A DNA stretch of 64,000 nt from an uncultured candidate division Zixibacteria bacterium (GTDB lineage Bacteria > Zixibacteria > MSB-5A5 > GN15 > FEB-12), in NCBI GenBank assembly GCA_963735035.1, contig CAVTJJ010000004.1, positions 800,001 through 864,000 of the forward strand. Direction: 5' to 3'. Numbering within the stretch: position 1 is the first letter of the stretch; every line of letters starts with the position of its first letter. Shown piece after piece: positions 1 to 64,000 of the stretch. Made by a program: the position numbers and the translations under genes. The notes beneath the pieces are model-generated. The model did not search any database. It was not told where the DNA came from and worked only from the letters and a program-made list of their open reading frames with translations.

Positions 1-1
1 G

Positions 2-127
2 GCCGCATCGGTGCCGATCGCGCTGGATGAAGCCAGTCGCGCTGGACGGCTCAAGCCGGGCGACAACGTAGTTATGGTGGCTTTTGGCGGCGGCATGATC
101 TGGGGCGCCGCGGCGGTGAAGTGGTAA
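2..127 (+). CDS. fabH: 3-oxoacyl-ACP synthase III, 3' end (partial)
   Basis: Manual translation [41 protein letters not shown] matches the FabH C-terminus; directly upstream of fabD. Confidence 0.9.
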
Positions 128-131
128 GAGC

Positions 132-1064
132 ATGAGCAAGACGGTTCTCTTCTTTCCCGGTCAGGCTTCCCAGTATGTGGGTATGGCCAAGGACCTGTAC
201 GAATCTTCAGCCGAGGTGCGACGACTCTATGAGCTGGCGTCGGACGAAATCAAAGTAGATATCGCCCGGCTGTCGTTCGAGGGTCCAGCCGAAGAACTCA
301 AACGGACGCGGTTTACGCAACCGGCGATATTGTTGCACTCACTGGCGGTACTACAAATCCTTGGTGATGCACTGCCCGATTTCGATTATGCGGCCGGTCA
401 TTCATTAGGCGAATACGGTGCCCTGGCGGTCACCGGCGCTCTCACTTATGAAGACGCCGTTCGCGCTGTGGTGAGACGCGCTGCTTTGATGGAAGAGGCG
501 TGTGTCAAGAATCCTGGCACTATGGCGGCTACTATGGGTCTCACACCGGAACAGGTACAGAAAGTGTGTGACGACGCCGCGCTGTCGGGAGTAGTCGTGC
601 CGGCCAATTACAATTCAGAAGGTCAGATAGTGATCTCGGGCGATATCGCCGCGGTTGAGAAAGCGGCGGAGCTGGCCAAGGCGGCCGGAGCCAAGCGGGC
701 GTTGCGGCTCGAAGTTGGCGGAGCGTTTCATTCGCCGCTGATGGAACCGGCGCGTGAAGGTCTGCGGCAATTCCTGGAGTCGGTAACAATTCGCCGCCCG
801 TCGCGACCGGTGATTGCCAACGTTACCGCCGAACCGGTCACCGAGCCGGAACAGATCAGAGATTTGCTGACGCGACAGGTAACGGCCCCGGTGCGCTGGT
901 CCCAGACCATGGCCTGGCTGGTAGGAGCTGATGTGACGCGTATTTACGAAATCGGACCCGGCAAGGTCCTGACCGGTCTGGCCCGGCGCGAAATGAAACC
1001 GATGGAATCGTTCAATATAGACACTCTGGCCGATATCTCGGCCCTGACCCCCGCGACCAGATAG
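132..1064 (+). CDS. fabD: Malonyl-CoA:ACP transacylase
   Basis: FPGQ, TQPA, GHSLGE and GAFHS motifs. Confidence 0.97.
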   Translation: MSKTVLFFPGQASQYVGMAKDLYESSAEVRRLYELASDEIKVDIARLSFEGPAEELKRTRFTQPAILLHSLAVLQILGDALPDFDYAAGHSLGEYGALAVTGALTYEDAVRAVVRRAALMEEACVKNPGTMAATMGLTPEQVQKVCDDAALSGVVVPANYNSEGQIVISGDIAAVEKAAELAKAAGAKRALRLEVGGAFHSPLMEPAREGLRQFLESVTIRRPSRPVIANVTAEPVTEPEQIRDLLTRQVTAPVRWSQTMAWLVGADVTRIYEIGPGKVLTGLARREMKPMESFNIDTLADISALTPATR

Positions 1065-1078
1065 CTGCGAGGCAAGAA

Positions 1079-1810
1079 ATGGATTTCACAGGCAAGACGG
1101 CACTAATTACGGGTTCAGCGCGGGGAATAGGCTTCGCGATCGCCCAACGCTTCTCCAAGGCTGGTGCGGCGGTGGTGCTTTGCGATGTCGATGAGGCCGG
1201 TGTGACCCAGGCCGCCGCCAGTCTGCCGGGGAAAGTGATCGGCGTCAAGACCAATGTCACCAGCGCCGACGATATCGCCCACCTGTTCGAGACCGCTCTC
1301 AAAGAATTTCAGCACGTCGACGTGGTGGTAAATAATGCCGGAATTACGCGCGATACGCTTATGATCCGTATGGACGAAAAAGACTGGGACCTCGTGCTTG
1401 ACATCAACCTCAAGGGGGCGTTTCTTGTCACGAAGGCGGCCAGCCGAATTATGATGAAACAGCGCTCCGGGCGGATCGTAAATATCAGCTCGGTGGTTGG
1501 GTTGACTGGCAACGCCGGACAGGCCAATTATTCCGCCTCCAAGGCCGGACTGGTCGGGTTGACCAAGTCGGCGGCCAAGGAACTGGCCTCGCGTGGTGTC
1601 ACCGTGAACGCGGTGGCTCCCGGTTTTATCGAAACGGAGATGACGAAATCGTTGCCGGAAGCGGCCCGGGAAGAATTCCTGAAGAAGGTTCTGATCAGTC
1701 GCGCCGGGACACCCGATGATATCGCTTCGGCCGTATTGTTTCTGGCGTCGGATGAAGCTTCGTACATAACCGGCCAGGTGCTTACGGTCGACGGCGGCCT
1801 TACAGTTTAG
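1079..1810 (+). CDS. fabG: 3-oxoacyl-ACP reductase
   Basis: TGSARGIG, NNAGITRD, YSASK SDR motifs; fab operon context. Confidence 0.97.
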   Translation: MDFTGKTALITGSARGIGFAIAQRFSKAGAAVVLCDVDEAGVTQAAASLPGKVIGVKTNVTSADDIAHLFETALKEFQHVDVVVNNAGITRDTLMIRMDEKDWDLVLDINLKGAFLVTKAASRIMMKQRSGRIVNISSVVGLTGNAGQANYSASKAGLVGLTKSAAKELASRGVTVNAVAPGFIETEMTKSLPEAAREEFLKKVLISRAGTPDDIASAVLFLASDEASYITGQVLTVDGGLTV

Positions 1811-1849
1811 AAATCAATAGAAGAAGTCAGATCATAGAAGGAGCTACTC

Positions 1850-2083
1850 ATGTCTGTTGAGCAGAAAGTAAAAGAAATCATCGTCGAACAACTCGGCGTC
1901 GAAGAGAGCCAGGTAACTCCCCAGGCCAAGTTCGTGGACGATCTGGGCGCTGATTCCCTGGATACGGTCGAGCTGGTCATGGCCCTGGAAGAGGCCTTCG
2001 ACCTGGAAATCCCTGATGAAGACGCCGAGAAGATCACGTCGGTCGGCGACGCCATCAAGTATATCGATAGCAAGAAGAAGTAA
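1850..2083 (+). CDS. acpP: Acyl carrier protein
   Basis: [26 protein letters not shown] upstream. Confidence 0.98.
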
Positions 2084-2133
2084 CGGTGGGGCCGGTTCCA
2101 CCCGGAACCGGCCTTATCTCGAGGTACAAGATC

Positions 2134-3381
2134 ATGCGCATCCGGGCCGTAGTCACAGGTATGGGGGTCGTGTCTCCTGTAGGCAACAATGTCGAGCAGT
2201 TCTGGCAGGCGTTGCTGAAGGGGGAATCGGGCGTCGGTCCGGTCACGAAGTTCGATGCTTCCAAGTACACCACGCGGATTGCAGCCGAAGTGAAGAATTT
2301 CGACTCCCTGTTGTATTTCGAGAAGAAAGAGCTCAAGCGCACGGATGTCGTACAGCAATTTGCCATTGCAGCCGCTCAACAAGCGGTTGACGATTCCGGC
2401 ATCAACCTCGAAACGGTCGATCACGACCGGGTCGGCGTGGTCATCGGATCAGGCATCGGCGGCATGGAAACGTTCGAAGAGCAGGTTATCAAGACCCACT
2501 GCTCCGGACCGGATCGGGTATCACCGTTCTTCATTCCCATGATGATTATCGACATGTGCGCCGGACTGGTGGCGATGCGTTTCAATTTTCACGGTCCGAA
2601 CTACGGCGTCGTTTCCGCTTGTGCGTCGTCTTCACACGCCATTCTCGATGCCTATCGCATCATCCAGAGAGGCGAATCCGACATAATCTTCGCCGGGGGC
2701 GCCGAGGCGCCGATTACACCGGCGGCGCTGGCCGGATTCTGTCAGGCCAGGGCCATGTCTATCCGCAATGAAGACCCCACCCGGGCGTCGCGTCCTTTTG
2801 ACAAAGGCCGTGACGGTTTCGTGATGGGTGAAGGGGCCGCCATGCTGGCGGTCGAATCGTACGAGCACGCCGTGAAGCGCGGCGCCCGCATCTACGGCGA
2901 GATTCTTGGCGCCGGGATGTCCGCCGACGCCTATCACATTACGGCACCGCACCCGGAAGGACTGGGCGCGCGGCTATCCATGGCCTCCGCTCTGAAGGAT
3001 GCCGGTCTCAGACCGGAACAAATCGGTCACATCAACACTCACGGTACTTCTACCGGCCTGGGTGATATCGCCGAGACCAAAGCCATCAAGGCGGTCTTTG
3101 GCGAACACGCTTACAAATTTCCGTGCAATTCCACCAAGTCCATGACCGGTCATCTGCTGGGAGCCGCCGGAGCGGTCGAACTGGTCACCATATTCAAAGC
3201 CATGCAGACTGGCATGGTTCACGCCACCACTAACCTCGACGATCCCGATCCCGAGTGTGATCTCGATTACGTGCCCAACCAGGCCCGCGCTTGCAGCATC
3301 AATTACGCGCTTTCCAATTCCTTCGGTTTCGGCGGACACAACGTCACGCTTGCGGTCGGATCGGTGAACAGCGCCGGATAG
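2134..3381 (+). CDS. fabF: 3-oxoacyl-ACP synthase II
   Basis: VVTGMG, SACAS, HGTST, GHLLGAAG, NSFGFGG; start placed at ATG 2134. Confidence 0.96.
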   Translation: MRIRAVVTGMGVVSPVGNNVEQFWQALLKGESGVGPVTKFDASKYTTRIAAEVKNFDSLLYFEKKELKRTDVVQQFAIAAAQQAVDDSGINLETVDHDRVGVVIGSGIGGMETFEEQVIKTHCSGPDRVSPFFIPMMIIDMCAGLVAMRFNFHGPNYGVVSACASSSHAILDAYRIIQRGESDIIFAGGAEAPITPAALAGFCQARAMSIRNEDPTRASRPFDKGRDGFVMGEGAAMLAVESYEHAVKRGARIYGEILGAGMSADAYHITAPHPEGLGARLSMASALKDAGLRPEQIGHINTHGTSTGLGDIAETKAIKAVFGEHAYKFPCNSTKSMTGHLLGAAGAVELVTIFKAMQTGMVHATTNLDDPDPECDLDYVPNQARACSINYALSNSFGFGGHNVTLAVGSVNSAG

Positions 3382-4134
3382 ATGAACCTCTGGGCTCAGA
3401 TCAGGCGACTCCTTCCCGGATTATCACCGGTTTCTGATTCTCAGGACTTCAGCCGATTAGAGGGTATCCTTCACTATCGGTTCAATAATTATGCCCTGCT
3501 ACAGGAGGGATTGGCGCATCGCTCCATAGTACGTGTCCGTAACGGCGCGATCTCTTCCAACGAGCGCCTGGAGTTCCTCGGCGATTCGGTGCTGGGTCTG
3601 GTTATTTCCGACCAGTTGTATCGCGATAATCCGAATATGAACGAGGGTGCCCTCACGAAGATGAAAGCGATGCTGGTCAATGAATCGACCCTCTCCCGGG
3701 TCGCCATCGAAATAGGCTTCAACGATCATGTAGTCATATCCCCCGAGGAGGAGAAGAGCGGCGGGCGCGAACGAGCGTCGATTGTCTCCGATGCCTTCGA
3801 GGCGGTGATTGGAGCGATCTATCTCGACGGCGGCCTGGAGGCGGCGCGTCGCACGGTGCTGGAATGCGTCTATGCGCGCCGTGAAGCCATCGTCAGTGAC
3901 GATTCGTTGCGTAATTATAAAGGCGATCTGCTCGAATTGATACAGTCTCGGGGCGAGCCGGCTCCTCAGTACGAAGTGGTCCGCGAGACCGGTCCCGACC
4001 ATGACAAGACGTTCTGTGTGGTTGTCTGGGTCGGCGGACAACGTCTCGGCGAAGGCACGGGTGCTTCGAAGAAAGAAGCGGAGCAGCGTGCCGCCGGTGA
4101 AGCGCTAACACGTCTGGAAAAAGTCGAACCGTAA
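3382..4134 (+). CDS. rnc: Ribonuclease III
   Basis: NERLEFLGDSVL, DAFEAVIGAIYLD, C-terminal dsRBD (GPDH, SKKEAEQ). Confidence 0.97.
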   Translation: MNLWAQIRRLLPGLSPVSDSQDFSRLEGILHYRFNNYALLQEGLAHRSIVRVRNGAISSNERLEFLGDSVLGLVISDQLYRDNPNMNEGALTKMKAMLVNESTLSRVAIEIGFNDHVVISPEEEKSGGRERASIVSDAFEAVIGAIYLDGGLEAARRTVLECVYARREAIVSDDSLRNYKGDLLELIQSRGEPAPQYEVVRETGPDHDKTFCVVVWVGGQRLGEGTGASKKEAEQRAAGEALTRLEKVEP

Positions 4135-4383
4135 GCATCGTCTCGGAGTTGCGCCCGCATTCACGCCAAAATTCTCCGGATAGACATACTTATGGCGTCG
4201 TTTGGACGGGGCATCCTGCTCAAATTCATTGACTTAATTGTTGACATCTTTGAGTGAGAGTGTACATTGCAGGCCAATATTACGACTATTCGTCCGGTGT
4301 GTTCGGACGTATAACTATGAGTATGACGATTTAGACAACAATCACCTTAATCTCCCTTTTACATTTTCAAGGAGTCACATTCA

Positions 4384-4737
4384 ATGCGTAAGACGAAAAC
4401 GAAGAAGACCGCTGCGAAGGCCAAGGCGGTGCGCAAGGTGCGCAAAGGGGCCAAGGCTTGGACCGCTACTGAAGTGTCCACGCTGCGTAAATCCTACAAA
4501 TCAACTCCGGCCAGCAAGATTGCCAAGATGCTCAAACGCACCAAGGCATCGGTGCAGACCAAGGTTCGCCTGCTCGGTTTGAAGAAGGCTGCCAAGAAGA
4601 AGGTCGCCCGGACCAAGCCGGCCCGCCGCAAGGTGGCCGCCGCCCGTCCGATTCGCCGCAAAGTGGCGCGTCGTACGTCGGTCCGTCGCCGCGTAGCCGC
4701 GAAGAAGCCAGCTCGCCGGACTGCCCGCAGACGCTAA
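4384..4737 (+). CDS. Small highly basic protein: Myb/HTH-like core with Lys/Arg/Ala-rich H1-like tails
   Basis: SD AAGGAG, own terminator, WTATEVSTLRKSY...IAKMLKRT..SVQTK..LLGL core, repeated RRKVAA-type tails. Confidence 0.8.
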   Translation: MRKTKTKKTAAKAKAVRKVRKGAKAWTATEVSTLRKSYKSTPASKIAKMLKRTKASVQTKVRLLGLKKAAKKKVARTKPARRKVAAARPIRRKVARRTSVRRRVAAKKPARRTARRR

Positions 4738-4762
4738 GCGACTGCGGAAGCTGAATCATGAT

Positions 4763-4798
4763 ACGGCGATTCGCCCAAAGGCGGATCGCCGTTTCTTT
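4763..4798 (+). terminator. Rho-independent terminator
   Basis: ACGGCGATTCGCC-CAAA-GGCGGATCGCCGT followed by TTCTTT. Confidence 0.75.
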
Positions 4799-4878
4799 GT
4801 GACCCTTGACATCATCCCTCCGATCACCGATATTTCTGTCCAATTGACGACGAATCTCGTAGCTATGGTGATAGAAGC

Positions 4879-5664
4879 ATGAACATTCTCATTTTGGTCA
4901 AACAGGTTCCGGAAATAGCGTTGATTAAGGTCGATGCCGCCGCGAACCAAATCGTGATGCCCGAAGGTCCGGGAGTCGTGAACCCTCAGGATGAATACGC
5001 CATTGAAGAGGGTCTGCGCATCAAGGAGAAATCGAGCGGCAAGTGCATAGTTATGTCGGTCGGTACCGAGCGGACCGAGTCTGCTTTGCGCGACTGCCTG
5101 GCCCTGGGTGTCGATGATGCCTATTTGTTGTGTGACCCCAAATTCGACGGTTCCGACCAGCAGGCTTTGGCCAAGATCCTGGCCGCCGGAATCAAGAAAC
5201 TGGGCGGGATCGACCTCGTCCTGGCCGGACGCCAGGCAATCGATTCCGACGCCTCACAGGTTCCGGGGGCGGTCGCGGCCGGTCTGGATTGGCCGCAGGC
5301 GATGTTTGTGAAGAAATTCGAGTCTATCGGCGACGGCAAAGCGGTCGTCTATCGGACTACCGAAGACGGCTACGACGTGGTCGAATTGACCTTGCCGGCT
5401 GTGGTGTCGGTGATTAAAGAAATCAACGAGCCGAGATTGCCGTCGCTCAAGGGCAAAATGGCCGCCAAGAAGAAGGCCATCACGCGCTGGTCGGCCGCCG
5501 ATCTCGGTCTTGATGGCAACGGTACCGGCGCTGATTCCCGCACCACCCGGCTGAGCGTGACCCCGCCGCCGCCTCGCCCGAAAGGCGAGATCATAACCGG
5601 AGATACGCCGGAAGCTATCGCCGACAAGCTGTTTCAGAAGCTGCGCGATAATCAGGTGATATGA
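4879..5664 (+). CDS. etfB: Electron transfer flavoprotein beta subunit
   Basis: VKQVP, NPQDEYAIEE, GRQAID, INEPRLPSLKG motifs. Confidence 0.93.
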   Translation: MNILILVKQVPEIALIKVDAAANQIVMPEGPGVVNPQDEYAIEEGLRIKEKSSGKCIVMSVGTERTESALRDCLALGVDDAYLLCDPKFDGSDQQALAKILAAGIKKLGGIDLVLAGRQAIDSDASQVPGAVAAGLDWPQAMFVKKFESIGDGKAVVYRTTEDGYDVVELTLPAVVSVIKEINEPRLPSLKGKMAAKKKAITRWSAADLGLDGNGTGADSRTTRLSVTPPPPRPKGEIITGDTPEAIADKLFQKLRDNQVI

Positions 5665-5669
5665 TATAG

Positions 5670-5692
5670 GGCCGCCGCAAGGCGGCCTTTTT
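5670..5692 (+). terminator. Rho-independent terminator
   Basis: GGCCGCC-GCAA-GGCGGCC-TTTTT. Confidence 0.85.
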
Positions 5693-5713
5693 GTAATGTG
5701 TTGTATGAATGTT

Positions 5714-5837
5714 GTGTCAGTTCCTGCGCCCCGATTGAAATCGGGGCGTGTGAACTGACACTTCTTGCAAGCACTTGCTAACGTGTCAGGTCACATCCCC
5801 GACCCGCCTTCGGCAGGCCGGGGACAGGACCTGACAC
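5714..5837. repeat. Two composite REP-like palindromes (GTGTCAG...CTGACAC arms with inner hairpins)
   Basis: 5714-5761 and 5783-5837; related arms recur at 22461-22541, 24387-24425 and 50054-50096. Confidence 0.8.
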
Positions 5838-5858
5838 AACCATAGTAGCGCCCGTCTG

Positions 5859-6222
5859 ATGCTAATTCGACGATTATCCCAGTGCCCCGAGTTCACTGCC
5901 GGCGATCTTACTCAGCCTTCGGGAACTGCTTCACCCCGACCGCGACTATCCGTTCCATGGCCGGTATTCCCTGGCTCATGCAACGGTCCAACCGGGCGGG
6001 AAGAGCCGCCGCCATCGTCTCCAAACCGACGAAGTCTATTATATCCTGAGTGGCCGGGGGAAGATGCACATCAATGATGAATCGGCCGAGGTCGCCTCGG
6101 GGGATGTGGTTGAGATTCCGCCGGGAAGTGAGCAATGGATCGAAAATGTCGGCGAGGATGACCTGGCCTTTTTGTGCATAGTCGATCCCGCCTGGCGAGC
6201 GGAAGACGAAGAGGTCTTGTAG
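5859..6222 (+). pseudogene. Cupin-domain protein with a one-base frameshift near 5916
   Basis: MLIRRLSQCPEFTAGDLTQ continues in another frame as LRELLHPD...SLAHATVQPG...HRLQTDEVYYILSGRG...IPPGSEQWIENVG..DLAFLCIVDPAW* (manual translation, absent from the ORF track). Confidence 0.8.
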
Positions 6223-6251
6223 GTCAGGATGACCTGACGCTACTGCGCGAA

Positions 6252-6280
6252 CCGGCAGATGTGGACATCTGCCGGGCACG
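6252..6280. repeat. REP-like palindrome family CCGGCAGATG-TGGA-CATCTGCCGG(GCAC)
   Basis: Copies near 22603, 37930, 49953, 51380 (interrupted); partial copies near 20725 and 60630. Confidence 0.85.
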
Positions 6281-6390
6281 TTATTCGATGTGGGCCCGCC
6301 GCGGCGGGCCGGGCACTGGAGCAGCCAGCTCTGATCCGCCCCCCAAATTTGAATTTTGACAACGATTTTGCGGAGTCGATATATTCCGAC

Positions 6391-8635
6391 ATGATACGGA
6401 CGGGATCTATCAAGGGAATTGTCGGTGTTTTCACGATATTTGTCGCGCTGATAGTCCTCGCCGCCTCTGCCAGCGCCGCCGGACTAATCGATCAGGCGCT
6501 CAACGACCTTCAGGTGTTGTATCTCTTCGACGATCCCCAAACCATCGACTGGCCCACTCTCTATTATATAAATGAAGCCTCCGCCTGCGACGTCGGGCTG
6601 CTTTCGATAGCTCCCGGATCGGGGTTCGCATACAGTATCCGCGATATCCCCGGCAAGGCGATCACGCTCTATCAGTACAACCTGGCGTCGGACAACCCCG
6701 CCCTGCTCGATTCGGTGCTGGCCGTACAGTTTCGCTCTCGACGCCCCGACGTGGTCATCGTTGGCGCGGTCGAGCCAAACTCGCTGACCGGACAGTTGGC
6801 CGCCAGGATTCAGAATCTGGCCGAGCAACCGGGTTCAATATACACGATTCGAAAGATCTATCGCGATCTGGCCGGAAAGACATCGGCCGCTCCAACCGGT
6901 CGTGTTGTCACGATTTCCCGGAGCGAGATGTACGCGCGCTACAAAGAACGGATGGAGGCGGAGATTCCGCAGCTCTATCGCTGGCTGCAGGTGGAACCGT
7001 CGTCCGAAGTCGTTCTGATGCGCTACGAGATGGTCGCGCAGAAGGGGCTAAAGGGAGATTCGGGACCGGATTTTCTGTCGGGTTTGGACCCATTGCGCTT
7101 GTTGCCATTGCTGGATTCGGTTCTGGCCAATGGAGCCATCAAACAATCGTTTGTTTCGCGGGCGCGGATGTTTGTGACATTTTTCGACGGGGCGCGTCGC
7201 ACCGTGGGCGCCAAGCGGGTCGAAAACGCCATGGCCGGCCACAAGGCGCTGTTGGCTCTTCTCGACCAGATCCAGACCGAGCCGGTACTCAATGGCATAG
7301 CCGATCTTCGCCCTTATCTGGAAACGCTCGCCGCCAAAGCGCAGAAGGCGGTGCTGAACGAAATCGGCATGAGCTGGGAAGGGAATATTCTCCTGCGGGA
7401 TTCGCCCGCTGGGCCCCCGATTGAAGTTCCGGGCGTCGCTTTCGGTGGACGGACCGAAGACGGTCGAGTTATCGTATGTCAGTTTCCGACCGTACTGGGA
7501 TACAACGACCGTGCTGCTCGATTCCTCCTCGCACCGGATTGAGCCTCACCAATCGTTCTTGCGTGAATATCTGGTTGATATCGACCGGGATCGTCTCGAA
7601 GCCTCGATGCCGGAGTCGCTTGTCTTTGTCGCCGAGATCGTCTATAGCTCGGTGCCGATGAAAGTCCGGTCGGCGATTCCGATCTGGGAAAAGCCGGACC
7701 TGCAAGTAGCTTTCCATCCCGATTTCTTCTTCGTGCCACCGGTGGCGCGAATCGAGGTTGATCGAATAGTCTCGGCCATGAACTGGAAGGCGGTCATCAC
7801 GAAGCCTCGATACTATGCCGGGACAGTGACCCTCAATCTGGAGACGCCTCGTGGTCTGTTCGCGGGGGCGTACAAACAGTCCTGGGTACTCGACCGGGGA
7901 CGAACTTCCGAGACCGTGCGGATACCGTTCTCGATTTCGAATCTCTTCGAACTCGGCATTCAGCAGCAAACCATTTCGCTTACCGTCGAAGGTCGGGTGG
8001 TGGCGGTTGATACCGGCCTCATCCGGGTGGCGGCCTGTGAAATAGGCGACAAGGTCACCATCGGTCTGATGCCCGATTCGACCGGACTCTTGGAAGACAT
8101 CCTGCGCATGGCGGGCGCCAACTATCGCCCTCTGACCGACCGCACTCTTCAGACCGGTGATCTGGACGCCTATTCAGTCATTCTGGTCGGCTCCGGGGCG
8201 ATCCGAGATTATCCGTCGTTCCGGAGCGTTACCGGACGCCTCGAAGATTATATGCGCAACGGTGGCTCTGTGGTACTGTTAGGACAGCCGTCAGACTGGC
8301 CCGAAGGTGTCCTGCCGGTGTCGTTTGTTCCGTCCATGGAACGGGTCGTGTCGGCTGAAATTCTGAACCGAATTCCTAAGGCCAAGCTACTGACTTCGAC
8401 GTATTCAATTTCGGATAGCAGCCTGTTGGCGTTGCTCCAAATTCGGCGCGAGGTGGCCGCCGGTATAATCTCTCCGGCCGAACCGGTTCTGGTGACTCCA
8501 TCCGGTGCCACGCTCTTGAGTGTTACCCGCCTTGACGAAGGGCAACTGATATACTGCGGTTTGCCTCTGGTTGACATGATCTCCCAACTCAATATTGAAG
8601 CCATTCACCTGCTGGCGAATATCCTGAACTACTGA
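6391..8635 (+). pseudogene. Large exported protein split by a frameshift at about 7412-7420; C-terminus resembles the GATase-like tail of PIG-L/LmbE-family proteins
   Basis: ORFs 6259-7542 and 7421-8635 join at GGGCCCCCGA; N-terminal signal peptide; GDLDAYSVILVG...LEDYMRNGGSVV. Confidence 0.6.
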
Positions 8636-8691
8636 CCTTTGCGTGTGTTATACTACCTCGATCTCGGATATTGAGGTAAGGTAGCCAAGTC

Positions 8692-10455
8692 GTGGACAAT
8701 TCTTCCGTCAAGAACGCTCGTGGACGTCTTTCCGCCCTGTTCAAGTACATGGGGCGGTATCGGGCGTATCTGACTTACGGATTCGCCTCGGTGGTCATTT
8801 CCAACGTTCTAATGCTGACCACCCCGTATTTGACGAAGATGGTTATCGACCGATTACAGAACCACGGTCCGATGTCGGAAGTCGGGATACTGGTGCTGGC
8901 CATGATCGGGTTGGCGATTGTTTCCGGTGTCTTCCGCTTCCTGATCCGACGGACGATTATCTGGATGTCGCGCCACATGGAATATGATCTTCGCGGGGAA
9001 CTGGTGGCGCACCTGCTCAAGCTGTCGCCGTCGTTCTACGACAAGAACCGGACCGGCGATATCATGGCCCGCGCCACCAACGACCTGGAAGCTATCCGGA
9101 TGATGATCGGTCCGGCGGTGATGCACGTCGCCAATACGATTGTGATTGGCGCCGGCGCGCTCACCATGATGATCTACCTGTCGCCGAAACTGACACTATA
9201 CGCGGTCGCCCCGGCCGTCCTGCTTCCGATCACTATGAACTACCTGGGCAATCTGATTCACCGCAAGTACATGAAGATTCAGGAGCGGTTCTCGCACATG
9301 ACCGCTTTCGTGCAGGAGAATCTGGCCGGAGTCAGAGTCGTCAAAGCTTACCGTCAGGAGGAACAGGAGAAGAAGCATTTCGACAGTCTGTCGCAGGAAT
9401 TCTTCCGGCTGAATCTCGATCTGGGCCGTTACCAGGCGACTTTCTACCCGATGTTTCAGGTAATCGCCACCGGGCTGATGCTCGTGGTGCTCTATTTCGG
9501 GGGACGACAGGTCATTCAGGGCAACATACCGCTCTCGACCATCGTAGCATTCTTCCTGTATCTCGGAATGTTGACCTGGCCGCTCATTGCGGTCGGCTGG
9601 GTGATTTCGCTCTATCAGCGCGGGATGGTGTCGCTCGACCGCATCAACCAGATTCTCCATACCGAACCCGATATCAGCAACGCCGCCGGGACTTTGCATC
9701 GCGGCCCGCTGCGGGGTAAAGTCGAGTTCCGCAATTTGACCTTCGCCTACGACGACCGACCGGCACTGAGTGATATTGATCTGATCGTAGAGCCTGGGCA
9801 GACCCTGGGCATCATCGGCTTGACCGGATCGGGCAAGACCACCCTGGTATCACTGTTGGCTCGGCTGTACAAAGTGCCGCGCGGGCAACTATTCATAGAC
9901 GATGTCGATATCAACGACTGGGACCTCGCGGAGCTGCGGGGGCAGATCGGGTTTGCGGCGCAGGAACCGTTTCTGTTCTCCGCCACGATCGAGGAGAATA
10001 TCGGATTCGGCCGAGACCAGACCGACCGTCGCACCGTTGAACAGGTCGCGCAACTATCGGCTCTGGCTAAAGACGTCGATGATTTCCCCAACGGCTACGA
10101 CACGATGGTAGGCGAGAGGGGTATTACTCTATCCGGCGGACAGAAACAGCGCACCGCCATTGCTCGGGCGGTTATGATCGAACCCGCGATTCTCGTTCTC
10201 GACGACGTGACTTCGTCCGTAGATACCGAAACGGAACATGAAATCAATGTCCGCATCCACGCCCACACGAGTAATCTCACGACGTTCATTGTCTCCCACC
10301 GGGCATCGTCGGTGAAAGACGCCGATCTTATCATATTCATGGAGAACGGCCGTATCGTAGAGCGGGGCAATCATGAACACCTGATGACCCTGAGCGGTCG
10401 TTACGCCGACCTGTATCACTCGCAGGTCCTGGCCGAAGAGTTGGAGAGTCTCTGA
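8692..10455 (+). CDS. ABC exporter, fused TMD-NBD (MdlA-like)
   Basis: TM domain, GLTGSGKT, LSGGQKQR, ILVLDD. Confidence 0.93.
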   Translation: MDNSSVKNARGRLSALFKYMGRYRAYLTYGFASVVISNVLMLTTPYLTKMVIDRLQNHGPMSEVGILVLAMIGLAIVSGVFRFLIRRTIIWMSRHMEYDLRGELVAHLLKLSPSFYDKNRTGDIMARATNDLEAIRMMIGPAVMHVANTIVIGAGALTMMIYLSPKLTLYAVAPAVLLPITMNYLGNLIHRKYMKIQERFSHMTAFVQENLAGVRVVKAYRQEEQEKKHFDSLSQEFFRLNLDLGRYQATFYPMFQVIATGLMLVVLYFGGRQVIQGNIPLSTIVAFFLYLGMLTWPLIAVGWVISLYQRGMVSLDRINQILHTEPDISNAAGTLHRGPLRGKVEFRNLTFAYDDRPALSDIDLIVEPGQTLGIIGLTGSGKTTLVSLLARLYKVPRGQLFIDDVDINDWDLAELRGQIGFAAQEPFLFSATIEENIGFGRDQTDRRTVEQVAQLSALAKDVDDFPNGYDTMVGERGITLSGGQKQRTAIARAVMIEPAILVLDDVTSSVDTETEHEINVRIHAHTSNLTTFIVSHRASSVKDADLIIFMENGRIVERGNHEHLMTLSGRYADLYHSQVLAEELESL

Positions 10456-12260
10456 TGGCGGTCGAGAATTTCCACGAAGAAGAAGCTCTCGGCAAGGCGT
10501 ACGATGCCCGCCTGATGAAACGTCTGCTCGCCTACCTTCGGCCATATCGGGGCGCGGTCGCCCTGGCCGGTGTGCTGCTGTTGCTCGTGTCGCTCCTGCA
10601 GATTGCCATACCCCGGTTGATTCAGTTGGCCATCGACGATCACATAGCCACCGGCGATCTGCAGGGTTTGAATCGACTCGCTCTGATGTTTCTGGCCGTG
10701 CTGCTGGCCGGAGCGGCCGTTCGCTATGCCCAGACCTACCTGACCATGTGGTTGGGACAGAAGGTCCTGCATGACATCCGTACACAAGTGTTTTCGCATC
10801 TGCAGACGCTTCATCTGGGTTACTTTGACAGCAACCCGGTGGGTCGTATGGTGACCCGGGTCACATCGGACGTCAACACGCTCGATGAAATGTTCTCAGC
10901 CGGTGTAGTCACTATCCTTGGTGACCTGTTCACTCTGGCGCTCATTGTTGGCGCTCTCATGTACTACAACTGGGAGCTGGCGCTGATAACTCTGGCGGTG
11001 GTGCCGCTGTTGGTCGCGGCGACGTTCGTGTTCAGAGCGAAAGTCCGCGATGTCTACCGCGATGTCCGCCTCCGGGTGGCCCGCATAAACGCCTTCCTGC
11101 AGGAGCATATCACCGGTATCAAAGTGGTGCAACTGTTCAATCGGGAAGAAATCACCAATCGTAAGTTCGACGAAATCAACCTCAGCCTGCGCACGGCCAA
11201 TTTCAGATCGATCTACTACTATGCCGTGTTCTTTCCGGCCGTAGAAGTTATCGGCACTCTGGCTATTGGGTTGGTGCTGTATTATGGTGGCTTTCGCATC
11301 GAATCCGGTGTGCTGACGTTCGGTGAACTGGTTGCTTTCCTGACACTCGTGGAAATGTTCTATCGCCCGATTCGCGATCTATCCGAGAAGTACAACATCT
11401 TGCAGGCATCGATGGCCTCCTCGGAACGGATATTCAACCTGCTCGACACGAAACCTCTGATCGTGTCCACCGGTGCCCCGCGCGATTTGCCGCAAGTGCG
11501 TGGCCGCATTGAAATCAAGAACCTATGGTTTGCTTACAATGATGACGACTGGGTGCTGAAGAATCTCTCTTTCACGGTCGAGCCGGGCCAGAAAATCGCC
11601 ATTGTCGGCGCCACCGGAGCCGGTAAGAGTTCGCTCGTGTCGTTGTTGTATCGGTTCTACGACTTCCAGCGCGGTTCGATCAAGCTTGATGGGGTAGAGT
11701 TGCGCGATCTGTCGGTCGACCAGCTTCGCGGTCGCATGGCCCTCGTGTTGCAGGACGTGTTCCTGTTCAGCGGCGATATCGCGGGCAACGTGAGATTACG
11801 CACAGAATCGATTACTGACGACGAGGTCCGTCAGGCTTTGACTCGGGTCGGGTTCGATCGTTTCATGCGCCGTTTTGGCGATGATGTCCACGCGGAGATA
11901 CGGGAACGAGGCGCGACCCTCTCAACCGGCCAGAAACAACTGCTTTCGTTTGCGCGGGCGTTGGCCTTCAATCCGGAAATTCTGGTGCTTGACGAGGCTA
12001 CCAGTTCGGTGGACACGGAGACCGAGAGAATCATTCAGTCGGCGCTGGAAGAACTGATGCGGGGGCGGACCTCGATAGTCGTGGCGCACCGCCTCTCAAC
12101 CATCGAGAAGGCGGATCGGATCATAGTTCTGCACCACGGCGAACTGCGTGAATCGGGAACCCACGATGAACTGCTCAAGATGCAAGGCATTTACTATAAG
12201 CTCTATCAACTTCAGTATCGTCGTCAGGTGTTGCCGCCGGTCGACGTACCTACGGATTAA
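10455..12260 (+). CDS. ABC exporter, fused TMD-NBD (MdlB-like), heterodimer partner
   Basis: GATGAGKS, LSTGQKQL, LDEATSSVD, AHRLST; stop/start overlap with the upstream gene. Confidence 0.93.
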   Translation: MAVENFHEEEALGKAYDARLMKRLLAYLRPYRGAVALAGVLLLLVSLLQIAIPRLIQLAIDDHIATGDLQGLNRLALMFLAVLLAGAAVRYAQTYLTMWLGQKVLHDIRTQVFSHLQTLHLGYFDSNPVGRMVTRVTSDVNTLDEMFSAGVVTILGDLFTLALIVGALMYYNWELALITLAVVPLLVAATFVFRAKVRDVYRDVRLRVARINAFLQEHITGIKVVQLFNREEITNRKFDEINLSLRTANFRSIYYYAVFFPAVEVIGTLAIGLVLYYGGFRIESGVLTFGELVAFLTLVEMFYRPIRDLSEKYNILQASMASSERIFNLLDTKPLIVSTGAPRDLPQVRGRIEIKNLWFAYNDDDWVLKNLSFTVEPGQKIAIVGATGAGKSSLVSLLYRFYDFQRGSIKLDGVELRDLSVDQLRGRMALVLQDVFLFSGDIAGNVRLRTESITDDEVRQALTRVGFDRFMRRFGDDVHAEIRERGATLSTGQKQLLSFARALAFNPEILVLDEATSSVDTETERIIQSALEELMRGRTSIVVAHRLSTIEKADRIIVLHHGELRESGTHDELLKMQGIYYKLYQLQYRRQVLPPVDVPTD

Positions 12261-12263
12261 TCT

Positions 12264-13064
12264 ATGACAGAACGCGAAATCAAAGCCGCCACGCGATTCG
12301 CCTGTGAATTGGCCTGCGATGCCGCCGCCGTCCTCAAGAAGGGATTCAATCAGCCACGTAAGATTACTTACAAGGGGCGTATCGATCCGGTGACGGAATA
12401 CGATGTCAAAGCCGAGAAGTTGATAGCCGGGCGAATCGGCAAGCGCTATCCCCGGCATGAGATTCTCGCTGAGGAAGGAAGCGAATCCGGCACGAGATCG
12501 GAATATCGCTGGGTGGTCGATCCCCTCGACGGCACGGTCAATTTTGCTCATGGTTTCCCTATATACTGTGTGTCGATCGCGTTGCAGCAGGACGGCAAGA
12601 GCATCGTAGGGGCGGTTTGTGATCCGGAACGGGATGAACTTTTCTGGGGCGCCAAAGGATCCGGTGCCTGGCTTAACAAGAAGGCGATCCGAGTCAGTCA
12701 GGAACGACGCCTGGACAGGGCCTTGTTGGCCACCGGGTTCGCGTATGATATCGGCACCGCCCGTCGCAACAACCTGGGGTTGTTTGCCCGGATGGCCCGT
12801 CAGGCTCAAGGGATTAGACGACCAGGGTCGGCTGCGATAGACCTCTGCTGGCTGGCTTGTGGACGGGTCGACGGTTTCTGGGAACTGAAACTTCACCCCT
12901 GGGACACCGCCGCCGCAACGCTTCTGGTCGAGAATGCGGGGGGGAAGATCAGCCGGGTAAATGGGCGTCCGTATTCGGTCTTCGACCCCGATCTTCTGGC
13001 CTCCAACGGCCTGATTCACCCGGCTATGCAGAAGGTGTTATACCACGGAAAGACCAAGTCATGA
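12264..13064 (+). CDS. suhB: Inositol monophosphatase family protein
   Basis: EE, WVVDPLDGTVNF, GSAAIDLC, WDTAA. Confidence 0.9.
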   Translation: MTEREIKAATRFACELACDAAAVLKKGFNQPRKITYKGRIDPVTEYDVKAEKLIAGRIGKRYPRHEILAEEGSESGTRSEYRWVVDPLDGTVNFAHGFPIYCVSIALQQDGKSIVGAVCDPERDELFWGAKGSGAWLNKKAIRVSQERRLDRALLATGFAYDIGTARRNNLGLFARMARQAQGIRRPGSAAIDLCWLACGRVDGFWELKLHPWDTAAATLLVENAGGKISRVNGRPYSVFDPDLLASNGLIHPAMQKVLYHGKTKS

Positions 13065-13097
13065 CGCTCAGAGCGCCAATATCGCCCGTTTCCGCGC

Positions 13098-13126
13098 TTG
13101 TGGAAACTTCTGTAAGAGCGTAACAT
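13098..13126 (+). promoter_or_regulatory. Putative sigma70 promoter for glmS
   Basis: TTGTGG-N17-TAACAT. Confidence 0.45.
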
Positions 13127-13141
13127 ATAAGGATCAAAGCG

Positions 13142-13377
13142 GGTCTTCTGGATGATTTGGGACAAGGCATGGAACAAGGAAAGAATCCATTCGTTGAAGC
13201 TGACAGTGGCTCGAGGCGCTGTCTCCGTCTCAAAATCAAAGAAGACCGGCCCGGGTTACGTAACTCATGTATCAGGTCGATATTCAGACTTATGAGCCAT
13301 ATTTTGGGTTAAGAAATGACTGATGAATCGTAACGGCGCGGCCGTCGGTTCATCGGAAAGCACGGAGTGTTCCGATG
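13142..13377 (+). promoter_or_regulatory. Structured 5' leader of glmS (candidate cis-regulatory RNA)
   Basis: Three-way-junction-like pairing 13142-13247 and two mutually exclusive hairpins at the RBS/start. Confidence 0.45.
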
Positions 13378-15201
13378 TGTGGTATTGTTGGTTATGTCGG
13401 TCCGAAGAAGGCCCAGCCGATTCTCATGAACGGCTTGAAGCGGCTCGAATACCGGGGGTATGATTCCGCCGGCATAGCGCTGCTGAGCGAAACCGGTCTG
13501 ATGATTTCCCGCTCGGTCGGCAAGATCAAGAATTTGGAAGCTGCCCTCGGTGACCATGAGTACAAGGCCACCCACGGGATTGCTCATACTCGCTGGGCCA
13601 CTCACGGTGAGCCGAATGAAACCAATGCCCACCCCCACACCGACAACAATTACGAAATCGCGCTTGTCCATAACGGCATCATCGAAAACTATCGCGCCAT
13701 AAGGGAATTTCTCTCCCGCAAGGGAGTGATCTTTCGTTCTCAGACCGACACCGAAGTACTCGTGCAACTGGTCGCGTATAACTACGCCGGCGACCTTACT
13801 GAGGCTGTTCGTAACGCTCTGACTCAAGTGGAAGGTACTTACGGCATAGCGGTCATTTCCGCCCGTCACCCCGGCATCATCGTGGCGGCACGTATGGGAT
13901 CACCGCTGGTGATCGGTCACGGCGATCACGAGAATCTGGTGGCGTCCGATGTCTCCGCGATGCTCGAACATACTAATCGAGTGGTCTATCTCGAGGACGG
14001 CGAAATTGCGACCGTTTCGGCCGAAGACTACCGCATTACCACCATTGGGAACGTCAAGATTACTCCATCGGTCGAAGAAATAAGCTGGACGCTCGACGAG
14101 ATCGAAAAGAGTGGTTTCGATCATTTCATGCTCAAGGAGATTCACGAGCAGCCGAATTCGTTGCGTAACGCCATCCGTGGCCGTCTCAACCATGAAGACG
14201 GCATCGCGCGACTGAGCGGTCTGAATCTCCAGTACGACGAACTTCGACGGATCAAGCGGGTCATAATCACCGCCTGTGGTACGTCATTTCACGCCGGACT
14301 GATCGGCGAGTACATGATCGAAGAGATCGCACGCGTGCCGGTCGAAGTCGAATATGCGTCGGAATTCCGCTATCGCTCGCCGATCATCGATGAGAACACG
14401 CTCATGTTTGCGATCAGCCAGTCAGGCGAGACTGCAGATACTTTGGCGGCCATGCGCGAGGCGCGGCAACTTGGTGCGACGGTCCTGGGCCTGGTAAACG
14501 TGGTCGGATCGACCATTGCTCGCGAATCCGACGGCGGTGTGTATCTGCACGCCGGGCCGGAAATCGGGGTGGCGTCGACCAAAGCGTTCACGGCGCAGGT
14601 AATTGTGCTGGCGATGATTGCCAACCTGCTCGGTCGGATGCGCACGTACTCAGTTCAGCAGGGTCACGAATTCATTCACGCCATAGAGCAGATTCCGAGC
14701 CAGATCGAATCGATTCTGGCCAATACCGAACATATCAAAGAAGTCGCCCGGCTTCACTATAAGGCGAACAATTTCCTGTATCTCGGACGTGGCATCAACT
14801 ATCCGGTCGCACTCGAAGGGGCATTGAAGCTCAAGGAAATCTCGTATGTGCACGCCGAGGGATATCCCGCGGCCGAGATGAAACACGGCCCGATCGCTCT
14901 AATCGACGAGAACATGCCGGTCGTGGTGCTCGCATTGCGCGACCCGATCTACGACAAGGTGATGTCCAACATTGCCGAGATCAAAGCGCGCAACGGTCGT
15001 GTGATTGCGATTGCGACGCAGGGTGACAACGAAATTCAGGAGCGGGCGGACCATGTGATTTATATTCCTCCGACCGACCGTTTGCTCACGCCGTTGTTGA
15101 GCGTGGTGCCGTTGCAGCTGTTGGCGTATCATATCGCGGTCATGCGTGGCTGTGATGTGGATCAACCACGCAACCTGGCCAAATCCGTAACGGTGGAATA
15201 G
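13375..15201 (+). CDS. glmS: Glutamine-fructose-6-phosphate aminotransferase
   Basis: MCGIVG, LEYRGYDSAG, HTRWATHG, SQSGET, PRNLAKSVTVE. Confidence 0.98.
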   Translation: MCGIVGYVGPKKAQPILMNGLKRLEYRGYDSAGIALLSETGLMISRSVGKIKNLEAALGDHEYKATHGIAHTRWATHGEPNETNAHPHTDNNYEIALVHNGIIENYRAIREFLSRKGVIFRSQTDTEVLVQLVAYNYAGDLTEAVRNALTQVEGTYGIAVISARHPGIIVAARMGSPLVIGHGDHENLVASDVSAMLEHTNRVVYLEDGEIATVSAEDYRITTIGNVKITPSVEEISWTLDEIEKSGFDHFMLKEIHEQPNSLRNAIRGRLNHEDGIARLSGLNLQYDELRRIKRVIITACGTSFHAGLIGEYMIEEIARVPVEVEYASEFRYRSPIIDENTLMFAISQSGETADTLAAMREARQLGATVLGLVNVVGSTIARESDGGVYLHAGPEIGVASTKAFTAQVIVLAMIANLLGRMRTYSVQQGHEFIHAIEQIPSQIESILANTEHIKEVARLHYKANNFLYLGRGINYPVALEGALKLKEISYVHAEGYPAAEMKHGPIALIDENMPVVVLALRDPIYDKVMSNIAEIKARNGRVIAIATQGDNEIQERADHVIYIPPTDRLLTPLLSVVPLQLLAYHIAVMRGCDVDQPRNLAKSVTVE

Positions 15202-15219
15202 GCTAAGAACGTCGGTCTT

Positions 15220-15745
15220 GTCCCGCGCCCCTGTCTGTCTTGCCCCGCTTTAGGCGGGGCATCCAAGAATATCAAATCGGCAGGCCTCAGGGCCTGCCGA
15301 TTTATTGTTTGGGGGAGGAACTTCGTAGGTCGGGACCCTTGTGGTCCCGACATTGTCGGTGCGAGTGATTATCAAATTACGACGGCCGCCAGGCCGTCAC
15401 ACCCGCGAAGGCGGGTGCCTATGTGCAAAGTCGATGGGAGAAGAGGATAGAGGAGAAAGTTACGGGGCGATTGATAGAGAGATCCTTTGAAACTGAAGGA
15501 CGTCTGACTCAGACAATTGCGTCTATCGGGCGACTTTCTCTACAGTAAGATTTTCATCTTCTGCAAACGCGAGTGGTCATGGGTGCCCGACTACTCGGGC
15601 ATGACGAAGAAGAGATGTTTGGCTATCAAACGCCGACATGTATCCCCTAATTCCCTCGCTATCCATCTTATCTGGGGCTACGGGGTATGGTTCGCTCGCA
15701 GATAACAAATCGGCAGGCCTCAAGGCCTGCCGATTATTGTTTGGT
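15220..15745. repeat. Intergenic cluster of several REP-like palindrome families
   Basis: GCCCCGCTTTAGGCGGGGC (about 15242), ATCGGCAGGCC..GGCCTGCCGAT twice (about 15276, 15709), GTAGGTCGGGACC..GGTCCCGAC (about 15325), CACCCGCGAAGGCGGGTG (about 15399), TGCCCGACTACTCGGGCA (about 15584). Confidence 0.85.
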
Positions 15746-15774
15746 GAGCAGAAGGCCGCTCCTTCAGGATTGGT

Positions 15775-18090
15775 CTAGAACTCGTACTCGACACCGAACA
15801 CCGGGAGCATCGTCCACTGGTTCAGAGTACTCTGATGTTTGCCAATTTCGTTCCAGTAATACTGAGCCACGTTCTTGCGGTTGTAGACGTTCCATACCGA
15901 GAGATACGCGACCAGGTTGGATCCTTTGAAGCTGAACCGGCGGTCACACCTGAGATTGAGTGAATGGTAGGCGGGGTAGCGCGATTCATTGACGCGGTCC
16001 TCATCAAGGACCGACCGATTTATCAACTGTGACGCTTCCAGGTCGAGCGGAGTATAAGGCGCCCCGCCGGCGAAGATCCACCGGGTCGAGAACTCCCATC
16101 GATTGTTGGGCTTGTAGCCCCCTTCGACACTGAACAGAAGTCGGTTGTCGTAAATGCGGTCGCGCCAGATGCCGTCCAGACCCTTGTACTCAGACTTGAA
16201 GTACGAACCGCTGACCAAACCATACGTGCCCTCGACCAGCTTCTTCTGCAGCGTTGCTTCGACGCCGTAGGCTCTGGCCTTGCCGATGTCCTGAAGATTC
16301 TCATAGTTACCCATGAAACCGCGTATGACCAGTTCGTCAACCACGAACAGTTGTGGCTGGTCGGGGTCAACCGGGAAGTGGTCGTAGGATTTGTAGTAGC
16401 CCTCAACCGTTAGCTTGGTGTTCTCGGTCACGAGGTGACTGATCCCCGCCACGGCATGATAGGCGACCGGGTCACGCAGCTCTTTGTTGCGACTGTGCTG
16501 AGTGAGCAGGACGAGCGGCAGGTTCTGATAGTAGATGCCGGTTGCCGCATTCAACGCCGTCCGATCGGTCAGACGATAGACGAGAGCCAGTCGCGGTGAC
16601 ACGCTGGAGTGATCGTTATATTCGAAATAGTCATAGCGGAGACCGACGGTGGTTGACAATCGGCTGGACGGGCTCGCCGTCAGGTTGACAAAGAGTCCCG
16701 CCCTGGGTGAACGCGGTCGTTCCGCTACAACCAGCGGAGGTACGGTATCACCGATTGGGTTGGTGTATTCTGCGACTCTGAGATTGTAGTTGTCGAAGAA
16801 GTACTTGGTGTCAAAGCCGAACTCGAAATGGCTGGATTCGTTCAACAGAAGGGTGTTGACGTTTCTCACCTGCGCCGAACTTAAAGTGCTGTTTTCGACC
16901 GAAAGGGGAATGTCCGACTTGGTTTCGTTGAAGGTACCGTTATAGTCGGTCGACAGCATGGAAACCGAGGTATTGGAGTACCCCTTACGACCCCATAAGT
17001 AGCGCCAGTTGACTCCGGTGGCGAATTCTGAACCCTTGTACGTTCCGTAGAAGATCAGGCTGTCATCGATCGCCTGCTTCCGTTCGAACGTGATCGCATC
17101 GACGCCCGCAACGCCCAGAAAAGTCAATTGGTGGGAGGCATTCAGATCGTACACCAGCTTGCCCTGGTAGTCACTGTAGCGCGGGGCCACCCCGGTTCCG
17201 ATCGCGTCCACCAGAAGGTCGAGAAACGAACGTCGGACCGAGAGCATCCACGAACCCTTGCCATGGGCAATGGGGCCCTCGCCCGTAAACCCGGCTCCGG
17301 CGAAATCAAGCATCAATTGGCCGTCGAATTCCTCGCGGTTGCCCTCGCGAAAGGATATATCCATGATCGACGACAGGCGATCGCCGTAGGCGGCCGAGAA
17401 CCCACCGGCCGAAAAAGACACGTCTCGAACGAAATCGACGTTGAGCAGGCCGATCGGCCCACCCGAGGAACCCTCGAGAGGATAGTGGTTTATATTCGGA
17501 ATTTCGATGTTGTCCAAATAGAAACCGTTTTCGGTTGGGGTGCCGCCACGGACAATCATACTGTTGAGCTGATCGTTGACCTTCGCGATACTCGGCAGGG
17601 TCGCCACGATACGGCTGACGTCGCCGGCCGTGCCGGGCGAGCGCCGGACTTCTTCGCCGGAGAATTCCGTCGTGCTGGTCGGCTGCCAGGGCTTTTCGGA
17701 AAAGTAATCCGCCGTGACCGACATGCCCTTGATTTCCACCGACCGACTCACCAGTTCCGCTTGCACAAACGTGATTCGCTTAGGCCTGACAATTACATCA
17801 GATTGGGATATCCGCTCGTAAGCGACACCGCTGATGGTCAGCGAGTAACTTCCGACTGGGACGTCGGCGATGCGAAAATCGCCCGTTTCGTCGGTGGCGG
17901 CGCCCAGGCGCGTGCCGACCACGAGCACCGACGCGCCAATCACCGGCGCCTGGTTGACGGCCTCGACCACGCGGCCTTTGATCGTGCCGGTTGAACCGGG
18001 CTGGCTATCGTTGGCTGAGACCGAAACGGCTGTCAAAGTCGAAAGGGCAATTAGAAACAAGCATAATGGGACCGACTTACTGATAAACAT
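15775..18090 (-). CDS. TonB-dependent receptor with N-terminal carboxypeptidase-regulatory-like domain
   Basis: Signal peptide, GTIKGRV..GASV, plug region (IVRGG, GGFSAAYGDRLSS), NVYN, terminal aromatic F. Confidence 0.88.
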   Translation of the reverse strand: MFISKSVPLCLFLIALSTLTAVSVSANDSQPGSTGTIKGRVVEAVNQAPVIGASVLVVGTRLGAATDETGDFRIADVPVGSYSLTISGVAYERISQSDVIVRPKRITFVQAELVSRSVEIKGMSVTADYFSEKPWQPTSTTEFSGEEVRRSPGTAGDVSRIVATLPSIAKVNDQLNSMIVRGGTPTENGFYLDNIEIPNINHYPLEGSSGGPIGLLNVDFVRDVSFSAGGFSAAYGDRLSSIMDISFREGNREEFDGQLMLDFAGAGFTGEGPIAHGKGSWMLSVRRSFLDLLVDAIGTGVAPRYSDYQGKLVYDLNASHQLTFLGVAGVDAITFERKQAIDDSLIFYGTYKGSEFATGVNWRYLWGRKGYSNTSVSMLSTDYNGTFNETKSDIPLSVENSTLSSAQVRNVNTLLLNESSHFEFGFDTKYFFDNYNLRVAEYTNPIGDTVPPLVVAERPRSPRAGLFVNLTASPSSRLSTTVGLRYDYFEYNDHSSVSPRLALVYRLTDRTALNAATGIYYQNLPLVLLTQHSRNKELRDPVAYHAVAGISHLVTENTKLTVEGYYKSYDHFPVDPDQPQLFVVDELVIRGFMGNYENLQDIGKARAYGVEATLQKKLVEGTYGLVSGSYFKSEYKGLDGIWRDRIYDNRLLFSVEGGYKPNNRWEFSTRWIFAGGAPYTPLDLEASQLINRSVLDEDRVNESRYPAYHSLNLRCDRRFSFKGSNLVAYLSVWNVYNRKNVAQYYWNEIGKHQSTLNQWTMLPVFGVEYEF

Positions 18091-18124
18091 CTTTCAAGAC
18101 ACCTTCTGTGAATTGTTATTCCGC

Positions 18125-18154
18125 ATGTGACGAATACTGAGGACCGAAGTTTCA
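18125..18154 (-). promoter_or_regulatory. Putative ECF-sigma promoter
   Basis: TGAAAC-N16-CGTC on the minus strand; a second similar copy at 18385-18413. Confidence 0.45.
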
Positions 18155-18614
18155 AATTTTCTTTCCAAGTAACCTATTTCGTAGCATTCCAGGATTTGTG
18201 CGCGACGATGCCCAGCGAAGTTATCACTTACTTACATCTGGAGCTTTGGCGAAACGGTGGGTAGCAGTTGACTTGTAAGCTTGTCGCCAAACAATTACAA
18301 ACAATCGTCTTGCGTTATATCCGCACAGGCCGAGCCAGGTGTGGTCGACGGATAACCGTTCGACAATCCGGCCTTCTTGTCTCTATGTGACAGATGAAAC
18401 CGGAAGAAGTTGCTTGTTCATCTTATCCGTGCCACCGCGGCAGGGGGGGACTCGATTCCAGCAGGTCCGGCTTCTAGGAGTGTAGCGAATCGAAAGACTA
18501 GAAACCGACATCCTCCACCAAAGTGAGCCCAGACTCAATAGGGGCAGGAGGACAAAGAACTGTTGCTAAGTGATGTGGCGGATTGCGCAGACCTTTGATA
18601 ACGGTCTGCGCAGA

Positions 18615-19466
18615 TCAGCTATTCCCCTTTGTCTCGGAAGGCCAATTAGGCAGCCGATCGTCTCCACGAAAGGCTTCAAGCTGATTGCCGACCGAGGCGT
18701 GAGATTCTCCGAGCTCAAGATGGAAGGCATCTATAACAAGACCAGTGATAATGAGATAGCAACGAACAACCTCCAGAATCAAGGCCAGCGCGTCGGACGT
18801 CTCAAATCTGGGCCCGAAGGCTTTCTCATTCGGGTCAAAGTAGTGAAGCATATCATCGATACTTCCATGAGTTGATGCAGAAAACAGCTTATAGCAGATG
18901 CGATAGTCTGTTCCAAGCCCGGACTTGTCAGCCATGTCACTGATGTGAAGGCCTGACCACGAAGACAGATTCGGTTTCCCCTTTGAATCCTTCTCAAAAA
19001 GATGCACTCGTTCAAGGAAGTTCTTCCTCGCATCATCCGCAAACAATCTCACGGCGTCCTTGAGAGAATCTTGATAACCTTCGTCGTTTAGAACAAGCTC
19101 TGTCGTCTTCTTGGACAACACAGTCCAGTAGTACCAATACTGGTACTGCCGCTTCTCGATATCTAGACTCATGTATTTCAAGTTGATTGCGATATCAAGA
19201 ATCTTCCGCGCAAGGGCCTTTGCGTCTCCGACAAGACCGGCATCCACAAGTTTGGCAGAGGAGATAAGAGTGTCAGAGGCTTTTAGGAGATTGAACGCGT
19301 ATATGTAGTGAGCGGGCGAAAGATCGCCTTCCTTGAACTGATGATCACCAAGATTCTGCGATATTACGTCTCCGAGAGTCAAGCATTGCTCCATCAGTCC
19401 CATGAAATCGTCTGCCCGCACCCCCAAATCACGTCTGTAGGACAGAATAGAATAGCCCATTGTCAC
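18615..19466 (-). CDS. Hypothetical protein, DUF5677-like
   Basis: A..LAR...DIAINLKY and WSG..I..MA..SGL...Y...Y...S...HG pattern; lower GC than its neighbours. Confidence 0.6.
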
Positions 19467-20666
19467 CCCTCCACCTTCGGCAACTCGCGCTCCAGCTCTT
19501 TGTCCTCGCGGAAACCCAGCACATAGTCGGCCTGCATCAGCGTGTGCATCTCGCGGGTACCCTCATAGATCGATGCCCCCTTCGAGTTGCGATAGAATCG
19601 CTCCACCGGATACTCATCCGAGAACCCATACGCCCCGAACACCTGCACCGCGTTCGCGGCGGACGGCTTCGGCCTCGCGGCAGGCGATCCACTTGGCCAG
19701 CGAGGTTTCTCGCGTGTTTCGCTTTCCCTGATTCTTCAACCAGCCCGCTTTCAGCCAGAGCAACTCCGACATCTCATACCCCGCCTCCATGTTGGCGATC
19801 ATCTGCTTGACCAACTGGTGCTCGGCGATATTCTGACCGAACGTCTTCCGCTCGAACGCATACTTCACACAGGCGTCGCGACAGGCACGAATCAACCCGC
19901 ACGACCCGGCCGCGACCGTGTAGCGCCCCTGATCGAGACAGAACATGGCGATCTTGAACCCCTGGCCTTCGCCGTAGACCAGATTTTCTTTCGGCACCCG
20001 GACATCCATGAACGCGATCTAGCCGGTATTGCCGGCGCGTACCCCCAGCTTGCCGTGGATCGTGGCGGTGGTCAGACCGGCCATGCCGCGCTCGACAATG
20101 AACGCCGACAGGCCGCTGTGGTCACGTTTCTTCTTCTTTTCGAGATCGGTCCAGGCGAAAACGAGGAAATAGTCGGCCATGTCCGCCAGCGAAATCCACA
20201 TCTTTTCGCCGTTCAGGACGTAATGGTTGCCGTCGCGTACCGCGGTCGTCTGAATCCCGACCACATCCGACCCGGCGGCGGGTTCGGTCAGGCCAAACGT
20301 GCCGAGTTTCTCGCCCTTGGCGCACGGCACCAGATACTTCTGCTTTTGCTCTTCGTTCGCCCAGGTCAGGATCGGGAGGGAGTAGAGGCCGATATGGACA
20401 GACAAAATAACCCGCGCGCCAGTATCTCCGTATTCGAGTTCCTCGGACGCCAGCCCTAGCGAAATATAGTCGGTTCCAAGGCCGCCGTACTGTTCGGGCA
20501 CACAGAATCCGAGCAGGTTGGCGTCGGCCATGGCGGGGATGAGGCCCGGGTTCGGTTTCTGGGCGCGGTCGTATTCGGTGATTTTGGGGATTACGACTTT
20601 GCGGGCGATTTCACGGGCGATGTCGCGCACCATCAACTGGTTTTCGGTGTACGAGAAGTCTATCAT
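19463..20666 (-). pseudogene. Acyl-CoA dehydrogenase interrupted by an in-frame TAG (20019-20021) and a frameshift (about 19660)
   Basis: FGLTEPAAGSD, LNGEKMWIS, RKTFGQ, QVFGAYG, IYEGT distributed over three ORF pieces. Confidence 0.85.
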
Positions 20667-20767
20667 ACCAATTTGGTCTCCTTTTCGGTCGAGCCGAGGG
20701 CCGTAAGAGTGCCCGGTCCGCCGCGGCGGATCCACATCTGCCGGTTAATGACCTGCCGCTACAATTT

Positions 20768-20996
20768 GGTACCCCACAGCTTGCTGTGGGGCCGCTTGCT
20801 GGTCGCTGCCATATCGAACAACCCACAGCAAGCTGTGGGGTACCCATCTGCCCGGCCACCGTCGGCAATACCCAGGCCTGTCCGACTATACCAAGGGCCG
20901 CTATCAGGTGGCTGCCATATCAAACAACCCACAGCAAGCTGTGGGGTACCCATCTGCTCTCCCACCTTCGGCGAGCCCGAGGCCTGTCCGACTATA
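20768..20996. repeat. CCCACAGC-AA-GCTGTGGG palindrome family, including a ~116-bp tandem duplication
   Basis: Copies at about 20768, 20820, 20927; also near 37974 and 53265. Confidence 0.85.
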
Positions 20997-21087
20997 GCAG
21001 AAACCATCGCGGCGGTCAATTGATCCCGCAGTTGCCCGGCCGATCCGATTTGCTTATACTGACCCCGTCGAAAGGTACACCGCATAC

Positions 21088-21567
21088 ATGGAAGATTACA
21101 CGCAAGTCAAGGCCGACCTCGTCCCGTACACGTCGGAATATGCCGGGGTGGTGCGGTCGTGGATCGAGTCGGAAGAGACCTATCAACTGGTCTGTCGCGG
21201 GATCAATTTCCCGCCGCCTGATGATGTGGTCGAAAGCTGGCAGCGCCAGGGAGTCAAATCGTACCTGTTGATCTCCAACCGGAAACCGGTCGCATACGGC
21301 GAGCTGTGGGAGCGGAAAGCAGAGCAGGCGGTCGAGGTCGCGCACGTGATTGTAGACACCTATCTGCGTTCGCGCGGCTACGGCAACAAGCTGCTGCAGC
21401 TTCTCTACAACCGCGCGTCGGAAGCGCCGGGGGTGCTGCACGTGTTGATCAATCTATACCATGAAGATTCCGAGGTGCTCGGCTGTTTTCTCAAGGCCGG
21501 GTTCGAAATTTCCGGGACCGCGACTCATGTCGAAGGTCTCCGGCTGGTCAGGAATGTGGAGAAATAA
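21088..21567 (+). CDS. GNAT family N-acetyltransferase
   Basis: VIVDTYLRSRGYG acetyl-CoA motif, FLKAGF. Confidence 0.75.
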   Translation: MEDYTQVKADLVPYTSEYAGVVRSWIESEETYQLVCRGINFPPPDDVVESWQRQGVKSYLLISNRKPVAYGELWERKAEQAVEVAHVIVDTYLRSRGYGNKLLQLLYNRASEAPGVLHVLINLYHEDSEVLGCFLKAGFEISGTATHVEGLRLVRNVEK

Positions 21568-21600
21568 CCGCTCCACCTCACTCTTAGACAGGAGTAAGAT

Positions 21601-22455
21601 ATGATCAAGAAAGTCGGTATAGTCGGATTCGGTCAAATGGGGTCAGGGATCGGGCAGGTGGCCGCGGGTAAAGGCTACGAAGTCATCGCGCGCGAAGTCA
21701 CCGACGACCTATTCAAGAAAGGCATCGGCTACATCACCAAGAATCTCGACAAGGCGATCGAGAAGGGGAAGACCGATGCCGCCCACAAGGCCGCCGTGCT
21801 GTCGCACATCAAAGGCACGACTAATCTCAAGGACCTCGCCGATTGCGATATCATCTGCGAGGCGGTGATCGAGAATCTCGACGCCAAGAAACAGGTCTAT
21901 CGGGACCTCGACAGCTTCTGCAAGCCGGAGACAATCTTTGCGTCGAATACATCGTCCCTGTCGATTTCCGACATGGCGGCGGTTACCAAACGTCCCGCGA
22001 AATTCTGCGGCCTTCATTTCTTCAATCCGGTTCCGATTATGAAGCTCTGCGAAGTGGTCAAGACGATTGACACGTCGGATGAGACTTACAAGGCCGCGTT
22101 CGGGTTTGCCGAATCGCTTGGGAAGGCGTGCGTGACGGCCAAAGATTCGCCGGGGTTTATTGTCAATGTGCTCCTCGTGCCGTATCTGCTTGATGCCATC
22201 CGCCAGTTGGAGCACGGATTGGCGTCGCGTGAAGACATCGACAACGGCATGGTGCACGGGTGCGGGCATCCGATGGGGCCGCTGGCGCTGACTGATTTCA
22301 TCGGGCTCGACACGATTCTGTATATTGCGGATATCATGTTCGACGAGTTCAAGGATTCGCACTATTCGGCGCCGCCGCTGTTGCGCCGGATGGTCAACGC
22401 CGGATACATGGGCAAGAAATCCGGTCGCGGGTTCTACGATTACGCGAGGAAGTAG
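21601..22455 (+). CDS. hbd: 3-hydroxybutyryl-CoA dehydrogenase
   Basis: GFGQMGSGI, EAVIE, ASNTSS, GLHFFNP, HPMGP, GKKSGRGFY. Confidence 0.93.
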   Translation: MIKKVGIVGFGQMGSGIGQVAAGKGYEVIAREVTDDLFKKGIGYITKNLDKAIEKGKTDAAHKAAVLSHIKGTTNLKDLADCDIICEAVIENLDAKKQVYRDLDSFCKPETIFASNTSSLSISDMAAVTKRPAKFCGLHFFNPVPIMKLCEVVKTIDTSDETYKAAFGFAESLGKACVTAKDSPGFIVNVLLVPYLLDAIRQLEHGLASREDIDNGMVHGCGHPMGPLALTDFIGLDTILYIADIMFDEFKDSHYSAPPLLRRMVNAGYMGKKSGRGFYDYARK

Positions 22456-22460
22456 GCCGT

Positions 22461-22695
22461 TGCGTCAGAGCCTGCCCCCGGCTTGACCGGGGGTCCTGCG
22501 ACCGATCCGCCGAAGGCGGAGCGGGCGTGTGACCTGACGCATGACGGGGCAGTCGAGACCCCCCGATCAAGTCGGGGGCAGGCACTTGCCGCCCACCAAA
22601 AACGTGCCCGGCAGATGCCCACATCTGCCGGCTGAGAAAGCGTAGGTCGGGTTCACGAGCAACGAGCGAAACGAGACGCGAACTACCCGACATTG
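22461..22695. repeat. REP-like palindrome cluster with nested elements
   Basis: GCGTCAG...CTGACGC enclosing AGCCTGCCCCCGGCTTGACCGGGG; CCCCGATCAAGTCGGGG; CCGGCAGATG family; GTAGGTCGGGT...ACCCGAC. Confidence 0.8.
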
Positions 22696-22731
22696 AGGTC
22701 TGAGTCGCGGTTTCTCTGAGAGGGGTTCTGG

Positions 22732-23463
22732 ATGAATTGGAAGGAAGAGAAAGCCAAACTGCTTCTGGGGCACAAGCTTGAGAAGCAGCGCATCTACCTA
22801 AATCGCGCTCTTGCTGGCGCGGGGCTCGTGCTGGTTGGTATGTTTGCGTATATATTTGCTCCACAGTATGCAAGCAGATTCAAAGAGCACGAGATAAGGT
22901 TGAGCAAAGAAACAGAAATAGCTAAGGAAACCGAGTTGGAGTTTGCACGCCGCAGGCTTGATGCCATAAAATTGGTGGACAGCCTCTACAATGCGACGTA
23001 CATCTCGTTCAGGTTGGGTGCCCTTGGCTTTGGTAAAGACGTGATTGGAGAGAATGGGATCGATAGTCGTTCCCGGTTGGCCGAGGATGTAATGAGGCTG
23101 GGATCGGTGCTTCGGAGGGAAAAGTACTACCTAGGAGATGAATACTGGGATCGCGTCCACATGAGAAATCAGATTTTTCTATCTTTAGTAGATCACAGTG
23201 AGCTCTGGAATCAAAAAATAATAATAGACTTTGTCGAGTGGCTCAGCGATGACTTTGTTCACTTCACTGCTGCGGAGTTCGCGCGCCTGACTGGGTCTCC
23301 ACCACCGAAAGGGCCTTGGCCTGAGTACAAACTTATACAGACGGAAATGCCACGATCCAATGTAGCCGAAATGAAAGAGTCGAGTTTGAACTATCTCAAG
23401 ACCAACGTAATGGCTTGGGGTAAATTTATGGACTCGCTAGCAGCTGTGAGTGATAGCTTGTAA
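22732..23463 (+). CDS. Hypothetical protein with one N-terminal TM helix, AT-richer
   Basis: 243-aa ORF with SD GAGG; no motif recognised. Confidence 0.65.
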   Translation: MNWKEEKAKLLLGHKLEKQRIYLNRALAGAGLVLVGMFAYIFAPQYASRFKEHEIRLSKETEIAKETELEFARRRLDAIKLVDSLYNATYISFRLGALGFGKDVIGENGIDSRSRLAEDVMRLGSVLRREKYYLGDEYWDRVHMRNQIFLSLVDHSELWNQKIIIDFVEWLSDDFVHFTAAEFARLTGSPPPKGPWPEYKLIQTEMPRSNVAEMKESSLNYLKTNVMAWGKFMDSLAAVSDSL

Positions 23464-23513
23464 TTCGTGAAACATTTGTTACATACGTATATAGAACTAA
23501 TGAAGGAACCAAT

Positions 23514-24296
23514 ATGGCTGACTATCAAAATATCCTGATCGAGAAGAAAGGGCCCGCGATCGTCCTCACGATCAATCGCGAGAAAGCTATGAACGCCCTC
23601 AACCGCGATACAGTCGGTGAGTTGCATCATTTCATTACTTCCCACTGGAATGACAACACATCTTCCGTGCTGATCATCACCGGTGCCGGAAAAGCATTTG
23701 TCGCCGGAGCCGATATCGCCGAGCTCAAAGACCTCGATGTTCAGGGTGGGATTGACCTCTCCGCGCGAGGCAATTGGCTCTTCAAGAGCATTCAGAATTT
23801 CCCCAAGCCGGTTATTGCGGCCGTCAACGGGTTCGCGCTCGGGGGAGGGTGTGAGCTTGCTCTCGCCTGTGACATCCGGCTGGCGTCGGAGAAGGCCCGG
23901 TTCGGACAGCCCGAAGTCAATCTGGGCATTATCCCCGGCTACGGCGGCACGCAGCGTCTGGCGCGGCTGGTCGGACGGGGGAAGGCGATGCAGATGATCC
24001 TCACCGGCGACATGATCTCCGCCACCGAGGCGCATCGGATCGGTCTCGTCGACGAAATCTATCCGCCTGAAGAACTGCTGAACAAGGCGCTCGAAATGGC
24101 CAATACGATAGCGTCCAAAGGACCGATAGCCGTGCGTCTGGCAAAAGAGTGCATCAACCGTGGGTTGGATATGCCGCTTTCGAACGGTCTTGATTTCGAG
24201 AAAGTCAATTTCGGCGCAGTATGCGGGAGCTCGGACAAGACCGAAGGATGTGGCGCGTTTCTGGAGAAGCGCAAGGCGGAGTTCAAAGGGAAGTAG
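23514..24296 (+). CDS. crt: Enoyl-CoA hydratase (crotonase)
   Basis: AFVAGADI, AVNGFALGGGCE, PEVNLGIIPGYGGTQRL. Confidence 0.92.
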   Translation: MADYQNILIEKKGPAIVLTINREKAMNALNRDTVGELHHFITSHWNDNTSSVLIITGAGKAFVAGADIAELKDLDVQGGIDLSARGNWLFKSIQNFPKPVIAAVNGFALGGGCELALACDIRLASEKARFGQPEVNLGIIPGYGGTQRLARLVGRGKAMQMILTGDMISATEAHRIGLVDEIYPPEELLNKALEMANTIASKGPIAVRLAKECINRGLDMPLSNGLDFEKVNFGAVCGSSDKTEGCGAFLEKRKAEFKGK

Positions 24297-24485
24297 GGCT
24301 CTTGTAGGGCGGGTCTGCTTCAAACCCGCCACGGCACCGCCATTTTGTGCCGTCAGACGTCTCTGCCTGACGGCCTATGTGACAAGGCGTCAGGTCACAC
24401 CCGCTGCGCGGGCAGGACCTGACGCAACCTATATCGGTGAATCGACGGATAGCATCACTTGAATGAGTTACGGACAGGAGTATCG

Positions 24486-25019
24486 ATGAAGAAATTGGCT
24501 GCTGCCCCGGCCTGGCTGGTGTTTCTGGCGTTCATAGCGCTGCCGCTATTATCGCACAAGCTGGTTGCACTTTGTGCTAACCAATTCACCTTGTCTGGCG
24601 CGAATGCGTCGATCATAGTCCTCTTTCTTTCGGCCGTCCTGCCGGGGGTGTGGTGGTTGTGTCAGGGATTTGTTCTGCATAAGTCGATTGACCTCACCCA
24701 CAAACCAAGCTTAGCGGCGCTGGCCGTCTTCTCGCTGATTCTTCCAGTGGCGATGCGGTTGTCCGGCATTCTCTTCTGGAAGACGCTGGGTAGCGGCGAG
24801 TACGCTTTGTTGTTTTCGATCCTGGTAGGGGTAGTGACTGTCGGGTCTTTTGTATATGTGATGTATTTCTTGTCGAAGTGTCTTGTGATCGCCGAGAAAC
24901 GACTCGACATTATCTTCATGGACTACTTTGAGACGTTTCTGCTGTTCCTGTTCTACCCGGTTGGTATCTGGTGGCTGCAGCCGAGAGTGAAGAAAGTGTT
25001 GACCGATAACAGGCCGTAA
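24486..25019 (+). CDS. Hypothetical multi-pass membrane protein
   Basis: About 5 hydrophobic segments, FYPVGIWWLQPRV end, SD AGGAG. Confidence 0.7.
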   Translation: MKKLAAAPAWLVFLAFIALPLLSHKLVALCANQFTLSGANASIIVLFLSAVLPGVWWLCQGFVLHKSIDLTHKPSLAALAVFSLILPVAMRLSGILFWKTLGSGEYALLFSILVGVVTVGSFVYVMYFLSKCLVIAEKRLDIIFMDYFETFLLFLFYPVGIWWLQPRVKKVLTDNRP

Positions 25020-25070
25020 TAGTTAGAAACCTCAAGTGGACAATTTCCGTTAGACAAGCATGAGGTCAGA

Positions 25071-25964
25071 ATGAATCTCACACGTAAAGCAATACTGGTC
25101 ATGACAATTTCAATCCTCACCGGTTGTGGTGCGAAACAAACGCCTCCCGATCCGATGGTCCTGGTCGTCAATGAACGTTCTTTCGCGGCAGCCGCCGCTG
25201 AAAAAGGGATGCGCGACGCTTTCATCGAGTTTTCCTCCGATGACGCCGTCATGTTCGCGCCCGAGGCGGTTCGGGTCAAGGAACATTATCAAAATGCATC
25301 CAAGCGCCCCGGCCTGCTTTCCTGGCAGCCCATCTATGCGGAAATAGCCTCAGGCGGCGATATGGGCTGGACCACCGGCCCGTGGGAATATCGCCCCCAG
25401 ACCGCCAATGATACCCCGGTGGCGTGGGGGGAATACAACACGATCTGGCAACGTCAGGCCGATTCAACCTGGAAATTTGTCCTGGATTTCGGCACCGCCC
25501 ACGGCCCGCATCAAGGCCAACCGCCGCAACTGGTGCTTAAGGCGCTCGATTTCCCCGAACAGAAGAACCGCGTAGCCACCAATGTAGGGCGTGAAGAGCT
25601 AATCCAGCTTGAATATACGTTCAGCTCGGCGTCAGCGTCCGAGGGACCCACCGCCGCTTACCTGGCACGCATTTCTGATGACATCCGCATATATCGTATC
25701 GGCGAGCCTCCGGCGCAGGGTGTGAACGCGGCCTCAGCATTTCTCGGCTCTGTTGATGGAACCATGACCTGGAAAGTGCAGCACGCCGACGTGTCCGCCA
25801 ATTCCGATCTAGGCTATACGTTCGGTGTGACCACACTGGCCGCTCCTCAAGGAACATTCCAGTTCAGCTTCATGCACATCTGGCGGCGAAACGTCGCCGG
25901 CCTCTGGAAGCTGGCTCTCGATATACAAATACCCCTCCTTAGTGAACAGGAGAAAAAGCCATGA
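25071..25964 (+). CDS. Lipoprotein with two SnoaL/DUF4440-like (NTF2-fold) domains
   Basis: Lipobox LTGC; duplicated pattern W.P...(A/S)..GD.G.T.G ... IW.R.....WK..LD. Confidence 0.8.
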   Translation: MNLTRKAILVMTISILTGCGAKQTPPDPMVLVVNERSFAAAAAEKGMRDAFIEFSSDDAVMFAPEAVRVKEHYQNASKRPGLLSWQPIYAEIASGGDMGWTTGPWEYRPQTANDTPVAWGEYNTIWQRQADSTWKFVLDFGTAHGPHQGQPPQLVLKALDFPEQKNRVATNVGREELIQLEYTFSSASASEGPTAAYLARISDDIRIYRIGEPPAQGVNAASAFLGSVDGTMTWKVQHADVSANSDLGYTFGVTTLAAPQGTFQFSFMHIWRRNVAGLWKLALDIQIPLLSEQEKKP

Positions 25965-26449
25965 GTCCCGACAAGTTGATTGTCGATTTTGCCGCGGGTT
26001 ACGACCGCCTCAAGACTGTTCTCGATCAGACCCCGAAAGAGGCCTACGACTATCGCCCGTCGCCGAACGCCTGGACGGTCCGCGAAATCATCCACCACAT
26101 GCCCGACAGTGAGGCGAGCGCCTATGTCCGGTGCCGGAAGATCATCGCCGAGAGCGGAGTCTCGGTGGAAGTATACGATCAGGATGTCTGGACGGAGAAG
26201 TTGAAGTACGGCTCACGCGATATATGGCACTGTCTCGAGCTGTTTCGTCTGATGCGGTTGGACACGGTCGATCTGCTCCGGACGGTCGAGCCGAAAGTCT
26301 GGGCCGAGAACTTCATCATGCATCCTGAGCACGGCAAGATGACGCTTATGGAATGGCTGGAGATCTATGCCCGTCACGCCGACAGCCATGCGGGCCAGAT
26401 CAAGCGCAATGTCGAGGCCTGGGAGAAGGCCGGCCAGCCGAAGGGGTAG
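25961..26449 (+). CDS. DinB family protein
   Basis: WTVREIIHHMPDSE, YDQD.W, H...H..QI. Confidence 0.85.
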   Translation: MSPDKLIVDFAAGYDRLKTVLDQTPKEAYDYRPSPNAWTVREIIHHMPDSEASAYVRCRKIIAESGVSVEVYDQDVWTEKLKYGSRDIWHCLELFRLMRLDTVDLLRTVEPKVWAENFIMHPEHGKMTLMEWLEIYARHADSHAGQIKRNVEAWEKAGQPKG

Positions 26450-26454
26450 TAAGT

Positions 26455-26925
26455 CTATCTGATTACTGCGCGCAGCAGTGCCAGCTTCTTCACGTGACGG
26501 ACTGAATCCGCGGTTGTAGTATCACGGGTCAGCCGCAAAGTATCGGTCGTCTGATCCAACTCGAAGAACCCGCGAGGGTAGAGCGATGTATCGCTGCAAC
26601 TGTCGGCCGAGTTGGGAGGCACGCTCGTGAAGGTCACTCCTTTGCTCAGAGTGTACTTGCCGATGAAATCACATACAACTCGCAATGACTCGGCTACGCC
26701 CGGAGTCAGTTCGACGCTGAATTCTGGTTTTCGGAATTCGACATAGATTGGCTGTGACATCAGCCGAACCGTGTCAGTTGCGGAATGGATTTCTGTGATT
26801 CTATAGCTGCCAAGATAGTTGCCGTTGAGCGACGGTGGTAGAGGGCAATCCGGACAGTCATTGCACTCTATGCCGAGAGAAAGGATGCCTCCCAAAAGAA
26901 CTAAGAGAAGAGCTGGCTTTTTCAC
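26455..26925 (-). CDS. Hypothetical exported protein
   Basis: SD AGGAGG, signal peptide followed by CNDCPDC. Confidence 0.65.
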   Translation of the reverse strand: MKKPALLLVLLGGILSLGIECNDCPDCPLPPSLNGNYLGSYRITEIHSATDTVRLMSQPIYVEFRKPEFSVELTPGVAESLRVVCDFIGKYTLSKGVTFTSVPPNSADSCSDTSLYPRGFFELDQTTDTLRLTRDTTTADSVRHVKKLALLRAVIR

Positions 26926-27041
26926 TATTCAACCTCCTATGTGCCCCATAAGAATGACGCCTCGGCTATGGTCCTTGTTCATTGCAAAGTAATACAACTT
27001 AGGCTGGAATCCGGCTCGAATTCAAGCTATAATTGGCCTGT

Positions 27042-27680
27042 ATGGAACTGCTTGCCCTGTTCTTGAACTCCTTCGTCATCGGCTTCTCCGGCGCCATGAT
27101 GCCCGGCCCGCTGTTGGCAGTCGATCTCGCCGAAACCCCCCGCCATGGCTGGCGCACCGGACCGGTTATTACGATCGGTCACGCCATTGCTGAAATCGGC
27201 GTCGTGGTCGTGCTGGCGCTCGGAGTCGCAGCGATAGCGTCACACCCGGCGGTCGCACGCACAATCGGTGTAGTCGGCGGCTTGGCGCTGCTCTTAATGG
27301 GCGCTACGATGGCGTACGATACGCTCCGAAAGCGGATCAGCTACGACGTTGCCTCCTCCGGCAAACCGGCCGGATACAAGCTGGCCGGGAAGGGGCTGAC
27401 CGCGACCATGTCCAACCCGTACTGGTTTGTCTGGTGGGTGACAGTCGGTCTGGCGCTTCTGGTAAAGGCGCAGGAGTTCGGCTGGATTGGCCCGGTGGTC
27501 TTCTATTTTGGCCACATCCTGTCGGACCTGGTCTGGTACACGGTGGTGTCGGTGCTCTTGTGGAACGGCCGCAAGCTGTTCATGGGGACCGGCCTGAAAG
27601 TGTTGCTTCTGGTCTGTGCGGTGTTTCTCTTGTACCTGGGCGGGAAATTCATCTTCGACGGCATAACGGGGAATATGTAG
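27042..27680 (+). CDS. LysE family translocator
   Basis: GFSGAMMPGP, GHAIAE, SNPYWFVWW. Confidence 0.88.
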   Translation: MELLALFLNSFVIGFSGAMMPGPLLAVDLAETPRHGWRTGPVITIGHAIAEIGVVVVLALGVAAIASHPAVARTIGVVGGLALLLMGATMAYDTLRKRISYDVASSGKPAGYKLAGKGLTATMSNPYWFVWWVTVGLALLVKAQEFGWIGPVVFYFGHILSDLVWYTVVSVLLWNGRKLFMGTGLKVLLLVCAVFLLYLGGKFIFDGITGNM

Positions 27681-27731
27681 CTGGTAAGTCACCCTTCGGG
27701 TGGGATTACGTTCTAATAGGAAGATCATACG

Positions 27732-27793
27732 TGATCGGCAGGGTTCCAACCCTGCCGAAATCAGAAGCGGCAGGCACGGAGGCCTGCCGATCA
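27732..27793. repeat. 62-bp double-hairpin element TGATCGGCAGG..CCTGCCG..CGGCAGG..CCTGCCGATCA
   Basis: Same element at 34917-34977 and, inside coaX, at 44846-44907; half copy near 37841. Confidence 0.85.
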
Positions 27794-27848
27794 AAGTGAA
27801 TGGTACTCCATGGCTTGCCACGGGATCGCTGATTTCGTAGAATTACTC

Positions 27849-28328
27849 ATGAACTTCACCATCCGCTCCGCCGAAGACAGAGACCGCTCCTGGATGTTCG
27901 GTATTATTCAGGGCTGGGGGGCTAATTTCATCGTCTCGCGTGGCCGCAAGATATTCGCTGCAGAACTGCCGGCGTTTCTGGCCGAGGGTACCGACGGCTC
28001 CAAACACGGTATAGTCACCTACGAAATCATCGGCGACCAGTGCGAGATTGTCACCCTCGACGCCTTCACGAAATTCGCCGGGATCGGCACGGCGCTGACG
28101 AAGCGCGTGATCGATACCGCCCGGGCAGCCGGGTGCCGTCGCGTCTGGGTGATAACCACGAACGACAATCTCGACGCTATCCGGTTCTACCAGAAGCGCG
28201 GCTTCACGATAGCGGCCGTCCACGTGGGAGCGATTGCGCATTCGCGGACGCTGAAGCCGTCGATACCGCTGATCGGCAACTACGGCATCCCAATCCGAGA
28301 CGAGATCGAGTTTGAGATGCAGGTGTAG
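27849..28328 (+). CDS. GNAT family N-acetyltransferase
   Basis: GIGTAL, TTNDNLDAIRFYQKRGF. Confidence 0.88.
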   Translation: MNFTIRSAEDRDRSWMFGIIQGWGANFIVSRGRKIFAAELPAFLAEGTDGSKHGIVTYEIIGDQCEIVTLDAFTKFAGIGTALTKRVIDTARAAGCRRVWVITTNDNLDAIRFYQKRGFTIAAVHVGAIAHSRTLKPSIPLIGNYGIPIRDEIEFEMQV

Positions 28329-28427
28329 GGGAGACTTGCTGAGAAATTTATCAAACTAGGCGCAACCTACCAGAGATCACATTTGCTGTTCTCGTGCTTG
28401 ACTTCTCACTCGCGCACTTTGTAGATT

Positions 28428-29243
28428 GTGTCCGGAAACTATACGTTTCGTTTCTTGGGGTTGGTCTTGAAGTATCGAATGTACATCGACGAAGTAGGGA
28501 ATCCCGATCTATTCAGTTCAGATAACCCGAACCACCGTTTTCTCAGTCTTACAGGCGTTGTCATAGAGTTGGGGTATGTTGGCTTGACGGTTCACCCGGA
28601 GATGGAAGCGCTCAAGCGCCGATTCTTTGGTGCGCACCCTGATGACCCGATCATTCTTCATCGAAAGGAGATCGTCAATGCGAAACCACCGTTTCAATCA
28701 TTGTTAGATACTGAGGTCCGTCGTGAGTTCGACGACGAATTGCTGCGGTTGCTCGCGTCATGGGATTACACGGTGATAACTGTCTGTATCGACAAGAAGC
28801 GTCACAGGGAGAAGTACAAAACATGGCAGTACGACCCGTACCATTACGGCCTAGAGATGCTTCTAGAGAGATTCGTGTTCTTTCTCAATCGGAGGAGTGC
28901 GAAGGGGGATGTTCTTGCAGAATCACGTGGTGGGAAAGAGGACAGAAGGCTCAAAGACTCCTTCGCTAGGCTCTGGGATCGCGGTTCCGATTACGTTGAT
29001 CACAAGCAGTTTGAAGAGGCTCTTACAAGCAAGGAACTCAAGGTGAAGCCAAAGGCCAATAACATTGCCGGACTCCAATTGACGGACTTGGTGGCTCACC
29101 CTAGCCGAAACGAGATCTTGCACGACAATGGGCTTTTTGATAAGGAGTTTCCCCCGTTTGCTCGGTCCGTCATCGCCATTCTGGCCACGAAGTACGATCA
29201 GCGTGACGGACGAGTATTTGGCAAGAAATTGCTTCCGAAATGA
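28428..29243 (+). CDS. DUF3800 domain protein (start codon uncertain)
   Basis: YIDEVG near the N-terminus, LHRKEI, GLQLTDLVA near the C-terminus. Confidence 0.82.
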   Translation: MSGNYTFRFLGLVLKYRMYIDEVGNPDLFSSDNPNHRFLSLTGVVIELGYVGLTVHPEMEALKRRFFGAHPDDPIILHRKEIVNAKPPFQSLLDTEVRREFDDELLRLLASWDYTVITVCIDKKRHREKYKTWQYDPYHYGLEMLLERFVFFLNRRSAKGDVLAESRGGKEDRRLKDSFARLWDRGSDYVDHKQFEEALTSKELKVKPKANNIAGLQLTDLVAHPSRNEILHDNGLFDKEFPPFARSVIAILATKYDQRDGRVFGKKLLPK

Positions 29244-29298
29244 AAAAGGCCCTTTCGGGCCCGATGGCTTTCGCCATCCACCTCCACTTACATGGATT
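29243..29298 (-). ncRNA. Candidate DUF3800-associated small RNA
   Basis: Three consecutive GNRA-capped hairpins on the minus strand ending in UUUUU; TTGACA at 29328-29333 upstream. Confidence 0.55.
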
Positions 29299-29455
29299 AA
29301 CAACAAATAATCGGCAACAAACACCGTTGTCAATACCTATTTCTTGACCTAAATCGCTGGCGAATTCGAGCAAGGCAAAACCCCGTTGACACTGCCGCCT
29401 CACTCGCCTTTAATGTGAGGCACAATAAAGCTGAATAGTCCGTTATTACCGTTAG

Positions 29456-32400
29456 ATGAAGTACGCTAATTTCGTCCATCTGCATACGCACAGTCAGTAC
29501 TCCCTGCTGGACGGCGCCTGCCGTCTCGGCCAGGTGATCGAGCTGGCTATTGAATACAAAATGCCTGCCCTGGCGATCACCGACCACGGTAACATGTTCG
29601 GGGCTATCGAATTCTACACCAAAGCCTTACGCGCCGGGATCAAACCTATCATCGGGTGCGAGGCGTATGTCGCGGCCGGCAGCCGTCATATCAAGAAACC
29701 TTCCGATAAGTACCCGGAGTCGGGTTACCATCTCGTTCTGCTGTGCAAAGACCAGGTCGGCTACCGGAACCTGATGAAACTGACCTCGGACGCCTTCCTC
29801 GAGGGGTTCTACCACCGCCCCCGCATGGACAAGGAGCTTCTCCGCAAGCATTCCGAGGGTCTGATAGCGACTTCGGCCTGCCTCAAAGGGGAGATCAACT
29901 GGCTTTTGCTCAAAGGCCAGACGGAAGAGGCAGTCGCGGCGGCGCGGGAAATGAACGAGATTTTCGGCCAGGGGAATTTCTTCATAGAGATTCAAAACCA
30001 CGGCCTCGAAAAAGAACTGATTCTAATCCCTAAGTTAGTCGCTATTGCCCGCGAGACCGGTATCCCGCTGGTCGCCACCAACGACTGTCACTATCTGCGG
30101 CAACGCGACGCCGAAGCGCACGACGCTCTTCTGTGTATCCAGACCGGTAAGTTTGTCTCCGATACCGACCGGATGCAGTACAACACCGACCAGATATATT
30201 TCAAATCGCCCGAGGAGATGCAGCAGACGCTCGGCGATTACCCCGAAGCGCTCGAAAACACAGTGCGGATCGCCGAGATGTGTAATCTCGAAATCGAGCT
30301 GGGGAAACTCAAGCTGCCGGTGTTCCCGATCCCGGCCAAGTTCGAAGACGCCGACAGTTTTCTCCGTCACGAGTGTGAAGAGGCCCTGCCGAAGCGATAC
30401 TGCGAAGTCACTCAAGTGATGAAGGAACGGCTCGATTACGAACTGGGCGTCATACGGCAACTGGGCTATGCGGGCTATTTCCTGATCGTCAAAGATTTCT
30501 GTGACTACGCCCGTTCGCAAAAGATTCCGGTGGGACCGGGTCGCGGTTCGGCGGCCGGGTCGATAGTCTCATATCTGCTTGGGATCACCAATGTCGATCC
30601 GATCCGGTTCGATCTTCTGTTCGAGCGCTTCCTGAATCCGGAACGAATTTCGATGCCTGATATAGACATCGATTTCGCCGACCGGGGTCGGGACAAGATC
30701 ATTCAGTACGTCATTGAGAAGTACGGCAAGGACAACGTCTGCCAGATCATCACGTTCGGCACGATGGCGGCGCGGGGAGTGATTCGCGATGTCGGTCGGG
30801 TGCTCTCGATGCCTTACGGCGAAGTGGACAAGATCGCCAAGCTCGTGCCGGGTGGGCCGGGTGTCACGCTGGAGAATGCAGTCGATTCAGTCCCCGAGTT
30901 GAAAGAGATGATCGCAAAAGATGTCCGGGTGAAGAAGCTGATCGATATTGCGCTCACACTCGAGGGTCTGGCCCGCCATTGTTCGACCCACGCCGCGGGC
31001 GTGGTGATAGCGCCGTCGGCGCTGACCAACTACGTGCCGTTGTTCAAGGGCAGCCACGACGAAGTAACGACCCAGTACGACATGAAGATGGTCGAGACCA
31101 TCGGCCTGCTCAAGATGGACTTCCTCGGGCTGCGGACGCTGACCGTAATCGACGATGCGGTTCACATGATTCGGGAAAGCCATGCGGACGTTGTAGTCGA
31201 CATCGATAATCTTCCGCTCGATGACGCCGAAGTGTACAAGTTGTTCGCAAGCGGCCAGACGATTGGCATCTTCCAGTTTGAATCGTCCGGCATGCGCGAC
31301 TATCTGCGGCGGCTCAGCCCCGAAGAGTTCAGCGATATCGATGTCATGAATGCGCTGTACCGTCCGGGCCCGCTCGACTCGGGCATGATCGATACGTATA
31401 TCGCCTGCAAGCGGGGCGAGAAGAAAGTCGATTACCAGCATGAGACGTTGCAGGAGATACTCGGCAGTACCTACGGTGTGATTGTCTATCAGGAACAGGT
31501 GTTGAAAATCGCCAACCAGTTGGCGGGATACTCACTCGGCAAGGCCGACATCCTGCGCAAGGCGATGGGGAAGAAAGACGCCAACCTGATGGCGGAGCAG
31601 AAAAAGGCGTTCCTCGAGGGAACCGCCAAGCGCAAGATCGAGCCGAAAATCGGTGAGGAAGTTTTCAACCAGATCGAGACTTTCGCTCGCTACGGATTCA
31701 ACAAGGCGCATTCTACCAGCTACGCGCTGGTGGCCTATCAAACGGCCTGGCTCAAGCGATATTATCCGCATGAGTTCATGGCCGCTCTGATGACTTCAGA
31801 AATGAGCAACTCCGACCGTATCATGATCATGTTGGAGGAATGTCGCCGTATGGGCATCCGGGTGTTGCCGCCCGATGTAAACGAATCCAAGAGTCATTTC
31901 ACGGTGGTGGGCGACAATATTCGGTTCGGGCTTCTAGCGGTCAAGAATGTCGGTTCCTCTACTGCCGAGGCGATTGCGACGGCCTCAGCCAAGGGTAAAT
32001 TCAATTCTCTCGCCGATCTGACCAGTTCGATAGACCCGCGTCATCTTAATCGTCGTACCCTCGAATCGCTAATTACGGCCGGGGCCTGCGATTCGCTCAA
32101 AGGGCATCGGGCGCAGAAGATGGCGACAGTTGAGGTGACTCTCGAGTATGGCCACAAGGTGATGGAGAAGTCGAACAGCCACGATCTGTTCGCCGACTCA
32201 GGCATAGCGGCCCAACGAGTCGAGCCGAAACTGCCCGACATCCCGGCATGGACTTCCTCAGAGGAGCTGGCGCACGAAAAAGAAGCTCTTGGGTTCTGGA
32301 TTTCGGGCCATCCGTTGGATCGATATCGTGATGAATTGACTTCATTTACCACCGCCACCTGTGCCGGATTGGATCAAGTCGTTGACGGGCGCGAGGTTAC

Positions 32401-32905
32401 CCTTGGCGGCGTGGTAGCCAGGATCAACAAGATGCCGGACAAGCGGGGGAATATGATGGCCTTTGCTACCCTGGAAGACTTTTCCGGACAGACGGAATTG
32501 ATTATATTCTCTGATTGCTTCGAAAGAAGCAAAGATGACCTGGTGGCTGACCGGATGGTGTTGGTGTCCGGCCGGGTTTCGACGCGTGAAGGCGAGCGAC
32601 CGAAAGTGATCTGCTCCGAGGTCATGCCTCTGGAGAAGCTTACGGAACGGTTCAACTGCCAACTGGTTATAAAGCTAGGCCCGGATTGCACCGAGAAGAC
32701 CATAGAGCGGGCGCTGGCCACGTTGGAACAATATCATGGCCAGGTGCCGGTTCTGTTAGCGGCGCGAGAAAACGGTTCGGAAGTCTATATCAAGTCGAGC
32801 CGTTATTCGGTGACCATGGATTTTGAATTGCTGAATCGCCTGAAAGAACTCCTGGGTGATTCGGCAGCGTATCTTCGCCCGGTCGGTCCGCGCGAAGGGA
32901 AATAG
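29456..32905 (+). CDS. dnaE: DNA polymerase III alpha subunit
   Basis: PHP domain (HLHTHSQYSLLDG), GRGSAAGS, PDIDIDF, FNKAHS, OB fold. Confidence 0.98.
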   Translation: MKYANFVHLHTHSQYSLLDGACRLGQVIELAIEYKMPALAITDHGNMFGAIEFYTKALRAGIKPIIGCEAYVAAGSRHIKKPSDKYPESGYHLVLLCKDQVGYRNLMKLTSDAFLEGFYHRPRMDKELLRKHSEGLIATSACLKGEINWLLLKGQTEEAVAAAREMNEIFGQGNFFIEIQNHGLEKELILIPKLVAIARETGIPLVATNDCHYLRQRDAEAHDALLCIQTGKFVSDTDRMQYNTDQIYFKSPEEMQQTLGDYPEALENTVRIAEMCNLEIELGKLKLPVFPIPAKFEDADSFLRHECEEALPKRYCEVTQVMKERLDYELGVIRQLGYAGYFLIVKDFCDYARSQKIPVGPGRGSAAGSIVSYLLGITNVDPIRFDLLFERFLNPERISMPDIDIDFADRGRDKIIQYVIEKYGKDNVCQIITFGTMAARGVIRDVGRVLSMPYGEVDKIAKLVPGGPGVTLENAVDSVPELKEMIAKDVRVKKLIDIALTLEGLARHCSTHAAGVVIAPSALTNYVPLFKGSHDEVTTQYDMKMVETIGLLKMDFLGLRTLTVIDDAVHMIRESHADVVVDIDNLPLDDAEVYKLFASGQTIGIFQFESSGMRDYLRRLSPEEFSDIDVMNALYRPGPLDSGMIDTYIACKRGEKKVDYQHETLQEILGSTYGVIVYQEQVLKIANQLAGYSLGKADILRKAMGKKDANLMAEQKKAFLEGTAKRKIEPKIGEEVFNQIETFARYGFNKAHSTSYALVAYQTAWLKRYYPHEFMAALMTSEMSNSDRIMIMLEECRRMGIRVLPPDVNESKSHFTVVGDNIRFGLLAVKNVGSSTAEAIATASAKGKFNSLADLTSSIDPRHLNRRTLESLITAGACDSLKGHRAQKMATVEVTLEYGHKVMEKSNSHDLFADSGIAAQRVEPKLPDIPAWTSSEELAHEKEALGFWISGHPLDRYRDELTSFTTATCAGLDQVVDGREVTLGGVVARINKMPDKRGNMMAFATLEDFSGQTELIIFSDCFERSKDDLVADRMVLVSGRVSTREGERPKVICSEVMPLEKLTERFNCQLVIKLGPDCTEKTIERALATLEQYHGQVPVLLAARENGSEVYIKSSRYSVTMDFELLNRLKELLGDSAAYLRPVGPREGK

Positions 32906-32968
32906 AGACTAACAAAGTTGCGAACCGATTGCCGTAAGAATCCTTTACCTTTTGCCAAGCAGAGACTG

Positions 32969-33505
32969 ATGAGAACAACTCGATACATTTTACTCGCCCT
33001 GTTGGTCGTATCGGCGTCACTCGTGTGGGGGGCGGATACCAAAAAGAAACCCAAAGAGCCGGTCAAGGATCCCAACGGAATTTCGTGGTACAACTACGAA
33101 GCCGGTTGGCAGAAGGCCAAGGCCGAAAACAAGCACATGTTTGTCGATTTCACGGCCACCTGGTGCGGCTGGTGCAAGCGACTCGAATCGGGCACGTTCT
33201 CGGATCCGCGTGTAATCGAATCCCTGACCAAGGATTTTGTGCCGGTCAAGGTCTGGGAAAAGAGCCCCGATACGCTTGATCTTGACGGTCTGAAGATTGC
33301 CGAGGAAGACCTGCGCATCAAAGAGTTTGGCGCCCAGTCGTTCCCGATGATGTGGTTTGTCAGCCCCAAAGCGGTGCGGGTCGGCCCGATCAGAGGCTAT
33401 GTTGACGCTAACACGCTGATGAAGTTTCTTGATGTGGTCAAGAATTACAGCTACGACACCACCCTTGACGCGTCGGGCAATCCCAAGACACCCGCCAAAC
33501 CTTGA
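32969..33505 (+). CDS. Exported thioredoxin-fold protein
   Basis: Signal peptide, DFTATWCGWCK. Confidence 0.85.
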   Translation: MRTTRYILLALLVVSASLVWGADTKKKPKEPVKDPNGISWYNYEAGWQKAKAENKHMFVDFTATWCGWCKRLESGTFSDPRVIESLTKDFVPVKVWEKSPDTLDLDGLKIAEEDLRIKEFGAQSFPMMWFVSPKAVRVGPIRGYVDANTLMKFLDVVKNYSYDTTLDASGNPKTPAKP

Positions 33506-33540
33506 AGAGCACTACCCCGAGAATTACAGGAACTACCAGG

Positions 33541-34116
33541 ATGATGAGACAGATTGTTCATATTACAGCTATACTGTTAATTTCGTTGCTGCTGTTGTCG
33601 TGTTCGAAGGAAGAAACGACGGCCAAGAATGAACTGTCACCGGTGGCGAAATCACAAGCGACAAATCCCGCCCGTGAGAATGCCGCCAGGCCGGCCGTAA
33701 AGTCAATGAATGCCTCGGCGGTCGATCTGGAAGGAAACAAACGTTTGATGTCGGAATGGGTGGGGAAGAAGCCGGTGGTTGTGAACTTCTGGGGTACCTG
33801 GTGTCCGCCGTGTCGTCGCGAAATACCCGATTTGGTCCGGCTGTATGATGAATATCACATCAAGGGTGTTGAAATTGTCAGTCTTGCTATCGAGAGAAGC
33901 GCCGGCCCGCAGGAAGTCAAAGCGTTCAGCCAGCAGGCCGGTATGAAGTGGGTGATGCTAATGGCGAACCAGGATGTGGCACAGGCGTTTAACGCGGGCG
34001 CTTCGGTGCCTACAACTATATTCTTCGACGCCGCCGGCAACGAAGTGGGCCGCTTTGTCGGCGCTCGCTCCTATCAAGATTTCAAACCGGTGTTTCAGAA
34101 GATTTCCGGCACCTGA
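33541..34116 (+). CDS. TlpA/ResA-like thiol-disulfide oxidoreductase lipoprotein
   Basis: Lipobox LLSC, VNFWGTWCPPCRREIP, VPTT. Confidence 0.88.
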   Translation: MMRQIVHITAILLISLLLLSCSKEETTAKNELSPVAKSQATNPARENAARPAVKSMNASAVDLEGNKRLMSEWVGKKPVVVNFWGTWCPPCRREIPDLVRLYDEYHIKGVEIVSLAIERSAGPQEVKAFSQQAGMKWVMLMANQDVAQAFNAGASVPTTIFFDAAGNEVGRFVGARSYQDFKPVFQKISGT

Positions 34117-34134
34117 GGCAGTGTGAATCTCGAA

Positions 34135-34980
34135 TTTGTAGGCCGGTTCGTTGAAGACGAACCGGCTTTTTGTTGGTCGTAAGTGTCCGATGTGATTCAA
34201 GCCGAATCTTCGGTACCCACCCAACGGGTGGGAATTTGTAAACGGGGCGCTAGCCCCGTCATCCCGACGGAAGTCGGGACCCAGTTGTCTTGGTAAGTGC
34301 ACCAAAGCCAATGTTAGAACCGCCATGCGAAGGGAGTATTCGAACATTGATGAAATAATTCTGCAAACACAACTGGGCACCGGTTTTCACCGGTGTGACG
34401 GCCTCGCGGCCGTTTGAACACTATTACTTCTTGATGTGTATCTTCAGTACCCACCCAACGGGTGGGATCGTGATCGATCAGGTCACGCGTCACTGCTCCG
34501 TCATGCCCGACTTGGTCGGGCACCCATGACTACTCGCGATCGCAGTAGAGGGGGCCTCACAAGAGAAATGGAATTTGAACATCCTCTCCCGCCTTCGTCC
34601 TCATGTCGTCTCTTGCGGTGAGGCCAATGCGACAGCCCATGGATTCCCGGCCAAGCCGGGAATGATGGGGCCAGAAGGCGAAACTGACTGTGATACGTAG
34701 GTTGGGTTCACGAGTCTTGTAGCTCGGGATGCTTGTCATCCCGACATCGCGTTTGTCGGGACCTCGCCCCGGCGAGCAGGCACAAGGGTCCCGACCTGCA
34801 AGTGCGGTCGGATTTGTCGGTCGGGTTCACGAGGGTCTATCGAAGCGAGACGCGAGCAACCCGACAATCGCATCCTTGGGTGCCCCGCCTGAAGCGGGGC
34901 AAGAAAGTATCTACTTTGATCGGCAGGCCCCTGTGCCTGCCGAAGAGTACACGGCAGGGTTGGAACCCTGACGATCAAGA
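34135..34980. repeat. Large intergenic cluster of REP-like palindromes (at least 6 families)
   Basis: CCCACCCAACGGGTGGG twice, GTCATCCCGAC..GTCGGGAC, GTCATGCCCGAC..GTCGGGCA, CGGGATGCTTGTCATCCCG, GCCCCGCCTGAAGCGGGGC, TGATCGGCAGG element. Confidence 0.85.
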
Positions 34981-34987
34981 AGAATGG

Positions 34988-37402
34988 CTACTTCAGAATA
35001 ACCAGTTTCCCGATCTGCGTACGCGTCTCCGATTCGACCACCCAATAGTACAGCCCCGATTCCACTGCCAAACCGGATCGGCTTACCAGATTCCACCAGT
35101 CGTGCATCGACTCCGGACCGCCTTCGGGGAAATTGTGATCGATCGTGCCGATATGATCACCGTCGAGAGAATACACTTTGATCTTACATACGCGCGGGAG
35201 GTTGCCGAAATGGATCAGCCTCGAACGGTCCGGAATGATGTTCCCTTTGCGGTTCTCGTAGCCCCCGTCTTCATAGTTTGCGTCGACCCGATATGGATTG
35301 GGATAGACGTACGCGTCGAGGTTGTCTTCTTCGACAATTTCCGACGAAGTCTGCGCGTAACATTCGGTGACATTGTTGAGCGGGTTGGTCTCATCGGGCG
35401 GCATACTGCCGCGCCCGCCGGAGTAACCGAAGTCAAACACGGTCACGGCGACAAAATACGGCACGGTGGGCAACAGGTTGTCGATGATGTACTCGTATTC
35501 ATAGTATTTGGGAAGCTGGCGACCGTCGTGTTCGGTGGTGATGTCATTTTCTGTCCAGAGGGTCGAATCGGTACCGGGGTTGACCGCCTCCGGGTAAGCC
35601 TTGTGAATTCCGTTCGGAGAAGTAAGACTGTACACGTTGCCGTCGACAGCGGAGAAATAGAAGACGCTGTCACCCTGAAACAATGGCCGCTGGCGGGGAT
35701 AGTCATCGGGGTTGAGATCAGGATTGTTGTGGAGTATCCTGAGCGAGTCGAGGCTGAACGGCGGATCGCTATTGATCCAACGACCTTCACCTGATCCCAA
35801 CGCGTTGAACTTCCAGCGAAACCAATTCTGCTTGTCATAACTTGTCAGCAGAGAGAGGCTCGTCTTGCGGTCGTCCAGACCGCAATAAACCCGATATCCT
35901 TCGAAATCGACCAGTCCGGAGAAGATATCTTTGGTCGTCTCGGAAAGAAACCCGTTCCACCGTACAATGATCTTCCCAGGTTCCGTGTCATGCCTTGTGA
36001 ACGGAATGGGAGGTGGGGAGTTGCCGCGAAAATCGGGGACGCCGTCCCCTTTGTACCAGGTGGTCTCACCATCGCAGATGCGATACTCGCCGAAATAACC
36101 ATCACTGTCAGTGTCGACCCCGGGATTGTCGTACACCCACTGCGCCCATTGGGCGTTGCCGGCGAGTTCGGAGAAGTCGAGTTGATCGTAATACGACTGC
36201 GGGTCGGTTGGATCAAAGTAGGCATACGAATTGGTGTGAACGTTGTCACCGCCAATCACGGCCATTGTGAATCTGATCTTCTCGTGAACCCCGGCCTGGA
36301 AGGGACCAAAGTAATAGAACATGTCGAATGGCCAACCCGCGGCGATATCGGGTGCGAAGCCCCACGGCGGCATCCAGCCGAAATGGTCAACTGCGGCAGA
36401 CATCTGGTCATAGGCAATGTGGGGGTGGCTTAGAATATAGTACAGATTGCGGTCACTTCCGGGATATGCAAAATATGGATTGAAGGATCGAAACGGTTCA
36501 TCGGGCGTTGACTGTGGCCGCGGACCCCAGTCTATCGCATCGGAAGCAACCCAGACGTACCAGTTGTAACCGTATTCGAGAGAATCCGCTGAACTTCCGA
36601 GAAGCGTCAAGCCCACCGCGCCCCGGCGGGAGTTCCATCGGTATGATCCTTCAACCGGATCGCCGTCGTTGTCCATACAATAGGCAATATTGAGCGGCTG
36701 CCGGAAATCACATTCGTTGGGCCAAGCATAGTAGGGAAGGAAACCGGTCAGGTCATCATCATCATCCGGTGGCGTCCTAACAGTGTACGAGTAGCTATCA
36801 CACCAGTAACCGATCCACATATCCCTAAGCACTTCTTTGCCCACGTTCGTAAATTCGTAATCAAATAGCACGAAATCATCGACTGTAGATCCCGCCCAGG
36901 CCATGGATCGCTGTGTGCCGACAATTTCGAGCGGCACATACGGACCCCGTTCCCAATTTGTCCAATAGATTGTGTCATATGCGATGGTATCGGCTAATCT
37001 ATATTCAATATCCAAATCGGAATGGGCGGTAGGCGAGTAGTAGGTAAGGCCGGGATTCGACGAACCGATTTGCCACGGTTCGCCGCTCAGCGCGTACCAG
37101 TTAGCGATAGTGTCGCGACCGGAAATAGCCCCGAGCACCATTTGACCCTGCATGTACATGGCGCCACTCTCTCTCGGATAGACGCAACCGTAGACAGAAT
37201 CACCTGTGATGGCGTCGTAATACGGCAACCATTTCTTATCACTCCACCCCACTGACCCAAATTCCCCCGGACCAATCGTTAGCTGAAGATTGCCCTGGCT
37301 GTGCGCCCGCCGGTACCAGTAATCCTGTCCCGAAGCAATGGATACACATGATCCCAGAATCACGGCAGCTGCAATGAGAGTCAAGGTCAGGCGGTGTAGC
37401 AT
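34988..37402 (-). CDS. Large secreted protein with a T9SS-like/FlgD-Ig C-terminal domain
   Basis: Signal peptide; DNDGD and DTDSDG acidic motifs; C-terminal YVYPNPY...IKVYSLDG...WNL....GLY.W.VES...IGKLVILK. Confidence 0.75.
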   Translation of the reverse strand: MLHRLTLTLIAAAVILGSCVSIASGQDYWYRRAHSQGNLQLTIGPGEFGSVGWSDKKWLPYYDAITGDSVYGCVYPRESGAMYMQGQMVLGAISGRDTIANWYALSGEPWQIGSSNPGLTYYSPTAHSDLDIEYRLADTIAYDTIYWTNWERGPYVPLEIVGTQRSMAWAGSTVDDFVLFDYEFTNVGKEVLRDMWIGYWCDSYSYTVRTPPDDDDDLTGFLPYYAWPNECDFRQPLNIAYCMDNDGDPVEGSYRWNSRRGAVGLTLLGSSADSLEYGYNWYVWVASDAIDWGPRPQSTPDEPFRSFNPYFAYPGSDRNLYYILSHPHIAYDQMSAAVDHFGWMPPWGFAPDIAAGWPFDMFYYFGPFQAGVHEKIRFTMAVIGGDNVHTNSYAYFDPTDPQSYYDQLDFSELAGNAQWAQWVYDNPGVDTDSDGYFGEYRICDGETTWYKGDGVPDFRGNSPPPIPFTRHDTEPGKIIVRWNGFLSETTKDIFSGLVDFEGYRVYCGLDDRKTSLSLLTSYDKQNWFRWKFNALGSGEGRWINSDPPFSLDSLRILHNNPDLNPDDYPRQRPLFQGDSVFYFSAVDGNVYSLTSPNGIHKAYPEAVNPGTDSTLWTENDITTEHDGRQLPKYYEYEYIIDNLLPTVPYFVAVTVFDFGYSGGRGSMPPDETNPLNNVTECYAQTSSEIVEEDNLDAYVYPNPYRVDANYEDGGYENRKGNIIPDRSRLIHFGNLPRVCKIKVYSLDGDHIGTIDHNFPEGGPESMHDWWNLVSRSGLAVESGLYYWVVESETRTQIGKLVILK

Positions 37403-37409
37403 CTGTCTT

Positions 37410-38095
37410 TCCGATTCACCCTTCGACAGGCTCAGGGTGTGTAGATTGAAACCAGCTCGTCGCGGGCGGTCTCGACATCGTAAGACGGCAGTCGGCTCGT
37501 CGTACTTGCTCTTCTTCTGTCATACCTGCGGAGGCAGGTACCCAGCCAAGCTCGCAGAGCAATACTGCAGCAACATCTATGTGTTGCTCGCCATATAATA
37601 TCTTCTTGCCACAATCTCCATCACAGACCAGCCACCTTGACTGGGTTCCCGCCTTCGCGGGAATGACGAAACCTGCGGTTCTGTTTCTCAAGCACGACCA
37701 ACCACCCACACAGAGCGAGCTCTGTCCTACGAATCTGTTGTCGTTCCGGGACCCACAAGATACGGGGATGCCATGTCCTATGGGATAGGATAGTCTGCTT
37801 TCGCGTGCGATGCAATCACAAAAGCGACACTCACAAAGAAGCGGCAGGCCCGGAGGCCTGCCGATCACACACTTGGATGGCCCCGCGTAAAGCGGGGCAA
37901 GACAGACATGGAGCGGTAGTCGTACGAGTCGGCAGATGTGGGCATCTGCCGGGCACTTTTCAAAGGCGGTCGACCCCACAGCAAGCTGTGGGGTACCAAG
38001 CCTACAAGTCATGTAGGTCGGGATGCTTGTCATCCCGACATCGCGTTTGTCGGAACATCACCACGTCGAGCAGGCACAAGGGGCCCGCCCTACAA
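37410..38095. repeat. Intergenic REP-like palindrome cluster
   Basis: GTCATACCTGC..GCAGGTAC, TTCCCGCCTTCGCGGGAATGAC, GCCCCGCGTAAAGCGGGGC, CGGCAGATG family, CCCCACAGC family, GTAGGTCGGGATG family. Confidence 0.85.
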
Positions 38096-38101
38096 TACCC
38101 T

Positions 38102-39124
38102 TCAAGTGGTGCTCTTGTCGCCGGCAAAATACAAGCTGAGCATGTACCACACCGTTCCAATCGCCACCACAAACAGCACCAGGAAGATCAGGAAGATCGA
38201 CCACTGCGCATTCACGGGTAGATCTTTCGGTTCGAACGAATCGGCCAGGCGCAACAAGCGCACATGATGCCGGGTATAGACCATCGTTATCACCGACGGC
38301 ACCAACATGAACGCGGCGGGCAAGAAGCGTTTTCTATAGAAGAAATGGAGCGCGCCGAGTGACAGTACGATACCCACCGTCAGCGCCCAAATAGCGGGAG
38401 TCTTCATCAACGGCGCCAGATAGTCCCCCAGAGTCATCAAGTACACTAAACCAAATACCGACGCGACCGCCATGCCGCCGGTAAAGAATTGTTTCCCGGC
38501 GCGAAAGACCGAGTCATCGTTGCGTCCGACCCAGCCCACAAAGAACCCACCGACCGTAATCGCGCCCGTCACCATGTGCAACCAACGGAATATCCAGTTG
38601 CCGATGTCAGGATTGATTGTCCAGCCACTCTGGTTGGCTGCATAGGCGCTCTTGACCAGGGCGGTGTTCTCGGCCAGCGCGAACACCGAACTGTAAACGA
38701 GTGACACATAGAGCAAACAGACTGCAACTATTGTCAGATACCGCCCGCTCGTGACGTCAGGACGTTTGCTGAATGAGGCGCTGTAGAGCAGGTAATAGGC
38801 CAGTATCACTACGGGAATGATCATCAGCCAGAACCAACCGCTGACAATGGCGGCGCTGTAAAGCTCGCGATGATACACGATCTGTGCGAACAGCAGTGGC
38901 GCGACACCAAGCGTTACCGTCGTTGCGAGCGCAGTCGGCAGCATCTTGACATACCTGCGCACGGACTCGTTCGTCCAGCGTCCATCGATCTTGCCAAACA
39001 GAAGCACCACCAGGCCGCCGAAGACGAAATTCATCGCCACCAGATGGAGCGACAGCGTCAAGACATGCAGTACATTTATCAGCCAAAGCGGGGCCGAAAG
39101 GAAATTGTAGGTCGGCAGAATCAC
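38102..39124 (-). CDS. Polytopic membrane protein, partner subunit of the bd-like oxidase
   Basis: About 9-10 TM helices, His in LHLVAMN and RWLH, GVAPLLF; overlaps the stop of the upstream gene. Confidence 0.7.
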   Translation of the reverse strand: MILPTYNFLSAPLWLINVLHVLTLSLHLVAMNFVFGGLVVLLFGKIDGRWTNESVRRYVKMLPTALATTVTLGVAPLLFAQIVYHRELYSAAIVSGWFWLMIIPVVILAYYLLYSASFSKRPDVTSGRYLTIVAVCLLYVSLVYSSVFALAENTALVKSAYAANQSGWTINPDIGNWIFRWLHMVTGAITVGGFFVGWVGRNDDSVFRAGKQFFTGGMAVASVFGLVYLMTLGDYLAPLMKTPAIWALTVGIVLSLGALHFFYRKRFLPAAFMLVPSVITMVYTRHHVRLLRLADSFEPKDLPVNAQWSIFLIFLVLFVVAIGTVWYMLSLYFAGDKSTT

Positions 39125-40632
39125 TGGGCGCCTCCTTTCGGCAGCGTCTTCAAATACTCAATCATGGCCTTCCGCTCCTCAGGGGGTGCCGTGAAGGCGG
39201 GCATCTCTTCGGCGATGTCGCCGGCTCCATCGAGCATTTCATTGTATTCCATCTCTGAGAGTCCGGTCAGGGCGGGCGATTTGTCATTGAAACCGCCGAT
39301 CTGATGACACGCGCCACACCGGACTTCGTACACCTTGCGGCCGAGTTCGACACCTCTTAGTCCGTATATCTCGGCCAGTGAGCGATGATCGGTTTTCGAA
39401 TAGATATGCGCCGCGATAAGCTTCGATTCGGCTTCATTGCTGAGATAGGGCGGCATGTTGCCCCTCATGACTCCGGTGCCGCGAATCATCTTGGCGATAA
39501 AGGCTTCGTCGGTGCCGTCGAATTGTGGCGCGAGCGGTTTGTAGCCGCGCATCGTGTGACAGCTCCGACAGGTACGGTTGAACAGGTCGGCGCCGTCGTT
39601 ACCAGTGCGGAAAGCGATATGAGGCAGGAGGCCGTCGGTCTTCAATTCCTCCTTCGCAGCCACATCGATGCCGTTGCCGTACATGAAATCAACGATGACA
39701 TATGGTTTCCGGATGGCTTCGCGCATCCATTCGAACTGTCCGAACCAGATGAGCCCGAGACACATCATCACGATTCCCACAGCCCGAGTGTACAGGCGGG
39801 GCAAGACCAGACCGAGAAGAATCACGAGAACTATGAGAACCAGCCACGTGGCATAGGCTTGATTGATTCTGTCCATGACGGTCGGCATAGCCTCGGCAGC
39901 CTTTTCTCGAATCGAATTGGGGATGCTCTGGAAATACCATAGGCAGGTCGGCACCATGATGAGCAGTCCGGTCAAGGCCCATTTGGCATTGTAGCGAATC
40001 AGCGGGATGGTCGCGTTGTCCGGCCGCGAACGCGCAGCGACCACGAGAGCATACAGACCGGCCAGCATCACACAGGTGCCGGTGCGATACGCGAGCGATG
40101 GCCAGTAGGTCGGGTTGAAGAAACCGTCCCAGAAGTTCCCCGTCTGAAGCCAGACGCCCGGGGTCAGCATAAAACAGACGATACCGTTGATGACAACCAG
40201 CGAGAGCCAAGCGGCGGCGAAATAAATCCAGCCCACAATCATATGATTGCGCGCCGACATGGTTTTCCAGCCGTAGAAGTAGATCAGCGCAGCCGCGATC
40301 TCGATAATGAAGAAAGTCCACTCGGTCGCCCAGGCCCACACGAAATGGTGGATCAGGACTTCGGTAGCTTCGGGATTGATGAGGCCGATGATAAACCAGA
40401 TGCCCACCCCGGTAAGCGCTCCCGATACGACCGACACGAGAACGAAGAACTTACTCAGGCGCTGCAGGAATTCGAGGCGGAAAGTATCGTTGGCGCGACG
40501 GGCGGAGCGTTCAACCAGCACGAGGTAGAGGCCGCCGCCGATGGCGAAGTGCGCGATGAAGACGTGAATCACCGCGAATGCGCCCATCATCCAGCCGTAC
40601 CCGATATTGATATCCCAGAAAGGGTAATTCAT
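39121..40632 (-). CDS. Cytochrome bd oxidase subunit I-like protein fused to two c-type heme domains
   Basis: HVFIAHFAIGGG, WATEW..F..E, EWMRE.IRKPY; CRSCH and CGACH each followed by an MP motif. Confidence 0.82.
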   Translation of the reverse strand: MNYPFWDINIGYGWMMGAFAVIHVFIAHFAIGGGLYLVLVERSARRANDTFRLEFLQRLSKFFVLVSVVSGALTGVGIWFIIGLINPEATEVLIHHFVWAWATEWTFFIIEIAAALIYFYGWKTMSARNHMIVGWIYFAAAWLSLVVINGIVCFMLTPGVWLQTGNFWDGFFNPTYWPSLAYRTGTCVMLAGLYALVVAARSRPDNATIPLIRYNAKWALTGLLIMVPTCLWYFQSIPNSIREKAAEAMPTVMDRINQAYATWLVLIVLVILLGLVLPRLYTRAVGIVMMCLGLIWFGQFEWMREAIRKPYVIVDFMYGNGIDVAAKEELKTDGLLPHIAFRTGNDGADLFNRTCRSCHTMRGYKPLAPQFDGTDEAFIAKMIRGTGVMRGNMPPYLSNEAESKLIAAHIYSKTDHRSLAEIYGLRGVELGRKVYEVRCGACHQIGGFNDKSPALTGLSEMEYNEMLDGAGDIAEEMPAFTAPPEERKAMIEYLKTLPKGGAQ

Positions 40633-40769
40633 ACGTAATCTCCGGCAAGAGTTTGTCTATACATGCTACGCAGCCGGCCACGCTCATGTCAAGAAGAAGA
40701 GTAGTTGGTCCGATCAATTTGGACCGAATTGGTCCGCATAGTTAAAAGACGCGACCCGGTGAGGTCGGC

Positions 40770-41204
40770 TTAGAGGTCCGGCCGGGGGCGTTTGGTCCAG
40801 TATGTGATGGATCTCTCGCAACTATAACCGTTAGTCTCGAAGAGCTGCATCGACGGATAATTGGGATCCTCGATCAGCCCGCATACGACCACTTCGCCGA
40901 ACTGTTTGAGAAAATCTTCGCAACGACCTATCAGCGCCGATGCCAGGCCGAGGCCCCGATAATCCGGATCGACCGCCAACCGATTGATCCAGCCGCGCCG
41001 GCCGTCGTAATCGGTGATAACCACACCGACCATTCGTTCGGAATCAAAGGCTCCGAATGCGGCGCAATGATCCCGCGATAATTCTACTTCCAGCATCGCA
41101 CGACTATCCCGACCGCGTGGTTTAGTGGGAAGTCCCGCCACACTCCACACCTGAAGCATACTCTCATAATCGTCAATGGTCAGACGATGAAGGCCTACTG
41201 CCAT
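40770..41204 (-). CDS. GNAT family N-acetyltransferase
   Basis: DGRRGWINRLAVDPDYRGLG. Confidence 0.88.
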   Translation of the reverse strand: MAVGLHRLTIDDYESMLQVWSVAGLPTKPRGRDSRAMLEVELSRDHCAAFGAFDSERMVGVVITDYDGRRGWINRLAVDPDYRGLGLASALIGRCEDFLKQFGEVVVCGLIEDPNYPSMQLFETNGYSCERSITYWTKRPRPDL

Positions 41205-41865
41205 ACTTTTCCTCCAGGATATCTCGTAGCTGATCCATCGGAAATTCCGAGGCGCACGGTTGGTCGTTCCAGTGTTCGCAACCGCTGAAACTGAGCAGCA
41301 CGCCGCGGGTCGGCACACCGACTTCACGCGCTGTCCTCATTCCATTGGCCAGCATCATTAAGCATCCGATGCCAATGACACCCAGACGACCCTTCTTCTT
41401 GGCGTAATGTTCAATTTGTTCTTCCAGCTTCCGCTTGGAGAACACACATTCAACTCCATAAGTCTCGGCCAACCCTACGACTTGGGCCGCCTGACAGGAT
41501 TCAGTGCATTGCTCACACCGATCACCCCACTTTTCATCCGATTTCAGGCAGTTTGGGTTGTGTAGGCTGAGACAGTCCGGAAGGATGACCAGCGTTTCTT
41601 CGGCTTGATTGAAAGCTTCGCGATTGAGCCGATCGTAGATTTTGAACGCCACCGCTTCGAGCAGGTACCGCTCTTTTTCGTTTCGACGTAAATCGTGATC
41701 ATCACGATCGGATTGGTCGGCGTTGGCCCGGGCGACAAACGCTTCGATGCCGCCGAATTCATCGGCAAACCGGTCGAAACCGTCGCGGAGAAACTCATCG
41801 ACGAATCCGGTCAATTTCCGGTCGAAATCGGGACCCAGACAATATGTTGGCGCGCGTCTTGTCAT
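41173..41865 (-). CDS. DUF116-like Cys-containing protein
   Basis: LPDCL...C, CEQC..SC, GIGC, GV.L...GC pattern. Confidence 0.72.
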   Translation of the reverse strand: MTRRAPTYCLGPDFDRKLTGFVDEFLRDGFDRFADEFGGIEAFVARANADQSDRDDHDLRRNEKERYLLEAVAFKIYDRLNREAFNQAEETLVILPDCLSLHNPNCLKSDEKWGDRCEQCTESCQAAQVVGLAETYGVECVFSKRKLEEQIEHYAKKKGRLGVIGIGCLMMLANGMRTAREVGVPTRGVLLSFSGCEHWNDQPCASEFPMDQLRDILEEKYGSRPSSSDH

Positions 41866-42020
41866 AACCGAAATATAATGACCGAGACTTGAGCGGGGTA
41901 CTGATTATGACTCGTAGCCAAAGGAAGCTTGACCTTGGGCAACCTTTTGAATAGACAGGCGTATCAGGAGTAAGTAGCTTAGAAGATCATACGGCGCGCG
42001 GCGCCAAGAGGTTGCTATAA

Positions 42021-42230
42021 ATGCTTTCAAGACTCTCGAGAGATATCCCGTTCCAGGTGGCCATAGCCGTTGGCATGATCTGCCTTGTACTTTCCGATCT
42101 TACCGAACAGTTCTTGCCCAGGACCGACGGCATGGATTTTCTGGTTGGTATGTTGCTGGGACTGTCCCTTGTCATGAACATGTGGGGACTTCTGCGCTTT
42201 CGAGTGCAGAGAGTGCGGATCGACCGGTAG
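42021..42230 (+). CDS. Small two-TM membrane protein (tentative)
   Basis: 69 aa, two hydrophobic segments, GAGG upstream. Confidence 0.4.
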   Translation: MLSRLSRDIPFQVAIAVGMICLVLSDLTEQFLPRTDGMDFLVGMLLGLSLVMNMWGLLRFRVQRVRIDR

Positions 42231-42379
42231 GTTATCCCCCTTCTTCACCAGGGGTGGGGCAGTTGGGTCGGGGACAAAGTCCACTTGTCCTTGTTTTCCA
42301 ATCAATTATTTGACGCCCCTATTGAGCACAGCTATAATCCTTCAAGAAGAAACGCCTCAACTCGGAAGGATTCGCCGTC

Positions 42380-43024
42380 ATGCGCCGTTCGGCTATCGCG
42401 CTCGTCTGGTTCGCCCTGCTGGTGTGTCTGGTTTCGTGCGTCAAGCGGAGGGAAACGAGACCGTCACAGGCCCATCTCGAACGCCTGGTGGCCTGGATGG
42501 CCGGTTCGTTTACGTCGCAAGAGCAGTCGATAGTTGACTCGGATTTTCTGGATGTCCGACTGCAGATGGTGCAAATCTGGCCGGATCGGATCGATGGACG
42601 CTGGTTGTATGTCGAGCAGGCGGCGGCTCTGACACTGGATAAACCGTATCGGCAGCGAGTCTACCGCCTATTTCGACGCAACGATACCACCCTGGTCAGC
42701 GCGGTATACGAATTCAAGGATCCGCTGAGACTGGCCGGTGCCTGGCGTATTCCGACGTCCTTTGACGCCATGTCTCCTGATTCACTCACGGCGCTTCCCG
42801 GCTGCGCCCTGATCCTGCATCCACGCGGCGACACCGCTTTTGTCGGAAGTACGGTCGACCGCCAATGCGCCAGCGACCATCCCGGCACCATGTACGCTAC
42901 TACTGAAGTCAGGATTACGGAGCTCGGGTTTTATTCCTGGGATCGGGGTTGGGACAAAGATGGGGTCCAGGTCTGGGGGACCGTCAAAGGGGGGTACATG
43001 TTCAAGAGAATCCGGGAGCCTTAG
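42380..43024 (+). CDS. CpcT/CpeT-family (DUF1001) protein, probable lipoprotein
   Basis: LYVEQA....KPYRQRVY, GC, SWDRG.D..G.QVWG; LVSC lipobox. Confidence 0.82.
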   Translation: MRRSAIALVWFALLVCLVSCVKRRETRPSQAHLERLVAWMAGSFTSQEQSIVDSDFLDVRLQMVQIWPDRIDGRWLYVEQAAALTLDKPYRQRVYRLFRRNDTTLVSAVYEFKDPLRLAGAWRIPTSFDAMSPDSLTALPGCALILHPRGDTAFVGSTVDRQCASDHPGTMYATTEVRITELGFYSWDRGWDKDGVQVWGTVKGGYMFKRIREP

Positions 43025-43130
43025 GATGGTCTAGTCCCAAGAAGGACAGTCGTTTAGGTCATCCGCTACAAAGCCTCGGAACTCTGATGGATGGCTCGCG
43101 TATAAATGTCTAACAATCTGGAGTGATATA

Positions 43131-43640
43131 TTGAAGCGAGTGGTCACAATCTTTGCGTTCATCGTATTTCTGATGAGTTCGACAGTTGGCGGTGTCCTGG
43201 TTGTTTTGTGCCCGCCTTCCGGTTGTGACGCTCAGGCTTCGAGTGAATGTGCGGCACAAGCTTCGACTGAATGCGCCTCGCAGGTTTCTACAGATTGCGG
43301 CACCCCGGCCCCTCAAGAATGCCGCCCCTGTTGCGGTGGAGAGTCCGCCTGTCCGGCGGAAGAACCTCCTTGTGAGACGATGCCGGATCAGACCCGAGTC
43401 ATCCTCATGCCTCTGCTCGCTATCAATTCGTGTAATGTGCAGCGCTGTGCTAACGCCTGTGGCAACGTCAGCCTGGGCGACTATCGGGAAGAACAGACAC
43501 CGCCTAATCCCGACCCCGGCTTGATCGCTGCAGTTGCGCCGAGCAGTTTCATTTGTGAAATATCCCCTCCGACCGATATAGGGACCTCGCGTCCCCCTGG
43601 TGTACATCCCCATCTTCAGACTGTGGTTCTTCGACTCTAA
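43131..43640 (+). CDS. Cys-rich exported protein ending in RPP...VVLRL (DUF2946-like leader candidate)
   Basis: N-terminal hydrophobic segment, 14 Cys, 8-aa C.AQAS.E repeats; TTG start. Confidence 0.6.
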   Translation: MKRVVTIFAFIVFLMSSTVGGVLVVLCPPSGCDAQASSECAAQASTECASQVSTDCGTPAPQECRPCCGGESACPAEEPPCETMPDQTRVILMPLLAINSCNVQRCANACGNVSLGDYREEQTPPNPDPGLIAAVAPSSFICEISPPTDIGTSRPPGVHPHLQTVVLRL

Positions 43641-43728
43641 TTCTCAGCAAGGGCCATGAACTCGCGTGGCCACAAGCGAAGACAGCTATTACAGTCTATT
43701 AACTCTGAATATCAAAAGGAGTGTTCAC

Positions 43729-44079
43729 ATGAGAACACGTTCTGTTCTTCTGACATTGTCACTGGCTTTGGTTCTAGTTGCAGCCGGTGTGTATGGTTTG
43801 ATGGCCGGTGAAAAAGCGACCGTGCCGGCCGGCGGCCCGTGCTCAATGGGTGCGGATGGTCAGTGCACGTCGTGCCCGGGTGGCCATTGTGTCGGCCAGG
43901 CCAACTGCGCTTCGAAGGCCGATTGTGATCCGTCGCAGTGCATGCCCTGCCCGCCAGGGGCTGACTGCAAGCCTTGCCCGCCCGGCGCCCAGTGCAAACC
44001 GAGCGCGGCCTGCTCACCGGCCGACTGTGCCGGAGCCAGGGCCTGCGGCGCGGCTTCGTCCGGCTGCGGCTCGATCTAA
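43729..44079 (+). CDS. Small Cys-rich exported protein (metallothionein-like)
   Basis: SD AAGGAG, signal peptide, 15 Cys in the last ~80 aa, CxPCPPG repeats. Confidence 0.72.
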   Translation: MRTRSVLLTLSLALVLVAAGVYGLMAGEKATVPAGGPCSMGADGQCTSCPGGHCVGQANCASKADCDPSQCMPCPPGADCKPCPPGAQCKPSAACSPADCAGARACGAASSGCGSI

Positions 44080-44126
44080 GGATCGTTGATTCGTTTGTGA
44101 CGTTGCGGCCGTGAGGTCGTAGCGCG

Positions 44127-44157
44127 AGGGCTGCCCCGCAAGGGGCAGCCCTTCTTG
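44127..44157 (+). terminator. Rho-independent terminator
   Basis: AGGGCTGCCCC-GCAA-GGGGCAGCCCT-TCTT. Confidence 0.75.
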
Positions 44158-44205
44158 TTAGGTTAGCCGGATTGACTTTCTGGTTAACCACTCTATATTC
44201 CCCCT

Positions 44206-45027
44206 ATGCTTCTCGCGGTCGACATCGGCAATACCAACACCGTCGTGGGCGTCTACGACCAGGCCGCCCTCAAAGGGTCGTTTCGGGTGGCGTCGCAACA
44301 TCACATGACCGCCGACGAAGCCGGGTTCTTCGTGACCGGGCTGCTTACTCGCATGAATGTCGAACCGAGCACCGTAGACAAAGTGATCATAGGTTCGGTC
44401 GTGCCCCAGTTGACGACTGTTTTCGAGACCACCGCCCGTAAGTATTTCGGCTGTGAACCGATCACGGTTACGGCCCGAACGAAATTACCGGTGCGCGTCG
44501 AAGTTGACCGCCCCGATGAAGTCGGCGCCGACCGGATCGCCAACGCCGCCGCCGGGTTCAACCGGTTCGGCGGGCCGGTGATCGTGGTCGATTTCGGCAC
44601 CGCCACCACTTTCGATGTGGTCAACAAAGAGGGCGCCTATGTTGGCGGTGTGATTATTCCGGGACCGGAGACGGCGATGGCCGATCTGGCGCGCCGGGCC
44701 GCCCGCCTGTTCGAAATCCGCATCGAACCGCCCGACCGGGTGGTGGGGAAGACCACCGCCGGGGCGCTTAAGTCGGGGATGTTTTTCGGGACCGTGGGGC
44801 AGGTGGATTACATCATCGAGCGAATTCTCGACGAGCAGGGGTGGTTGATCGGCAGGCCTCCGCGCCTGCCGGAAGATAAGACGGCAGGGGTGGAAGCCTG
44901 CCGATCAGTAGTGGTGGTCGCCACCGGCGGCCTGGCGAGCGGCCTCGAGAAACACTCCCGCTATATCAAACTGGTAGACCCCAATCTGACGCTGGACGGC
45001 CTGCGCTTGATTGCGGAGATGAACTAA
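44206..45027 (+). CDS. coaX: Type III pantothenate kinase with an in-frame palindrome insertion
   Basis: VDIGNTN, GADR, VDFGTATT, GGVI.PG, ATGG. Confidence 0.95.
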   Translation: MLLAVDIGNTNTVVGVYDQAALKGSFRVASQHHMTADEAGFFVTGLLTRMNVEPSTVDKVIIGSVVPQLTTVFETTARKYFGCEPITVTARTKLPVRVEVDRPDEVGADRIANAAAGFNRFGGPVIVVDFGTATTFDVVNKEGAYVGGVIIPGPETAMADLARRAARLFEIRIEPPDRVVGKTTAGALKSGMFFGTVGQVDYIIERILDEQGWLIGRPPRLPEDKTAGVEACRSVVVVATGGLASGLEKHSRYIKLVDPNLTLDGLRLIAEMN

Positions 45028-45110
45028 GGGTTTCTCAAATCGGAACCCCTCTGTCCCTGGCGCATAGCGTTTTTGCGAGGCCCGAATTGGCAGGATGTGA
45101 GCTGCCTGAA

Positions 45111-47528
45111 TCAAGAGACTTTCGAATCGCTGGAAGCGGGTCTATTTTGAGACCGCCGTCTCCTCTTCTTTTCGAAGTAGTTATTCCAAGTCTGGTGCCA
45201 GGAGGGAATCCCCAAATGGATCCGCTGCGAAGCGTCACATAGTTCCAGTAGCTCATGCCGACCTGCAAACTCACTCGTCTGCGGGCTCTGCTGCCAAACC
45301 TGTGTCAAACTCCATCTGCTTAGAAGTTCACTTGAGGTCAGAATCAGAACTGGGTTAATAGGACGGTCGTCCTTCCAGTATCTATGCCCAGACAAAGCGA
45401 GCGGTGCTATTAGCCTTTTCTCTTTGGAATCAAGCTTGTCCTTCAGTGTACAAAACGCTATCACGGCACCTGGAAAGGCCCTCGCCAAGGACCTCATTCT
45501 TGTGACGTCTGACCTTTCGAACGAGTTGTAACTCTTACATTCGCCAAATAGAACACCATCCAGGGTCTTTCCATAGGTGGATTGCCTCCACAGTGCGCCA
45601 AAATCTGCCTCCAGTATGGCCCCAGAGTTGTGGCGCATGTTAAAGCTAAGGACCGGGGTGGTTTCAAGTCCAATAACCTGATGCTGCAGTACTTTTACGG
45701 CAAAAAGGGTGGTGAAGCCACCCTCCGCATGTTTGGGAACACTGATCGGACCGATTGTCCTATACCACCATTTGCTTTGGTCTATCTGGCCGACTGCCCC
45801 AAACTCATTTAGGCAGAGTGGACATGTAAGCGTTTCGCTCACAGCCTCGAGACTGTACCAAGAATATCTTTGACAACGCGGGCATTTGACCTTCGGTCCG
45901 ATCCTGAACACTCCCTTGGATACCAAATGCCCGTGCAAATCGGCGTACTCAGAAAGACCACTCAAACGTTTCTTGACCTCGCCCACCTTCTTTTCTTTTT
46001 CTTTCTCAGTTCCGCCAGCCATCTCTTCAAATATGGATAGAACTGTCTTGTCTGCCACGGCTTGGATTTCCCCACCGAGTTGTGAATAGAGTTGTTTGGC
46101 CACGGCCCCTGCGACTGACACTTCAGCCTCCCATCCCAAGTCCTTCAACCACGCAGAGAAAACGCTTTGAGCTGTAGGAACATCCCAGTATTGAGAATAG
46201 AAATGATCTTGGAGTGCTACTAACCCGTTTCTGCCAATTCTGCAGTCTGCTCCATAAGAAATCATGCTTGATGCAGCCCGCTTGACGTTGGGTCCGCCCC
46301 CTGTTGGTAACACTTGGGCGCGATATTCTATTGGGTCGTAGAAGCGAAATGTGATTTCGTTGGCACAACGAGGCTTGCCGTACCCCAAACCCGCGTTGAC
46401 AAGATCGGGTTTCATGCAGGAAAAGACAATACGTCGTCCAACTTCATTGAAGTCAATTGCCGTATCATCGTGTTGCAGGTCGCTGCAATCTGCGCCATCA
46501 CTGTATCGACCCGACTCTTCCCACATTCTCGGATACCAGTGCTGAACTGAGAATGCGAAGTGCTTCTTACTGGGGCCTTGCTTCACCTGTACCCGCTTGC
46601 CGATATGCTTGGTCACTTCCTGAAGTTCGTCAAAATCCGTGTTGTGCGAGCAAATGAATGATGAGGAGTGATATATGTCCTTATTGTGTCGCATGGGCCT
46701 GAATGTTGACTCAATTGCGGTAACAGCCAGGTCGCAAAATGACGGTTCTGTAGCAAGCTGCTTGGGAAGAGGTAGTACCTGTCTTCCGGCCGCTCGAAGG
46801 TTCCAGAAGTCGATTATGTCCATAACCGCCATTGGGTCCATATAGAAGATGTCGAAGTCACTGATAGGTGAAGATCTGGGGCGGCTTGTTATTGAATAGC
46901 TTGAAAGCCGTGTTGGATAAAGAACACCCTCTGACATGAGCTTTGATGCCGTGTTTGCATTGACGTCTGTTTGTCTCAGTTGCAGAGCTGTCGAATACCT
47001 CATTACCACAGAATCGTAAATTTGTGAGGGTAACGAACCAAACACACTTGACCAGAATAGGCCCAATCGACCTTCACACCTTGGCAGATCAATGATCGTA
47101 GGGAACCTCTCCACATATTGAAAGTGTTCGTCAAAGATGTGATCCAGAATTTCAAAGATCCCCGCGCCATATTGTGGTACACGCTCTGACGGATTACCCT
47201 CAAAGTATTTCCATATTTCCGAGGGGTCGATAATCTCTAGCCCTCGGGTGTTAAATGCTCTGGGCAGCTTTTTTCCGAAGCGAATAATGATATCGGGATC
47301 AAAGGTATCTAGGTAGCCGCCGACGATTTGCAGCCCGGTTGACCCAGTGACGCTCTTCTTCCTCCACTTCTTTGGAATTCGCCGATATAGCGGTATTATG
47401 GGGTTATATTTACCCCCCCAAAGACTTGAGTTCAACTCTACCGCAGACCTGAGAGCGTGTTTGTCTTCGGGATCGACTAGACATGCAAACCGCAATGGGC
47501 GGGTTCTTAACGACACATTTCCAAACAC
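45111..47528 (-). CDS. 805-aa hypothetical protein with Zn ribbon and PD-(D/E)xK-like C-terminal domain
   Basis: CPRC...CPLC, EADF...FGECKS; AT-richer than the flanks. Confidence 0.72.
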   Translation of the reverse strand: MFGNVSLRTRPLRFACLVDPEDKHALRSAVELNSSLWGGKYNPIIPLYRRIPKKWRKKSVTGSTGLQIVGGYLDTFDPDIIIRFGKKLPRAFNTRGLEIIDPSEIWKYFEGNPSERVPQYGAGIFEILDHIFDEHFQYVERFPTIIDLPRCEGRLGLFWSSVFGSLPSQIYDSVVMRYSTALQLRQTDVNANTASKLMSEGVLYPTRLSSYSITSRPRSSPISDFDIFYMDPMAVMDIIDFWNLRAAGRQVLPLPKQLATEPSFCDLAVTAIESTFRPMRHNKDIYHSSSFICSHNTDFDELQEVTKHIGKRVQVKQGPSKKHFAFSVQHWYPRMWEESGRYSDGADCSDLQHDDTAIDFNEVGRRIVFSCMKPDLVNAGLGYGKPRCANEITFRFYDPIEYRAQVLPTGGGPNVKRAASSMISYGADCRIGRNGLVALQDHFYSQYWDVPTAQSVFSAWLKDLGWEAEVSVAGAVAKQLYSQLGGEIQAVADKTVLSIFEEMAGGTEKEKEKKVGEVKKRLSGLSEYADLHGHLVSKGVFRIGPKVKCPRCQRYSWYSLEAVSETLTCPLCLNEFGAVGQIDQSKWWYRTIGPISVPKHAEGGFTTLFAVKVLQHQVIGLETTPVLSFNMRHNSGAILEADFGALWRQSTYGKTLDGVLFGECKSYNSFERSDVTRMRSLARAFPGAVIAFCTLKDKLDSKEKRLIAPLALSGHRYWKDDRPINPVLILTSSELLSRWSLTQVWQQSPQTSEFAGRHELLELCDASQRIHLGIPSWHQTWNNYFEKKRRRRSQNRPASSDSKVS

Positions 47529-47804
47529 GATTCAGACGCTCTCATTTTTTGTCGCATGAGTCAAGAGTTCCTTGGGGCAACCCTCGTAAATCAACCTGAT
47601 AGCTGGGAAGCTACATACACCTTCCGCGAATAGCAATTCTAACTCGCTCAGTTCTGTCTTTGTCGGGGAGGTATAGAGTTCGTGTCGTAGTGACACCAGG
47701 CACCGCATGTATCACGAAACAGTGTCTCAGAGACATTAATCTGCCATAATGGCAGTATCTGGCAGAATAATCACCAAATCAATGCCATTTTTCGACGGAA
47801 CCTC

Positions 47805-47832
47805 TTGACAAATTCCGAGTTAAACATACATT
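47805..47832 (+). promoter_or_regulatory. sigma70 promoter of groESL
   Basis: TTGACA-N16-TACATT. Confidence 0.6.
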
Positions 47833-47840
47833 GAACGCGC

Positions 47841-47867
47841 TTAGCACTCACTTGCTATGAGTGCTAA
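47841..47867 (+). promoter_or_regulatory. CIRCE operator (HrcA site)
   Basis: Perfect TTAGCACTC-N9-GAGTGCTAA upstream of groES. Confidence 0.97.
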
Positions 47868-47915
47868 CAAGCGAATGTAAGCACTTAACCATAGGTTGTA
47901 TACAGGAGAAGAGCT

Positions 47916-48209
47916 ATGAAAATGAAACCACTTGCTGACCGTGTCGTGGTCAAGCCGCTGGAAGAAATGGAAGTCAAGAAGGGCGGCATCATCATCCCCG
48001 ACACCGCCAAGGAAAAGCCGATGCAGGGCGAAATCATCGAGGTCGGCCCGGGTCGGTTGACCGACGACGGCAAGACTATCGCCATGCAGGTCAAGAAGGG
48101 CGACCGCGTCCTTTACGGCAAATACACCGGCACCGAAGTTTCCATGGGTACCGAAGAGTATTTGATCATGCGCGAGTCCGACATCTTCGCAGTCATTATG
48201 AACAGCTAA
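47916..48209 (+). CDS. groES: Co-chaperonin GroES
   Basis: [26 protein letters not shown]. Confidence 0.98.
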
Positions 48210-49865
<1,656 letters not shown>

Positions 49866-49874
49866 ACGACGTTG

Positions 49875-50294
49875 GCGGGTTTGAAGCAGACCCGCCCTAC
49901 TATCGGATTTGAATTCTTGTAGGGCAGAACCCCTTGTGGTTCTGCCAAGACTGTGCCCGGCAGATGTCCACATCTGCCGGGTTTCTTTTTGCGTGTGTGG
50001 GCCCTGGCGCGGAATCTCACCCGTTGGGCCTGTTGATCCCCCCGAATGTTGTTGCGTCAGGTCTTGCGTCGCCAAAGGCGGCGTGTGACCTGACGCGTTG
50101 CAGCGACTTAGGGAATCGATATCGTGCGTGGAATGATGCGAATTGAGCCAACACAGCTATTGTAGGTCGGGATGCTTGCCATCCCGACATACGATCCCAC
50201 CCGTTGGGTGGGGTACGGGTTGTTACGTGCGTGGTGGACGTCCTCGTCTACCACGTTCTCGTTAGCGTAAGTTCGACAACCCTTGGGTGCCCCC
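49875..50294. repeat. REP-like palindrome cluster downstream of groEL
   Basis: GGCGGGTTTGAAGCAGACCCGCCCTAC (inverse copy at 24305), GTAGGGCAGAACC..GGTTCTGCC, CGGCAGATG, GCGTCAGGTC, GTAGGTCGGGATG, CCCACCCGTTGGGTGGG. Confidence 0.85.
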
Positions 50295-51326
50295 CTAAGT
50301 TCACAAACGAAGTGCAACACCTGTTAAAGGTGTTGTCATGGAACGAACATATGCACAGATCAGTCTTGAAGAGCGGTGTGAGATTGCCCGCTTATGTGGC
50401 TCGGGGCGCTCGATTCGGCAAATTGCGGCAGCTTTGGATCGCGCGCCATCGTCCATTGCTCGGGAGATAACGCGAAATCGCAGCCGACAAAGCGGTTACC
50501 TGCCCGCCTGTGCCAACGACCAGAGCCGTGCCCGGCGTTGGACCGGCTCCAAATTGGATCGCCGTCCAGAACTGCGCGACATGGTAGTGATGGGACTATC
50601 TAATGGTTTGTCTCCGGAGTTGGTCGCGGGAAGGCTGGCCGTGGAGATGGGCCGGAAGGTGATTTCCTACGAAACGATCTACCGGTTTATCTACGCGCAG
50701 ATCGCCCGTACTAAGGATTACACTTGGCGGTACTTACTGATCCGTGGCCGAGCCAGACGTAGCTGGCGAGGGTGCAAGAGAGGTCGGTCGACGTCGTCTA
50801 TAGCCCTGCGGGGCCCTATCTCCGCGCGGCCGAAGAGCGCCAAGAGCCGGAAAACACCAGGACACTGGGAAGGTGATCTCATGAACTTCCGAATACCCGA
50901 TCAGAGCGTCCTTGTCCTTCATGAGCGGCGCTCACGCCTGATGATGGGGGTTAAGCTGCCAGCCAAAGATGCCGCCTCGGTTGCTAAGGCCATGTGCACT
51001 CTCCTGGCACCCTTGCCGCACGCGTGGCGACAGACCATCACCTTCGATAACGGCCCCGAGTTCGGCCAACACTACCAACTCCATGACCACGGTATCGAGA
51101 CCTACTTCTGTAACACCTACTCACCCTGGCAGAAAGGTGGCGTTGAAAATGGAATCGGTCGCCTCCGACGAGTACTGCCTCGCCATACCGACCTGACCAA
51201 ACTCTCGCCGAGACGGTTCGCAGACTTCTTTCAAATCTACAATAACACGCCTCGAAAATGCCTGGACTTCCTCACTCCAGCCGAGTTCTTTTGGCTCGAA
51301 CTGTTGCACTTCAAATGTGAATCCAG
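50295..51326 (+). mobile_element. IS30-family insertion sequence
   Basis: Imperfect 25-bp TIRs CTAAGTTCACAAACGAAGTGCAACA and CTGGATTCACATTTGAAGTGCAACA (reverse complement of the right end), 19/25 identical. Confidence 0.85.
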
Positions 51327-51336
51327 CCCCGCCTGA
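50338..51336 (+). CDS. IS30-family transposase
   Basis: HTH RSIRQIAAALDRAPSSIARE.RN; HWEGD, TFDNGPEF, PWQKGGVEN; stop codon lies just beyond the right TIR. Confidence 0.95.
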   Translation: MERTYAQISLEERCEIARLCGSGRSIRQIAAALDRAPSSIAREITRNRSRQSGYLPACANDQSRARRWTGSKLDRRPELRDMVVMGLSNGLSPELVAGRLAVEMGRKVISYETIYRFIYAQIARTKDYTWRYLLIRGRARRSWRGCKRGRSTSSIALRGPISARPKSAKSRKTPGHWEGDLMNFRIPDQSVLVLHERRSRLMMGVKLPAKDAASVAKAMCTLLAPLPHAWRQTITFDNGPEFGQHYQLHDHGIETYFCNTYSPWQKGGVENGIGRLRRVLPRHTDLTKLSPRRFADFFQIYNNTPRKCLDFLTPAEFFWLELLHFKCESSPA

Positions 51337-51450
51337 AGCGGGGCAAGACAGGAAGTAGACGAAGGGTACGAACACGAGTCGGCAGATGTGGACCCCGGAT
51401 CAAGTCCGGGGCAGGCTTTGCCGGGCACGTTTATACAGGAAGAGACTGAT

Positions 51451-51831
51451 ATGACAAATGCACCTGAACATTCCACCGTAGCTGTCCTGGGGGCATCGCC
51501 GAAGGAAGACCGCTATTCATTCAAGGCGGTGCGCATGCTCAAAGAACATCACCACCGCCCGATCCCAGTCCATCCGGCCGGGCATACGGTCGATGGCATC
51601 CCCGGCTTGAAATCGCTCGAGGATATCCGGGTGCCCGTGCACACGGTCACCTGCTATGTCAACGCCGCGATATCAGACGGAGAGTTTGACCGGATCGTCG
51701 CGCTCAAGCCACAGCGGGTGATATTCAATCCCGGCGCCGAGAACGAGAATCTGGCGGTGCGTCTTGAAGCTACCGGAATCGAAGTGGTCCGGGCCTGTAC
51801 TCTGGTGATGTTGCGCACCGGGCAGTTCTGA
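51451..51831 (+). CDS. CoA-binding protein (YccU-like)
   Basis: VAVLGAS....RYS, PVHP, VIFNPGAEN, ACTLV. Confidence 0.88.
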   Translation: MTNAPEHSTVAVLGASPKEDRYSFKAVRMLKEHHHRPIPVHPAGHTVDGIPGLKSLEDIRVPVHTVTCYVNAAISDGEFDRIVALKPQRVIFNPGAENENLAVRLEATGIEVVRACTLVMLRTGQF

Positions 51832-51894
51832 GGTGATCACTTTCTGGTGGCCCACCCGCTGCTATGTACTGTGTCAAGGGCTTTCTGTTCAGGC

Positions 51895-52070
51895 ATAGGA
51901 CTCGAACCAGTCTGCTATTCGTGGTCGCTGACTGGCAGCGCCACAGGCAATGTATCCGCTCGTGACCTGGCGAGGCAGGCAGACTTGCGGACGTGGTCTC
52001 GGTTGGCCCGAGCCACAGCGGGTGGGTCGCTGTTCTCGCGTTAGCTTGGTACGGTTCCGACTCCTTGGTT
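51895..52070 (-). ncRNA. Candidate bridge/seek RNA of the IS110 element
   Basis: Closing stem plus two isomorphic loops whose flanking segments match the target and the donor end. Confidence 0.75.
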
Positions 52071-52073
52071 ATC

Positions 52074-53132
52074 TTAGGCGGCCGCACACGGCTCATAGGC
52101 AACGTTATCAAGCAGAACCCGCCTGACTGCCAAGACCAGTCGTCGAGCTACCGCCACTATGGCTCGTTTGCCGCCGGCACGTTGCTTGATCCGGTTATAG
52201 ACCAGTTGTAAGTGTGGGTCCTTCCGAACGGCAATCCAGGACGATTCCACTAACAAGCCCCGAAGATAGCTGTTGCCCGTGCCGGTAATCCGACCCATCC
52301 GGACATGATCACCGCTGGAATACTGCGAAGGTGTCAGTCCCACATAAGCCGCCAATTGCTCAGCCCGTCCAAAACGACCGACCTCATGCAATTCCAACAG
52401 CAGAGCCATCGCCGTAATAACCCCTATGCCGGGAACGCTACTTAACAGCCGAACTCGATCACGATACTGTGGCAGTCGTGACAACTCCCGCAACAGTCGT
52501 GTCTGCAACGCCAGCTGGTTACTTACCAGATCGTACATCTCCAACAACCGCTCGTAGCTCGCCTGAGCCCAGACATCTGCCAAACACACCTGTCTCAGAC
52601 GCTCTAATAACGGACCGGTCCACCGACCCGTCCCACTGCACACTGAAATACCATATAAGGCCAACTCCGATTTGATCCGACTCTGAAGACGTACCCGATC
52701 TTGAACCAATTGACGACGACGACGTAAGACCTCTCGGTGACCCCGCTGACTCTCATCCGGAACCCAGACCTTCTTCAACAACCCTAACGACAGCAACCAG
52801 GCCAGCTTCCGGCTATCCCGCTTGTCCGTCTTCACCCGATTACCGTAGGCCATCGGCACCAAGCTCGGCGGCGTTACTACGCACTGACCACCCCACGCTA
52901 CCACACAGTCGTGCAGCCAAAAACCAGAAAAACCCGCCTCGTAAACCACGGACACACACCCAGGATCATACCGATCCAGCAAACACCGCAAAGACGCCCA
53001 ATCCCCGTTAATGCTGCCACAGAACAGTTCCACTTCTAACGTCCTCACCGTGACAAACCACTGACGCTTGTGAACATCCACGCCAACAAAAACAGCACTT
53101 CCCACTTCCGCTCCAACTTCGTACCTTCTCAT
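52074..53132 (-). CDS. IS110-family DEDD recombinase/transposase
   Basis: GVDVH, YEAG, KTDKRD, VPGIG, GLTPSQYSSG, AIVAVARRL; SD AGGAGG. Confidence 0.96.
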   Translation of the reverse strand: MRRYEVGAEVGSAVFVGVDVHKRQWFVTVRTLEVELFCGSINGDWASLRCLLDRYDPGCVSVVYEAGFSGFWLHDCVVAWGGQCVVTPPSLVPMAYGNRVKTDKRDSRKLAWLLSLGLLKKVWVPDESQRGHREVLRRRRQLVQDRVRLQSRIKSELALYGISVCSGTGRWTGPLLERLRQVCLADVWAQASYERLLEMYDLVSNQLALQTRLLRELSRLPQYRDRVRLLSSVPGIGVITAMALLLELHEVGRFGRAEQLAAYVGLTPSQYSSGDHVRMGRITGTGNSYLRGLLVESSWIAVRKDPHLQLVYNRIKQRAGGKRAIVAVARRLVLAVRRVLLDNVAYEPCAAA

Positions 53133-53324
53133 CTCGAGCCTCCTGTTCTAAGGATTTATCGTTGTCTTCAGACCACGATACGATACCTTGTCCGAACAGA
53201 GGCTCAAATCACGAACAGTATCATAGTTACTTGCGGGTGGGGTGAGGTTTCACTTGCATAGAACGCACAGCAAGCTGTGGGGTACCAGGCATTTCATTGC
53301 GAATGGGGACGCATCCTCGTCCGC

Positions 53325-54035
53325 CTAGGTCTCGTCGTGATCCAGCCAGGTTAGCTTGGACATTTTGGCCTTGATGGCCACCGTCGCGGTGTCGACCATT
53401 TCTTCCACATCCATAAGGGCGGAGTTGAGAATCAGGTCGTAGTGATGCGGATCGTCGATGTTGTGGTTAAACAAATGCGCGACAAACTTGCGCCGGTCGG
53501 CATCAGATGCTTCGATCGACCGCTCGGCTTCCACCGGAGAAATCTGTTTGTACTTGACCAGGTTCTCGATCCGCTTGTCACGCGGGCAAACCACGCGAAG
53601 GTGAAAACCGCGCTGCGGTCCGAGGATGAAACTCCCGCCGCGTCCCATCAGCACCACGCCGCCGAGCTGCGACATCGACAGCACCGTTTGGCACAGGTGC
53701 TGGCCGTAGTCGCTGTAGTCGACCGATTGTCCCGTGAGAATTGTCTCGGCGAGTAGTTCGATCCGTCCGCGAAAGCGATCGTCGATCGATTCGATAATTC
53801 GTTTGCGAAGCCCCGATGATCGGCAGATCATGTCGATGGCTTCCCGATGCAGGCGCTGATAGCCGAGGCGTGAAGCGAGGCGCGATCCGAAATAGGAACC
53901 GCGACTGCCGGTCTGACGGCTGACCGTAATAATCGGCGCCGGATGAGGGCGACCCTGGATGGCCGGTTCGGTCTCTTTCTTCTCAAGTTCCCACTTGAGA
54001 AGCTGTCGATTTATGATGGCTTCTATCGAGGTCAT
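53325..54035 (-). CDS. Cytidylate kinase-like family protein
   Basis: ITVSRQTGSRG, VLMGRGG, D..R..F, YDLILN; SD AGGAGG. Confidence 0.85.
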   Translation of the reverse strand: MTSIEAIINRQLLKWELEKKETEPAIQGRPHPAPIITVSRQTGSRGSYFGSRLASRLGYQRLHREAIDMICRSSGLRKRIIESIDDRFRGRIELLAETILTGQSVDYSDYGQHLCQTVLSMSQLGGVVLMGRGGSFILGPQRGFHLRVVCPRDKRIENLVKYKQISPVEAERSIEASDADRRKFVAHLFNHNIDDPHHYDLILNSALMDVEEMVDTATVAIKAKMSKLTWLDHDET

Positions 54036-54160
54036 GGGCAGTACCTCCTGAGTAAAATATAGCGGATTGTTGAAAGTAGGCAACAACCTTGTAGAGTGCC
54101 ATTCCTGCCAATCTTGACACTTCACTCCCGGCTTTGGCCGCGCTATATTCCGGCAGCTCT

Positions 54161-55108
54161 ATGACTGAAGAACGTTTGCCCAAGCTCGATTTCGCGGTCG
54201 ATAAGGATTTTGCTCAAATCCTTACCAACCCGTTTATGGATATTGCCGCCCGGTTCTGGGACGAACCCCGCTACGAGGCGTTCCGGGTCTGCTATCGCAG
54301 CATGAGGCGGATTGACGATCTGGTAGACGACCGCAAGGTAGTTGGGGCTCCGCTCGGCGAAAGCGAACGCGTCCAGTATTTGGCAGCGATGAATCTCTGG
54401 TTGGACGTTGTCCGAAGCGGCCAGGCAACCGACGACTACACCCGCGAGCTGCTCGCTACCGTGCGTACGTTCTCCATTCCACTCTGGCCCTGGGAGCGGC
54501 TCTGCCGGGCGATGACCTATGATCTCGAGCATGACGGGTTTCGCAGCTATCGTACTTTCCTGAGATACTGTGAAGGGGCCGCGATAGCGCCGGCATCGGT
54601 CTTTGTGCATCTATGCGGGGTGGAGGAAGTGACTGAGGGGGTATTTCGCGCTCCTACTCTTGATATTCGACGGACCGCCCGACCACTGGCACTGTTTGCC
54701 TACCTGGTGCATATCCAAAGAGATTTCGTAAAAGATCAACTTCGAGGCCTGCATTATTTCGCCGACGATCTGATCGCAGCCAATGGGTTGACTCGTCAGG
54801 ATCTTCGCCACGCCGCCGAAACCGGCCGATTGACCTCGAATTTGCGCGCTTTGTTCGGTCGGTACCGTACCCTCGCGGGCTACTATCGGCGACAGTCCCG
54901 ATTAGTACTTGATAGGTTACCGGGTTCGGTGGCGCCGAGATATCGCCTCAGCCTGGAAGTCATTTACGGACTGTATGGCCTCGTCTTTGACCGGATCAAT
55001 CCGGATTCAGGTAGTTTCTCCGGTCGGGAACTGACGCCTTCTGCCGAGGAGATCAGAGAGCGGTTACAGAGCATAATTTCTGCCTTCAAGGCCGGCAATG
55101 ACTTGTAG
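54161..55108 (+). CDS. Squalene/phytoene synthase family protein
   Basis: Y..MRRIDDLVDD, M..DL, YC..AA, HIQRDF..D. Confidence 0.8.
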   Translation: MTEERLPKLDFAVDKDFAQILTNPFMDIAARFWDEPRYEAFRVCYRSMRRIDDLVDDRKVVGAPLGESERVQYLAAMNLWLDVVRSGQATDDYTRELLATVRTFSIPLWPWERLCRAMTYDLEHDGFRSYRTFLRYCEGAAIAPASVFVHLCGVEEVTEGVFRAPTLDIRRTARPLALFAYLVHIQRDFVKDQLRGLHYFADDLIAANGLTRQDLRHAAETGRLTSNLRALFGRYRTLAGYYRRQSRLVLDRLPGSVAPRYRLSLEVIYGLYGLVFDRINPDSGSFSGRELTPSAEEIRERLQSIISAFKAGNDL

Positions 55109-55234
55109 GTAATCCGGAAGAATTCCTCTTCATTTCGGTAACTACTTCGAATAGAGCAACTTTTGGTTGATTCTGACCCTGGGAAAGGGACAGACTCCAA
55201 TAGTGTATAAAGACTTAGAGATGGAAGGTTGGTC

Positions 55235-56590
55235 ATGACAAAGACAGGATTGATCCTACTGGCGGTCGTCGCATCTGCCGGGATAGTATCGGCGGACGAA
55301 CTGGCGGTCACCGTGTACAACAGCAACCTGGGCGTGGTCAGTGAAACGCGCCAACTCGAATTCAGCAAAGGGATGGGCAAGCTGGCGTTCCGCGACGTAC
55401 CCTCGCTGATCGACGCCGCTTCTGTCCGGTTTGAACTGGTTAAGCCCGGGCACAAAGTGGATATTCTCGACCAGAACTATGCCTATGATCTGATTTCCCC
55501 CGGCAAGTTGTACGCGCGGTATCTGGATAGTCAAATAGAGCTGGTCGACAAGCAGGGGGGCCTCTATTCCGGAAAACTGCTCGCGCAGGTAGCTAATTCG
55601 GTGACACTGATGGATGAGTCGGGAAAGGTTAAGGTCATCTCTTTAGACGAAATGGTACAGACCAATTTTCCGGAACTCCCCGAAGGTCTGATTGCCCGCC
55701 CGACCTTGTTCTGGAACTATCTGTCTGATTATTCCGGCAAACTGGATTGCCGCGTCGGGTATCAGACGGTCGGACTGAACTGGGACGCCGAGTACGTCGG
55801 TCTGTTGGACGCCAAGGAGACCAACCTGGACTTGTCTGGATGGGCATCGATTGATAACAATTCCGGCAAGACGTACAGAGATGCCAAGCTGAAATTGATC
55901 GCGGGCGAGATCAACCGGGTCCAACCCACGAGAAAGGGGATGGACGAAGACATGTCAATCAGAGTGATGGGGTCCCCCATGGCGGCGGGGTTTGAAGAGA
56001 AGAGATTTTTCGAATACCACATGTACACGTTGCCTCGGACGGCTACGTTAGCTGACAACGAAAACAAGCAGATTTCCCTGTTCGAACCGGCCTCGACTAC
56101 GGTCAAGAAAGTATATTATTACCGCCCGGAACGGAGCGCGACCGACGTGCAGGTGGTAGTGGAATTTGTCAATTCAACCCAGACCGGTTTGGGGATGCCT
56201 CTGCCTGCGGGGCGGGTCAGGCTGTTCAAGGCCGACAGCGACGGCTCCCTGATTCTCCTCGGCGAAGATCAAATTGATCATACCCCCAAGGATGAGAAAA
56301 TGTCCCTGACAGTTGGCACTGCTTTCGACATCAAGGGCGAGGAGACGTTGGTGAATCAGACTCAGGTCTCCAAAAAGGTCGAGGATAGGGAGTTCAATTT
56401 GGAGTTGCGCAATCGCAAGGCGGAAGACGTCACGATTAAGATAGAAAAGGTCCTCTGGGGATTCTGGGAGATAACCCAGAGCACTCACGAGTATAAGAAG
56501 AAGGACGCCAATACGATCACGTTCGAAGTACCGGTGAAGGCCGATAGCACGGCAAACGTGAAGTATACGGTCAGGTTTACCAACCGGTAG
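55235..56590 (+). CDS. DUF4139/DUF4140-like exported protein
   Basis: VTVYN..LG.V.E.R, W.A.Y, EYHMY.L, LGMPLPAGRVR, GED.IDHTP. Confidence 0.82.
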   Translation: MTKTGLILLAVVASAGIVSADELAVTVYNSNLGVVSETRQLEFSKGMGKLAFRDVPSLIDAASVRFELVKPGHKVDILDQNYAYDLISPGKLYARYLDSQIELVDKQGGLYSGKLLAQVANSVTLMDESGKVKVISLDEMVQTNFPELPEGLIARPTLFWNYLSDYSGKLDCRVGYQTVGLNWDAEYVGLLDAKETNLDLSGWASIDNNSGKTYRDAKLKLIAGEINRVQPTRKGMDEDMSIRVMGSPMAAGFEEKRFFEYHMYTLPRTATLADNENKQISLFEPASTTVKKVYYYRPERSATDVQVVVEFVNSTQTGLGMPLPAGRVRLFKADSDGSLILLGEDQIDHTPKDEKMSLTVGTAFDIKGEETLVNQTQVSKKVEDREFNLELRNRKAEDVTIKIEKVLWGFWEITQSTHEYKKKDANTITFEVPVKADSTANVKYTVRFTNR

Positions 56591-56672
56591 CTTAAGACCG
56601 GTTGACAAGGGTCGGAGCGTCCTTTAGATTCGGGCAGTTTTTGAGATGGTGGTTGTGTCTAGGAGGTTATGA

Positions 56673-58097
56673 GTGAAGACGTTGTTGCGAGTGATAGTAG
56701 TGTCGGCTTTGATCACGGTGGCGGTTTCTACCGTCGTTTCCGCAGAGCAGCGAAAACTGCAACCCGGCACGTATATCTCAACGGTCAAGATCGAGATTCT
56801 CGGCTATGCTGAATCGAAAGAAGTAGCGCGCATAAACCTGGCAATGGCGATGCTGGATTCGCTGTTCATGTACTGGGGGCCTCACCCGGAAGGGTACTAT
56901 TGGTACAGCCAGATCAAGTGGGATCTGGCCAAAGAGAAGGGGAATTTGAAAGAGCGTCTCCCGATTGTCCGTCAGGCCGTCGCTTATGCCGATTCCCTCA
57001 AGTCCAGTTGCGCCAATGATAAGATCAAGAAGCCGTATCGCAAAGGATGCGAGAAGCTTGACGTCCAGATGGACTCCATCCGCGTGGCTGAATGGCGCGA
57101 TTACTACAACGCCGCCATAGGCCAGATCAAGGAAGTTGAGGATCAGGCGGAAGCGGTCAAGGTGGAGAAGGATTCAACGGCTCGCGCGTTTTATCAGACC
57201 CGGCTGGATGCCATCACAGACAGTTGCCAGGACAACATGGAGTTGGCTATTACGATCGACTCTACCGATTCCAGGCCGTTTGTGGGACTGGCGACCATCA
57301 ACGAGAAAGTCGGCAAATTTGATCAGGCTATAGAATTCTTCAAGCGCGGGATGCCGTACGCCGAAGATCGCAACCAGATGCTGATTTCGATCGCATACGA
57401 TTACATTCAGATGAACAAGTATTGCGAGGCAATCCCCTGGTTCACCGAATACGTTGACAGCATGACTTCCAAGACGGCGGTGATGCAGGATCCGACCAAT
57501 CGCGCGGCGGTCGTCGGCACCGCTCAGAACCTGGCCATCTGCTACAACAACTGCAAACAATTCGATAATGCGTACGCCTTGTTCAAACGCATCTTGAGTT
57601 TCGACCCGGAAAATGTCGATGCGTTGGTAGGCGAAGCCAGATATCAGCAGTTCCGTGGACGCGAGTCGGGCGACTCCGCCAAGGCCGCCCGTGAAGGTGG
57701 CCGCGAGAAAGACGCGACGACCTGGCAGCAGGCTCGTGACGCCAGATTTGACTCGGCTCGTGTCGTCCTCAAGCAGGCTTTCGCACTGGCTCCTGAGAAC
57801 GCCGACGTTGCCTCGGAGTACGGTCTGATGTCCGCCATTTTACAGAAATTTGACGAAGCCAAGATCGCATTTGTGCGCGCCTCTCAGCTATCCCCCAACG
57901 ACATCGACAACTGGACCTCGCTCGGCGACTGCAACTTGAGCCTGCGCGCCTGGGCGGATGCCGCTGCGGCGTACGAGCACGTGGTTGAATTGCAGCCGGA
58001 TAGGAAAGCGGTCTGGGAACGCCTCTCGGATCTCTATCAGGAAACCGGCAACACGGCCCGTCGCGAGGAAATTCTCAAGAAATTGAAGTCGATGTAG
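56673..58097 (+). CDS. Exported TPR-repeat protein
   Basis: SD AGGAGG, signal peptide, several TPR-like helix pairs. Confidence 0.8.
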   Translation: MKTLLRVIVVSALITVAVSTVVSAEQRKLQPGTYISTVKIEILGYAESKEVARINLAMAMLDSLFMYWGPHPEGYYWYSQIKWDLAKEKGNLKERLPIVRQAVAYADSLKSSCANDKIKKPYRKGCEKLDVQMDSIRVAEWRDYYNAAIGQIKEVEDQAEAVKVEKDSTARAFYQTRLDAITDSCQDNMELAITIDSTDSRPFVGLATINEKVGKFDQAIEFFKRGMPYAEDRNQMLISIAYDYIQMNKYCEAIPWFTEYVDSMTSKTAVMQDPTNRAAVVGTAQNLAICYNNCKQFDNAYALFKRILSFDPENVDALVGEARYQQFRGRESGDSAKAAREGGREKDATTWQQARDARFDSARVVLKQAFALAPENADVASEYGLMSAILQKFDEAKIAFVRASQLSPNDIDNWTSLGDCNLSLRAWADAAAAYEHVVELQPDRKAVWERLSDLYQETGNTARREEILKKLKSM

Positions 58098-58119
58098 ATC
58101 GCAATCTAATGTGATGTCG

Positions 58120-58150
58120 AAAGGGCTGGCCGTGGGCCGGCCCTTTTCTT
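58120..58150 (+). terminator. Rho-independent terminator
   Basis: AAAGGGCTGGCC-GTG-GGCCGGCCCTTT-TCTT. Confidence 0.75.
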
Positions 58151-58164
58151 ATATAGCACGGGCT

Positions 58165-60558
58165 ATGACTTCATTCCGGCGTCTGGTCAAAGTGGCCGTG
58201 GCAGGGCCGCTTCGACGCACCTTCACCTACCATCTCTCCGAGGAAACCGGTGATCTCGAACCGGGCCGACGGGTTCTGGTCGAGTTCGGCCGTCGACGTA
58301 CGGTCGGTTTCTGCCTCGGTGAAGGCGAGGCGGTCGCAGGTGTGGTCACCAAACCGATTATTCGCTGGCTCGATCCGGGGAGCTTCTTCCCGAAAGAACT
58401 GTTCGATCTCTGTCTCTGGATGGCGGACTACTACTTCGCCAACCCGGCCGATTGTCTGATATGTGCGCTGCCGCCGTCGCTCAAAGCCGCCAATCCGCTC
58501 ATATTGCGCTGGGCTGAAGAGCTTCCGGCGGAGACTCCGCCGAATGCGGTGCCGTTCTTTCGAAGCGGCAAGAAACTGACCCCGGCTACTGTTGAAAGCC
58601 TGCGTAAGGTCAGCCGTACGCTGCCGAACGAGTTGACCAGTCTCGGAGTGATTTGTGAAGAGTGGCCTGAGACTGCTCAGGGCAGCCGGCAAATCGTGCA
58701 TGCCTATCGCGCGACCGCAAGTGATAGATGGCCCGAGTTCTTCAAGGGACGTCGCTTTCAACCGGCGCCTTTCGGAGATGAACTCGACCGGGAAGCTCTT
58801 AACTGCCACGGATGGACTGACCACTACATCCGACTCGCACTCAAAGAAGGGCTGCTTGCGCCGTTGTTCGAATCGGCTGAGGACGATATTCTCGGCTTTG
58901 TTACGCCCCGATCAGGAGTTGGCGAATTATTACCCAACGCCGGCCAGCAAAGCGCGATTGACAGCCTGAATGCCACACTTGGTGGACCGTTCGGTGTTAC
59001 GCTGTTGCACGGTGTCACCGGCTCGGGCAAGACGCTCGTCTATTGTCATGCCGTAAAGAAAGCAATCGAGTCGGGCGGCTCGGCGCTGGTATTGACACCT
59101 GAGATTGCTCTTTCCGGTTCGACCCTGTCGTATTTTCGAGGGTTCTTTGGCGATATTGTGACAGTCATTCATTCCGCCATGACCGAGCGGGAACGATGGG
59201 AGAGCTGGCGGGGGATCAGGCAGGGGAAGTATCGGGTAGTAATCGGCCCGCGGTCGGCCCTATTCGCGCCGCTGGTCGATCTGAAATTTATCGTGGTTGA
59301 CGAAGAGCACGACTCATCTTACAAGCAGGTCGATCCGTCACCCCGATTTCACGGCCGTGACGCCGCCATCATGCGGGCGAAGATCAATCGGATTCCGGTG
59401 CTGCTCGGATCGGCGTCGCCGTCGCTCGAATCATACTATAACGCCCGTTCGGGGAAGTACCGCCTGTTAACGCTGGACGAGCGCCCGGCCGGGGCGACAT
59501 TGCCGCGTGTGACTATTTTGGACATGGCCACCCAGCGTTTGCAAGGGGACACGCAGTATCTGTCATTTGTTCTCAAGAAAGAAATTGATCGGCGATTGGA
59601 GCTCAATCATCAGGTGATTCTCTTTCTTAACCGGCGCGGCTATTCACCCCAATTGAAATGCGCCGATTGCGGTCATGTGCCCGCCTGTCCTCACTGCGAG
59701 ATCAAACTGACATATCACAAGATGGGTCCCAAGCTGGCCTGTCATTATTGCGGTCACACAGTGGTCGGATATCACACTTGCGAAAAGTGTGCCGGCAGCA
59801 ATTTCCTGTATCCCGGAGCGGGCACACAGAAGGTTGAGGAACATGTGGCGCGACTGTTTGTGCAGGGGAAGGTGCTCCGCTTTGATTCCGACACGGCGTC
59901 CGGCCGCACTAATGCGCATCGGCTTCTGCACGAATTCGCCCAGCGGCAGTACAACTTGTTGCTGGGGACACAGATGGTCACGAAGGGGCTCGATCTCCCC
60001 GGTGTGACGCTGGTAGGCGTGCTTTCGGCCGATCATGGCATTGACCTGCCCGATTTTCGCGCCTCGGAGAAGACTTTTTCGAGACTGCTGCAGGTAGCAG
60101 GACGCTCCGGGCGAGGCCAGAGTCCCGGCGATGTTTTCATCCAGACCTATTATCCGCAGAGTGCTGTTATCGTCGATGCCGCTCGACAGGACTTTGTCAG
60201 CTTCTACGAGCGCGAGATTGAATCGAGACGCCTGCACCGCTTCCCGCCGTTTAGTCGTTTGGTACGGGTGGTGGTAGCTTCGGCTGAGAAAGTGCAAGTC
60301 GAGTGGGCTATCGCGCAGTTCGCTTCTGAATTGGCCGACCGATGCGCCAAACAGGGGTTGAAAATCGATATTATGGGGCCGACCGCCTGCCCGATCAGTC
60401 TGTTGCGCGGGCTACACAGGCAGCATCTGCTCGTGAGGACTTCCCGGCCGCTCGATCTTGGGCGTCTGCTGACAGAATGGGAATCAGGAGTTTCTAAGTT
60501 TGGTTTCCCGGCCGCGATGAAGGTTTCGGTCGATGTCGATCCCGACGACATGATGTGA
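58165..60558 (+). CDS. priA: Primosomal protein N'
   Basis: GVTGSGKT, DEEH, GSASPS, LNRRGY, four CxxC, QVAGRSGR, DVDP. Confidence 0.96.
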   Translation: MTSFRRLVKVAVAGPLRRTFTYHLSEETGDLEPGRRVLVEFGRRRTVGFCLGEGEAVAGVVTKPIIRWLDPGSFFPKELFDLCLWMADYYFANPADCLICALPPSLKAANPLILRWAEELPAETPPNAVPFFRSGKKLTPATVESLRKVSRTLPNELTSLGVICEEWPETAQGSRQIVHAYRATASDRWPEFFKGRRFQPAPFGDELDREALNCHGWTDHYIRLALKEGLLAPLFESAEDDILGFVTPRSGVGELLPNAGQQSAIDSLNATLGGPFGVTLLHGVTGSGKTLVYCHAVKKAIESGGSALVLTPEIALSGSTLSYFRGFFGDIVTVIHSAMTERERWESWRGIRQGKYRVVIGPRSALFAPLVDLKFIVVDEEHDSSYKQVDPSPRFHGRDAAIMRAKINRIPVLLGSASPSLESYYNARSGKYRLLTLDERPAGATLPRVTILDMATQRLQGDTQYLSFVLKKEIDRRLELNHQVILFLNRRGYSPQLKCADCGHVPACPHCEIKLTYHKMGPKLACHYCGHTVVGYHTCEKCAGSNFLYPGAGTQKVEEHVARLFVQGKVLRFDSDTASGRTNAHRLLHEFAQRQYNLLLGTQMVTKGLDLPGVTLVGVLSADHGIDLPDFRASEKTFSRLLQVAGRSGRGQSPGDVFIQTYYPQSAVIVDAARQDFVSFYEREIESRRLHRFPPFSRLVRVVVASAEKVQVEWAIAQFASELADRCAKQGLKIDIMGPTACPISLLRGLHRQHLLVRTSRPLDLGRLLTEWESGVSKFGFPAAMKVSVDVDPDDMM

Positions 60559-60733
60559 CGCGTCCTGTCCGGTTTTCCGCACTGCGCTCGGGCGGGCGCT
60601 CGATCACCGTGCCCGGCCCGCCGCGGCGGGCCCACATCTGCCGTCTTCACCGAACCGTGTACGCCGGCCGGCGGTCTCGCTAATCATTTTTTTCCTTGGC
60701 GTTTGGTCCGTTGCGGAGCTATTATATTACAAT

Positions 60734-61357
60734 ATGACCACGACGGGAAACCTTGAGATTGAGATCAAGGTCCAACTCGAGTCGTTTACCGACTATTTGA
60801 AATTGCTCGGTCACCTCGGGCCGATCGACCGCGAAGAACATCATCACAACGCTTTCTTCGATTCGCCCGAGAAGGAACTGGCCGGGGCGGGGTATGTGCT
60901 TCGGGTCAGAGCAACCGACCGGTATGGTTCCATTACGCTAAAGAGCGCCGGTTCGCAGAAAGATGCGCTGGCAGTACGCGAGGAAATCATCGGCGAGATC
61001 GACTCGGGATTGGCGCGGCGAATCATCGAGGGACAAGCCGACCTGATGTCCGTCGAGACCGCCTCGATGCAGGTGGTACGACGCATGTTCCCCAAGTTGA
61101 AACCGCAGATGATGATTCAGTTCCGAAACGAACGACACATCAAGAAATACCAGCTCGGTGAATGTGACATCGAACTCGAGATCGACAAGACCGAATTCGC
61201 CGACGGTTCCAACGAGTATGAGATCGAAGTCGAGTTGGCCGATCTGAAACAGTTCGAGCCGGTGAACGCTTGTTTGATGCAATTACTGCACACGTTGTCG
61301 ATACCGTACGCGGGCCAGTCGAAGAGCAAGTTCGAGCGCGCGCTGGCGCACCGGTAA
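60734..61357 (+). CDS. CYTH domain protein
   Basis: EIEIK, FFDS, LRVR, ITLK, YEIEVE, SKFERAL. Confidence 0.88.
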   Translation: MTTTGNLEIEIKVQLESFTDYLKLLGHLGPIDREEHHHNAFFDSPEKELAGAGYVLRVRATDRYGSITLKSAGSQKDALAVREEIIGEIDSGLARRIIEGQADLMSVETASMQVVRRMFPKLKPQMMIQFRNERHIKKYQLGECDIELEIDKTEFADGSNEYEIEVELADLKQFEPVNACLMQLLHTLSIPYAGQSKSKFERALAHR

Positions 61358-61394
61358 GCCTACTATCTAAGCGCAATACAGGAGGAGTCTCCGG

Positions 61395-62579
61395 ATGCTG
61401 ACATCACGAACAGTCATAGCTCTCATGTCATTCGTATTCACTCTTGCCTGTGTGCCGTTTGAACTACTTAAGGCCCAGGATGCAGCCGTCACGTTCTTGG
61501 GAATTGTTCATTCGGCCAGGGCGAACGGGATGGGATCGTGTGTTGTGACTATGGTCAGCGAGGAGTCGGCTTACTATAACCCTGCTTCAGCTGGGTTGCT
61601 GCATCTGGACAAGACTGTAGCGTTTGTTGCGCCGCACAGCACCAAATGGTTGCCAGAAACGGCGGATGACTTACGGCTCAAGAGCTGGAGCGCGAGCGTT
61701 TGCGTATCACGGAAACCGTTCCAGAAACAGGATCCCAAAGAGGCCAACTTCTCGGTCGGGCTGGCCTATTCGTATGCCACCCTGAATTATGGAATGTTTG
61801 AGAGTATTAACGAGAACGGGACTGCCATCGGTCAGTTTGAAGCCTATGATGCCGTCAAGTGTCTGACCGTGGGTTTGGGATATAGACATAAGGTACGCGT
61901 CGGTCTCGGTTATGCGATCAAGTTTATTGAATCACATCTGGCGCCCCAAGGTGCGGGAGCAGAAGCGGGCAGTGGAAGCGCCGACGGCACCGCTCATCAA
62001 CTCGGGCTGATAGCCGAGCTGCCGTTTCATGAGTTGGCGGCGGGAGATAGATCGAGCGATCAAACAACGGCCGGGCGCACCGAACTACAGGCCACTCCCA
62101 CTTTCGCGTATGTTCTCGACAATCTCGGAAAGGACTTAAACTACGCCGATGCTGCACAATCAGACAAGCTTCCCAGGCTGAGTCGGTTAGGCTTTTCGCT
62201 GCCGCTGGCCATCGTTTCTGACGGCAAGGAGTATTGCTCTTTCCGTGGCGTGATGGAATGGGAAAAGCTACAGGTCGACGATGTTCCCATCCTGGAGAAG
62301 AAAGGGCTGGAAGTTGGAATCCTGAGAGCGCTCTTCTTACGCATAGGTCAGTTCGATACTTACGGAGCGCCCGGGCAACTCTCCACCTATGGCGCTGGGT
62401 TTCGTCTGCGCGGCCTTCTCAACGGAGGACGTCAGTTCAATGAAACGAACGATAATGGCGACTTCGGAGTGTACTTGAAGCAGCATGTAGATCTTGCAGT
62501 CGATTACGCCAGGTATGGCAATCCGAAAGACAACAACTATTCAAAGACCTGGTTCTACGCCATCAGCGTATCGCTGTGA
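61395..62579 (+). CDS. PorV/PorQ-like outer-membrane beta-barrel protein
   Basis: FL.I..SARA.GMG, YYNPA, W, K.I.S.L, DYA near the C-terminus. Confidence 0.7.
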   Translation: MLTSRTVIALMSFVFTLACVPFELLKAQDAAVTFLGIVHSARANGMGSCVVTMVSEESAYYNPASAGLLHLDKTVAFVAPHSTKWLPETADDLRLKSWSASVCVSRKPFQKQDPKEANFSVGLAYSYATLNYGMFESINENGTAIGQFEAYDAVKCLTVGLGYRHKVRVGLGYAIKFIESHLAPQGAGAEAGSGSADGTAHQLGLIAELPFHELAAGDRSSDQTTAGRTELQATPTFAYVLDNLGKDLNYADAAQSDKLPRLSRLGFSLPLAIVSDGKEYCSFRGVMEWEKLQVDDVPILEKKGLEVGILRALFLRIGQFDTYGAPGQLSTYGAGFRLRGLLNGGRQFNETNDNGDFGVYLKQHVDLAVDYARYGNPKDNNYSKTWFYAISVSL

Positions 62580-62698
62580 GGTGGCGCGTGGAGATTCCGT
62601 GTGCCGACAATAGGAAGAACAAGTTCGAGCCGAAGTTAGTGAAAGTTAAGAGACAGTTTCAGCGGATTCGCAACGTCTTGTTTGGAGTGTGATTACAT

Positions 62699-63412
62699 AT
62701 GAGTCAGGGTGAGTATGGGAGCGCAGATATTAGCGCATGGGCTACGGCTGGTGCCACTTTTCTGCTCGCGTTTGTCGCAGTATTTCAGGATTGGATTAGA
62801 GCAAAGCTCTGGAAGCCCAAATTAGAGATAAGCTATTCACCGCAGCCTCCGGATGCGCATAGGACCTTTTTGGCGGGGTCGCATGTCCCATGTTACTTCT
62901 TCTTATTGCGAGTTAGAAATAGCGGCAAGTGCGGCGCAACAAATGTCGAGGTGTCAGCCAGGCGGTTGTTCAAGAAACACACTGATGGTACGTATGCAAG
63001 GGTGTCAACTTTTCTGCCACAGAACATAATGGAGTCGTTTTCAGGCAATGCGATGATTGAGACTGTAGCGCCGGGATTGGAGAAGCACTTCACGATTGGT
63101 CACGTTTTGCATCCGCCGTATCGAGTGGGTCAGTCAGATCTCGATCTGCCGGGAAGCGCTGGACTCAATGATACGGTATTCTCTATTGGAGTCCTATTCC
63201 CCTCCAATAACAAGAACCACTTGCTACCTCCAGGTGACTATGCCATTGAGATCGTAGCTGGCGCCGCTAACATGGCCAAGACGGTCACGCGAGTTGTCAC
63301 AGTATCTCATTCCAGATGGTTGGACGAAGAAATACCGATGGTTTCAGATGGAGTTAGAATAGCTGTTCGGCTTCCAGGAGATCTTCCTGGGCTTCAGCTG
63401 CCAAAAGAGTAA
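62699..63412 (+). CDS. Hypothetical protein with N-terminal TM helix and Ig-like soluble part
   Basis: 237-aa AT-richer ORF; KPKLEI, RVRNSG..GA.NVEV. Confidence 0.65.
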   Translation: MSQGEYGSADISAWATAGATFLLAFVAVFQDWIRAKLWKPKLEISYSPQPPDAHRTFLAGSHVPCYFFLLRVRNSGKCGATNVEVSARRLFKKHTDGTYARVSTFLPQNIMESFSGNAMIETVAPGLEKHFTIGHVLHPPYRVGQSDLDLPGSAGLNDTVFSIGVLFPSNNKNHLLPPGDYAIEIVAGAANMAKTVTRVVTVSHSRWLDEEIPMVSDGVRIAVRLPGDLPGLQLPKE

Positions 63413-63460
63413 GACTGTTTTCTAACCGTTCGCTACTTCGCTGTATTCCCTAAAGGTGGC

Positions 63461-64000
63461 CTATATATCCAGATTCCGCACGTAGCGGGCGTTCTTCTGA
63501 ATGAACTCCCGGCGCGGCTCGATCTCGGTTCCCATCAGGATCGCAAAGATGTGATCAGCCTCGGCGGCTTCGTCGATTGTCACCTGCAACAACGTCCGCG
63601 TCTCCGGGTCCATCGTGGTCTTCCAAAGCTGCTCGGGATTCATCTCGCCCAGACCTTTGTAGCGCTGAATGTTCACGCCGGTTGACGGGAAAGTCTTCAG
63701 GGCGCGCTCTTTTTCGTCATCCGAGTACACGTACTGCTCTTTCTTGCCGTGCTTCAGTTTGTAGAGCGGCGGCTGAGCGATATAGATAAATCCCCGATCG
63801 ATCAGGTCACGCATGTAGCGGAAGAAGAACGTCAGGATCAGCGTGCGGATGTGGGAGCCGTCGATGTCAGCGTCGGTCATTATGATAATCTTATGATACC
63901 GCGCCTTGGAGCCGTCGAAATCTTCACCGATCCCACAGCCCAGACCAGTGATCAGCGACCGGATTTCTTCGTTGCCGAGGATCTTGTCGATGCGTGACTT
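63461..64000 (-). CDS. gyrB: DNA gyrase subunit B, 3' part (partial)
   Basis: [38 protein letters not shown]. Confidence 0.95.

Follow-up and report, generated by a model that had tools for sequence, protein, structure and literature searches.

An apparently active IS1111-type insertion sequence from an uncultured Zixibacteria lineage, with a putative guide RNA matching its REP-like target

The stretch of DNA analysed here (64,000 nucleotides, hereafter the window) carries, at positions 51861-53231, a 1371-bp insertion sequence (one core copy counted, at 53230-31) that belongs to the IS110 family and is of the IS1111 type. We hold it to be very probable that this is an intact and recently active member of the IS1111 group, in which the DEDD recombinase works with a guide RNA encoded 3′ of its gene. 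This explanation rests directly on the family assignment, on the ends, core and target, on the copy number, on the covariation of the guides, on the RNA stems, and on promoter hexamers that are conserved in sequence and spacing; the ends, core, target and family are each supported by independent tests. The initial annotation of the window had already recognised an IS110/IS1111 element, an identity borne out by Pfam, NF033542, five identical sets of junctions, empty targets in a genome of the same genus (G002) and 27 related loci. What that annotation left out is that the non-coding stretch of 213 nt on the 3′ side of the transposase gene encodes a structure resembling a bridge RNA or seekRNA. 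The element and its target consist of the following parts:

51861..53231, minus strand: insertion sequence, with the transposase on the minus strand; five full copies of 99.8-100% identity, plus an error-rich duplicate at a contig end
52074..53132, minus strand: transposase gene, 352 aa (open reading frame translation, Pfam, NCBIfam)
51862..51872, unstranded: sub-terminal inverted repeat of the right end (transposase orientation), CTATG-TACTGT on the plus strand
53215..53226, unstranded: sub-terminal inverted repeat of the left end (transposase orientation), reverse complement CTATGATACTGT; holds TATGAT at 53220-53225 (minus strand)
53230..53231, unstranded: second CT core copy (AG in transposase orientation), read in the sequence, in the five copies and in relatives
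51846..51860, plus strand: REP-like target half GGTGGCCCACCCGCT, including the target-side CT core at 51859-60; right flank in transposase orientation, the same beside all five copies
53232..53241, plus strand: other REP-like target half TGCGGGTGGG; left flank in transposase orientation, the same beside all five copies and at the G002 sites

The encoded protein matches the Pfam families DEDD_Tnp_IS110 (PF01548, E 1.4e-12) and Transposase_20 (PF02371, E 2.4e-25), and it scores 226.7 bits with the NCBIfam equivalog NF033542 (IS110 family RNA-guided transposase), for which the cut-off is 140. Among solved structures, the C-terminal third alone (residues 219-346) aligns, to the transposases of IS621 and ISCro4 (E around 1e-11; 1.5e-11 for IS621). 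In 23 aligned homologues, D19, E65, D103 and D106 are invariant or nearly so and would make up the DEDD tetrad, and the same degree of conservation is found for the C-terminal GL-P----S(T)G motif (G265-L266-T267-P268 ... S273-G274). With this motif and a length of 352 aa, two above the range of ~330-350 aa given in PMC11187229, the protein fits the IS1111 group, as does the distribution of non-coding sequence in the element (213 nt downstream of the transposase gene vs 99 nt upstream). Homologues of the transposase number in the thousands, the best of them, apart from itself, being 91, 88 and 85% identical and the next at most 69%. A scan of one genome per species gave 80 loci with 38-66% aa identity, in MAGs labelled Zixibacteriota, Ignavibacteriota, Deltaproteobacteria and others; the 44 examined further are near full-length, uninterrupted matches, five loci with internal stops and one with scant downstream sequence having been excluded.

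The two junctions share CT (51859-60 and 53230-31) but neither the base in front of it (G/A) nor the one behind it (G/T), so the repeat is exactly 2 nt long. As in other IS110 elements, terminal inverted repeats are lacking and the target duplication comprises the 2-nt core only, and sub-terminal inverted repeats of 11/12 bp lie 1 nt and 5 nt inside the ends (core counted at the 53231 end), within the 7-17 bp that typify IS1111. In silico excision of 51861-53231 fuses CCCACCCGCT to TGCGGGTGGG and yields the perfect palindrome CCCACCCGC-TT-GCGGGTGGG. The initial annotation had described the CT at both junctions, the sub-terminal repeats CTATG-TACTGT and CTATGATACTGT, and a perfect hairpin restored by removal of the element, all of which hold up. 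It gave an overall extent of 51851..53240; the sequence common to the five copies is longer (51846-53241), as GGTGG on one side is also part of the target repeat. The palindromes of the form CCCACCC..GGGTGGG that it regarded as related to the target (34216, 34450 and 50196) do exist; they read GTAC-CCCACCC-AAC/GTT-GGGTGGG with a 3-nt loop, however, and are members of another repeat subfamily rather than copies of the target. The gene for a CoA-binding-domain protein on the plus strand ends at 51831, and a cytidylate-kinase-like gene on the minus strand (53325-54125) ends at 53325; the element therefore sits between convergent genes.

The same end architecture recurs in relatives, whose ends were located by a motif-anchored search; a search for the longest inverted repeat mostly gave chance 8-mers. 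Among 45 elements (our own and the 44 loci), 28, representing 21 distinct elements, have the strict ends flank-AG-NNN-CTATG ... CATAG-N-AG-flank, and the right-end motif ACATAG-N-AG is likewise present in 28 of the 45. The AG core stands at both ends of 27 related loci. The 17 elements that depart from the strict patterns lie on truncated contigs or have variant motifs, such as ATATAG. In four genomes with several copies (loci L037/38/44, L054-57, L058/59 and L062-64), left flanks resemble each other over 3-5 nt and right flanks over 7-12 nt, beyond which they diverge.

A search of the assembly (six contigs, 3.6 Mb) found five full copies, whose encoded transposases are 100% identical. All five lie between GGTGGCCCACCCGCT and TGCGGGTGGG, beyond which the sequences are unrelated; comparison of the flanks of other copies, which the initial annotation had proposed as a check, thus gave identical junctions throughout. 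A sixth copy, partial and rich in errors, ends a contig and is probably the copy at C4:3747 assembled twice, because the two have the same flank. The reconstructed empty site has no exact occurrence in the genome, in which 12 near-variants (eight with one mismatch and four with an indel) are present, all of them uninterrupted. Occupancy is therefore five of five for exact targets and none of 12 for near-variants, which shows that no free landing site of this one REP variant is left in the genome. REPs are also targeted by ISPa11. All 12 empty variants differ within bases paired by guide 1, guide 2 (both described below) or the core, and in some of them a single mismatch falls on position 1, 2, 5 or 6 of the right-target guide, which is 10 nt long. 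The association between exact match and occupancy is strong, but the location of all eight substitution variants inside the guided 15 of 20 positions has, by our own arithmetic, a chance of about 0.1 and is not significant alone.

The genome G002 contains 22 exact and 22 one-mismatch target sites (0 for a reversed-pattern control) and is the only one among 40 related genomes in which the target site is present. At all five of the 22 exact sites whose flanks were read, GGTGG precedes an uninterrupted CCCACCCGCTTGCGGGTGGG. The best match to the transposase in G002 is an IS110-family protein of 29% identity (the best among the 40 genomes has 66%), and uninterrupted targets in a genome without a close relative of the transposase therefore provide independent support for the ends and the core. 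The CoA-binding gene is present in G002 as well (75% nt identity), but the sequence past this gene differs and is without the target repeat, and no orthologous empty site was found there. As for a link to REP-associated transposases, none of the six Y1_Tnp matches in the genome of the element has the target repeat within 1.5 kb. One of these matches has a CCACAGC..GCTGTGG palindrome close by.

The choice of target is explained by the guide RNA encoded 3′ of the transposase gene, in which we delimit the following segments:

51897..52066, minus strand: structured region of ~170 nt, similar to a bridge RNA or seekRNA, closed by a stem (52053-52066 paired with 51897-51908) and containing one loop for target binding and one for donor binding (RNAalifold)
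52017..52026, minus strand: guide 1 (RTG-like), RNA CCCACCCGCU, complementary to the top strand of core plus right flank, AGCGGGTGGG
51984..51990, minus strand: guide 2 (LTG-like), RNA CCGCAAG, identical to left flank plus core and so complementary to the bottom strand
51912..51918, minus strand: guide 3 (LDG-like), RNA AUAGCAG, identical to the right end of the element plus core

The RNA-sense strand of guide 1 (52026-52017) reads CCCACCCGCT, the reverse complement of core plus right flank. At the sequence level, the element encodes an RNA with loops complementary to target and donor, as is typical of the IS110 family. The guide complementary to the top strand lies 5′ of the one complementary to the bottom strand; in published IS1111 elements, the guide RNA is downstream of the transposase gene, and the top-strand match is 5′ of the bottom-strand match (PMC11187229). 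The LTG is described as pairing with the bottom strand and the RTG with the top strand, the core being included in each pairing (PMC11208160). The same three types of match occur at corresponding positions in relatives, each with its own flank sequence. For the alignment of guides, we used 17 of the 21 distinct elements, L054, L056, L060 and L062 being left out on account of much longer regions, and we compared guides at fixed alignment columns with flanks in 16 cognate pairs per test (one pair was dropped in each because the flank was too short). Mean identity between guide 1 and flank was 8.25 of 10 for cognate and 4.16 for non-cognate pairs, and for guide 2 the corresponding values were 6.31 of 8 and 3.86; in neither case did any of 10000 permutations reach the cognate mean. 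For guide 3, the fifth base (C, T or G) tracks the last base of the right end, with T in L008, L054-57 and L058-59 and G in L017 and L052. The closest relative with flanks, the metagenome locus L124 (90% aa and 87% nt identity), is inserted in CCCACCGCA-AG-CGGTGGGG and has guide CCCCACCGCT and flank AGCGGTGGGG; relative to our element, guide and target have changed together, both being shifted by one base.

The RNAalifold consensus of the 17 elements has 23 pairs, 16 of them with compensatory changes. Its outer stem is followed by an internal loop, in which guides 1 and 2 lie, and by an inner stem-loop; the donor-side segments stand on either side of a second stem-loop. The closing stem pairs the first 20 nt past the stop codon with 12 nt past the donor guide, and its energy is lower for cognate than for non-cognate halves (-11.9 vs -9.55 kcal/mol; 1 of 2000 permutations). 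Single-sequence folds gave z scores of -1.45 for the 213-nt region, -3.16 for the 170-nt core of our own copy and -2.37 for a sibling copy. The structure model rests on the alignment because the minimum-energy folds disagree, both with each other and with the consensus, the single fold of our own copy being without the consensus target loop. This copy differs from its four siblings at three non-coding positions. At one of them, 51978, it has an additional base in the outer stem of the target loop that is missing in the four siblings and in contigs of metagenome runs X1 and X4; this base may have arisen by mutation in this copy or by an error of assembly. No Rfam family matched within 51500-53600 at E up to 1. 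As for a right donor guide, the element has no segment of at least 5 nt that is complementary to core plus left end; the right donor guide of IS621 pairs discontiguously (PMC11208160). Two candidates were rejected, namely TTAC-N-T before the second stem, which needs a 1-nt bulge and, in relatives whose left end is TCA, is altered in a way that does not keep complementarity, and GTGACT in L068 and L081, which is part of the closing stem.

Joining the two ends would also create a promoter-like site, of which one box is located as follows:

51872..51877, minus strand: -35 box TTGACA of the predicted circle-junction promoter, with at least 5/6 bases matching there in 15 of 21 distinct elements

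When the ends were joined by script, a single promoter-like site appeared, on the minus strand, with TTGACA and TATGAT separated by 17 nt, as the initial annotation had read it, and with 11 of 12 consensus positions matched. Among 5000 random joins of genomic 60-mers, none reached 11/12 and 84 reached 9/12, and a scan of both strands of the integrated sequence (51700-53400) found no promoter-like site. The spacing of the hexamers is 17 in all 28 elements, and the -10 box matches in at least 4/6 positions in 19 of 21 distinct elements. The -35 box is outside the inverted repeat and therefore argues for selection on a promoter, while the -10 box is inside the sub-terminal repeat, so that its conservation proves less and may reflect recombinase binding. 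The initial annotation had treated circles and junction promoters as general properties of IS110 elements; circles are indeed described for ISPpu9, but junction promoters are not universal, as ISPpu9 is reported to be without one (PMC12288879). Because that element, with an AG core and REP targets, circularises without a junction promoter, we infer function for the present one by analogy and consider it fairly probable.

The 99-nt 5′ leader may provide a further level of control:

53199..53207, minus strand: conserved UUGAGCCUC in the leader, complementary to the Shine-Dalgarno region GAGGCUC (53136-53142) with eight predicted pairs

Both UUGAGCCUC and GAGGCUC are nearly invariant in 15 of 15 elements, that is, conserved without covariation, and the leader so folded would hide the ribosome-binding site.

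Taken together, these features suggest the following mechanism. The 3′ non-coding RNA would guide the DEDD recombinase through one internal loop with two target guides and a second loop with one donor guide or more; the one recognised, AUAGCAG, matches the right end and the core. Through these guides, the element would enter the REP-like palindrome GGTGGCCCACCCGCTTGCGGGTGGG at its middle two bases (CT on the plus strand, AG in transposase orientation) and in one orientation, which the asymmetric TT/AA centre of the palindrome would set. Excision as a circle would join both ends over one copy of the core, giving the predicted junction ...CATAGC-AG-TAACTATG... (transposase orientation) and restoring the CCCACCCGCTTGCGGGTGGG site, and at the joint, a TTGACA-17-TATGAT promoter directed towards the transposase gene would arise. 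By analogy with IS621, ISEc11 and ISPa11, on which the junction-promoter reading also draws, we infer that the RNA is made and bound by the recombinase and that the circle forms. The 20-mer spanning the circle junction is absent from the assembly, and neither a circle junction nor an empty site appeared in the short, low-depth contigs of four metagenome runs (X1-X4), which leave 52944-53263 uncovered.

Other explanations can be proposed for the boundaries of the element and for its 3′ region. All five copies have 51846-53241 in common, beyond 51861-53231, and the two halves of the palindrome are perfect inverted repeats, so one might propose a 1396-bp insertion sequence (51846-53241) with 9-bp perfect terminal inverted repeats, CCCACCCGC and GCGGGTGGG, and no specific target. 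The palindrome occurs uninterrupted, however, 22 times exactly in G002, where the best transposase match is 29% identical, and 12 times as a near-variant in the genome of the element, and the conserved ends of relatives stop at AG-NNN-CTATG and CATAG-N-AG, outside of which the sequences vary and match the guides of each element. The uninterrupted palindromes in G002 therefore rule out the half-palindromes as terminal repeats of a longer element, and we assign this proposal next to no probability. It is also very unlikely that the 3′ structure is a regulatory small RNA, a terminator or an mRNA-stabilising element that matches the flanks owing to the copying of part of a palindromic target. Such a role would agree with the negative Rfam result and with the history of Ssr9, downstream of ISPpu9, which was first described as a regulatory sRNA (PMC12288879), and the nine bases of guide 1, CCCACCCGC, do also read like the other arm of the palindrome. 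Nevertheless, the same positional matches are found in relatives with non-palindromic targets (for example, ACATCCCTCT in L037, TGTCAGGTCT in L081 and CGACTATCT in L017), three separate segments track three different DNA partners, and no terminator-like site was found in the region.

For the joined ends, an alternative to a working promoter is that TTGACA and TATGAT serve recombinase binding or end recognition, the transposase being expressed by read-through or from an internal promoter, as in ISPpu9. TATGAT does lie within the sub-terminal repeat, the -35 box falls below 5/6 at that position in six of 21 distinct elements, fusions of the ISPpu9 junction are reported to have had no promoter activity (PMC12288879), and read-through could come from the cytidylate-kinase-like gene (53325-54125), which is upstream of the transposase gene and co-directional with it. 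On the other hand, TTGAC is not part of the inverted repeat and has no mirrored counterpart at the opposite end, yet it is kept at a spacing of 17 nt in 15 of 21 elements; a match of 11/12 was reached in none of the 5000 random joins, and the scan of the integrated element found no promoter-like site. We regard this alternative as possible but unlikely and continue with a junction promoter as the preferred reading.

None of these mechanisms is new, and all parts of the element follow the published model. What the element adds is an apparently active IS1111-type example from an uncultured lineage, in which the ends, core, target, guide RNA, predicted junction promoter and leader hairpin can all be annotated from the sequence alone. 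About 20 relatives with different targets, together with a near relative whose guide is retargeted by one base, constitute a small natural data set on RNA reprogramming, and, for the annotation of this genome, five repeats of 1.37 kb are explained. A tentative extension, which we think has a minor chance of being correct, is that this lineage reads the full 10-nt guide with single-mismatch stringency and retargets by small guide changes that track the host REP variant; this holds only if the pattern of occupied exact sites and empty near-matches reflects real discrimination. If it does, high-fidelity bridge recombination would have a compact candidate in this lineage, which would also have a conserved junction promoter and a leader concealing the ribosome-binding site, and the genome of the element would amount to a natural saturation experiment for an RNA-guided recombinase, with G002 offering 22 perfect landing sites.

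Among known systems, ISEc11, ISPa11 and ISKpn4, as described by Siddiquee et al. (2024, PMC11187229), resemble the element in their DEDD transposases of ~340-350 aa with a GL-P----SG motif, sub-terminal inverted repeats, long downstream non-coding region, order of guides, and site- and orientation-specific insertion, for which ISPa11 has a defined target logo. They differ in transposase lineage and in target, and the comparison is one of descriptions, our element being known as sequence. Its own lineage has relatives in uncultured Zixibacteria, Ignavibacteriota and deltaproteobacterial MAGs, and its similarity to solved structures is C-terminal only. IS621 (Durrant et al. 2024, PMC11208160; 8WT6 etc.) shares the two-loop RNA, the presence of the core dinucleotide in both left and right guides, the REP-type targets, and the promoter reconstituted at joined ends, which is predicted in our case. 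In contrast, the RNA of IS621 is described as located in the left end, upstream of the gene, with a sub-terminal repeat of 2-3 bp and a reversed order of guides, and its protein resembles our transposase in residues 219-346 only.

The IS110-family elements ISPpu9 and ISPpu10 of Pseudomonas putida likewise sit in REPs and have the dinucleotide AG at either end (PMC12288879; bioRxiv 10.64898/2026.03.19.712850). ISPpu10 also resembles our element in having identical stem-loop targets (bioRxiv 10.64898/2026.03.19.712850). For ISPpu9, the published account describes circles and a structured 5′ leader that inhibits translation, for which the leader pairing predicted here could be a counterpart, but it reports an antisense RNA and no junction promoter (PMC12288879), whereas the predicted junction of the element described here has a near-consensus promoter sequence.

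In its 5′ leader, the transposase mRNA contains the segment UUGAGCCUC, which would be able to pair with the Shine-Dalgarno region (predicted pairing of window positions 53136-53142 with 53199-53207, minus strand). Since both this segment and the Shine-Dalgarno region are almost invariant in all 15 of the 15 related elements, leader sequence conservation suggests that the pairing sequesters the ribosome-binding site.

The copy in the window differs from its four sibling copies in the source genome by an extra G, an extra C and one T/C difference (window 51978, about 53135 and 53156), all three within the non-coding ends of the IS1111-type element. Because of the extra G, the outer stem of the predicted target-binding loop gains a bulge; contigs from two metagenome runs have no such G. 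A further partial, error-rich copy lies at a contig end (C3:988512-989185), and because its flank is the same as that of the copy at C4:3747-5115, contig C3 probably overlaps, at its end, with the beginning of contig C4.

Several other repeats and an IS30-type element are found in the window:

34216-34232, 34450-34466 and 50196-50212: GTAC-CCCACCC-AAC-GGGTGGG in either orientation, a distinct subfamily of repeats
50338-51356: IS30-type element, 332-aa ORF with HTH_38 and rve domains
51380-51432: a repeat about 50 bp long that overlaps a CoA-binding gene at its annotated start (GTG at 51388)
53265-53282: a second type of palindromic repeat in an imperfect copy, CACAGC-AA-GCTGTGGGG, at a distance of about 25 nt from the IS1111-type element

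The GTAC-containing subfamily has at least 12 copies in the source genome, and the IS1111-type element does not use them. This element lies about 500 bp from the end of the IS30-type element, the final 350 bp of which recur at 8 further genome locations with 91-96% identity. The repeat at the CoA-binding gene has further source-genome copies at C4:1192522 and C6:329963 (91-98%), and G002, a genome of the same genus, has it at 11 places (85-97%); this small repeat may be mobile or have a regulatory function. Six matches to the REP-associated-transposase-like Y1_Tnp were found in the source genome (C4:1466644, C3:433887, C3:865329, C6:22391, C3:165272 and C4:8010), and no copy of the IS target repeat lies within 1.5 kb of any of them.

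The second palindromic repeat belongs to a CCACAGC..GCTGTGG family with 47 plus-strand matches across the genome. This family is the target type of L011, a related Zixibacteria element with the guide CCCACAGCT; a search of the source genome for an element with such a guide found none. In L021, a 66%-identical Zixibacteria element (L021:2560-2764 and right flank), the guide matches the element's own flank only when the right end is set 3 nt further out; this additional CAG means either that the end lies in another register or that it carries a small duplication.

Follow-up and report, generated by a model that had tools for sequence, protein, structure and literature searches.

A probable IS1111-type insertion sequence of the IS110 family with a readable guide RNA in its non-coding tail

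The minus strand of the window (the whole 64,000-nucleotide stretch of DNA analyzed here) carries what we take, with a probability of roughly 0.85, to be an IS1111-type insertion sequence of the IS110 family whose 215-nt tail encodes a bridge RNA (seekRNA). This reading is built on the anatomy, copy number and site specificity of the element, on the covariation of its guides with flanks and element ends, and on the covariation of the stems around the guides. A first-pass annotation of this DNA had already described the region as the guide RNA gene of such an element; the strings that it quoted all lie on the minus strand where it had placed them, and both its identification of the gene and its assignment of the arms agree with what is seen in relatives, in which the guides change together with the flanks and ends. 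The element is a cleanly readable and recently active RNA-guided recombinase member, with four identical copies and every perfect site in the genome filled, and all four guide arms and both ends can be assigned to the base. The coordinates of its parts are collected in Table 1.

Table 1. Features of the window element and its target site; positions are those of the window.
Feature	Position	Strand	Sequence or description	Basis
Whole insertion sequence	51859..53229	(-)		Five full genome copies with exactly the same span
Recombinase gene	52074..53132	(-)	352 aa, IS110-family DEDD plus Ser type	
Target left half	53230..53241	(-)	CCCACCCGCA plus core AG	Identical in 5/5 full copies
Left end	53215..53229	(-)	3-nt extension TAA, then subterminal inverted repeat CTATGATACTGT	Direct reading
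Bridge/seekRNA body	51898..52064	(-)	Closing-stem 5' strand to 3' strand	Fold and nine aligned relatives
Closing stem, 5' strand	52053..52064	(-)	GGAGUCGGAACC	Minimum-energy fold
Target-loop outer stem, 5' strand	52028..52039	(-)	GCGAG AA CAGCG	RNAalifold helix, columns 46-53 with 115-121
Right target guide	52017..52026	(-)	CCCACCCG plus CU	Complementary to top strand of core AG plus CGGGTGGG, 10/10 with own flank
Target-loop inner stem and hairpin	51992..52016	(-)	GUGG CUCGG GCCAA CCGAG A CCAC G	Helix columns 64-68 with 99-103
Left target guide	51984..51990	(-)	CCGCA plus AG	Identical to left flank plus core, 7/7
Target-loop outer stem, 3' strand	51970..51983	(-)	Includes extra C (51977/51978) unique to window copy	
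Right donor guide	51945..51950	(-)	UUGC, unpaired C, then U	UUGC pairs with core G plus left-end TAA, one G-T wobble
Donor-loop inner stem and hairpin	51920..51944	(-)	GUGG CGCUG CCAGU CAGCG A CCAC G	
Left donor guide	51912..51918	(-)	AUAGC plus AG	Identical to right end plus core (51865-51859)
Closing stem, 3' strand	51898..51908	(-)	GGUUCGAGUCC	Direct reading, minimum-energy fold
Right end	51861..51877	(-)	-35-like TTGACA, subterminal repeat ACAGTACATAG, then C	Direct reading
Target right half	51846..51858	(-)	CGGGTGGGCCACC	Identical in 5/5 full copies

The span given for the insertion sequence counts a single AG core, placed at the right end (that at 53231-53230 could equally be counted), and comes to 1371 bp in the window copy and 1369 bp in the other four full copies; comparison of the five shows that their flanks diverge outside the conserved half-sites. 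The recombinase is the sole gene of the element and leaves 97 nt of non-coding DNA upstream (53229-53133) and 215 nt downstream (52073-51859). Pfam and NCBIfam models find in its product an N-terminal DEDD (RuvC-like) domain (PF01548, E = 1.4e-12) and a C-terminal Transposase_20 domain (PF02371, E = 2.4e-25), and NCBIfam NF033542, "IS110 family RNA-guided transposase", scores 226.7 bits where the cut-off is 140. The C-terminal domain aligns with the transposases of IS621 (E = 1.5e-11) and ISCro4 with the SG motif in register, and the D..D motif likewise aligns to the IS621 and ISCro4 chains. The motifs lie at GVD19, YE65, KTD103KRD106 and S273-G274, the catalytic role of D, E, D, D and of the serine of SG being taken from the literature, and GLTPSQYSSG at residues 265-274, together with the length of the protein, agrees with the GL-P----S(t)G motif and the size that characterize the IS1111 group.

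The genome contains five full copies of the element and a sixth truncated at a contig end. Each of the five full copies is inserted at the same AG within one palindromic repeat, whose joined half-sites give a nearly perfect palindrome in which AA separates two 9-base arms; the single orientation of insertion is explained by the central AA and the CCACC tail, which break the symmetry of the palindrome. Empty exact copies of the target were sought in the genome with the 20-mer and with the 15-mer covered by the guides, and none was found with either (0 and 0). Eight distinct sites with one mismatch do occur in the genome, all of them empty, and in all eight the mismatch falls in the core or the right half. 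The target site has relatives in the genome, with which it makes up a family of palindromic repeats; one sister, CCCACAGCAAGCTGTGGG, is present 40 times, with one copy adjoining the window insertion between two convergent genes.

The minimum-energy fold of the 176-nt stretch downstream of the gene has a free energy of -68.6 kcal/mol (z = -3.30), and none of 200 shuffled sequences was as stable. It holds the closing stem and both hairpins, as the first-pass annotation had proposed in describing a closing stem that encloses two isomorphic modules. The modules (52018-51984 and 51946-51912) are of equal length, have the same sub-lengths and are identical at 21 of 35 positions. The U of "CU" in the module formula offered earlier is better taken as paired: the U preceding each GUGG pairs with the G after CCAC, and this U-G pair closes the inner stem in nine of nine aligned RNAs for module 1 and in eight of nine for module 2. 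The closing stem consists of 10 pairs with one bulge and one mismatch and is only partly kept in relatives, where direct reading gives counterparts such as GAACC/GGUUC in L063 and GCGAA/UUCGC in L155 in flanking parts of the RNA that align poorly. A search of positions 51000-54000 against Rfam at E up to 10 returned no family that matches the RNA. The same search returned a weak Transposase-2 match at 51312-51384 (18.6 bits, the gathering score being 42.7), which is part of a neighbouring IS30 element.

Relatives sharing the donor-loop word were drawn from metagenome stretches, from genomes of the phylum and from covariance-model loci. The 15-nt donor-loop pattern matches 119 metagenome stretches, 6 of which encode a relative of the recombinase (the other matches look like chance hits of a short word), and 5 of 285 phylum genomes, the window's own included, contributed elements. 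The recombinases so collected are 34-66% identical to that of the window, and their elements occupy different insertion sites. At E up to 0.01, covariance model R1 (nine RNAs) recovered 10 of 73 loci, and only one (L061) of 55 distant loci; since the RNA sequence family is thus much narrower than the protein family, the tails of distant elements were read by exact-word search.

Across the nine RNAs, RNAalifold places the target loop as an internal loop between the outer and inner stems, with compensatory changes in 10 of the 12 pairs of these two stems: both sides change in six of seven outer-stem pairs, and four of five inner-stem pairs show compensatory changes, with the U-G pair invariant in all nine RNAs. 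When the target-loop stems and the donor inner stem are taken together, 92.2% of cells are paired, compared with 77.6% in shuffles, and ten pairs change on both sides, a number reached by none of 500 shuffles (mean 5.4). Sliding the partners by 1-3 columns as a control lowers pairing to 24-56%. GUGG/CCAC is found in both inner stems in the window, L063, L155 and L156, and elsewhere the target-loop stem has been changed by compensatory substitutions. The guide arms sit inside internal loops bounded by conserved stems, which for the donor loop are an invariant inner stem and a putative outer closure; because the donor inner stem is near-invariant in the alignment, covariation says nothing about it, and this invariance is due in part to the use of a collecting pattern that contains the donor stem.

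The window copy departs from the outer stem. The other four full copies are identical and read GCGAG-AA-CAGCG with UGCUG-C-CUCGC, and three differences set the window copy apart from them: an A/G change in the 5' leader, an extra G right before the start codon, and the extra C at 51977/51978, which bulges the CAGCG/UGCUG helix. The extra C is also missing from a metagenome contig with 0 other differences, which thus supports the consensus. The first-pass annotation had called the element apparently intact, which holds for the protein motifs and fails for the copy as a whole, one of its three differences being in an RNA stem. The window copy may consequently be weakened and reliant on RNA or protein from the four identical copies. 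We regard this as possible rather than probable, and it is compatible with the reading given at the outset: the bulge is confined to this copy and is joined by the two changes around the start of the gene, yet none of the changes affects the guides, either hairpin, the reading frame or the catalytic motifs, and a single bulge in the outer stem may be tolerated.

In the window RNA, the right-guide 10-mer lies at RNA offset 44, the left-target 7-mer at offset 80 and the end 7-mer at offset 152, and a repeat search recovered the first of these as an inverted repeat of 11 nt (52016-52026 with 51851-51861; 100% complementary). The matches of the module 1 arms to core plus right target and to left target plus core, noticed in the first pass, are thus exact, as is characteristic of the target arms of a bridge RNA or seekRNA. 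Mononucleotide shuffling of the 176-nt RNA (n = 200,000) produced the 10-mer in 130 shuffles, the left 7-mer in 5,816 and the end 7-mer in 1,753, and all three words together in none. The 5' arm of module 1 is also identical at 9 of 10 positions to the left half-site of the palindromic target; most relatives have non-palindromic targets, and these settle the ambiguity, the 5' arm reading the right flank in them.

The check suggested by the first-pass annotation, covariation of the guide segments with the flanks across homologous elements, supports the assignment of the arms. With registers taken from the alignments rather than picked for each element, and with the constant core left out of the count, the right guide matches its own flank at 8, 3, 7, 5, 3, 8, 7, 5 and 7 of 8 positions in L001, L063, L155, L140, L118, L064/L200, L076, L073 and L061, respectively (the L064 contig ends without flanks, and its right guide was scored against the flank of L200). 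The own mean is 5.9, compared with 2.1 in the 72 non-own pairings, and the own sum was reached by 0 of 100,000 permutations. The left guide matches its own flank at 5, 3, 5, 5, 5, 4, 2 and 4 of 5 positions (own mean 4.1 versus 1.18), a sum reached by 1 of 100,000 label permutations. These tests leave out L156 (broken gene, one-base shift), L203 (same target as L076), L105 (a contig without flank), the copies in genome G141 and L210 (which have no target loop), and L031/L032 and L011/L012 (which cannot be aligned to the model). L031/L032, whose recombinase is only 34% identical to that of the window, nevertheless contain the exact right-flank 10-mer, left-flank 7-mer and own right-end 7-mer in the same order as in the window.

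The fit is uneven among individual elements. L063, at 66% identity the closest relative with flanks, scores only 3/8 and 3/5 in register; its right guide fits at 9/10 only if the right end has three extra bases, and its left guide at 7/7 only with two wobble pairs. The right guide of L118 improves from 3/8 in the alignment register to 5/8 when shifted by one base, that of L073 fits chiefly by G-U wobble, and L156 fits only with a one-base shift. One could suppose that none of these arms guides anything, that the matches are fragments of the repeat and of the ends copied by past rearrangements, and that a 3' UTR or terminator accounts for the folded region. Fragments could indeed be picked up from a target of this kind, a palindrome repeated many times in the genome, and the RNA has no Rfam family. 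We nonetheless consider this explanation very improbable and already disfavoured: relatives whose insertion sites are unrelated and not palindromic have different arms, which agree with their own flanks at the same two positions beside a conserved hairpin, the stems around the arms show compensatory changes, the three words arise jointly in no shuffle, and a scan of the integrated element found no intrinsic terminator.

The ends of the element are those expected of the IS1111 group, in which subterminal inverted repeats of 7-17 bp are followed by short terminal extensions. The repeat here is 11 bp plus one extra base; on the left, 3 nt separate CTATG(A)TACTGT from the tip, and its right counterpart ACAGTACATAG (51872-51862) sits 1 nt plus the core from the right end. 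A second inverted block pairs 53189-53200 with 51884-51895 (12 nt, 83% complementary). The left end contains a -10-like TATGAT (53225-53220) that begins 4 bases inside the left tip, and the TTGACA of the right end (51877-51872) is 13 bases, core included, from the right tip; given this placement, a circle in which the ends are joined through one AG would carry a promoter with a 17-nt spacer, as predicted from the sequence. A scan of the integrated form found no sigma-70-like promoter, a result that weighs against the guide RNA reading. TTGAC near the right end is kept in L063, L140, L156, L118, L031 and L011, and TATG near the left end recurs in relatives. The contigs of four DNA runs, which span parts of the element only, contain no circle junction or empty site, and in a second DNA run a diverged relative of the RNA is present, with 16 differences in 151 nt.

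The two arms of the second loop match and covary with the two ends of the element, and this is the weaker half of the claim. The left donor guide is the same as the right end plus core in every element read. Since the collecting pattern selected ATAGC+AG, it is the variants that are informative: in L061, guide and right end alike read ATAGA+AG, and the end 7-mer recurs inside the non-coding tail as ATAGA+AG in L031/L032 and as ATAAA+AG in L011/L012. The equivalence of AUAGCAG with the right end plus core, pointed out in the first pass, is accordingly both an exact 7-mer match and one that is maintained when the end changes. The remaining arm had been described there as matching the left end only weakly; it is short, as was said, and yet it can be read as a right donor guide with an offset. 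Read backwards from the inner stem, the arm has U as base 1, an unpaired base of any kind as base 2 and, as base 3, a C paired to the G of the core; bases 4-6 form pairs with the three left-end bases that precede CTATG. These triplets are TAA (window and L063), TCA (L155), ATT (L140), TTG (L134 and L061) and TTA (L207 and L073), and the arm is complementary to them at 3/3 positions in six of the eight elements with a known left end (2/3 in L061 and 1/3 in L073); the window has one G-T wobble where L063 has an A-T pair. Because this pairing covers only 4-6 bp, and because cross-matches between similar left ends are common when wobble is allowed, it is the softer part of the case.

We suggest, as a tentative proposal that may well prove wrong, that in this branch of IS1111-type elements, which is widespread in the environment, the downstream half of the "long seekRNA" genuinely serves as a donor-binding loop. 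It is likewise conceivable, at about the same modest level of confidence, that this loop reads only the few variable positions lying between each subterminal repeat and the AG core, one on the right and three on the left, the three being read with a fixed one-base offset. The target-loop domain is missing entirely from three copies in genome G141, which have kept the donor loop, and L207 is a short derivative with little beyond the RNA gene and the ends. If the donor-loop reading is true, target and donor loops can work apart in nature, and elements without a target loop could move by using one supplied by another copy.

A different view is that module 1 alone is the working seekRNA, that the protein recognizes the ends through their subterminal inverted repeats, and that module 2 is structural or serves processing, its likeness to the right end not being used in donor pairing. 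In the report by Siddiquee et al. 2024 (PMC11187229), an 82-nt seekRNA of ISEc11 that holds only the target matches is enough for transposition, so the donor loop may be dispensable in the IS1111 group. That short form moved a mini-element more efficiently than the long form, and the authors describe the role of the latter as not established. The shortness of right donor pairing, the incomplete fit of L073 and L061 and the lack of covariation in the module 2 stem point the same way. We still think it unlikely that module 2 plays no part in donor recognition: its 7-mer changes with the right end in three variants (ATAGCAG, ATAGAAG and ATAAAAG), its 5' arm tracks five left-end triplets in one fixed register in six of eight elements, and it is the most conserved part of the RNA across recombinases that are just 36-66% identical. 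The element is also relevant to the question of whether a donor loop has any role in the IS1111 type.

On the preferred reading, in which both loops act, we infer that the RNA is expressed and bound by the recombinase and that the element moves as follows. It would excise as a circle in which the right and left ends abut at a single AG core, and the junction would build the promoter described above, which would drive the recombinase gene and the tail. The tail would fold, and probably be processed, into an RNA with two internal loops, whose short 5' donor arm UUGC may pair with the core G and the first three left-end bases. The DEDD/Ser recombinase, bound on this RNA, would then exchange strands at AG. 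Such a mechanism predicts landing without duplication, in one orientation, in the palindromic CCCACCCGCA-AG-CGGGTGGGCCACC.

Several features that the first-pass annotation had offered as possibly distinctive, the 3' location of the RNA and the right-guide-first order, prove to be published hallmarks of the IS1111 group. The downstream RNA, the top-strand guide first, the subterminal repeats and the junction promoter have all been published for this group, so that all are family hallmarks. As described in PMC11187229 for the seekRNA elements ISEc11, ISPa11, ISKpn4 and ISPst6, IS1111 elements share with the window element a longer non-coding region downstream of the recombinase, a top-strand match that precedes the bottom-strand one on the 5' side (opposite to the IS110 type), short terminal extensions outside subterminal inverted repeats, the C-terminal GL-P----SG motif in a recombinase of about 350 aa, a promoter formed by the joined ends (here predicted), and one fixed insertion position without duplication. 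The same paper gives a length of 330-350 aa for IS1111 transposases, with which the RNA co-purifies, and notes that a promoter from the joined ends would transcribe the tail too. The likeness lies in these described features; the target repeat of the window element is a different one. In the window element the downstream half of the RNA can be read as a donor loop whose arms covary with the ends; PMC11187229 leaves the role of the long form open. In Durrant et al. 2024 (PMC11208160), a bridge RNA is predicted in the right end of 93.0% of IS1111 elements, and target and donor loops are shown for several of them, including ISPpu10 and ISPa11.

The bridge RNA of IS621 (PMC11208160; structure 8wt6 and relatives) resembles that of the window element in having two internal loops, both of them with a pair of arms reading opposite strands that flank a paired 2-nt core, in the discontiguous pairing of its right donor guide, and in a target that is a repetitive extragenic palindrome. 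By comparison with IS621, the window RNA lies at the 3' rather than the 5' end of the element, the order of the arms within the loops is reversed, the core is AG rather than CT, the subterminal inverted repeats are longer, and the target-loop domain appears to be nested within a stem that joins both ends of the RNA; phmmer detects similarity to IS621 only in the C-terminal domain of the recombinase. According to Pares-Guillen et al. 2025 (PMC12288879), ISPpu9 and ISPpu10 of Pseudomonas putida are IS110-family elements present in several copies, each inside a repetitive extragenic palindrome, and recombine at an AG found at both ends, as in the window element. The circular intermediates reported there would have their counterpart in the circle proposed here, and their short non-autonomous derivatives with only the small-RNA gene are a further likeness. 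ISPpu9 circles, by that account, made no junction promoter, unlike what is predicted for the window element, in which, again in contrast to ISPpu9 and ISPpu10, the guides sit in the downstream RNA.

The element is otherwise ordinary: members of its protein family number in the thousands in metagenomes, and annotation pipelines already call them RNA-guided. Among 8,000 candidates scored, 2,517 protein relatives have E <=1e-30; the best 120 comprise three that are 85-91% identical and then others at 56-69%, and most of these 120 lie on element-sized contigs, some under the name "IS110 family RNA-guided transposase". A tblastn search of plasmids matched 4,071 records, the best among those listed being <=37% identical and carrying only the annotation "IS110 family", with no element name that would place the subgroup. 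Homologues at E <=1e-20 occur in 10 of 61 related genomes (the window's own included), and in only two does identity exceed 60%. What the collected relatives add is a ready-made natural reprogramming series of the IS1111 type, which has been studied less than IS621: with the same scaffold, they aim at about nine sites.

Every perfect copy of the target in the element's own genome is filled by the element, and none of the eight sites there that differ from it at a single position is filled; in each of these eight empty sites the mismatch falls in the core or the right half, the region that is read by the guides. A second palindromic repeat family, CCCACAGCAAGCTGTGGG, is present 40 times in this genome, and because one of its copies (listed in the table) adjoins the occupied target site, the element is placed within a repeat cluster between two convergent genes. 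The guides of L063, the closest relative with flanks, read one more variant, the third, of the repeat design that the target and CCCACAGCAAGCTGTGGG share; the use of different repeat variants by the two elements looks like natural retargeting among variants.

Copies of a related element whose recombinase is about 36% identical, L202, L206, L209 (genome G141) and L210 (genome G142), lack the entire target-loop domain through a clean internal deletion and retain the donor loop; part of this set also has a truncated right end or a core in which AG has become GG. In L209 (G141) and L207 (G142) the donor loop lies only 264–577 bases downstream of left-end sequences, and they are short derivatives in which the recombinase gene is largely or wholly missing; they recall the small-RNA-only MITE described for ISPpu9 (PMC12288879). 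In another related element, L200 (genome G033, contig C267, 1–200), the right end runs straight into the interior of the element's own RNA gene; the junction lies at an AG with ACCTC after it, a sequence similar to L200's own target, AG+ACCTGACG. The element may have inserted itself into a pseudo-target there, or the junction may have arisen as an assembly artefact of a repeat.

Features in and beside the element (window coordinates)
Feature	Position	Strand	Remarks
IS30-family transposase gene	50338-51336	+	NF033563, 211 bits
Weak Rfam Transposase-2 RNA match	51312-51384	+	18.6 bits vs gathering score 42.7, E = 1.4
Two overlapping inverted repeats	53143-53199	-	5' leader, directly upstream of recombinase start codon
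CCCACAGCAAGCTGTGGG copy	53262-53280	-	

The leader inverted repeats may form a translation-control hairpin, a possible counterpart of the one reported for ISPpu9 (PMC12288879). The IS30-family gene is about 500 bases away from the IS1111-type element, and the weak Transposase-2 match is located at the 3' end of this gene.
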